Below, one piece after another: positions 1-33,520 of a stretch of DNA of 33,520 nt. Source of the DNA: an uncultured Gemmatimonadales bacterium (GTDB lineage: Bacteria > Gemmatimonadota > Gemmatimonadetes > Gemmatimonadales > GWC2-71-9); NCBI GenBank assembly GCA_963695555.1, contig CAVOGR010000013.1, forward strand, positions 1 through 33,520, read 5' to 3'. The notes beneath the pieces were generated by a model that did not search any database, was not told the DNA's origin, and saw only the letters and a list, made by a program, of their open reading frames with translations. The position numbers and the translations under genes are program-made. Position 1 is the stretch's first letter, and every line of letters starts with the position of its first letter.

Positions 1-357
1 TCATTTCTGTTCCCTCTACTTCAATGCTATCATCTGTCTCTTGTACAGTGATATCAGGATCTGCAGGGACAGAAGGTTTGCTTCCCCCAAAAAGTTTGCC
101 ATGCTTCCACGGAGTTGGTCAGTTTCTTGCTGCTTTTCCTTCCTTTTTTTCTTAGCCTCCGCATTTTCTTCGTTGCTTTTCTTCCTCCTTGTACGAGGAG
201 CCTTATCAACTGCTCCTGGAGTTCTTCCCATTGTGCACACAAAGAGCGTCGATGCCTCTTTGTGCCTGCCAACCGAAAACAAAGACGAAGGGGGCGGTCC
301 AACAAAAAAGGCGGGAAAAGCTTTGCCGGCTCAAAATGATGAGAACGAAACCATCAG
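1..357. other. Low-GC foreign segment fused to bamA (possible chimera or contaminant)
   Basis: About 47% GC by hand count over 1-360 versus 41/60 G+C in the next line. Long T/A runs. It replaces the expected 5' part of bamA. Confidence 0.7.
16..231 (-). CDS. Short Lys/Arg/Glu-rich hypothetical ORF in the foreign segment (MGRTPGAVDKAPRTRRKKSNEENAEAKKKRKEK...)
   Basis: ATG at 231, stop at 16-18. NLS-like basic N-terminus. No recognisable family. Confidence 0.25.
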   Translation of the reverse strand: MGRTPGAVDKAPRTRRKKSNEENAEAKKKRKEKQQETDQLRGSMANFLGEANLLSLQILISLYKRQMIALK

Positions 358-1905
358 ATGAGCACCGACGATCTCAGCGCCAAGTACCCATTTGGCGGGA
401 CGGAGGCCGTGGGCCTCCCGGGCGAGCCGCTTCCCGAAGCCGGCATGCCGTTCGACCGCTCCGCCTGGTTCGACGCGACCGAGGATGTGCGCTCCCTCTA
501 CGCCAACAACGGGTACATCTACGCGACGGTGGTGCCCGAGCAGAACCGGCGCACGGCGGCCGATGGCAGCCAGGTGGTCGATTTGCGCTGGGTCATCCGT
601 GAAGGGTCGCCCGCCACGGTCAGCAAGATCAATATTGTCGGCAACGATGTGACGCATGAGCGGGTCATCCGGGAGGCCATTCTGCTCGCGCCCGGCTCGC
701 TGTTCAGCCGAGACCTCCTGATTCGCTCCTACCAACAGATAGCGAGCCTCGGGTTCTTCCAGGAACCGCTGCCACCGCCCGACGTGCAGCAGGCAGCCAA
801 CGGACAGGACGTCGACGTCACCTTCACGATCCGGGAGCGTCGCACGGGCAACATCAACTTCGGCGCCTCGGTGGGGCAGGGTACCGGGGTCGGCGGGTTT
901 CTTGGGCTGGAAGAACCCAACCTGTTCGGGCGTGGCAAGCGGGGCCGGCTCCAGTGGCAGTTCGGCCGCAATATCAACGACTTCACGTTGAGCTACACCG
1001 ATCCGGCCATCAAGGAGAGCCGGATCTCGGGCACCATTTCCTTGTTCAATTCCCGCCAACGCTTCACCATCGAAGACCTCGGCCGGCGCCGCCAAGTTGG
1101 CGGCAGCATCAGGCTCGGGTTCCCGTTCTTCGGGTCGCGCTTCACCCGCGTCTTTGGCTCCTACGGCATCCAGCTCATCAAGTTTACCGAAGGGTCGGAA
1201 GACCTGCGGAGTCGGTTCCGCTGCACCAACTGCACCCGCTCGACACTCGGCGGCACCATCCTGCGCGACACCCGGATCGGGTTGCCGTTCGCCAGCGCCG
1301 GCGCGCTGGTCAACACCAGCCTGGAAGTGAATGGTGGGTTCCTCGGTGGCACCGGGTCGTATCGGAAGATCGATCTCGAGGGCCGCTGGTATGCGCCGCT
1401 CGGCCGGTTGGGTGGGGGCGAGGGCGACTTCACCGGCGGTATTCGTTTCGTGCTCGGGCTCACCGCCAAGTCGGGCTTCATCTTCGGCGACGCCGGGCCG
1501 TTCTTCACCGAGTTGTACTCCATGGGCGGCACCCAATTCGGAGTTCCGCTGCGTGGCTACGAAGAATTCGCGATTACTCCTGACGGTTTCAATCCGCTGG
1601 CCGGCGGCAACAACGCCCCTCCGGATGCCTTCGGCAAGACCTATGCTGCGTTCACGCTCGAATTGGGCGCACGCATCAGCCAGGCGCTCTACGTGAGCAG
1701 CTTTCTCGATGCGGGCAATGTGTATCGAGAGCCAGAGCAGTATGATCCAACCCGCCTCTTTCGCGGTGCAGGCTTCGGGGTCGCGCTCGTGTCCCCGTTG
1801 GGCCCGATCGGCATCGATCTGGGCTATGGCTTCGATCGGAAGGATGCGAATGGCAACTCGGATCCCGGATGGAAGCTCCATTTCAAATTGGGCAATTTCT
1901 TCTAA
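358..1905 (+). CDS. bamA: Outer membrane protein assembly factor BamA, 5'-truncated (last POTRA domains plus beta-barrel)
   Basis: POTRA motifs (LYANNGY; I.GND.T.ERVIRE; LGFF), TGNINFGAS, NLFGRG, LRGY loop-6 motif, SPLGPI.IDLGYG, C-terminal F. No signal peptide or early POTRAs. Lies upstream of skp-lpxD. Confidence 0.93.
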   Translation: MSTDDLSAKYPFGGTEAVGLPGEPLPEAGMPFDRSAWFDATEDVRSLYANNGYIYATVVPEQNRRTAADGSQVVDLRWVIREGSPATVSKINIVGNDVTHERVIREAILLAPGSLFSRDLLIRSYQQIASLGFFQEPLPPPDVQQAANGQDVDVTFTIRERRTGNINFGASVGQGTGVGGFLGLEEPNLFGRGKRGRLQWQFGRNINDFTLSYTDPAIKESRISGTISLFNSRQRFTIEDLGRRRQVGGSIRLGFPFFGSRFTRVFGSYGIQLIKFTEGSEDLRSRFRCTNCTRSTLGGTILRDTRIGLPFASAGALVNTSLEVNGGFLGGTGSYRKIDLEGRWYAPLGRLGGGEGDFTGGIRFVLGLTAKSGFIFGDAGPFFTELYSMGGTQFGVPLRGYEEFAITPDGFNPLAGGNNAPPDAFGKTYAAFTLELGARISQALYVSSFLDAGNVYREPEQYDPTRLFRGAGFGVALVSPLGPIGIDLGYGFDRKDANGNSDPGWKLHFKLGNFF

Positions 1906-1938
1906 CCTCGCGGTCGATACATCACGGTACAGGAGCAC

Positions 1939-2493
1939 ATGATGCAGAACCTCAGAGTCAGACTCTTCTTCGCGGCCATCGTCTTCGGCCTCGGTCTTGG
2001 CATGACCACGCCCGGCGCTGCACAGCAGCCGGCGGGGCCCATAAAGATCGCGTATGTGAATGCACGCCTCGTTCTCCAATCGACCCCCGGGTACGCCCAA
2101 GCGGAGTCGATCTTCACACGCGAGCTGCAAAGCTACCGGAACGAGATTCAGCGCCTCCAATCCAGCCTCGATTCAGCCGCGCGGGACTTCGAGCAGCAGT
2201 CTGTCGTGCTGAGCCCGACGGCACGCGATACCAAGCGGCAGGAACTGGTGCAACAGCAGCAGACGCTCGAACAGCGAACCCGCGACCTGCAACAGCGGGC
2301 CGACTCGCGGCAGCGTGAGCTGCTCGACCCGATCGAGCAGCGGGTCAACACCGTGATCGATGGCGTGCGGGCCTCGGGCAATTACGCCATCATCTTCGAT
2401 GTGAGCGCCGACGGAGGAGGCATCGTGTCCGCCGATCGATCGCTCGACTTAACCGAGCGCATCATCCAGCAGTTGAAAGAGAGTGGTAGTTGA
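1939..2493 (+). CDS. skp: OmpH/Skp periplasmic chaperone
   Basis: Signal peptide, KIAYVN motif, coiled-coil body, Y..IFD...DLT end. AGGAG RBS at 1931-1935. Located between bamA and lpxD. Confidence 0.92.
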   Translation: MMQNLRVRLFFAAIVFGLGLGMTTPGAAQQPAGPIKIAYVNARLVLQSTPGYAQAESIFTRELQSYRNEIQRLQSSLDSAARDFEQQSVVLSPTARDTKRQELVQQQQTLEQRTRDLQQRADSRQRELLDPIEQRVNTVIDGVRASGNYAIIFDVSADGGGIVSADRSLDLTERIIQQLKESGS

Positions 2494-3532
2494 GGACGTG
2501 CCGCCTCCCGTCCTAACAGCGCAGGCGGTCGCCGACATGGTCGGTGGCCGCCTGCTTGGCGAAGGGGAAACCACGCTCCGGCGGGTCGGATCCCTCGACC
2601 GCGCCGGAGAGGAAACCTTGACCTTTCTCGCCTCGCCGAAGCACCTGCCCGAATTCCGGTCCAGTCAGGCTGCAGCGGTGCTCCTCACTGCCGACCTCGC
2701 GAAGGAGCCGCTGGGCCCGCGTACCCGCATCGTCGTCGACGATCCACAACGGGCTATGCGGGAGGCGGTGCTGGCCATGATGCCCGAGCCGGAGCCGCCA
2801 ACCGGTGTTCATCCAACTGCCTCCATCGGGCGCGGTACCACCATGGGAGCCGGCACCACGGTGGGGCCCCATGCGGTATTGGGGCCCAACGTACGACTCG
2901 GCCAGCGGTGCCGGTTGGGGGTCGGCGTGGTGGTGGAAGAAGGCGTCACCATCGGCGACGATGCGGTGCTCGACCACAATGTCGTCTGCTACCGGGGCAC
3001 CACCATCGGGAGCCGTGTGTGGGTCAAGGCCGGCAGCGTGCTCGGCGGGACCGGGTTCGGGTTTGCCCCTTCCACCGAGGGCCACCTACGCATTCCACAC
3101 GTGGGCCGCTGTATCATCGAGGACGAGGTGGAAATCGGTTCTAACTGCTGCGTCGATCGCGGCACCATCGACGACACGGTCGTGGGACGGGGCACGAAGC
3201 TGGATAATCTCATCCACGTGGCGCACAACGTCCGCATAGGCGAGCGCTGTCTTCTGATGGGCGGGGTGGGGCTGGGCGGCTCGGTCACGATCGGCGACGA
3301 GGCCATTCTGGCGGGTCAGGTTGGGGTCGCGGATCACGTGGTCATCGGCTCGAGCGCCCGCGTCGCGGCACAGAGCGGGGTCATGGGCGAGGTGCCGCCG
3401 AAGGCCACGTTCGGCGGCACGCCGGCGCGGTCCCACCGGCTGTGGCTGCGTGGCCAGGTGGCGTTGGATCGCCTGGCCTCTATCGCGGGCGCACTCGAGG
3501 CACTGGTGGCGGAACGGAAGCGCCGTGGGTAG
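2483..3532 (+). CDS. lpxD: UDP-3-O-acyl-glucosamine N-acyltransferase
   Basis: Hexapeptide repeats, GFGF, IEDEVEIGSNCCVDRG, TKLDNLIHVAHNV. Confidence 0.95.
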   Translation: MVVEDVPPPVLTAQAVADMVGGRLLGEGETTLRRVGSLDRAGEETLTFLASPKHLPEFRSSQAAAVLLTADLAKEPLGPRTRIVVDDPQRAMREAVLAMMPEPEPPTGVHPTASIGRGTTMGAGTTVGPHAVLGPNVRLGQRCRLGVGVVVEEGVTIGDDAVLDHNVVCYRGTTIGSRVWVKAGSVLGGTGFGFAPSTEGHLRIPHVGRCIIEDEVEIGSNCCVDRGTIDDTVVGRGTKLDNLIHVAHNVRIGERCLLMGGVGLGGSVTIGDEAILAGQVGVADHVVIGSSARVAAQSGVMGEVPPKATFGGTPARSHRLWLRGQVALDRLASIAGALEALVAERKRRG

Positions 3533-4796
3533 ACGCACCATACGCGAGACCGTCTCCATCAGTGGCATCGGGCTCCACACCGGGTGCCGGGCCACCGTCA
3601 CCTGCCGTCCGGCCGAGCCGGGGCATGGGATCGTCTTCCGGCGGGTCGACTTGCCGGGCATGCCGACCGTTTCCGCCCGGCTTTCGGAAGTGAGCGTCAC
3701 GGAGCGCCGAACCGGGCTCGGGACCGGCGAAGCCGCCATCTCGACGGTGGAACATCTGCTGGCGGCGGTCGGGGCCCTCCAGCTCGATGATCTTCTGATC
3801 GACATCGACGCTCCCGAGCCCCCGATTCTCGATGGCTCTTTCGAGCCCTACCGCGACCTTCTCACCGGGGCCCACCCTGAGGACCACGGCGGCGAGGCCG
3901 TGGTCTACCGGGTCACCCAGCCGTTTCAGGTGACTGACGCCGATGCGACGTACGTCGTCTCACCGGCGGACACGCTTCGCCTCACCACCATCATCGAGTG
4001 GGATCACCCGTTGATCGGGCGCCAGGTAGGCTCCTACGACATCACCGCAGAGGCCTTTGCTGCGGAGCTGGCACCGGCGCGGACCTTCGGGTTCGTGGGA
4101 GAGGTCGATGCGTTACGTGCCAAGGGATTGATCAAGGGCGCCTCAATAGAAAACGCGATCGTGCTCACGGACGATGGGGTCGAGGGGACGACGCTCCGCT
4201 GGCCCGACGAATTCGTGCGGCACAAGGCCGGCGACATCGTGGGCGACCTCGCCCTGCTCGGCGGCCGTCTCAACGCCCATATCATGGCTACCAAGCCCAA
4301 TCATCATGGAAACATCGCCTTGGCGCGGGCCATTACCCGTACGGGACAACGAACCGGTGGGGTCGCTATGAACATTGCACAAATCCTCGATGTGATCCCG
4401 CATCGCTACCCCCTGCTCCTCGTCGACCGGATTCTCGAGATCGAGGGAGCCAAGCGGGCCGTCGGTATTAAGAACGTCACCATCAACGAGCCGTTCTTCC
4501 AGGGTCATTTCCCGGGCCACCCGATCATGCCCGGAGTCCTCATCATCGAGGCCATGGCACAGGTCGGCGGCATGCTCCTGCTCGAGGCGATGGGAGACCC
4601 CGAAGAGAAGGTGGTCTACTTCATGTCGCTGGATAACGTCAAGTTCCGCCGCCCCGTGGTGCCCGGCGACCAGCTGCGTTGCGAACTCGAGATGCTGCAA
4701 TTCCGTGGCAAGACCTGTCGTCTCCGCGGGGTGGCATATGTGGACGGGGCAGTGGCGGCCGAGGCGGAAATGATGGCGCGCATCGTGGACCGATGA
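3525..4796 (+). CDS. lpxC-fabZ: Bifunctional LpxC deacetylase / FabZ dehydratase fusion
   Basis: GTG start at 3525 overlapping the lpxD end. LpxC motifs GIGLHTG, STVEHLLAA, DEFVRHK.GD..GDL. FabZ motifs IPHRYPLLLVDRI, FFQGHFPGHPIMPGVLIIEAMAQ. Confidence 0.95.
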   Translation: MGRRTIRETVSISGIGLHTGCRATVTCRPAEPGHGIVFRRVDLPGMPTVSARLSEVSVTERRTGLGTGEAAISTVEHLLAAVGALQLDDLLIDIDAPEPPILDGSFEPYRDLLTGAHPEDHGGEAVVYRVTQPFQVTDADATYVVSPADTLRLTTIIEWDHPLIGRQVGSYDITAEAFAAELAPARTFGFVGEVDALRAKGLIKGASIENAIVLTDDGVEGTTLRWPDEFVRHKAGDIVGDLALLGGRLNAHIMATKPNHHGNIALARAITRTGQRTGGVAMNIAQILDVIPHRYPLLLVDRILEIEGAKRAVGIKNVTINEPFFQGHFPGHPIMPGVLIIEAMAQVGGMLLLEAMGDPEEKVVYFMSLDNVKFRRPVVPGDQLRCELEMLQFRGKTCRLRGVAYVDGAVAAEAEMMARIVDR

Positions 4797-5569
4797 CCAC
4801 GGCTATCCACCCCAGCGCCATCGTCGATTCGACGGCGGAGCTTGGCAAAGGGGTTACCCTGGGTCCGTTCTCCATCGTCGGGCCGAACGTGACCGTCGGC
4901 GACGGATGCTGGATCGGCCCGCATGCCTCGCTCGAGCGCAATAGCCGGCTCGGGCCGGGCGTGCGGATCGGCCACGGCACGATCGTGGGTGGAGATCCAC
5001 AGGATCTCAAATACGGCGGCGAAGAGACCTGGGTCGAGATCGGCGGCGGGACGGTGATCCGCGAGTATGCCACGATCAATCGCGGCACCACGGCCACGGG
5101 AAGCACCACGGTCGGCCGGGATTGTTTCCTGATGAGCTACGTTCACGTCGCGCATGACTGCCACCTCGGGGATAGTGTGATCATCGCCAACGGCACCCAG
5201 ATGGCAGGGCACGTCACCATCCGCGACCACGCCACGTTGAGCGGCTTGATCGGCATCCACCAGTTCGTCACGATCGGGGAATACTCCTTTGTGGGCGCTG
5301 CCACGCGGCTGACGCAGGACATCCCCCCGTTTGTGAAGGCCGTCGGCAGTCCGATGGAGCTCTACGGTCTCAACACGATCGGCCTCCAGCGGGCCGGCTT
5401 CGCGCCGGACACCATTGCGGCCCTCAAGAAGGCCTACCGACTGTTCTTCAATTCGAATCTCAACCTGACCCAGGCCATCGAACGGGCGAAGCTGGAGCTT
5501 CCGATGTACCCGGAGGTCGAACGCTTCATCGCATTCGTCGAGACCACCAAACGAGGGGTCCCGGCATGA
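4793..5569 (+). CDS. lpxA: Acyl-ACP--UDP-N-acetylglucosamine O-acyltransferase
   Basis: ATGA overlap at 4793. IHPSAIV, PQDLKY.GE, IREYATINRGT, HVAHDC, IHQF, GLN.IGL.R motifs. Confidence 0.95.
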   Translation: MTTAIHPSAIVDSTAELGKGVTLGPFSIVGPNVTVGDGCWIGPHASLERNSRLGPGVRIGHGTIVGGDPQDLKYGGEETWVEIGGGTVIREYATINRGTTATGSTTVGRDCFLMSYVHVAHDCHLGDSVIIANGTQMAGHVTIRDHATLSGLIGIHQFVTIGEYSFVGAATRLTQDIPPFVKAVGSPMELYGLNTIGLQRAGFAPDTIAALKKAYRLFFNSNLNLTQAIERAKLELPMYPEVERFIAFVETTKRGVPA

Positions 5570-6546
5570 ACGCGCCGCTTCCGATCGGCGTGGTCGGAGT
5601 TGGGGCGTTGGGCCGACATCATGCCCGACACTTGGCCAGCCTCGAGGACGCCCGTCTGGTCGGTGTCTACGATGTCGATGCCGCGGCCGCGCGCCGCGTG
5701 GCCGACGAGGTCGGCACGGTTGCCGCCCCGAGCCTCGAGGCGCTGCTTGCAGGCGTTGAGGCCGTGTCCATCGCCGTTCCCACCACCGACCACGCAACAG
5801 TGGGCCTCGAGGTACTCCGCAGGGAAATCCCGGTCTTCATTGAGAAACCGCTGGCAGCGACACTCGAAGAGGCCGACGCCTTGGTGAGCGCCGCCGACCG
5901 CGTGGGGGTCCAGCTCCAAGTCGGTCACATCGAGCGGTTCAATCGCGCTATTCGCGCCGCCACTCCCTATCTCGATGGGCCGCTTTATCTGGAAAGCCAG
6001 CGGGTTGCCCCGTTTCAACCACGTGGCACCGATGTGGCCGTGGTGCTGGATCTCATGATCCACGACCTGGACTTGATCCTCCACCTGACTGGTGGCGTCG
6101 AGACACTTGACGTGCATGCCAGCGGTATCGCGGTCCTGTCCCGTCATCTCGACATCGTGAATGCCCGAGTGGCGTTCGCCAATGGCGCCGTAGCCAATGC
6201 AACGGCATCGCGGCTCGCCCGCGAGCGGGTCCGCCGGCTCCGGCTGTTTCAGCCTTCCGGGTACCTCTCGCTCGATCTCGCCCAAGGCACCGGCGCCTTC
6301 ATGCGCCTCAGGCCCAACTGGCGTCCGGGTACCGCCACCAAGCTCGAAGACGTGGTCGAGCAGATTCCCCTCGAGGCTCCCGACGCCGACGCCCTCCGCC
6401 TCGAGTTGCAAAGCTTCGTTCATGCGGTGCGCGGCGACCACGAAACAGTGGTGACCGGACACCAAGGTCGGCAGGCCCTGGCACTGGCCATTCAGGTCTC
6501 GGACGCGGTCGAGCGATCTCCCGTGGAGCGTTTCTCGGCCACATGA
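5566..6546 (+). CDS. Gfo/Idh/MocA family NAD-dependent oxidoreductase (GnnA-like)
   Basis: GVGALG Rossmann motif, IEKP, VGHIERFN, DVAVVLDLMIHDLD. Translationally coupled between lpxA and lpxB. Confidence 0.85.
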   Translation: MNAPLPIGVVGVGALGRHHARHLASLEDARLVGVYDVDAAAARRVADEVGTVAAPSLEALLAGVEAVSIAVPTTDHATVGLEVLRREIPVFIEKPLAATLEEADALVSAADRVGVQLQVGHIERFNRAIRAATPYLDGPLYLESQRVAPFQPRGTDVAVVLDLMIHDLDLILHLTGGVETLDVHASGIAVLSRHLDIVNARVAFANGAVANATASRLARERVRRLRLFQPSGYLSLDLAQGTGAFMRLRPNWRPGTATKLEDVVEQIPLEAPDADALRLELQSFVHAVRGDHETVVTGHQGRQALALAIQVSDAVERSPVERFSAT

Positions 6547-7667
6547 CACCCGCGGCACCGGCACGCATCTTCATCTCCGCTGGCGAGCCGTCGGGCGATC
6601 TTCATGGCGCCAACGTCGTCCGCGCCATCCTGCGACGCCGGCCGGATGCCCACATCGACGCCATCGGCGGCCCCCGAATGGCCAAGGCCGGGGCGGCTAT
6701 CCGTTATCCGATCGAGGGCCTCGGTGCGCTTGGGATAGCCGAAGTGGTTTCCCAGATTCCCGCCCACTACCGGCTCCTCGGAGCCCTCCGGCGCGACTTC
6801 GATGCGGCCCCCTACGACCTCGTCATCCCCATCGACTACCCCGGGTTCAATCTGCGAGTGGCCCAGGCTGCGACACGGCGCGGCATGAAGGTCCTGTACT
6901 ACATCCCGCCGGCCCTGTGGGCATGGTGGACCGGCCGTGCCAAGCGCTTCGCCAAGGCGGTCGATCGGTTCGCGGTCATTCTCCCATTCGAGCAACTGTT
7001 CTTCGAGCGGCTGGGCATCGAGGCAACGTACGTCGGGCACCCGTTGCTCGATCGTGAACCTATCCCTCTGCCGGCAGAGGTCCGCGACGCCCTCGGCATC
7101 GACCGCAGCGCGCGTGTGTTGGGTATCTTTCCGGGCAGCCGGCCCCAGGAAGTGAGGCGTCACTGGGAAGTATTTCGCGACGCGGCCCTGCACCTGCTCC
7201 AAGCCGGGAAGTGCGAACGGGTGCTGGTGGCGGGCACGGCTGGGGAGTCCTACCCCGAGCCCGGTGTGCTCGAGATTGTCCTCGACGCTCCAGAACGAAT
7301 CCTCAAGGCGTCCGATGCCGTGATCGCCAAGTCGGGAACGACCACCCTCGAGGCCGCGCTTGCCAACACCCCCATGGTCGTGGCCTATCGGACCCACCCG
7401 ATCACGTTCATCATCGGCAAGCGGCTCGCCAAGGTGCGGTGGCTCAGTCTGGTGAACCTGGTGGCCAACCGGCAGATCGTTCCGGAGTTGGTGCAGCACG
7501 ACGTGACCGTCGCGAACCTGATCGACGCGGCAGGCCCTCTGCTCGATCCAGAGAGCCCAGAGCGGCGCACCCAGCTGGAGGGCCTCTGCTCCGTGAGAGA
7601 CCGTCTTGGCGCCCCGGGCGCCTCCGACCGCGTGGCGGAGCTGGTGGATGAACTCCTCAGCGCATGA
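6543..7667 (+). CDS. lpxB: Lipid-A-disaccharide synthase
   Basis: AGEPSGDLHG, IDYPGFN, ILPFE, YVGHPL, FPGSRPQE, KSGTTTLE, VPELVQ motifs. Confidence 0.95.
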   Translation: MTPAAPARIFISAGEPSGDLHGANVVRAILRRRPDAHIDAIGGPRMAKAGAAIRYPIEGLGALGIAEVVSQIPAHYRLLGALRRDFDAAPYDLVIPIDYPGFNLRVAQAATRRGMKVLYYIPPALWAWWTGRAKRFAKAVDRFAVILPFEQLFFERLGIEATYVGHPLLDREPIPLPAEVRDALGIDRSARVLGIFPGSRPQEVRRHWEVFRDAALHLLQAGKCERVLVAGTAGESYPEPGVLEIVLDAPERILKASDAVIAKSGTTTLEAALANTPMVVAYRTHPITFIIGKRLAKVRWLSLVNLVANRQIVPELVQHDVTVANLIDAAGPLLDPESPERRTQLEGLCSVRDRLGAPGASDRVAELVDELLSA

Positions 7668-8326
7668 AGATCCGCGTCCCACCCAGCCTCATCCGGATTG
7701 CGGCAGGTCCGCTGATCTGGGCGCTTGCCCGGACCTGGCGGCTGGAACGGCAGGACGACGACCGCTGGCTGCCGTTCTACCAAGCGCGCGAGCCTCATCT
7801 CTTCATGTGCTGGCACGAGTGCCTGCTGCCGCTCTTGTGGTGCCATCGGCGCCAATCCATCGCCATCGTCGTGAGCGAAGCGCGCGACGGGCAGCACCTG
7901 GCCGACTTCGCCCGCCGCATCGGCTACCGGCTGGTGCGCGGCTCCAGCACCCGTGGCGCAACCCGCGCGTTGATGGGCGCCGTCCGCGAACTCGAGGCAG
8001 GCGGTGCGGTGGCCTTTACGCCGGACGGACCGCGTGGCCCGCGGCGAGAACTCAAGCCGGGGGTGGTGGCCGCAGCGCAGCGGGGAGGGGGAGTCATTGT
8101 CCCGATCCACGCCGCGGCCGACCGAGCCTGGCGGTTCAGATCGTGGGATCGTTTCATGGTCCCCAAGCCATTCGCGAGAATTCGGGTGGCCTACGGTGTA
8201 CCATTCACGGTGGCAGACGGGAAGGCAGGGCTGGCGGAGGGGTGTCGAGCGGCCAGGGCCGCGCTTGACCAGCTGACGAGGACCGCGCCATGGCAGGACG
8301 CAAGCGACGAGACACCCACCGGCTGA
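7664..8326 (+). CDS. DUF374 / lysophospholipid acyltransferase family protein (LpxJ-like)
   Basis: WH, VS..RDG, RGSSTRG, TPDGPRGP, SWDRF.VPKPF motifs typical of DUF374. Located in the lipid A operon. Confidence 0.85.
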   Translation: MKIRVPPSLIRIAAGPLIWALARTWRLERQDDDRWLPFYQAREPHLFMCWHECLLPLLWCHRRQSIAIVVSEARDGQHLADFARRIGYRLVRGSSTRGATRALMGAVRELEAGGAVAFTPDGPRGPRRELKPGVVAAAQRGGGVIVPIHAAADRAWRFRSWDRFMVPKPFARIRVAYGVPFTVADGKAGLAEGCRAARAALDQLTRTAPWQDASDETPTG

Positions 8327-9336
8327 TCCGGTGGCTCTGGACCAGTCGGCGGTTCGACGCACGGCTGACGCGCCTGGCGTTGCTTCCGGCGTCGGGGCTC
8401 TGGCGAGGGGTCATGGAACTCCGGGCGCTGGCCTATCGCCGGGGGTGGACCAACGTCAAAGATCTTCCGCTGCCGACGGTCGCGGTTGGGAATCTGTCCG
8501 TGGGAGGTTCCGGCAAGACCCCAATCGCCATGTGGATCGCGGGGTACTATCAATCGAAGGGATTGGTACCCGGCATTCTGCTCAGGGGGTACGGCGACGA
8601 CGAGACCCAGGTGCACCAGCGCCATCTGCCCGACGCCAAGGTAGTAGCCGATCCCGATCGCGCTCGGGGCGCCGAACGGGCGCTGGCCCAGGGGGCCAAC
8701 GTCCTGGTGTTGGACGACGCGTTCCAGCGCCTCGACGTACATCGCGACCTCAACATCGCCGTGGTGAGCGCAGAGACGCAGCGGGCGGTCCGGTGGCCGC
8801 TGCCCGCCGGTCCGTGGCGGGAAACGCGGCATGCCCTCGCGCGCGCCGATTTCGTCGTCATCACCCGGAAGCGGGCGACAGCCGAGGCCGCGTTCGGTTT
8901 GGCCAAGGAGTTGCACGGCACGTTTGACGCACCGCTGGCGGTGGTCCATCTCAGTGTGCGCCGCCTGGAAGGCCTCATGACAGGCGAGCGTCGCCCCGCG
9001 AGCGGACTCGCGGGCAAGCGGGTCGTGGCGGCGGCGGCGATCGCCGATCCCGGATCGTTCGTGGCCCAGACCAAGGCCACGGGCGCGCAGGTCCAGCTTG
9101 CAACATGGAAAGACCACCACCGCTTCGGCCCCGAGGACGTCGCCTGGCTGGTGCACGCGGCGCGGCGGGCGGACCACGTGGTCATCACCGAGAAGGACGC
9201 GGTCAAACTCCGGCCGATGTGGCCGGCCGACGCGCCGGAACCCCTGGTGGCGCTGCTGGACCTGGAATGGGAACATGGCGCGGATGATCTTTCCTCCGCA
9301 TTGGATGCCGTTGTGACACCGGTCGAACGGCTTTAA
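8290..9336 (+). CDS. lpxK: Tetraacyldisaccharide 4'-kinase
   Basis: VGNLSVGGSGKTP, RGYG, LDDAFQ, LPAGPWRE, DHH.F, TEKDAVK. Confidence 0.93.
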   Translation: MAGRKRRDTHRLIRWLWTSRRFDARLTRLALLPASGLWRGVMELRALAYRRGWTNVKDLPLPTVAVGNLSVGGSGKTPIAMWIAGYYQSKGLVPGILLRGYGDDETQVHQRHLPDAKVVADPDRARGAERALAQGANVLVLDDAFQRLDVHRDLNIAVVSAETQRAVRWPLPAGPWRETRHALARADFVVITRKRATAEAAFGLAKELHGTFDAPLAVVHLSVRRLEGLMTGERRPASGLAGKRVVAAAAIADPGSFVAQTKATGAQVQLATWKDHHRFGPEDVAWLVHAARRADHVVITEKDAVKLRPMWPADAPEPLVALLDLEWEHGADDLSSALDAVVTPVERL

Positions 9337-9354
9337 CACTTTACCGAGGCCACC

Positions 9355-10674
9355 GTGCCTCCTCCTATGAGCACAACAGATACCAGCCCCACCCAGACCG
9401 CGATTCGAGGAGACAAGGACACCTTCCTGAGCGAGGACAACCCGTTCGAGGCCATGATGTCTCGTTTCGACCGGGCTGCAGAGTTGCTGCACCTCGACGC
9501 AGGGTTGTACAGCGTCCTCCGCCACCCCGAGAAGCAGATTATCGTGTCGGTACCGGTGCAGCGAGACAACGGTAACGTGGAGGTCTTTACCGGGTACCGG
9601 GTGCTGTACAGCACGGTACGCGGTCCCGGCAAGGGGGGGATTCGATTCGCCACCAACGTGACGCTTGACGAGGTCAAGGCACTCGCCGCGTGGATGACCT
9701 GGAAATGTGCCGTGGTGAACATCCCGTTTGGCGGCTCCAAGGGCGGTGTCATCTGCGATCCCGACACCTTCTCCAACGCGGAACTCGAGCGGCTGACCCG
9801 GCGCTACACCTCCGCGATCATGGAGACCCTGGGCCCCGACTCCGACGTTCCCGCGCCGGACATCAACACCAATGAACGGGTGATGGCCTGGATCATGGAC
9901 ACCTATTCCATGCACAAGCGTCACACGGTTACCGCCGTCGTCACCGGCAAGCCGATCGAAATGGGCGGGTCGTTGGGGCGGCGCGAGGCAACGGGCAGGG
10001 GATGCACCATCGCGGTGCGCGAGGCGCTCCGCCGCCGAGAGATTCCGATTCACGGGGCACGCGTCGCGATCCAAGGGTTCGGCAACGTTGGCTCGGTCGC
10101 GGCCAAACATCTCGAACGCGAGGGCTGCTCGGTCATTGCGGTGAGCGACGTGTCGGGCGCGATCTACGACAAGCGAGGGCTCGACGTCGAGGACCTGCTC
10201 GCCTGGGTACGAAATCATCGCTTCCTGAGCGGCTATCCGAAGGCGGAGGAGGTGACGGAGCACGAGCTTCTCACCACCGAGTGCGAGGTGCTCGTGCCGG
10301 CCGCGGTCGAGAACGTCATCACCAGCAGGAACGCCGCTGACATCCGCGCGAAGATCATCTGTGAGGGCGCCAACGGTCCAACCACCGCCAACGCCGACCG
10401 CATCTTCGACGAGAAAGACATCTACGTGGTACCCGACATCCTGGCGAACGCCGGCGGTGTGACGGTCAGCTATTTCGAGTGGGTCCAGGATCGGACCGGG
10501 TACTTTTGGGACCTCGAAACCGTGAATGAGCGCCTCGAAGGCATCATGGTGCGGTCGTTCGACGAGGTCGCGACGATGGCAGAGCGCCACAACGTGAATC
10601 TCCGGACCGCGGCGTACATGCTCTCCATTGAACGGGTCGCGGCGGTGCATCGCCTGCGCGGCCTCTATGCCTGA
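9355..10674 (+). CDS. gdhA: Glu/Leu/Phe/Val dehydrogenase (glutamate dehydrogenase)
   Basis: [56 protein letters not shown]. Start is GTG 9355 or ATG 9367. Confidence 0.93.
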
Positions 10675-11138
10675 TGGAAATCGTGGTGCTGGCCGTCGGA
10701 CGGCTGCGCCCGTACTATCGCGAGGCGGCGGACGACTACCGCCGCCGCCTCGAGCGCTACGCCACCGTTCGGGAAGTCAGCGTCCGGGAGGCGAGCCGGT
10801 CGCCCACCGTGGCCGTTCAGCGCCGGCAGGAGGCCGAGGCGCTCCGCCAGAAGCTGCCCAAGCGTCACACCCTCATCGCCCTGACCCGAGAGGGCGAGCC
10901 CTGGTCCAGCACGGATGTGGCGGGCCGGCTCGCACGGTGGCAAGAGGCAGGAACAACCCTGGTGTTTGCCCTGGGAGGTTCGTCAGGACTGGCACCGTCG
11001 TTTGCCGATGCTGCGGCACACCGCTGGAGCCTCGGCCCGCTGACACTGCCGCACGAATTGGCCCGGGTGATCGTCTTCGAACAGCTGTATCGCGGGTTCA
11101 CGATTCTCGGTGGCGAGAAGTATCATAAGGGTGGGTAG
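10674..11138 (+). CDS. rlmH: 23S rRNA (pseudouridine1915-N3)-methyltransferase
   Basis: LAVGRL start, GG..G, SL..LTLPHELARV..EQLYR...I..G..YH C-terminal signature. Confidence 0.93.
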   Translation: MEIVVLAVGRLRPYYREAADDYRRRLERYATVREVSVREASRSPTVAVQRRQEAEALRQKLPKRHTLIALTREGEPWSSTDVAGRLARWQEAGTTLVFALGGSSGLAPSFADAAAHRWSLGPLTLPHELARVIVFEQLYRGFTILGGEKYHKGG

Positions 11139-11243
11139 GTAGGACGTGGGTGGGTAGTAGGTAGTGGGTAGGTTGTACGGTCGAGTGCGACTGGCGGCTC
11201 ACCTACTTCCTACACTCCAACGTTCCTACTTTCCTGCTTCCCG
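11129..11243. repeat. Intergenic low-complexity imperfect inverted repeat (GTAGG/GGGT-rich arm and CCTAC-rich arm)
   Basis: gtaggacgtggg pairs imperfectly with ccaacgttcctac. gtaggtagtgggt pairs imperfectly with acctacttcctac. Five GGG tracts lie in 11129-11168. Confidence 0.65.
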
Positions 11244-11278
11244 TCACCGGTCACTATGTCCACCCGAGCACGCCCCAC

Positions 11279-11995
11279 ATGACCGAATGGTTCGAGGAGT
11301 GGTTCGACGAAACCTATCTCACCCTCTATCCGCATCGCGATGCAGCCGAGGCGGAGCGCCTGCTGGGGAGCCTCCGGGAGACCATCCCGTGGCGGCCGGG
11401 TCTCCGGGTGCTCGACGTGGCCTGCGGCGCCGGGCGCCACGCCCGGGCGTTAGAAGACTGGGGCGCGAAGCCGGTTGGGCTCGATCTGTCGTGGGCGCTC
11501 TTGACGCGGGCGCGGACGGTTACCCGCGCTCCCCTCGTGCGGGCCGATATGCGGTGGCTGCCCATCCGATCGGGTACCATGGATCTCACGGTCAACCTCT
11601 TCACCAGCTTCGGCTATTTTGACACGGATGCCGACCACCACCACGTGCTGGGCCAGATGATCGACACCGTGCGGCACGGTGGCTGGTTCGTCATCGACTT
11701 CCTCAACGCGCGCTACGTGCGGGATACGCTCGTGCCCCAACAGGAAACCGACCTTGGCGGCCATCACGTCCGGATCACGCGTCACATCACGCCCGACGGG
11801 CGGTTCGTCGTCAAGCAGATCACCACCGACGACGACCAGCGGTTCCAGGAACGCGTGCGGCTCTTCTCGGCGACGGAGCTCGAAGATATGGTGACTGCTC
11901 ACGGGCTCGCGATCCGTCGGCGCCTCGGCGCCTACGATGGGGCGCCGCTCCGGGACGACACCCCCCGGGTCATCCTCATCGGACAACGGACGTGA
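11279..11995 (+). CDS. Class I SAM-dependent methyltransferase (candidate bacillithiol N-methyltransferase)
   Basis: VLDVACGAGRH motif I, GLDLS, ADMR, NLFTSFGYF. Stop overlaps the bshC start (GTGA). Confidence 0.88.
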   Translation: MTEWFEEWFDETYLTLYPHRDAAEAERLLGSLRETIPWRPGLRVLDVACGAGRHARALEDWGAKPVGLDLSWALLTRARTVTRAPLVRADMRWLPIRSGTMDLTVNLFTSFGYFDTDADHHHVLGQMIDTVRHGGWFVIDFLNARYVRDTLVPQQETDLGGHHVRITRHITPDGRFVVKQITTDDDQRFQERVRLFSATELEDMVTAHGLAIRRRLGAYDGAPLRDDTPRVILIGQRT

Positions 11996-13521
11996 TCTTT
12001 CGTATCGAATCGACCAGTCTCCACCACCCCCCGACCTGGCCCGAAGCCCGGTCCGGAGGGTGGCCCGACCCGCTATTCGATGCGTGCATCCGGCAGGCCG
12101 ATCTCGAGGGGGTGTTGGAGCGCCTGCGGGATCCGGACGTGCTGGTCGTGACCACCGGCCAACAGCCAGGGCTGTTCACGGGACCGCTCTACACCATCTA
12201 CAAGGCCCTCTCAGCCATGACCCTGGCCCGGCAGCTCGAGGCACGCTGGGAACGCCCGGTGGTTCCGGTGTTCTGGGTTGCCGGCGACGACCACGACTTC
12301 GCCGAGGCCAATCACGCGACCTGGCTTCGCGCCGACGGCAGCGCACATACCGAAACGCTCCGTTCCCGCCCGCCGGATGCGCCGCTCACCCCAATGTACC
12401 GCGAGCCGCTCGGTGACGAGGTGGCCCAAGCCCTCGAGGCCATCAGCGCCGATCTTGCCCCCCACCCGCACGGCTCGGACACCACCGACTGGCTCGCCCG
12501 GCACTATCGCCCCGATGCCACCCTTGCCGGGGCCTTCGCCGCCGCGTTGGCCGAGTTGCTGGCCCCCTTCGGTGTCGTATGCCTCGACAGCACCCATCGG
12601 GCGGTGAAGCGGCTCGCTGCGCCGCACATCATGACCGCCGCAGGGCTTGCGTCCGATCTCGATCGCGACCTTGCCCAGCGGGCGTCGGAGCTCGAGAAGG
12701 TCGGGATCGCACCGGGCGTCTCGGTGGGTGACGGTGCCTCGCTGGTCATGTTCGAGGGAGCCCTGGGCCGCGACCGTCTGATACTCGATGGGCGGGAGCT
12801 GGCAACCAGACGGAGCCAGGAGCGGTTCACGATGGAGCGGTTGCAGACGATTGCCGCCGCGGAACCAGAGCGTCTCTCGCCAAACGTGCTGCTCCGTCCG
12901 GTCATCGAGAGCGCCATCCTTCCGACCGTGGCCTACGTGGCAGGGCCGGGTGAACTGCGCTACCTGGAGTTGACGCCTCCCATCTACCAGCGCCTACGCG
13001 TCCCGCAGCAGACGCCGGTGGCGCGCTGGTCCGGGATGGTGATACCGCGTCGGGTGGATCGGGTGCTCGAAAAGTTCGGGGCGGAGTTGGACGAGCTGCT
13101 CCTGCCGGACGAGGCCCTGGAGGCACGCGTGGTGCACGACCAGCTTCCCAGCGAAGTGCTTCAGGCGCTCGGAGACCTGAGAGAGTCGATCGAGGCAGCC
13201 TACGACGTGGTCCAGCGGATCGGGACCGACATCGATCCGACCATCGAGAAGCCGCTCGCGCGGCTTCGCAATCAGGCCATCGTCGGTGCGGCCGATGCCG
13301 AACACAGATTGGTGACACATCTCAAACGCCGCCAGGAGACCGAGCTGGCCCAAATTGGCCGGGCCCGTGCGGCCGTGCTGCCGCTTGGCAAGCCGCAGGA
13401 ACGCGTGCTGGGCGTGCCGACGCTGCTCGCGCTCTATGGCCCGGACCTGCTCAGCCAACTGGCCGGAACCATCCAGGCATGGTATGCTTCGGCCCTTGAA
13501 GGCGACCCCATTCCTTCGTAG
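11992..13521 (+). CDS. bshC: Bacillithiol biosynthesis cysteine-adding enzyme BshC
   Basis: VTTGQQPGLFTGPLYTIYKA, VPVFWVAGDDHDFAE, SPNVLLRP, PTVAYVAGPGE.Y, PQERV. Confidence 0.92.
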   Translation: MIFRIESTSLHHPPTWPEARSGGWPDPLFDACIRQADLEGVLERLRDPDVLVVTTGQQPGLFTGPLYTIYKALSAMTLARQLEARWERPVVPVFWVAGDDHDFAEANHATWLRADGSAHTETLRSRPPDAPLTPMYREPLGDEVAQALEAISADLAPHPHGSDTTDWLARHYRPDATLAGAFAAALAELLAPFGVVCLDSTHRAVKRLAAPHIMTAAGLASDLDRDLAQRASELEKVGIAPGVSVGDGASLVMFEGALGRDRLILDGRELATRRSQERFTMERLQTIAAAEPERLSPNVLLRPVIESAILPTVAYVAGPGELRYLELTPPIYQRLRVPQQTPVARWSGMVIPRRVDRVLEKFGAELDELLLPDEALEARVVHDQLPSEVLQALGDLRESIEAAYDVVQRIGTDIDPTIEKPLARLRNQAIVGAADAEHRLVTHLKRRQETELAQIGRARAAVLPLGKPQERVLGVPTLLALYGPDLLSQLAGTIQAWYASALEGDPIPS

Positions 13522-13530
13522 ACTCGACTC

Positions 13531-13812
13531 ATGATGTTCATCGGCCTCATCCTGTTCGTCGCCCTGCTTATTCCGATCATCGGCATCATCATTGATTCGC
13601 CGATCGGCCGGGCGATGGCTCGCCGTCTGGAGGGTCCGGAAGCCGTCCCGACCGACGTGCTAATGCTGGCCAAGAAGGTCGATCTCCTCGAGGCCGAGGT
13701 GGATGATCTGAACCGGGCGGTGGAGCAGTTGAAGGACGAAAATGTCTTCCTGCAGAAGCTGATCGGGGAGCCACGCACACCGCGGACCCTTCCGCCCGCC
13801 GCAGGATCCTGA
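13531..13812 (+). CDS. Small membrane-anchored coiled-coil hypothetical protein
   Basis: N-terminal TM segment, SPIGRAMARRLEG, heptad pattern ending E..FLQKL. Fills the gap between bshC and murJ. Confidence 0.75.
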   Translation: MMFIGLILFVALLIPIIGIIIDSPIGRAMARRLEGPEAVPTDVLMLAKKVDLLEAEVDDLNRAVEQLKDENVFLQKLIGEPRTPRTLPPAAGS

Positions 13813-13847
13813 CGCCGAGCCGAGGGTCCCGCCGTCCGGCCGCGGTC

Positions 13848-15380
13848 GTGGCCGCCGGAATCCTGCTCAGCAGACTCTTCGGACTCGTCCGGCAACGGGC
13901 CTTCGCCCACTACCTCGGAAACAGTGACGCCGCCGATGCCTTCATGGCGGCGTTTCGTATTCCAAATTTCCTACAGAACTTGTTCGGCGAGGGCGCGCTA
14001 TCGGCGTCCTTCATCCCGGTCTACGCGGGGCATCTCGGGCGAGGCGATCGCACCGAGGCGGATCGGACCGCCAATGCGGTATTGGCGCTCCTGGGCTTAG
14101 TGATCGCCGTGCTGGTGATGCTCGGCGTGCTCCTGGCACCGCTCTTGGTGACAGTGATTGCTCCCGGCTTCTCCGGGGCGAAGCGAGAACTCACCATCCA
14201 ATTGGTCCGAATCCTCTTCCCGGGGGCCGGACTCCTGGTGGCGTCGGCCTGGTGCCTCGGCATACTCAACAGCCACCGCCGGTTCTTCATGTCCTATGCC
14301 GCCCCGGTGGCGTGGAATCTGGCGGTCATTCTGGCCCTGGTGATCTGGGGCCGCACCCACAGTGCCGGCTCGCTCGCCGTGGCCGCCGCCTGGGGCTCGG
14401 TCGTGGGAAGCGCCCTCCAGGTTGCTGTCCAACTCCCGCAGGTCCTGAGGCTGACGGGCCGCCTCCGACCGGTCCTGACAACCGCATCCGACAGCATACG
14501 GACCGTGGTCCGGAACTTCGTCCCTGCGTTCATGAGCCGCGGCGTGGTGCAGGTGAGCATCTTCGTCGACGAACTCATCGCCACTTTGCTGCCCACCGGT
14601 GCCGTCGCGGCGCTGGCATACTCGCAAACGCTCGCCATTCTGCCGGTGAGCCTGTTCGGATTGTCGGTGTCCGCGGCGGAGCTTCCGGCCATGTCCAGCA
14701 CCGCCGCGGTTGGCCAAGAGGTGAACGCCGATCTCCGCAACCGGCTCGATCGCGGTCTCCGCCAAATCGCGTTCTTCGTGGTACCGTCGGCGATGGGATT
14801 TCTGGCGCTCGGGCACATCCTGGCCGGCGCCCTCTACCAGACCGGCGAGTTCACTCGCAGCGACACGCTCTACGTCTGGGGCATCCTCGCGGGCTCCGCC
14901 GTCGGGCTCTTGGCCTCGACGCTGGGCCGGCTGTATTCGTCCACCTACTACGCCTTGAAGGACACGCGGACCCCGCTCCGCTACGCCGGTGTGCGGCTGG
15001 CCGGCACCGTCATGTTGGGCTTTCCCTTCGCCTTGGCCGTGCCGGGGCTCGTGGGCATCGATCCGAAGTGGGGCGCGGCCGGATTGACCGTGTCGGCCGG
15101 CATCGCCGGGTGGATCGAGTTTGCGTTGCTCCGGCGCAGCATGAATCGACGGATCGGCCGGACGGGATTGACGATCGGGTTCCAGCTCCGGCTCTGGACC
15201 GCAGCGGCCGTGGCAGCGGCAGTGGGGTGGGGCATCCAGTCCGCGGCCCCTGGATGGGCGCCGATCCCGCTCGCAGCGATCGTTCTGGTTCCCTACGGCC
15301 TGGTATACTTCGGACTGACCACGATGTTTGGGCTCCCCGAGGCCAGGGCTCTGTGGGGCAAGGGCGGGGTTGCCCGATAA
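13848..15380 (+). CDS. murJ: Lipid II flippase MurJ (MviN); true start possibly CTG at 13809
   Basis: SRLFGLVRQ, DAFMAAFRIPNFLQNLFGEGALSASFIPV, LP.SLFG, YYALKDTRTP; multiple TM segments. Confidence 0.93.
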   Translation: MAAGILLSRLFGLVRQRAFAHYLGNSDAADAFMAAFRIPNFLQNLFGEGALSASFIPVYAGHLGRGDRTEADRTANAVLALLGLVIAVLVMLGVLLAPLLVTVIAPGFSGAKRELTIQLVRILFPGAGLLVASAWCLGILNSHRRFFMSYAAPVAWNLAVILALVIWGRTHSAGSLAVAAAWGSVVGSALQVAVQLPQVLRLTGRLRPVLTTASDSIRTVVRNFVPAFMSRGVVQVSIFVDELIATLLPTGAVAALAYSQTLAILPVSLFGLSVSAAELPAMSSTAAVGQEVNADLRNRLDRGLRQIAFFVVPSAMGFLALGHILAGALYQTGEFTRSDTLYVWGILAGSAVGLLASTLGRLYSSTYYALKDTRTPLRYAGVRLAGTVMLGFPFALAVPGLVGIDPKWGAAGLTVSAGIAGWIEFALLRRSMNRRIGRTGLTIGFQLRLWTAAAVAAAVGWGIQSAAPGWAPIPLAAIVLVPYGLVYFGLTTMFGLPEARALWGKGGVAR

Positions 15381-15405
15381 GCCGGACCGAGGAGTACGTT
15401 CAACG

Positions 15406-17226
15406 GTGAGTTGGCCGATCCAATCCGAACAGCTGCGGCGCAAGCTCGACACGCTGCCCGACGGGCCCGGAGTCTATCTCTGGAAGGATCGCGACGGCAC
15501 CGTGCTCTACGTGGGCAAGGCCAAGCACCTGAAGAGCCGCGTCCGGAGCTACCTCCACACGGATTTCGCGCAGAACCCCATCGACCAACGACTCGTCTCC
15601 CTGATCGCCGATGTCGACACGATCGTGACGCCGGACGAGGCGCAGTCGCTCCTGCTCGAGAACAATCTGATCAAGGAGTTCAGGCCTCGCTTCAACGTCC
15701 GCCTGAAGGATGACAAGAGCTATCCCTCCATTGCGGTGACCCTGGCCGATCCGTTTCCGCGGGTCTTGGTGACCCGCCGGCGCAACATCCCGGGTGCTCA
15801 GTACTTCGGCCCCTACACCGACGTCGCCACGATGCGCCGGACCCTGACGCTCATTCGCCGCCTCTTCACCGTCCGGAGCTGCGCCGATGACATCCCCGTG
15901 CAAACCCGCGACCGTCCCTGCCTCGACTACTACATCGGCAAGTGCAAGGCTCCGTGCGTCGGCTGGCAGGTCGAAGCCGATTATCGGGCCATGATCGACG
16001 AGGTACTCGAGTTCCTCGACGGGAAGACGCTCGACGTCAGGGGTCGCGTGCGTGATATGATGCATCGGGCCAGCGATCGGCAGGACTACGAGCGCGCGGC
16101 TGCGCTCCGCGATACCCTCAAGTGGCTCGAACAGATCGAATCGCCACCCTCGGTGGAAACCATCGGGCAGGGCAGTGCGGACGCGATCGGCTATGCCCGT
16201 GATGGCGACGATGCAGTTGGCGTGTGGCTCAGGCTCAGGGACGGGCGGGTGGTATCTCGTGAACACCGCTTTCTCGAGAATGTCGAGGGAGAATCCGATC
16301 CGGCGGTGTTGAGCGCGTTTCTGGTGCGGTACTACCTGACCGCGGAAGACCGGGTGCGCCGCCTGCTCGTGCCACTCCTCCCGGATGACGTGGAGAGCTT
16401 GGAACGATTGGCGCCCGAGACCCACATCCGCCTCCCCCAGCGGGGCGTCGGGCACCGCTGGCTCGAGCTGGCCGAGCAAAACGCGCGGCACCTGCTCGAG
16501 AGCCTGCGCATCGAGTCGTTCGAAACAGACGAGCGCGCGGCCGACCCGGTGTATGCCCTCGGTCGCGACCTGGGACTCGACAGCGTACCGCGCAGCCTGG
16601 TCTGCATCGACATCTCGACCAACCAGGGCCGGGATACCGTGGGATCACTAGTCTGGTTCGAGGCTGGCCGTCCGAAGAAGGCAGAGTATCGGAAGTTCAA
16701 GATCAAAGGTATCGGGCAACAGGACGACTACGCGGCCATTCACGAGGTCGTGACGCGGTATCTCACCCGCCGGAAAGACGAGGACAAGCCGCTGCCCAAT
16801 CTCATGGTGATCGATGGCGGCAAGGGTCAGCTCAACGCGGCCGCCGATGCGGTGGCCCAGCTCGGGATGGAGCTTCATCTCGCAAGCCTCGCCAAACGCG
16901 ACGAAGCAGTATTTCTCCCGGGCCGGACGGAAGCGCTCAGACTCTCGCGGCGGAGCGAGTCGCTCCGCCTGCTCCAGCGAGCCCGTGACGAGGCCCACCG
17001 GTTCGGCTTGGCCTACAGCCAGAAGCGCCGCCAGCAGCGCACCCTCAGTTCCGAGTTGCTCGAAATCCCCGGCATCGGGCCGACCAAACGCAGCCGGCTC
17101 CTGGAACGCTTCGGAAGCCTGGCCGGCGTCAAGTCGGCGAGCGCGGAGGAGATTGCATCCATTCCGGGTTTCTCGCTCCAAAGTGCGGCGCGGCTGTTGG
17201 ATCGCCTGGGCACGGGATCCCGATGA
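15406..17226 (+). CDS. uvrC: Excinuclease ABC subunit C
   Basis: GTG 15406 after GAGGAG. GIY-YIG domain (PGVYLW...LYVGKAK.LKSRVRSY), CLDYYIGKCKAPC, IDGGKGQ, RDEAHRF, HhH (IPGIGP). Confidence 0.95.
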   Translation: MSWPIQSEQLRRKLDTLPDGPGVYLWKDRDGTVLYVGKAKHLKSRVRSYLHTDFAQNPIDQRLVSLIADVDTIVTPDEAQSLLLENNLIKEFRPRFNVRLKDDKSYPSIAVTLADPFPRVLVTRRRNIPGAQYFGPYTDVATMRRTLTLIRRLFTVRSCADDIPVQTRDRPCLDYYIGKCKAPCVGWQVEADYRAMIDEVLEFLDGKTLDVRGRVRDMMHRASDRQDYERAAALRDTLKWLEQIESPPSVETIGQGSADAIGYARDGDDAVGVWLRLRDGRVVSREHRFLENVEGESDPAVLSAFLVRYYLTAEDRVRRLLVPLLPDDVESLERLAPETHIRLPQRGVGHRWLELAEQNARHLLESLRIESFETDERAADPVYALGRDLGLDSVPRSLVCIDISTNQGRDTVGSLVWFEAGRPKKAEYRKFKIKGIGQQDDYAAIHEVVTRYLTRRKDEDKPLPNLMVIDGGKGQLNAAADAVAQLGMELHLASLAKRDEAVFLPGRTEALRLSRRSESLRLLQRARDEAHRFGLAYSQKRRQQRTLSSELLEIPGIGPTKRSRLLERFGSLAGVKSASAEEIASIPGFSLQSAARLLDRLGTGSR

Positions 17227-18410
17227 CCCGCCACGCGCTGAGCCCCGATTGGCAGCTGGAGTGCTCCGCCTGCCGGAATACCGATGCACCGAACGGACTT
17301 CCCACCGTCTGCGGCTGCGGCTTTCCGTGGCTGGTCCGCTACCCCGAGCGATCGTGGCACGAGGACCTGAAGACCGACCTTCTGGCCAGGCGCGGCATGT
17401 GGCGGTTCCAGGAGTTCCTCCCCATCACGGCCGACGAGACGCCCGTGACCCTGGGTGAGGGCGACACCCCGCTCCTCAGGCTGGGCCAGAGCGCTCGCCG
17501 CTTGGGGTTCTCCGATCTGTGGATGAAGGACGAGGCCTCGAATCCAACCGGCTCGTTCAAGGCCAGGGGGCTCAGCGCGGCTGTGACCCGAGCGAGCCTG
17601 GCCGGGGTCACATCGTTCACCCTCCCAACAGCGGGCAACGCCGGCGTTGCGGCGGCGGCCTATTGTGCCAGAGCAGGGGCCCGGGTGCGGGTTTTCGCCC
17701 CGAGAACCACCCCGACTACCATCCTCACCCAAATTGTCACGTATGGGGCGGAACTCGTCCTCCTGGAAGGACATATCGGCGATTGCGGCCGGGCTGCCAA
17801 GGCTTGGGCCGCTGAATCCAACTCGTTTGACCTGAGCACGTTACGTGAGCCCTACCGAATCGAGGGGAAAAAGACCCTCGGTCTCGAACTTGCCCTACAA
17901 CATGACTGGAGGCTGCCAGACGCCATCATTTACCCCACTGGGGGTGGCACCGGCCTGATCGGCATGTGGAAGGCGTTCGAGGAACTCGCCCACGCGGGCT
18001 GGGTAGAGGAGGGCAAGTTTCCCAAGATGTTTTCGGTCCAGTCAGCTGGATGCGCCCCCGTCGTCGAGGCCTTCGAGCACGGGGCCACCGACTGCGCTCC
18101 GTGGCCCGAGCCGGCCACCCGCGCCAGCGGCCTCCGGGTGCCGCACCCCTTGGGCGGGCGGCTGATCCTCGAGGCGCTGCGTGAGAGCGGCGGTGCCGCG
18201 GTGGCGGTCGCAGACGAGCGACTCGCGGAATTCGAACAGATCCTGGCTCGGGAGGAGGGCATCGACCTGTCGCCAGAAGGAGCTGCGACGGTGGCTGCGC
18301 TGGTCGACCTCGAGTCGCGTGGGCTGTTGGACCGCCATGAGCGTATCGTGCTGTTCAACACCGGTGCCGGATGGCTGTACCGCGATCCGGCGAGTTTGCC
18401 TGGGTCGTGA
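17223..18410 (+). CDS. thrC: Threonine synthase-like PLP-dependent enzyme
   Basis: N-terminal CxxC...CxC ribbon, LGEGDTP, NPTGSFKARG (PLP Lys), EGKKT, YPTGGG, FNTG. Confidence 0.85.
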   Translation: MTRHALSPDWQLECSACRNTDAPNGLPTVCGCGFPWLVRYPERSWHEDLKTDLLARRGMWRFQEFLPITADETPVTLGEGDTPLLRLGQSARRLGFSDLWMKDEASNPTGSFKARGLSAAVTRASLAGVTSFTLPTAGNAGVAAAAYCARAGARVRVFAPRTTPTTILTQIVTYGAELVLLEGHIGDCGRAAKAWAAESNSFDLSTLREPYRIEGKKTLGLELALQHDWRLPDAIIYPTGGGTGLIGMWKAFEELAHAGWVEEGKFPKMFSVQSAGCAPVVEAFEHGATDCAPWPEPATRASGLRVPHPLGGRLILEALRESGGAAVAVADERLAEFEQILAREEGIDLSPEGAATVAALVDLESRGLLDRHERIVLFNTGAGWLYRDPASLPGS

Positions 18411-18433
18411 GGCGGGGCGATATTTCGCAGGTT

Positions 18434-19717
18434 ATGCCCATGGAACGCTTTGCGATCATCGACCCGGTTGCGGGCATCAGCGGCGACATGCTGCTGGGTT
18501 CGCTCGTTGCCGCCGGTGCGCCAGCCGGCTGGCTGACCGGGCTTCCGGGCCGGCTTGGCCTCACAGGCGTGTCGGTGGACCTGGTCGAGGTTGAGCGATG
18601 CGGCGTTTCGGCAACCAAGGCTACGGTTCGCCTTCCGGGTGGGCAGAGCGAGGAGCCGTCCGAGCGACGCGGCGCCGAGCCCCATCTGGTACGACCAGAG
18701 GCGTTGACGAGCCATCCGCATCGCCACGTGGGCGAGATCATCGATCTGGTTCGGCGGGCGCCGTTGTCCGACTGGGTGCGAGAGCGGGCCGTTCGAGCGT
18801 TCGAGTTGCTGGCCGAGGCAGAGGGCCGGGTACACGGTGTTCCAGCCGATCGCGTCGCGTTGCACGAAGTCGGGGCGGTGGACGCCATGGTAGATATTGT
18901 CGGCGGCATCGAAGGGTTCGAGCAGCTGGGCATATCTCGGATCCATGTGCGCCCGCTGGCGCTGGGAAGCGGATGGATCAATGCGTCGCACGGCGTCCTG
19001 CCGATCCCGGCACCGGCAACCGCGATCTTGATCGAGAGTCTCGAAGTCGGTCCTGACGGCCCCGTGGTTGGCGAGGCCACGACGCCGACCGGCGCGGTCC
19101 TGCTCCGAGTACTTTCGCAGGGGCGGCCGCCGTCGCGGTGGCGCGCGGTCGGGAGCGGCTGGGGTGCAGGAGGGCGCGATCCGGAGCACTATCCCAACGC
19201 GCTCCGGCTCATCGTGGCGGAGCCGGTTGCCGAGGCCGCCGAGGTGGTGACCCTCGCGACCGATGTGGATGACATGAGCCCGGAGTACCTAGAGCCGCTG
19301 CGAGAGGCACTGATCCAGGCGGGCGCGCTCGACGTCGAGCTCTGGACCACGCACATGAAGAAGGGCCGGGTGGGGTTCCGCATCGAGGTGCTGGCCGACG
19401 CAACGAATGCCGAGCGGCTGAGTGAGACGCTGTTCCGGCATAGTTCAACGGCCGGCATTCGCCTGACGCACGCCGAGCGGGTCACCCTCGCGCGGCGCGA
19501 GATCGAGGTCGAGGCGGGCGGGGGCCGGCGGGTGCGGGTGAAGGTGCTGGACGGTCCGGATGGACTGCGGGTGAAGCCGGAATACGACGATGTCATCGCG
19601 GTCGCGCACGCCCTCGGGCGGCCGGCCTTGGAGGTAGCGAGAGAGTTGCACGAACGGGCATTGAGCCTCGTCTCGTCAAGTCCGACCGACGGGCCCCGTG
19701 CCGAGAATAAGGAGTGA
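18434..19717 (+). CDS. larC: Nickel-pincer cofactor biosynthesis protein LarC
   Basis: GISGDMLLG, HPHRH, AEAEG.VHG, HEVGAVDAMVDI, HG.LP.PAPAT, TPTG, MKKGR, KPEYDD. Start is ATG 18434 or 18440. Confidence 0.9.
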   Translation: MPMERFAIIDPVAGISGDMLLGSLVAAGAPAGWLTGLPGRLGLTGVSVDLVEVERCGVSATKATVRLPGGQSEEPSERRGAEPHLVRPEALTSHPHRHVGEIIDLVRRAPLSDWVRERAVRAFELLAEAEGRVHGVPADRVALHEVGAVDAMVDIVGGIEGFEQLGISRIHVRPLALGSGWINASHGVLPIPAPATAILIESLEVGPDGPVVGEATTPTGAVLLRVLSQGRPPSRWRAVGSGWGAGGRDPEHYPNALRLIVAEPVAEAAEVVTLATDVDDMSPEYLEPLREALIQAGALDVELWTTHMKKGRVGFRIEVLADATNAERLSETLFRHSSTAGIRLTHAERVTLARREIEVEAGGGRRVRVKVLDGPDGLRVKPEYDDVIAVAHALGRPALEVARELHERALSLVSSSPTDGPRAENKE

Positions 19718-19719
19718 GC

Positions 19720-21153
19720 ATGCGGAAGTTGATCCTGGCAATTGGTTTTCTCGTCCTTGTCGGTACTGGTGCGGCACAGGCACAGGTCCTGAGCGATCGT
19801 GTGGCGAAGGCCATGCCGTCACGGTACCAGGCGCCCGACTGCAAGCTCAAGGGCGGGCACTTCATGGTTGGCAGTGGGGCCACGTACCTCAAATCCGGCA
19901 CTGAAACGTCGGTCGAGGGAAATCGGGTGCGTTTGTTCTCCGATGCCAAACGCGTCTTGACCGAAGCGATCACCGAGAAGGGCCAAGCCGAGAACGGCGC
20001 CGCCTGGTACTACCTCGGCCGGACGTATCTGATGGAGGGCGACGTGATGGGTGCGGATTCGGCCTTCACCAAGGCCGAAGGCTACGAGCCCGAGTGCGCG
20101 GAGGAGATCAAGAAACTGCGGCGGGTGGCGTGGGTCGCGCTGGTGCAACCGGCCACCCAGTTCCTCGAGAACGAGGCGACCGATTCGGCCGTCGCGTTGC
20201 TCAGGTTGGCGCAGACCATCTACCGCGATGAACCCAACGCGATGTATGTGCTCGGGATCTACCATTCGAACAAGCGGCAACTCGACAGCGCGATCGTCTA
20301 CTTCAAGCAGGCGGCGGACGTGTCGGCTAAGAACCCGGCCCTGACCGAGCAGCGCAACAAGTCGACCTTCAATATGGCGGTGCTGCTCAGTAATGCCGGC
20401 CGCTACCCGGAGGCGGTCGAGGCGTGGCGACAGTACAATGCCTGGGCGCCCGATGACGTGGACGGCAAGAAGGGGTTGGCCCAGGCCTTTCGCGGAGCCA
20501 ACATGCCCGACAGCGCCATGGCGATCGAAGCCGAGCTGGTGTCCGCGGCGGGTGCAGGCGGAGAGCTGGACGCCACTGCTTCGACCGGCGATCTCTTCAG
20601 TTTCGGCGTGAACGCGTTCAACGCGAAGGAGTACGACGCCGCCATCAAGGCCTTTTCGATCATCCGTGAGCGAGAGCCCAACAATCGCGACGCCGTGTTC
20701 AATTTGGCGAATTCCTACTATGCCAAACAGGACACGACCAACCTCATCGCGGCGGCACAGGAGCTCGTCCGCCTCGACCCGATGAACGAGTATGCACTCA
20801 AGCTCCTCGGCGAGGGATTCCGGCTGGCCAACAAGATGGATGAACTGGTCAGGATCGTGACCGAGATCGAGGCCTCGCCGTTCAATCTCGATGTCAAGAC
20901 GTTTACGCGGACGGAGGACGGTGCGACCCTCGTGGCCCAGGCCGTCGGTCGCGAGGCCAAGGACATCGAGGGGAGGCCGCTCAAGGTTACGCCAACGGTC
21001 CTCGCGGTCGAATTCTTGGCCGAGGGCGGCTCGGTGGTGTCCAGCGAAGAGGTGACCATTCCGCCGCTCAAGGCCGCAGCGGTGCATGACGTCACGGTGA
21101 AGGCGGCGGGGCCGGGAATCGTGGCCTGGCGGTACGCCAAGAAGGAGATGTAA
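19720..21153 (+). CDS. Secreted tetratricopeptide-repeat protein
   Basis: AAGGAG RBS, Sec signal (AQA), TPR-like repeats (AWYYLGRTY, DAVFNLANSYY), beta-rich C-terminus. Confidence 0.82.
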   Translation: MRKLILAIGFLVLVGTGAAQAQVLSDRVAKAMPSRYQAPDCKLKGGHFMVGSGATYLKSGTETSVEGNRVRLFSDAKRVLTEAITEKGQAENGAAWYYLGRTYLMEGDVMGADSAFTKAEGYEPECAEEIKKLRRVAWVALVQPATQFLENEATDSAVALLRLAQTIYRDEPNAMYVLGIYHSNKRQLDSAIVYFKQAADVSAKNPALTEQRNKSTFNMAVLLSNAGRYPEAVEAWRQYNAWAPDDVDGKKGLAQAFRGANMPDSAMAIEAELVSAAGAGGELDATASTGDLFSFGVNAFNAKEYDAAIKAFSIIREREPNNRDAVFNLANSYYAKQDTTNLIAAAQELVRLDPMNEYALKLLGEGFRLANKMDELVRIVTEIEASPFNLDVKTFTRTEDGATLVAQAVGREAKDIEGRPLKVTPTVLAVEFLAEGGSVVSSEEVTIPPLKAAAVHDVTVKAAGPGIVAWRYAKKEM

Positions 21154-21163
21154 CGAGAACGGC

Positions 21164-21193
21164 TTGACAGTGAACCGGCCGGAACCCCACATT
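21164..21193 (+). promoter_or_regulatory. Putative sigma70 promoter of tRNA-Gly
   Basis: Perfect TTGACA at 21164-21169 and CACATT at 21188-21193 (18-nt spacer), 10 nt before the tRNA. Confidence 0.55.
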
Positions 21194-21203
21194 CCGGCCA
21201 GTT

Positions 21204-21275
<72 letters not shown>

Positions 21276-21310
21276 CTCCGAGAGCAGTAAGCGCACAGAC
21301 GAATGACTGC

Positions 21311-21346
21311 GGGCGCGGGTCTCAGATCAATGGGACCTGCGCCTTT
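21311..21346. terminator. Hairpin terminator between the tRNA and the convergent membrane-protein gene
   Basis: gggcgcgggtctca-gatcaa-tgggacctgcgcct forms a 14-bp stem with G-U pairs, followed by a short T run. Confidence 0.65.
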
Positions 21347-21365
21347 GCTGTTGCCACCGCTCGTG

Positions 21366-22898
21366 TCACGGCTTTGGGTTGCGCTCCGGGTGGACGTAGA
21401 CCTGGTAGCCGGCCACCTGTCCCGCCCGGATCATGGTGGCCTGGACGAAGTCGACGATCGGCTTCGGCTCGAGCTCGTGGCTGCCGGGTAAGAGGAACAC
21501 CGCCGCGGTTTCGTCCGCGCCGAGGTGCTCGATAACCTGGTCCATCCCGTGGGCACCGAAGTTGCCCAACATGGGAACATCGAACCGGTCCGCAAAGCGG
21601 TCGGATGGGATCAAGAAGAGTGCTGCGGAATGCTCGATGAAATACACCCGCCGGCCTTCCGCCTCGAGCCTCCGTATCGCGTCCCCCACTTGTGAGATCA
21701 TGCCGTCGAGGCCGGGGTCGATCGGGATGCCGGCGTAATGCGTCAGGGACGACAGCCGGACGTCGCCCTGCCTGAGTGCGGCAAGGTGCTGCTCGACCCG
21801 CACCACCGGAGCGAAGAAGAAGAGCAGGAGGGGGAAGGCAACCACCAGGTCCGCCCAGCGCCATCTGAGCGCTGCCATCCGCTCACTGACCCAGAGGCTC
21901 GGACCGATCACCGCCAACGGCGCGACGACCAGCATGTGCGCCAGATCCGCGCGGGGGTATGCGATGCTGAGGCTTGCGAGAGCGTAGATGAAGAGCAGGA
22001 ACGGCACGGCGTGTCCGGGGTCGCGGTTCCACCGCCAGATAGCCCAGCCGAGTGAGAAGAGCAGGCACGCGGGCACCAGGAGGGCTAGGAAGGTGCTCCC
22101 GGGCAGGCGCATCAACGTGGAGTAGGGCACCCCGGCTTCCCCTCGGAACGTGAGGGCCTCGGCGATGGTGTACTTGAGAAATGGGCCGAGGGCCTCCGAG
22201 CGCCACAAGTACCCGAGCTCAACCGCCACGACCGCGAACCACCCAAGGAGTTTGAGACCGGCGCGACCGATATCGGGCCTGGCACGGTAGTCCTTCGGTC
22301 CGGCCGTTACTGTGAACGCGATCGACGCCACCAACCCCGCCAGCCCAACATGCTGCTTCGAGAGCGTGGCGAGGCCCAGCATGCAGCCGGTGAGAATGGC
22401 CAGCCCTCCGAGCCGTGCCCGGGAGCCGGCGGCCCCCCGTGCTCTATCTAACAGGGCGATGTCGGTCAGCAATGCGGCAGAGAGAAACGCAAATGCGAAC
22501 CAGGTGTAGCTGTTGGGCGGTGAAATGAACTCGGCCCAGAGGAAGGCGGCGAGGGGAAACAGGCAGAGCGCCCGGGACACCCCGACCTTTCGGCACGCCA
22601 CATAGATGGCGATGGCCGTGCCCAGGGACACGAGAACGGCAACGCACCGGAGCACCAGCAGCTGGTCTGAGACGAGCGCCAGGGCGGCCGCGTTGACCTG
22701 CATGGCGAACGGGAAGACGATGAGGTAGAAGTCGCGGTACGGCGTATACCCGTGCGCGATGCGGCGCGAGAGCTGATAGACCCAGATCTCGTCCAGGTTG
22801 AACAGCGGTGTCGCGAGGATCCCGGACGCGAGGAGCGCCCCCAGGACGAGACCCACGATCATCAACTCCGACGGCCGGACCCTCACCGGTGTCGCCAT
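21366..22898 (-). CDS. Polytopic membrane protein, GT-C-like glycosyltransferase (ArnT/PMT-like)
   Basis: DE motif after TM1 (NLDEIW), G..PYRDF, many TM segments, KQ..G motif, extracytoplasmic C-terminal domain. Confidence 0.7.
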   Translation of the reverse strand: MATPVRVRPSELMIVGLVLGALLASGILATPLFNLDEIWVYQLSRRIAHGYTPYRDFYLIVFPFAMQVNAAALALVSDQLLVLRCVAVLVSLGTAIAIYVACRKVGVSRALCLFPLAAFLWAEFISPPNSYTWFAFAFLSAALLTDIALLDRARGAAGSRARLGGLAILTGCMLGLATLSKQHVGLAGLVASIAFTVTAGPKDYRARPDIGRAGLKLLGWFAVVAVELGYLWRSEALGPFLKYTIAEALTFRGEAGVPYSTLMRLPGSTFLALLVPACLLFSLGWAIWRWNRDPGHAVPFLLFIYALASLSIAYPRADLAHMLVVAPLAVIGPSLWVSERMAALRWRWADLVVAFPLLLFFFAPVVRVEQHLAALRQGDVRLSSLTHYAGIPIDPGLDGMISQVGDAIRRLEAEGRRVYFIEHSAALFLIPSDRFADRFDVPMLGNFGAHGMDQVIEHLGADETAAVFLLPGSHELEPKPIVDFVQATMIRAGQVAGYQVYVHPERNPKP

Positions 22899-23054
22899 CC
22901 GGTCACCCTCTCGTCATTCGCATCGGTCAGGCAATGTAACGACCAGACGAGGCACGGCCATCGGGAAAGAAGTGGAACGATTCATTACAGGTAGTAACCG
23001 GGCGTTCCACCTCCCAAGAGCTTTACAAGATGCGTTGGGCTCTAAGTGACGATA

Positions 23055-23098
23055 TATCAACACACTAGATCTCAGGTGTGAGAGGCACATGTATTGCT
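23055..23098 (+). promoter_or_regulatory. Sigma54 (-24/-12) promoter with upstream IHF-like site
   Basis: AGGCACATGTATTGCT has GG at 23084-23085 and GC at 23096-23097 (GG-N10-GC). TATCAAcacaCTA at 23055-23067 is one mismatch from WATCAANNNNTTR. Confidence 0.65.
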
Positions 23099-23149
23099 TT
23101 ACAACGGAGCGTGTACAGCCTGTTACTCGGATCCTATGGAGACCCCGAC

Positions 23150-23923
23150 ATGATCGAGAACGCCTATTCCCGGTTGGCCCTTCTGGCCCTCATGGCCGGC
23201 CTGACCGCCTGCAGCAGCGAGCCGAATTCGAACCCGGTGGTGACGTTGAGCCTGGCGACCAAGGCGGCGAGCCCTGCGGTGGCCGCGGTGGCCCGGCCCT
23301 CGTTCGAGGTCTATACCCTGGGCGGGACCACCATCGACTTCACGTCCATTCAGGTGGCATTCAGCGAGATCGAGCTCGAGCGCGCCGGCTCGAGCGTCGA
23401 GTGCGACGTCGCCACCATCGACGACGACGACTGCGAGGAGATCGAGCTGTCGCCCCGGATCCTGGACCTTCCGCTCGGCCCCGGCGCCAGCCGGACGATC
23501 AGCGTGGCCGTGGCCCCCGGCACCTACGACGAGATCGAGTTCCGGGTGGAGAAGCTCGGTGACGAGTCCGACGAGGACGCCCTGGTCGCCGCGAACCCGG
23601 CGATGGACGGGGTCAGCATCCGGATCGTGGGCACCTACGACGACGGCAGCGGTCCCGTCGCGTTCGTGTTCACCACCGATCTTGATGTGGAGCAAGAGAT
23701 CGAGTTGGCCACACCGCTCACCGTCGATGCCACCGGCGCCGGCGACCTGACGCTCTACGTCGACATCGGCACCTGGTTCCTGAACCAGGCGGGCACCGCC
23801 TACGTCGATCCGGCCCAGGCCAATAAGGGCGGGCAGTTCGAGAGCGAGGTCAAGAACAACATTCAGCAGTCCTTCGACGCGTTCGAGGACGACGATCACG
23901 ACGGGCACAGCGACGACAGCTGA
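23150..23923 (+). CDS. Acidic lipoprotein of unknown function
   Basis: GGAG RBS then ATG 23150. Lipobox LTA-C. Beta-rich and Asp/Glu-rich. Cys pair in ECDVATIDDDDCEE. C-terminal DDDHDGHSDDS. Confidence 0.8.
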   Translation: MIENAYSRLALLALMAGLTACSSEPNSNPVVTLSLATKAASPAVAAVARPSFEVYTLGGTTIDFTSIQVAFSEIELERAGSSVECDVATIDDDDCEEIELSPRILDLPLGPGASRTISVAVAPGTYDEIEFRVEKLGDESDEDALVAANPAMDGVSIRIVGTYDDGSGPVAFVFTTDLDVEQEIELATPLTVDATGAGDLTLYVDIGTWFLNQAGTAYVDPAQANKGGQFESEVKNNIQQSFDAFEDDDHDGHSDDS

Positions 23924-23954
23924 CCGCCGCGAGCCTGAACACCACCTTAGGGGC

Positions 23955-23986
23955 CGACGCCCTCTTCCCACCGGGAGGGGGCGTCG
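23955..23986. terminator. GC-rich hairpin between convergent genes
   Basis: cgacgccctcttcc-cacc-gggagggggcgtcg forms a 14-bp stem with two G-U pairs. Confidence 0.6.
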
Positions 23987-24027
23987 TCGTAGGTCCCTGA
24001 CTCCGCAGCCGCCTTCGACCGTGCCAA

Positions 24028-24536
24028 TTACGCTCGTGCTTCCTTCGTTCGCCCCAACAACCGCGCATTGATTGCCACAATGACCGTAGAGAGCGACATG
24101 AGGACCGCACCCATCGCCGGTGAGAGGAGAACCCCGGCCCGATACAGCACGCCGGCTGCCAACGGGATCGCCACGACGTTGTAGCCGGTCGCCCACCAGA
24201 GATTCTGGACCATCTTGCCGTAGGTGGCGCGGGCCAGTGTGACGATGGCGAGGACGTCGCGCGGGTCGGAACGCACCAACACGATGTCGGCCGACTCGAT
24301 TGCGACGTCGGTTCCCGCCCCGATGGCAATGCCCACACCACCGAGGCCAGGACGAACTGCGCCAGACCTTGCCCCGGAAAGGCGAGCAGCTCCTGCAGGC
24401 CGAGCACGCTCTGGATGGCGGGGGCCAGGGCCAGCACCGGAACGGTCAGGACGAGGGTGATCCAGAGCCGGCGCCGGAAGTCGGCGACCATGTGGGCGTG
24501 GTGCGATTGATGACCGCCGTGATGTTCAGGCATCAT
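24028..24536 (-). pseudogene. Copper-translocating P1B-type ATPase (CopB-like) remnant with large internal deletion
   Basis: His-rich N-terminus plus TM1-TM2 ([14 protein letters not shown]...) is joined out of frame at about 24336 to the C-terminal [20 protein letters not shown]...[10 protein letters not shown]...MSLST. The A, P and N domains (DKTGT) are missing. Confidence 0.88.
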
Positions 24537-24627
24537 GCCTCCGCTCGGTTGAGGGCCGCAGTGCCCTCGACACTGGTCCGGTTCGTGATGTCGCGGGTTT
24601 CAACAATGTCTTCCATTGTGCCCACTC

Positions 24628-27600
24628 CTATTCCGCCGGCGTCAGAGCCAGGTCATCGTGCAACGCCCCCTTCACCAGGTTCTCCGGCTTGCGGGCAACC
24701 TGCCACCCGCGCCAGAGCAAGTAGATCGCCGGGATTACGACCAGCGTAAGCACGGTGGACGTCACCATCCCGCCCACCATCGGTGCGGCAATCCGCTTCA
24801 TGACGTCGGCTCCCGTGCCGTGGCTCCACATGATCGGCGCCAAGCCGGCGATGATCGCGATCACGGTCATGATCTTGGGCCGCAGGCGATCCACGGCCCC
24901 TTCCCGCACTGCGGCCGCGACGTCGAGTCGCGACCGCATCTGGCCTGCCGAGCTCCGACGATGAAACGCCTCGTCGAGATAGATCAACATGATCACACCG
25001 GTCTCGGCGGCCACACCGGCCAGCGCGATGAACCCGACCCACACCGCGACACTGGTGTTGTATCCCAGGAGCCACAGGAACCAGATACCGCCCACCAAGG
25101 AGAAGGGAAGCGCGAGCATGACGATCAACGACTCCGCCACGCCTCGGAAGTTGAGGTACAACAGGAGGAAGATGATCCCGAGTGTCACCGGAACCACGAT
25201 CTTCATCTTTTCGACCACCCGCTGCATGAACTCGTATTGGCCGCTCCAGAGGAGCGTGTAGCCCGTCGGCAGCGTCAGCTCTCGGGCCACCACTGCCTGC
25301 GCCTCGCGGACGTAGCCGCCCACGTCGCGCTCGCCGATGTCCACGAAGACCGTCGTGACCGGGAACGCATTCTCGGTCTTCACCGCCATCGGACCTTGGA
25401 CCACCTTCACGGTCGCCACTTGCCCCAGTGGGATCTGGGCACCTCCCATGGCGGGAATGACCACTCCCTTCAGTTTCTGGACATTGTCGCGCAGTTCGCG
25501 CGGATACCGGACGTTGACGGTGTAACGCTCCCGTCCTTCCACCGTGTAGGCCGCGTCGATCCCTCCCACCGTGGCCATGATCCCGTCGTGAATGTCGCCC
25601 ACGTTCAAGCCATAGCGCGCCGCCTCGGTCCGGTCGATATCGATATCGACGTAATACCCCGACACCCCCCGCTCGGCGAAGGCGCTCCGCGTACCCGGCA
25701 CCGCCTGAACCATCCGCTCCACCTGCTCGCCCAGCATCTGGAGCGTGTCCAGATTCGGCCCGAAGATCTTGATGCCGACCGGTGTCCGCACACCCGTGGC
25801 CAGCATGTCGATCCGGCCCTTGATGGGCATGGTCCAGGCGTTGGTGACGCCGGGCATCCGGACGGCCTGATCCATCTCGCCGATCAGACGTTCGTAGGTC
25901 ATGCCGGGGCGCCACTCGTGCTCGGGTCGCAGGGTGATGGTGGTCTCCGTCATATCGAGCGGGGCAGGGTCGGTCGCCGTCGAGGCCCGGCCCACCTTGC
26001 CCAACACGACGGCGACCTCCGGAAACGACGCCAGCACACTGTCCTGGTGGCGCATGATTTCCCGCGCCTGCGCGATGGAGACGCCCGGCACGGTGGTCGG
26101 CATGAACAAGATCGACCCCTCGTGGAGCGGGGGCATGAACTCGCTGCCCAGCCCGCGCCAGGGCACGACGGTCACCCCAAGGGCCACGGCCGCGCCCGCG
26201 ATCACCATCCACGGCCGGCGCACCACGAACTCGATGACCGGGCGGTAGACCCACCGAAGCCATCGATTGATCGGGTTCTTGGATTCGGGCCGGATCTTTC
26301 CAGTGATGAGATATCCCATGAGCACCGGCACCAGGGTGATCGACAGCAGCGCCGCCCCCGCCATGGCAAAGGTCTTGGTGAAGGCGAGCGGCTTGAACAG
26401 CCGACCCTCCTGCTGCTCCAGGACGAAGACCGGCAGAAAGCTGAACGTGATGATCAAGAGCGAGAAGAACAGCGGAGGGCCCACTTGCTTGGCGCTCGCG
26501 AGCACCAATTCCCAGTGGGGAATCCGCCCCTCGGCCCGCTCGATATGTTTGTGCATGTTCTCGATCATCACGATCGCGCCGTCGACCATGGCCCCGATGG
26601 CAATGGCGATGCCGCCCAAGCTCATGATGTTGGCGCTGACACCAATGGCCCGCATCACGATGAACGAGATCATGATGCCGAGCGGAAGGGTGATGATCGC
26701 GACGAGCGCGGAGCGGGCGTGGAGCAGAAACAGGACGGCAACAGCCGCCACGATGATCGACTCCTCCAGCAGTTTGTCCCGCAGGGTCGCGATGGCGTGA
26801 TGGATCAGGTCGCTCCGGTCGTAGGCCGTGCGGAGGCGCACTCCTCTAGGGAGTCCCTTTTCCACCTCGGCCAAGCGCCGCTTGACCGCTTCGATAGTCT
26901 TGAGCGCGTCGGATCCGAAGCGCATCACCACGATCCCGGCCACGACCTCTCCCTGGCCATTGAGATCGGCCGCCCCACGCCGCGGCGCCGGCCCCAGCTG
27001 GACGGAGGCGACATCGGCCACGCGAATGGGGGTTCCGTTTGGCGTGGCGCCGACGGTGACATTCTCGATGTCTTCGATGCCCTCGAGATAGCCCAGGCCG
27101 CGGATCATGTACTCGCGTCCGCCCATCTCCAGGACGCGAGCTCCGATGTCGATATTGTGCGCCCCGATCGCCTGGGTGACCCGGGTCACCGGAATATTGA
27201 ACGCGCGAAGACGTTCGGGCTGGACCTCCACCTGGTACTGCCGGACGAACCCGCCGAGGCTCGCGACCTCCGAGACGCCGGGCACCGCGGTGAGCTGGTA
27301 GCGGATGTACCAATCCTGGAGGGTTCTGAGCTCGGCCAAATCCAGGCTGTCCGATTCGAGCACATACTCGAACACCCAGCCGACCCCGGTGGCATCAGGC
27401 CCGAGCGAGGGCTCGACGCCGACCGGGAGCTGCTTCCGGATCCCGTTCAGGTACTCGAGGACCCGCGAGCGCGCCCAGTAGATGTCGGTACCGTCCTCGA
27501 AGATGACGTAGACCAGGCTCAAGCCGAAGAACGAATACCCGCGGACCACACGTGCACCCGGTACCTTCAGCATCTCCGTCGTGACCGGATAGGTGATCTG

Positions 27601-27789
27601 GTCCTCGACGATCTGCGGCGCCTGGTCTTCGAAGTCGGTTTGGATGATGACCTGGACGTCGGACAGGTCGGGAATCGCGTCCAATGGCGTGGTGCGGATG
27701 GCCCAGATGCCGGCGCCCACGACGGCGACCGTGGCCAGGAGCACGAGGCCACGATTGCGGAGCGACCACGCGATGATCGCATTAATCAT
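24628..27789 (-). CDS. cusA: CusA/SilA-type heavy-metal efflux RND permease
   Basis: ATG 27789 (MINAII...). LDAIPDLSDVQV, YWARSRVLEYL, LGPDATGVGW, NIMSLGGIAIAIG. Met-bearing motifs (FMPTT, PLDM.ET, WTMPIKGRIDML) as in Cu(I)/Ag(I) exporters. Confidence 0.95.
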   Translation of the reverse strand: MINAIIAWSLRNRGLVLLATVAVVGAGIWAIRTTPLDAIPDLSDVQVIIQTDFEDQAPQIVEDQITYPVTTEMLKVPGARVVRGYSFFGLSLVYVIFEDGTDIYWARSRVLEYLNGIRKQLPVGVEPSLGPDATGVGWVFEYVLESDSLDLAELRTLQDWYIRYQLTAVPGVSEVASLGGFVRQYQVEVQPERLRAFNIPVTRVTQAIGAHNIDIGARVLEMGGREYMIRGLGYLEGIEDIENVTVGATPNGTPIRVADVASVQLGPAPRRGAADLNGQGEVVAGIVVMRFGSDALKTIEAVKRRLAEVEKGLPRGVRLRTAYDRSDLIHHAIATLRDKLLEESIIVAAVAVLFLLHARSALVAIITLPLGIMISFIVMRAIGVSANIMSLGGIAIAIGAMVDGAIVMIENMHKHIERAEGRIPHWELVLASAKQVGPPLFFSLLIITFSFLPVFVLEQQEGRLFKPLAFTKTFAMAGAALLSITLVPVLMGYLITGKIRPESKNPINRWLRWVYRPVIEFVVRRPWMVIAGAAVALGVTVVPWRGLGSEFMPPLHEGSILFMPTTVPGVSIAQAREIMRHQDSVLASFPEVAVVLGKVGRASTATDPAPLDMTETTITLRPEHEWRPGMTYERLIGEMDQAVRMPGVTNAWTMPIKGRIDMLATGVRTPVGIKIFGPNLDTLQMLGEQVERMVQAVPGTRSAFAERGVSGYYVDIDIDRTEAARYGLNVGDIHDGIMATVGGIDAAYTVEGRERYTVNVRYPRELRDNVQKLKGVVIPAMGGAQIPLGQVATVKVVQGPMAVKTENAFPVTTVFVDIGERDVGGYVREAQAVVARELTLPTGYTLLWSGQYEFMQRVVEKMKIVVPVTLGIIFLLLYLNFRGVAESLIVMLALPFSLVGGIWFLWLLGYNTSVAVWVGFIALAGVAAETGVIMLIYLDEAFHRRSSAGQMRSRLDVAAAVREGAVDRLRPKIMTVIAIIAGLAPIMWSHGTGADVMKRIAAPMVGGMVTSTVLTLVVIPAIYLLWRGWQVARKPENLVKGALHDDLALTPAE

Positions 27790-29026
27790 GATCGTGTTCC
27801 TCTGCCGGCCGGGATGGGGCAGGGGCATCCGGTGCCACGTCGATCGCGCCGTGCTGCATTCCGGGCATGCTGCCGCCGGTCGACCCAAGCCTCGACTCCG
27901 CGTCGACCAGGAAATTGGCCGAGGCCACGATCTCCTCGCCCTTACTCAATCCAGCGAGGATCACGACCCGATCGCCGGCGCGGGCACCCAGGACGACATC
28001 GCGGGGGCCCAGCATCCCGGCCGTGTCCCGCACGAACACGAGATTCCGCTCGCCGGTGACGATCACGGCCTCCATGGGCACGGTGAGCAAATTGTCTCCC
28101 ACCGTGACGTCGAAGTAGATGGTGGCGAACATCCCGGGCTTGAGCCGAAGGTCCCGATTGCTGACGGTAACCCGTACCCGGTTGGTTCGGCTGGGCTGGT
28201 CGATAGTGGGATAGACGAAGCTCACCTTGCCCATCAGGTGCTCACCCGGATAGGCCGCCACCTCGATGTGGGCCTGTGCGCCAACGCGTACAAACTGGAT
28301 GTCCTGCTCGAAGAGGTCTCCTTCGACCCAGACGCTGGACAGATCGGCCATGCGGTAGAGCAGCATGCCAGGCATCACCTGCTGACCCTCGATGACGAGT
28401 TTCTCCAAGACGATTCCCGTCACAGGGGCAACCAGCGTGAGCGTCTTGGTGACCTCACCGGTCTCCTCGATGCGCGCGATCTGCTCCGCCGTGATATCCC
28501 AATACGCCAATCGGCGGCGCGCCGCTTCGAGCATGGCCCGGGCACTCCGCCACGCTTCGGGCGCGGTCGAATCGACCCGATCCGCCAGGCGCCGGGCGGT
28601 CAGCAGCTCCTCTTGCGCCGCAACCAGTTGCGGGCTGTACAAGGAGAGGACCGGCTGGCCCCGTCGCACGGATTCTCCGCTGCTTGCGACGAACAGCTGC
28701 TCGACGAAGCCTTCGATCTTGGGGGTAATGTTGGCGAGGTTGGGCTCCGGTGCCTTGACCTCGCCCACGGTTCGGATGGTCCGGGTGAGCGTTTCCGTCC
28801 GCGCGGTGGTGTACGCCACCCCGAGTGCCCGCTCTTGTTCTTTCGTGAGATGAACCGTTTGCCGCACCAGGGCGCCGGTCGTATCGATAGCGCCTTGGGT
28901 CCCTCCCGCCAGCATCTGGGCATGTTCTTCAGCGGTCATCTCCGGCATGGGCGATTCGTCGCCTTTGGTGCTGCACGAACTGACCGCCACCATGCCCCCG
29001 AGCACCACTATCCACGCGCGTCTCAT
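27782..29026 (-). CDS. cusB: CusB-type RND periplasmic adaptor (membrane fusion protein)
   Basis: YSPQLVAAQEE, ADLSSVWV, LKPGMFA, FLVDAES. Met/His-rich termini (MPEMTAEEHAQM; SMPGMQH; EEHDHD). Confidence 0.92.
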   Translation of the reverse strand: MRRAWIVVLGGMVAVSSCSTKGDESPMPEMTAEEHAQMLAGGTQGAIDTTGALVRQTVHLTKEQERALGVAYTTARTETLTRTIRTVGEVKAPEPNLANITPKIEGFVEQLFVASSGESVRRGQPVLSLYSPQLVAAQEELLTARRLADRVDSTAPEAWRSARAMLEAARRRLAYWDITAEQIARIEETGEVTKTLTLVAPVTGIVLEKLVIEGQQVMPGMLLYRMADLSSVWVEGDLFEQDIQFVRVGAQAHIEVAAYPGEHLMGKVSFVYPTIDQPSRTNRVRVTVSNRDLRLKPGMFATIYFDVTVGDNLLTVPMEAVIVTGERNLVFVRDTAGMLGPRDVVLGARAGDRVVILAGLSKGEEIVASANFLVDAESRLGSTGGSMPGMQHGAIDVAPDAPAPSRPAEEHDHD

Positions 29027-30300
29027 TGGGCACCTCCGAGTTCAACGCCCATCAAGGCTTCCATCCCGGCGATCGCCTGGTGGAACTTGGCCACCAGGCG
29101 AATGGACTCGATAGCATATCGATTCACGGTCATTTCACTCTCCACCAGAGTCATGTAGTCCACGTCGCCCACCCGGTACGCCGAGAGGGCCGACTCCACC
29201 GAGGCGCGGGCCTGCGGCACGATGGACGTCGCGTAGAGTTGGGACAGGCGCCGGGATCGGTCGGCATCCGCGCGCTGCTCGGCCAGTTGCGCGAATGTCT
29301 CGTTGTAGAGATCCAGCGCCATCGCTTCCTGGCTGGCCCGCATCGCCTCCATTTCGCGGCGGAGCGGCAGCTGCCGCGAGCCGGCGAAGAGCGGGATACT
29401 CACCCCCACCATGAACGTGGTCATGTCATCGAATTGCGGCCGCTCGCCGTACGCCACCCCGACCATGATGTCCGGGTACAGGTCCCGTCGGGCACGGCGG
29501 TACCCGGCATCAGCCGCCATCACCCGGGCTTGGGCTGCCGCCAGCGCGGGCCGGCTCACAGCGGCCATGGCCATGAGGGAATCCACGCCGGGCACCTCAC
29601 GCTCTGGGCCCGGGAGTTCGAGCCCGCCCACCGGGTCCGTCGCGCCGCGCCCGAGAAGGGCGTTGAGCCTGGCACTCATGGCCAGCCGCTCCTGTTCCAT
29701 CACGGTGATGTCTTCAGACATGGAGGCAACCGCGACTTGGGCCTGCAGTACGTCTTGCTGCCGGCCGGCGCCGACGGCGTACATCGTGGACGAGATGCGC
29801 AGGAAATCCCTGAGCAATTCCCGTGTGTCGTTCATGATGACGAGGGCGCGGTCCATGTAGGCCAGCTGGTAGTACACCGACTTGAGGCGGGCCACGAGGG
29901 CGACTTCGGCTTCGACCGCGTCCAACCGTTCGGCCTCGGCCAGGTGCTGCTCTCGTTCCTTGGCAAACCCCAGCTTGCCGGGCCAGGGCACCATTTGGGT
30001 GAGCTGCACCTGGTTCATGGTCATGGGTTCGCTGGTCCCGAAATCACCGAGCGGCCGGTTCATGAGAGCGAAGGACAGCCCTGGATCCGGCAGGGTGCCA
30101 GCCGGACGGATCCGTTCCTGGGCAGCATCGGCGCTCAGCCTCGCGGCATGCAGAGCCGGATTGCCGGCACGGGCAATTGCGAGTGCGACAGCCAGTGTCA
30201 GCGTGTCAGGTGGAGCGAGCCCTGCCTGCGCCCGCGAAGAGCCCGGCGCCAGTAGAGCGCCAAGGACGACCGCACCTGCGGCCGCGTAGTTGATGGACAT
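29023..30300 (-). CDS. TolC-family outer membrane efflux protein (CusC-equivalent)
   Basis: Signal peptide, NP.L.AA, LPDP, Q..PWPGK, SIPLF, Y..G..D motifs. Coupled to cusB by an ATGA overlap. Confidence 0.9.
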   Translation of the reverse strand: MSINYAAAGAVVLGALLAPGSSRAQAGLAPPDTLTLAVALAIARAGNPALHAARLSADAAQERIRPAGTLPDPGLSFALMNRPLGDFGTSEPMTMNQVQLTQMVPWPGKLGFAKEREQHLAEAERLDAVEAEVALVARLKSVYYQLAYMDRALVIMNDTRELLRDFLRISSTMYAVGAGRQQDVLQAQVAVASMSEDITVMEQERLAMSARLNALLGRGATDPVGGLELPGPEREVPGVDSLMAMAAVSRPALAAAQARVMAADAGYRRARRDLYPDIMVGVAYGERPQFDDMTTFMVGVSIPLFAGSRQLPLRREMEAMRASQEAMALDLYNETFAQLAEQRADADRSRRLSQLYATSIVPQARASVESALSAYRVGDVDYMTLVESEMTVNRYAIESIRLVAKFHQAIAGMEALMGVELGGAQ

Positions 30301-30306
30301 GATCGA

Positions 30307-30354
30307 GCCTCTTAGTCGAAGTAACTGCCGATCCTACGAATGCGACTAAGCGGC
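30307..30354 (-). promoter_or_regulatory. Stem-loop sequestering the Shine-Dalgarno of the TolC gene
   Basis: The mRNA reads UAG-GCCgCUUAGUCG...CGACUAAGaGGC-UCGAUC-AUG. The 3' arm contains AAGAGG, 7 nt upstream of the AUG at 30300. Confidence 0.75.
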
Positions 30355-30746
30355 CTACTCTGGAGGAGGTGTGGGAGGCGGTAGAGTGGTTGAGACCAAC
30401 TCCTCATGCCGAGGGCATGGAGGAGCGGTATAGGTAGGGACGGCGATGAGGAGCACCAGCGCGCGGGGCACGTCTGAGGCGATGTGAGGCGAACATACGG
30501 CGCTCAGCCGGACAGTGCTGCTGCAGGGCACTCGGGGCACTCTTCCGCATCGGCATGGAGCGTGCCGGCCAACACCGGTGCCGCCGAGAGGACGGCCGAC
30601 GGCGCCGCGAGCACGCCGGCCTCGTGGGAACACGAGACGTTGCCGTTCGCCTCCGTCGGGACCAGGAGGAGCACCAAGAGGGCAGCGAGTACCGTCACGC
30701 CGACCGGAACCTTGGCCTCAACTCGTTCCCACCACATGCCATGCAT
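30355..30746 (-). CDS. CutF/CruR (DUF2946)-like upstream leader ORF, interrupted by one apparent frameshift near 30505-30527
   Basis: Frame 1 gives MHGMWW...VLAALLVLLLVPTEANG (signal-like)...HADAEECPECP. Frame 2 continues ...SAVCSPH...LPPPTPPPE-stop. Joined length is about 130 aa. Confidence 0.6.
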
Positions 30747-30758
30747 GTGGGAAATATA
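30732..30758 (-). promoter_or_regulatory. Putative -10 box (TATATT) 6 nt before the leader ATG, with an 8-3-8 palindrome over the start
   Basis: Minus strand reads TATATT(30758-30753)-tcccac-ATG(30746). ccacatgc-cat-gcatgtgg lies at 30732-30750. Confidence 0.5.
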
Positions 30759-30801
30759 CCGAGGCGGGTGGCGTATCCCTACATGAGGTACCGGGATTAA
30801 G

Positions 30802-30830
30802 CATGAAGATTTCTTCATGAAGGCTTCCTG
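30802..30830. promoter_or_regulatory. Candidate regulator binding site between the divergent cus and feo units
   Basis: Perfect 8-2-8 palindrome CATGAAGA-TT-TCTTCATG (30802-30819), plus the 11-bp-period repeat CTTCATG/CTTCCTG (30813/30824). Confidence 0.55.
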
Positions 30831-30953
30831 GTGTAATTTCACCTGTCCGGCGTCATTTAGGGCTACGGATGAAGCGAACGGCTCACTTCACTAGGTTTAC
30901 CGCCGAGGCCCGATGCCAGAAACCACACCCCGTGCCGGAGCCGCCCAGGCCCC

Positions 30954-32961
30954 ATGAAGTCCAAGACGCCAAGCTGCCATTCCACGGGCCTGCCTGAAGA
31001 GGAAGCCTCGCCGCCCGAGGCGGGGGAGGGTGCCCGCGCGGCTACCATCCTGGTTGGCAACCCGAACGTCGGCAAGAGCGTCCTCTTCAAGAACCTGACC
31101 CATCGCTACGTCACGGTCTCCAATTTCCCAGGCACGACGGTCGAGATGTTTCGCGCCCGGGCCAGTTTCAACGGCCGGGACGTCGAGGTCATCGACACCC
31201 CGGGCATCAACGACCTCACGCCCTCGAGCGAGGATGCGCGGGTCACCCGGGCGCTGCTCGAGCCAGCACGCGATCGCGACCCTGGTCCAGGTGGCCGACG
31301 CCAAGAACCTGCGGCGCGCCCTGCTGCTGACGCTCGCAGCTGGCCGAGCTCGGCCGCCCGATGGTGCTGGTGCTCAACATGGTCGGACGAGCTGGAGGAG
31401 CGCGGCGGCATGATCGACACCGACCGCCTGAGCGACATTCTCGGCGTGCCGGTCGTCACCACCGTGGCCATCCGGAACGAAGGCACCGATCGACTGATCG
31501 AGGCGCTGGCCCAGGCACGCCCGCCGCGGCTGGATGGTCCGCCGCTGCCCGAGGCCCGACGAACGACTACGGAGGCAACACGCCAGCGAGTGGCCCGAGC
31601 CAACGAGATCCTCGCCGAGACCTACTCCATTTCCCAGCCGGCCAATCCGTCGCTCCGGGTGCGGCTCGGCTTCTGGGCCATGCACCCGGTCCAGGGGCTG
31701 GCGTTCATGGCGGTGGTGACGCTCGCGGTGTTCTGGTTCGTCGGGCTGTTCGGGGCCGGGACCCTGGTGGACGTGCTCGAGGTCGGCGTGTTCGAGCAGC
31801 GGCTGAGCCCGCTGGCCATCCGCGTCGTCGACGCGGTCCTGCCGTTCCCCCACGTCCACGAGACGGGGCTGATCTCCCACGCGCTTGCGCCTGCCACTCA
31901 CGCCGGCCCACGAGGTCGGAGTCGCCACGCTGTCCAAGACCACTGATCACTACCGGCCTACTCCCTGAGTCCCGGCACGCAGCCCTGAGCACCGTCGCAG
32001 TCCGTCCTGCGGTTCCTGCACGACTTCCTCGTCGGACCGTACGGCGCCATCACCATGGCGCTGAGCTACGCGCTCGCCATCGTGCTGCCGATCGTCACGA
32101 CGTTCTTCCTCGTCTTCAGCATCCTGGAGGACTCCGGCTACTTGCCCGCGCATGGCGATCATGGTCAACCGGGTCGTTCCGCGTCATGGGGCTCAACGGC
32201 AAGGCGGTGCTGCCGATGATCCTCGGCCTCGGCTGCGACACCATGGCCACGATGACCACCCGGATCCTCGAGACCCGCAAGGAGCGCATCGTCACCACCC
32301 TGCTGCTGGCGCTCGCGGTGCCCTGCTCGGCCCAGCTCGGCGTGCTGCTGGCGATGATGGCGACGCTCTCGCCCGCCGCGGTGCCTTGGTCTGGCTGGGC
32401 ATCATGGTGGGCGTGATCTTCATGGTGGGCTGGCTCACGGCGCGGGTCTTCGGCGGCGAGGCCAGCGACTTCATCCTGGAGATCCCGCCGATGCGGCGGC
32501 CGCAGCTGGCCAACGTGCTGGTCAAGACCGCGGGCCGGCTCAAGTGGTATCTCCGGGAGGTCATCCCGCTGTTCGTGCTCGGCACCGCGGTCCTGTTCCT
32601 GCTCGACAAGCTCGCACCTGCTCGGGTTGATCTGGCCCGGCTCGGCGAGCCGCTGGTGACCGGCTGGCTCGGGCTGCCGAAGGAGATGGCCAACGCCTTT
32701 CTCATCGGCTTCATGCGCCGGGACTTCGGCGCGGTCTACCTGCTCGACGCGGCCACCGGGCCCGACCCGGTGCTCGAACGCCGTCCAGATCCTGGTGGCG
32801 ATGGTCACGATCACGCTGTTCATGCCGTGCATCGCCAACTTCCTGATGATCGCCAAGGAGCACGGCATGAAGGTCGCCTCGGCATGGCGGCCTTCATCTT
32901 CCCGTTCGCCTTCCTGGTGGGCGGGCTCGTACACTTCGCGGCGATATGGCTGTTTACCTGA
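30954..32961 (+). pseudogene. feoB: Ferrous iron transporter FeoB, broken by many single-base indels (probably sequencing error rather than true decay)
   Basis: G1 GNPNVGKS, G2 NFPGTTVE, G3 DTPG, G4 NMxDE, LEDSGYLPR, GLNGKAVLPMILGLGC, VPCSAQ, FILEIPP, TLFMPCIA, spread over several frames. Confidence 0.9.
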
Positions 32962-33389
32962 CCTGCCCGTTCTGCGGCTTCGAGTTCGACAAGACGGACA
33001 CGCTCTGTGCCCATGGGTGTCCGCTCGGCGCCTTGTGCACCTTGATCCGCTGCCCGAGCTGCGACTATGAGTTTCCGGAGACGCCCAAGGTGGTCTCCTG
33101 GGTGGGCCGGTTGTTCCGCCGCCGCTCCGCCGCCGAGGCGCCGCTGCCCGAGGGTATCCGGCTCCTGTCGGAGGCCAAGCGCGGCGAGCGGGTGGAGGTG
33201 ATGTGCCTAGGCTCGACCACGTCGCCCAGGCACCAGCGTCTGGCGGTCTTCGGCATGGTGCCCGGCGCCCGGATCACGGTGATCCAGCAACGTCCGGCCT
33301 GCGTGGTAAAGGTGGACGAGACCGAGCTGGCGCTCGATCCGGAGATCGCCCGGGACATCCTGGTGCATCCGGCCGCGGAGGCCGCCTGA
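32946..33389 (+). CDS. feoA: FeoA-domain protein with N-terminal Cys-rich metal-binding domain
   Basis: N-terminus CPFC-x10-CAHGC-x5-C-x4-CPSC. C-terminus is the FeoA SH3-like fold (RLAVFGMVPGARITV...ELALD.EIA..I.V). Overlaps the feoB stop. Confidence 0.85.
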   Translation: MAVYLTCPFCGFEFDKTDTLCAHGCPLGALCTLIRCPSCDYEFPETPKVVSWVGRLFRRRSAAEAPLPEGIRLLSEAKRGERVEVMCLGSTTSPRHQRLAVFGMVPGARITVIQQRPACVVKVDETELALDPEIARDILVHPAAEAA

Positions 33390-33410
33390 CGCGGGGCGCT
33401 AATGGATCCA

Positions 33411-33452
33411 GACGCACGAAGGGCCCGGCCGTAGCCGGGCCCTTCGTGTGTC
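33411..33452. terminator. Bidirectional hairpin terminator
   Basis: gacgcacgaagggcccggc-cgta-gccgggcccttcgtgtgtc forms a 19-bp stem between convergent genes. Confidence 0.8.
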
Positions 33453-33467
33453 GGTGAAGGTGAGGGA

Positions 33468-33520
33468 CTAGAACACGTACTTGATACCCGTCTGGAGCTG
33501 CCGGGGTGTGCGGCGGTGAT
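33468..33520 (-). CDS. 3' end of a probable TonB-dependent receptor / outer membrane beta-barrel (partial)
   Basis: Minus strand reads ...HRRTPRQLQTGIKYVF-stop, matching the PR.lQ.G.KY.F terminal beta-strand pattern. Confidence 0.6.
   Translation of the reverse strand, partial: HRRTPRQLQTGIKYVF

Follow-up and report, generated by a model that had tools for sequence, protein, structure and literature searches.

A short ORF directly ahead of a tolC-cusB-cusA operon (30746-30355, minus strand) probably encodes a cis-acting arrest leader of the CutF type, i.e., an exported nascent-chain sensor for the efflux operon behind it. It was found in the window, i.e., the whole 33,520-nucleotide stretch of Gemmatimonadales DNA that was analysed. 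Computationally, the leader gene is real and conserved, its motifs and their spacing are fixed, and the sequence complementary to the next Shine-Dalgarno sequence (anti-SD) is placed relative to its proline codons. We infer that the peptide is exported, that it binds metal and stalls the ribosome, and in which direction the operon is regulated. The core of the original prediction, i.e., that an exported Cys-motif ORF uncovers an SD hairpin by a polyproline stall, agrees with the conserved gene, the fixed spacing of 47-50 aa and an anti-SD found at a set distance in 21 of 27 loci.

The pump operon

Three genes on the minus strand follow the leader. The first (29023..30300) encodes a TolC/CusC-like outer-membrane efflux protein of 425 aa, which was recognized by Pfam OEP (E 2e-34) and matched the NCBIfam TolC and NodT subfamilies below their cut-offs. 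The second (27782..29026), overlapping tolC at 29026-29023, encodes a CusB-like periplasmic adaptor of 414 aa, assigned by Pfam HlyD_D23 (E 7e-75) and by NCBIfam RND_mfp over its cut-off. The third (24628..27792) encodes a CusA-type heavy-metal RND pump of 1054 aa, with 1163 bits to TIGR00914 CusA/CzcA (cut-off 701). Its best solved relatives are the E. coli CusA chains (1141 bits), whereas ZneA scored 571 bits. Three metal-binding Met residues are kept in the pump and align to the CusA triad, which we take to be M573, M623 and M672. Judged by sequence, the pump is assigned to the CusA type, and a predicted CusCBA set is present, i.e., a pump with the Met triad, an adaptor and an outer-membrane factor.

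No cusF-like gene was found in the operon, and no sigma-70-like promoter was found in a scan of 30200-31050. The window had been said to lack cusRS, cueR and csoR; in agreement, the Pfam scan detected no regulator domain in the 33 ORFs covered.

The leader ORF

The leader is read in two parts on the minus strand. The first part, frame A (30504..30746), starts at ATG 30746, carries VLAALLVLLLVPTEANG and ends at a premature TGA (30506-30504). The second part, frame B (30355..30510), reads SAVCSP, a variable spacer, LPPPTPPPE at 30384-30358 (PPTPPP at 30378-30361) and TAG at 30357-30355. Basic residues and a hydrophobic stretch of 16 residues are found at the N-terminus, AxG or ASA precedes the first Cys, and a putative export signal covers approximately residues 1-35. 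Cys39-x-His follows in the first part, and CPEC lies at 30539-30528. The three elements originally claimed for this ORF, i.e., a signal-like stretch, CPEC and LPPPTPPPE before the stop, are therefore all present.

That the ORF is a conserved gene was confirmed in three genomes of the same genus, G001, G002 and G004, which encode an intact leader of 129-132 aa. The first part of the window leader shows 79-82% identity to the orthologues in G002 and G004, and the second part shows 82-90% protein identity; both parts share one open frame there. The leader is under purifying selection, with pN/pS of 0.34-0.40 over the last 63 codons.

Pfam and NCBIfam searches with the two window halves and the three intact orthologues gave nothing meaningful. 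Only N-terminal helices (residues 6-12 and 15-28) were predicted by AF2, at low confidence (pLDDT 62.9), and no folded mature domain was predicted in the leader. The mature CutF protein is reportedly undetected.

The frameshift

Two single-base insertions, recognized by comparison with G002, G004 and G001, put the halves of the window leader into different frames. By DNA alignment with these genomes, the insertions were placed at approximately 30524 and 30506 (zone 30506..30524, minus strand), and the correct frame between them reads QHCP. The caveat attached to the original prediction, i.e., one missing or two extra bases within 30505-30527, is thus resolved as two extra bases.

It is possible, though doubtful, that the leader is a decayed pseudogene here. 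Its translation would end at 30506-30504, leaving approximately 150 nt to the hairpin, and the pump would either stay masked at all times or depend on another mode of expression. Two independent +1 insertions only 18 nt apart, neither within a long homopolymer, are in line with decay, and the near-identical DNA runs (X1-X3) leave 30474-30636, and so the site, uncovered. The neighbouring feoB is likewise split, into three frames, and is intact in relatives. However, the indels are concentrated in approximately 1.7 kb at the contig end, whereas tolC, cusB, cusA and 20-odd other window genes are intact. The source genome, with a completeness of 87%, consists of only 14 contigs, and its EF-P match falls within a 66-aa open frame; therefore, assembly indels are indicated. 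An approximately 90%-identical contig from run X13 has one base fewer at each insertion place; this contig comes from an RNA library and says nothing on transcription. Every other family member is intact except one cut by a contig end, and the frame-B codons past the break keep their 82-90% protein identity to relatives. Assembly errors are more likely than a real loss, roughly twice as likely. If the insertions are real, the switch is dead in this genome. Because of the two extra bases, gene callers overlook or split the leader.

Distribution and signature of the leader family

The leader family is restricted to one Gemmatimonadales family and was found in 29 of the 401 genomes of the phylum. 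A word-index protein search with the leader returned only 6 proteins. The profile search of 1.8 billion representatives gave only 7 matches at E <=1e-3, one of which, a 1642-aa protein with 28 residues aligned, was disregarded.

The family layout is a putative export signal followed by five invariant Cys (HC, CPxCPxxxC, C), a spacer, and PPTPPP near the C-terminus. Among 33 family sequences, no variation was seen at C39, C73, C76, C81, C87, P130 and P131, and P77, P126, P127, T128 and P129 are shared by at least 90%. PPTPPP shows no or almost no variation in these members and lies 1-8 residues from the end. Its codons vary synonymously, with four Pro codons in use at most positions; therefore, the peptide is conserved and not the RNA. 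The distance from CxxC to the Pro motif is 47-50 aa in all 23 loci listed, with unconserved intervening sequence, and the stretch between the Cys cluster and PPTPPP holds at most 1-2 gap columns in the 33-sequence alignment. A spacer fixed in length and unconserved in sequence suits a ruler rather than a fold.

The leader precedes differing cargo genes, with gaps of 32-95 nt in the family and 54 nt between leader and tolC in the window. The cargo types are TolC-CusBA, Phenol_MetA_deg-like barrels and 470-aa His/Met-rich secreted proteins. The unannotated outer-membrane proteins of relatives are flagged in this way as likely metal-responsive.

The hairpin ahead of the TolC gene

As had been predicted, a potential hairpin stands right after the leader stop with the TolC SD in its 3' arm. 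The 5' arm, GCCGCUUAGUCG (30343..30354, minus strand), begins with the base adjacent to the stop and holds the anti-SD, which occupies +10 to +13 counted from the first nucleotide of the last Pro codon. The 3' arm, CGACUAAGAGGC (30307..30318, minus strand), contains the SD, AAGAGG, at 30313-30308, 7 nt ahead of the TolC ATG at 30300. The arms are 12 nt each and 24 nt apart, with 11 of 12 positions paired (92%).

Taken alone, this hairpin is at chance level. The local fold has -18.9 kcal/mol and a z of -1.71, with 12 of 200 shuffles folding as well, and z values between -0.02 and -0.49 were obtained for contexts of 81-126 nt. The hairpin is displaced in the 121-nt fold by a rival helix (30355-30345 with 30290-30280), in which the SD is partly placed in an internal loop. 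The rival partner of the 5' arm, ACUACGCGGCC (30280..30290, minus strand), lies in TolC codons 4-7; it is taken up in the MFE fold as an inverted-repeat pair of 11 nt (91%) and is not conserved in G001. For G002, whose sequence is identical here, the probability that the SD pairs with the leader end was 0.75 and 0.64 locally and 0.02 in the -120/+30 context; for G004 it was 0.05 in the latter context. These low values are due to the rival helix. Whether the hairpin is predicted in the window's genus depends on the sequence context. The window, G002, G004 and G001 have the same sequence in both arms, although the adjoining coding sequence has a synonymous divergence (pS) of 0.70 versus G001. 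This identity, together with SD pairing that recurs throughout the family, lifts the hairpin above chance.

SD pairing across the family loci

Fold statistics were taken over 27 loci, for which downstream starts and SD motifs were chosen by rule. L034 was omitted because its leader is truncated by the contig end, as were L036 and L041, whose downstream start is unclear. The 27 loci are related, in approximately 16 lineages by our grouping, and are therefore not independent. The probability that the SD pairs within 18 nt on either side of the leader stop was 0.77 versus 0.34 in shuffles (-30/+18 context), and 0.64 versus 0.18 (-120/+30 context). As same-genome background, 300 SD-bearing ORF starts gave 0.23 and 0.12, respectively. 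A pairing of at least 0.6 was reached at 24/27 and 18/27 family loci, versus 17% and 8% of background starts.

Counted from the first nucleotide of the last Pro codon, the anti-SD falls at +6 to +15 nt in 21 of the 27 loci, over coding tails of 1-8 codons; in most members it is part of the coding tail. Scored in a window of +6 to +16, which was set after the placements had been seen, the probability of this placement was 0.63 for the loci and 0.06 for shuffles; in 20 of the 27 loci, no more than 5 of 100 shuffles attained the observed value. The six loci with other placements are L032, L037, L038, L039, L042 and L054; for two of these, L038 and L042, the SD partner is formed by the Pro codons. 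A duplex scan (24-nt windows, 240 nt upstream) found the best SD partner at -24 to +6 of the leader stop for 15 of 26 loci and outside this region for the others; L028, without an SD match, was left out. The distance from Pro codon to anti-SD is a measurable rule, and it supports a stall-and-unmask model.

Arm sequences change between lineages with their complementarity kept. RNAalifold returned an empty consensus for a MAFFT alignment of 22 intergenic stretches, in which one row (L005) is a few bases off. Because helix registers and loop lengths differ between lineages, column-wise covariation is not scorable. The comparison of upstream regions proposed with the original prediction came out in part: the ORF with signal, CxxC and PP tail is conserved and SD pairing recurs, whereas no column-wise RNA consensus was given by RNAalifold.

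The pairing could be a product of chance, since SDs in GC-rich DNA are nearly always predicted as paired and CCN Pro codons are natural anti-SDs; the hairpin would then be meaningless. Shuffles already give an overall SD pairedness of 0.79, and the family value of 0.83-0.86 is barely higher. The z of the window hairpin is only -0.02 to -1.7, and the pairing with Pro codons in L038 and L042 is of the expected kind. However, this explanation is very improbable. The partner is found specifically 6-15 nt past the last Pro codon (0.63 versus 0.06) and not in the CCN-rich motif, the genome background is just 0.12-0.23, the window arms are invariant at a pS of 0.70, and the lineages differ in arm sequence yet stay complementary.

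A second explanation is translational coupling with a working periplasmic Cu/Ag-binding protein, stable and either secreted or anchored, e.g., a CusF stand-in. The helix would tie TolC to upstream translation, and there would be neither stalling nor sensing. The five invariant Cys and His-rich stretches would fit a metal binder, no cusF-like gene lies between the overlapping tolC and cusB, and the helix overlaps the stop, so that any ribosome arriving there would open it. Nevertheless, this is unlikely. The 48-aa segment from Cys to PPTPPP is fixed in length and unconserved in sequence, AF2 predicted no mature fold, and unrelated cargo is found downstream of the same leader gene. Moreover, the anti-SD follows the Pro codons rather than the stop, over tails of 1-8 codons, and PPTPPP is the most conserved element.

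Proposed mechanism

As a CutF-type arrest leader, the peptide would be exported co-translationally via its N-terminal signal. When the ribosome is at PPTPPP, the Cys cluster, approximately 48 residues earlier, would already be on the periplasmic side. Cu(I) or Ag(I) bound to the cluster may prolong a polyproline or termination pause, copper being the presumed signal. The paused ribosome would cover or unwind the 6-15 nt past the last Pro codon, i.e., the partner of the next SD, and the freed SD would allow translation of the pump's outer-membrane component. Without metal, the ribosome would depart, the helix would reform, and the SD would be masked.

To our knowledge, cutF and cruR, both from Proteobacteria, are the only genes for which bench work has demonstrated that a nascent exported peptide senses metal post-transcriptionally. 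In the literature searched, no bench experiment was found with a leader of this kind ahead of an RND pump. The present family is a clean comparative case in another phylum, with a different arrest motif and Cys pattern.

Relation to CutF and other arrest peptides

In the model for CutF (Rhodobacter capsulatus, cutFOG; Ozturk et al. 2021, 2023, 2025 preprint), a Cu-prolonged stall lets the ribosome melt an SD-hiding stem-loop (PMC9973294; 10.1101/2025.02.05.636593), and the Cys motif is placed 45 aa before the Pro motif (PMC9973294). The leader is similar in being a small ORF at the operon head with a putative Sec-type signal, a Cys motif approximately 45-50 residues before a C-terminal PPP motif, and a short intergenic stem-loop predicted to hide the SD of the next gene. 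The features of the CutF-like rule set (Ozturk et al. 2023) are found here as a length of 129-132 aa, PPTPPP near the end, a predicted signal and a 54-nt gap. A stem-loop of the CutF type is predicted in the window, and the anti-SD is placed accordingly in 21/27 loci, although the window helix loses to its rival in long-context folds. The differences are several. The cargo is a CusA-type RND pump here and a multicopper oxidase in the CutF system. The Cys pattern is CPxCPxxxC plus two further Cys instead of CxxxC, the arrest motif is PPTPPP, the anti-SD lies mostly inside the coding tail, and the phylum is Gemmatimonadota. The likeness is one of design.

It had been stated that no case of a CusCBA pump was known, which is too strong. 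From bioinformatics only, RND outer-membrane efflux (OEP) genes were reported to follow CutF-like genes more often than any other genes do (Ozturk et al. 2023, PMC9973294). The leader family is therefore a variant of the published CutF-like arrangement and not a new kind. It also resembles CusD, SilD and CzcI (list D, Ozturk et al. 2023), i.e., small exported Cys/His ORFs directly before a cusC/czcC/silC-type gene; CzcI is presented there without a Pro motif (PMC9973294). Gemmatimonadota are not named in the main text of PMC9973294 (0 occurrences). The papers listed by a literature search combining CutF and Gemmatimonad were microbial-ecology and unrelated ones, as judged by titles and the starts of abstracts.

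SecM, VemP and MifM are described as having an exported nascent chain, a C-terminal arrest motif and a ribosome over an SD-masking stem-loop (PMC9973294). Unlike the proposed sensor studied here, they sense export capacity and not metal; they have other arrest motifs and are unrelated in sequence.

CruR is described as an upstream ORF of copper-related operons with an export signal, CXXC and a C-terminal arrest motif at 45-aa spacing; in Bordetella pertussis it acts through Rho termination over 162 nt of intergenic sequence, with repression by Cu (Roy et al. 2022, PMC9426467). The leader shares the export signal, CXXC, a C-terminal Pro motif and near-constant spacing (45 in CruR, 47-50 here), but has PPTPPP in place of RAPP. 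The original prediction had cited this DUF2946 family as a parallel; membership of the leader in it was not borne out. None of the three intact genus orthologues matched PF11162 at E up to 10, and the window halves were also unmatched. Among 33 family members, one matched (E 2.5e-4). At the PF11162 gathering score of 23.7 bits, taken as the criterion of membership, no DUF2946 protein was found in the window's own genome. In hhalign, the 33-sequence family and 13 DUF2946 sequences of the phylum shared 20 signal-peptide columns only (probability 72.6%). A CXXC is present, i.e., CPEC in the window and invariant C73 and C76 in the 33 sequences, and the spacing is constant within a few residues, 2-5 longer than in CruR; DUF2946 asks for constancy within 1-2 residues, as is seen in the gap columns. 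RAPP is absent from the 33 sequences. Canonical DUF2946 genes with RAPP are present in other Gemmatimonadota families; thus, the two families are distinct. On these sequence comparisons, the leader family appears CutF-like in design and not a DUF2946 member.

The regulatory logic might still be that of CruR, i.e., arrest by default that metal relieves, followed by Rho-dependent termination or re-masking, so that copper would repress the downstream genes. The shared export signal, CXXC, C-terminal Pro motif and 45-aa spacing of CruR (PMC9426467) speak for it, and the Phenol_MetA_deg-like barrels of relatives could be uptake channels, which are sensibly repressed by metal. However, it is improbable here. 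Copper is expected to induce and not to repress a CusA-type exporter, the gap is 54 nt (32-95 nt in the family) versus 162 nt in cruR, the family has no RAPP motif, and the SD-masking helix matches the CutF design (PMC9973294).

Beyond the CutF-type reading of this operon, we tentatively consider that these leaders form a lineage-restricted family of exported, Cys-rich PPTPPP arrest peptides, possibly independent of CutF and CruR. Such a family might serve as a portable copper-sensing leader for outer-membrane genes, with the anti-SD fixed 6-15 nt past the last Pro codon regardless of tail length. If so, stall-unmasking switches would follow a design rule readable at the sequence level, by which leaders could be found without homology. 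In a feature search, the nearest named clusters included DUF6660 (0.95) and a cluster with 22% DUF2946 (0.94), which are taken as a lead only.

Leader ORF and pump operon

On the minus strand, the putative leader ORF started at ATG 30746. Its N-terminus was basic and preceded a hydrophobic stretch (VGVTVLAALLVLLLVP); TEANG came next, and a CPEC motif lay at 30539-30528. The C-terminal end, i.e., LPPPTPPPE and a TAG stop (30357-30355), lay in a second frame. An inverted repeat was placed directly 3' of this stop, with 11/12 positions paired between its arms (30354-30343 and 30318-30307). The 3' arm contained the Shine-Dalgarno (SD) sequence AAGAGG (30313-30308), 7 nt upstream of the TolC-like ATG (30300). 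These elements were all present as described in the original prediction of a copper-sensing leader with an SD-sequestering hairpin.

The TolC-like gene was followed by a CusB-like adaptor and a CusA-type pump. The pump scored 1141 bits with Escherichia coli CusA chains vs 571 with ZneA, and Met was kept at all three positions that align with the metal triad of CusA. As predicted, no copper regulator was seen in the window, i.e., no regulator domain was found among its 33 ORFs scanned against Pfam.

Two short overlapping frames were found 3' of cusA at 23850-24536 (minus strand), one of them combining a His-rich N-terminus with a membrane-like segment. The other frame (24028-24336) presumably resembles a P-type ATPase C-terminal end, and no Pfam match was obtained for it at E 1e-5. 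These frames may be a copper ATPase remnant or another frameshifted gene.

Interruption of the leader frame

Three congeneric genomes (G002, G004, and G001) carried the leader as a single open frame of 129-132 aa with both halves joined. DNA alignment traced the predicted frame break near 30505-30527 to two surplus bases, one near 30524 and one near 30506, with QHCP as the correct-frame reading between them. From this comparison, the leader is evidently a real gene that is broken in the window. Over the last 63 leader codons, pN/pS was 0.34-0.40, and pS between G002 and G001 was 0.70.

Neither extra base was found in a 669-nt contig, approximately 90% identical, from X13, an estuary metatranscriptome run. 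It covers window positions 30173-30842, i.e., leader, hairpin, and tolC start, and shows zero differences from the window across 30254-30381; its origin in an RNA library is not proof of transcription. Three near-identical DNA runs left 30474-30636 uncovered and therefore do not tell error from real mutation at these bases. The feoB gene on the plus strand was also split, into three overlapping frames (FeoB_N, 30954-31943; Gate, 31361-32416; FeoB_C, 32152-32961), and was whole in G002, G004, and G001, with an uninterrupted frame of at least 422-430 aa. All indels seen, including the two of the leader, lay within approximately 1.7 kb near the contig end. The EF-P domain hit of the same genome (G000:C4:122905-123033) was inside a 66-aa open frame, which hints that frameshifts are not limited to the window. 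Given the split feoB, a genome assembly of only 14 contigs at 87% completeness, and the short EF-P frame, assembly indels are favored, and the two extra bases are probably such indels rather than real loss. True decay of the window copy, which would be compatible with the other readings, is a possible but less likely explanation.

Leader family

A word-index protein search gave six matches, which, where named, were hypothetical proteins of Gemmatimonadales MAGs. Seven were found by profile search of 1.8 billion representatives, with P0009, P0010, P0012, and P0013 as distant full-length relatives. By six-frame profile search, the gene was present in 29/401 phylum genomes, all within the taxonomic family of the window. 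With the window's own genome excluded, this corresponds to 28/166 genomes of that family and 0/234 in other families.

The invariant positions among 33 aligned members were five Cys and the final two Pro, and P77 and the remaining PPTPPP positions were kept in at least 90% of them. All four Pro codons were used across the six motif codons, so it is the peptide that is conserved. The stretch from CPxC to PPTPPP (approximately 48 residues) was unconserved in sequence and fixed in length (47-50 in 23/23 loci printed). AF2 on the family alignment predicted helices only at residues 6-12 and 15-28, with an unstructured mature part (pLDDT 62.9). RNAalifold on a MAFFT alignment of family loci returned no consensus.

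Pairing of the SD with the leader end

Twenty-seven loci were folded, i.e., 25 from the six-frame search plus G004 and G001, with L034, L036, and L041 left out. G002, whose sequence matches that of the window exactly between the Pro codons and the tolC ATG, stood in for it. In the minimum free energy folds, the last codons or the stop of the leader paired with the SD of the next gene in nearly every locus, through arm sequences that vary from lineage to lineage. SD pairing was hardly more frequent than in shuffles (0.83-0.86 vs 0.79), but its partner was the leader end. The probability (P) of pairing with this end was 0.77 in the -30/+18 context (shuffles, 0.34) and 0.64 in the -120/+30 context (shuffles, 0.18), with a background of 0.23 and 0.12 at 300 SD-bearing ORF starts of the window's genome. 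In three contexts, P was 0.75, 0.64, and 0.02 for the window-type sequence and 0.75, 0.75, and 0.74 for G001.

Counted from the first base of the last Pro codon, the anti-SD fell at +6 to +15 nt in 21/27 loci. This placement is kept although PPTPPP is followed by anything from 1 to 8 codons, and therefore the anchor is the Pro motif, not the stop. For this Pro-anchored interval, chosen after the placements were known and applied to 27 related loci with starts and SDs assigned by rule, P was 0.63 vs 0.06 in shuffles, at least 0.5 in 18/27 loci, and reached by at most 5/100 shuffles in 20/27. Chance, which would make the hairpin meaningless, is highly improbable beside these values.

Taken alone, the window hairpin is unremarkable, folding at -18.9 kcal/mol (z -1.71) within 61 nt, with z of -0.02 to -0.49 in 81-126 nt contexts. 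In the 121-nt fold, its 5' arm paired with tolC codons 4-7 (30290-30280) instead. This rival helix (30280-30290 with 30345-30355, minus strand; 11 nt, 91%) wins in folds of at least 121 nt, and the AAGAG part of the SD then lies within an internal loop. G002 and G004 conserve the rival helix, but G001 does not. It may represent a third state of the switch or be due to chance. Both hairpin arms were identical in all four genus members, and the loop and flanking codons diverge. The loop (30319-30342, minus strand) has a core common to these four members, UUCG-N-AGGAUCG, with variable flanks, and its SD-like AGGA might serve as a standby site.

Judging by established distances for the ribosome footprint and helicase, a ribosome paused at the last Pro codon or at the stop would cover the +6 to +15 stretch. 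The leader is likely a CutF-type switch. Binding of Cu(I) or Ag(I) to the exported Cys cluster would lengthen a pause at PPTPPP or termination, and the prolonged pause would free the SD of tolC. Here, we infer that the leader is exported, binds metal, and stalls the ribosome, and likewise infer in which direction it acts. Plain translational coupling with a working periplasmic binder would also use the invariant Cys and the pairing at the leader end, but the Pro anchor argues for the switch, and this alternative is unlikely.

Cargo genes

A TolC/OEP gene followed the leader in only seven genomes (window, G002, G004, G001, G356, G003, and G076), the assignment in G004 and G001 being taken from their ORF lists. 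In other genomes, the next gene lay 32-95 nt downstream and was of two kinds. One encodes a secreted protein of approximately 260 aa starting Q-x-DYRNLD (e.g., L033:652-1440:-), with Phenol_MetA_deg-like outer-membrane transporters as nearest Atlas clusters, and is often followed by a protein of approximately 216 aa with FNWQF...FDYGHAILYE. The other encodes a secreted His/Met-rich protein of approximately 470 aa (e.g., L030:1909-3339:+). The non-TolC cargo proteins (L028-L053) had no Pfam or NCBIfam match and are candidate metal-responsive outer-membrane proteins. Because the portable leader stands before different cargo, a cis-regulatory role is suggested.

Relation to CutF, CruR, and DUF2946

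CutF of Rhodobacter and CruR of Bordetella are described as members of DUF2946 in which an export signal is combined with a Cys motif and a C-terminal Pro motif at 45-residue spacing (PMC9973294; PMC9426467; 10.1101/2025.02.05.636593). Ozturk et al. (2023, PMC9973294) report that CutF-like genes most often neighbor the OEP genes of RND systems and name CusD, SilD, and CzcI among the cases. The claim that no CusCBA case is characterized therefore stands only in part: RND OEP neighbors were already listed there, but no bench test of such genes before RND OEP genes was found in the portions of the literature examined. "Gemmatimonad" was absent from the main text and three text supplements of PMC9973294, and no paper linking such leaders to Gemmatimonadota was found in the literature searched.

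PF11162 (DUF2946) had no match in the genus orthologues and matched 1/33 family members (E 2.5e-4). When its profile was compared with that of 13 canonical DUF2946 genes of other Gemmatimonadota, the family aligned over the signal peptide alone. Therefore, the leader family is CutF-like in its design rules rather than by match to DUF2946. The nearest named clusters in an Atlas feature search include DUF6660 and a partly DUF2946 cluster, which is a lead only. The canonical genes carry CxxC and then SRAPP, 3-7 residues before the end, whereas the leader family carries PPTPPP. CruR-like repression through Rho would share the Cys and Pro layout, but CruR has the RAPP-type motif, and this alternative is quite improbable.

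Canonical DUF2946 genes (L057-L076) were found in 22/301 phylum genomes at E <= 1e-3, with nine over the cut-off. Most lay outside the window's family, and therefore the phylum contains two types of leader. Two genomes, G058 and G191, had hits to both.
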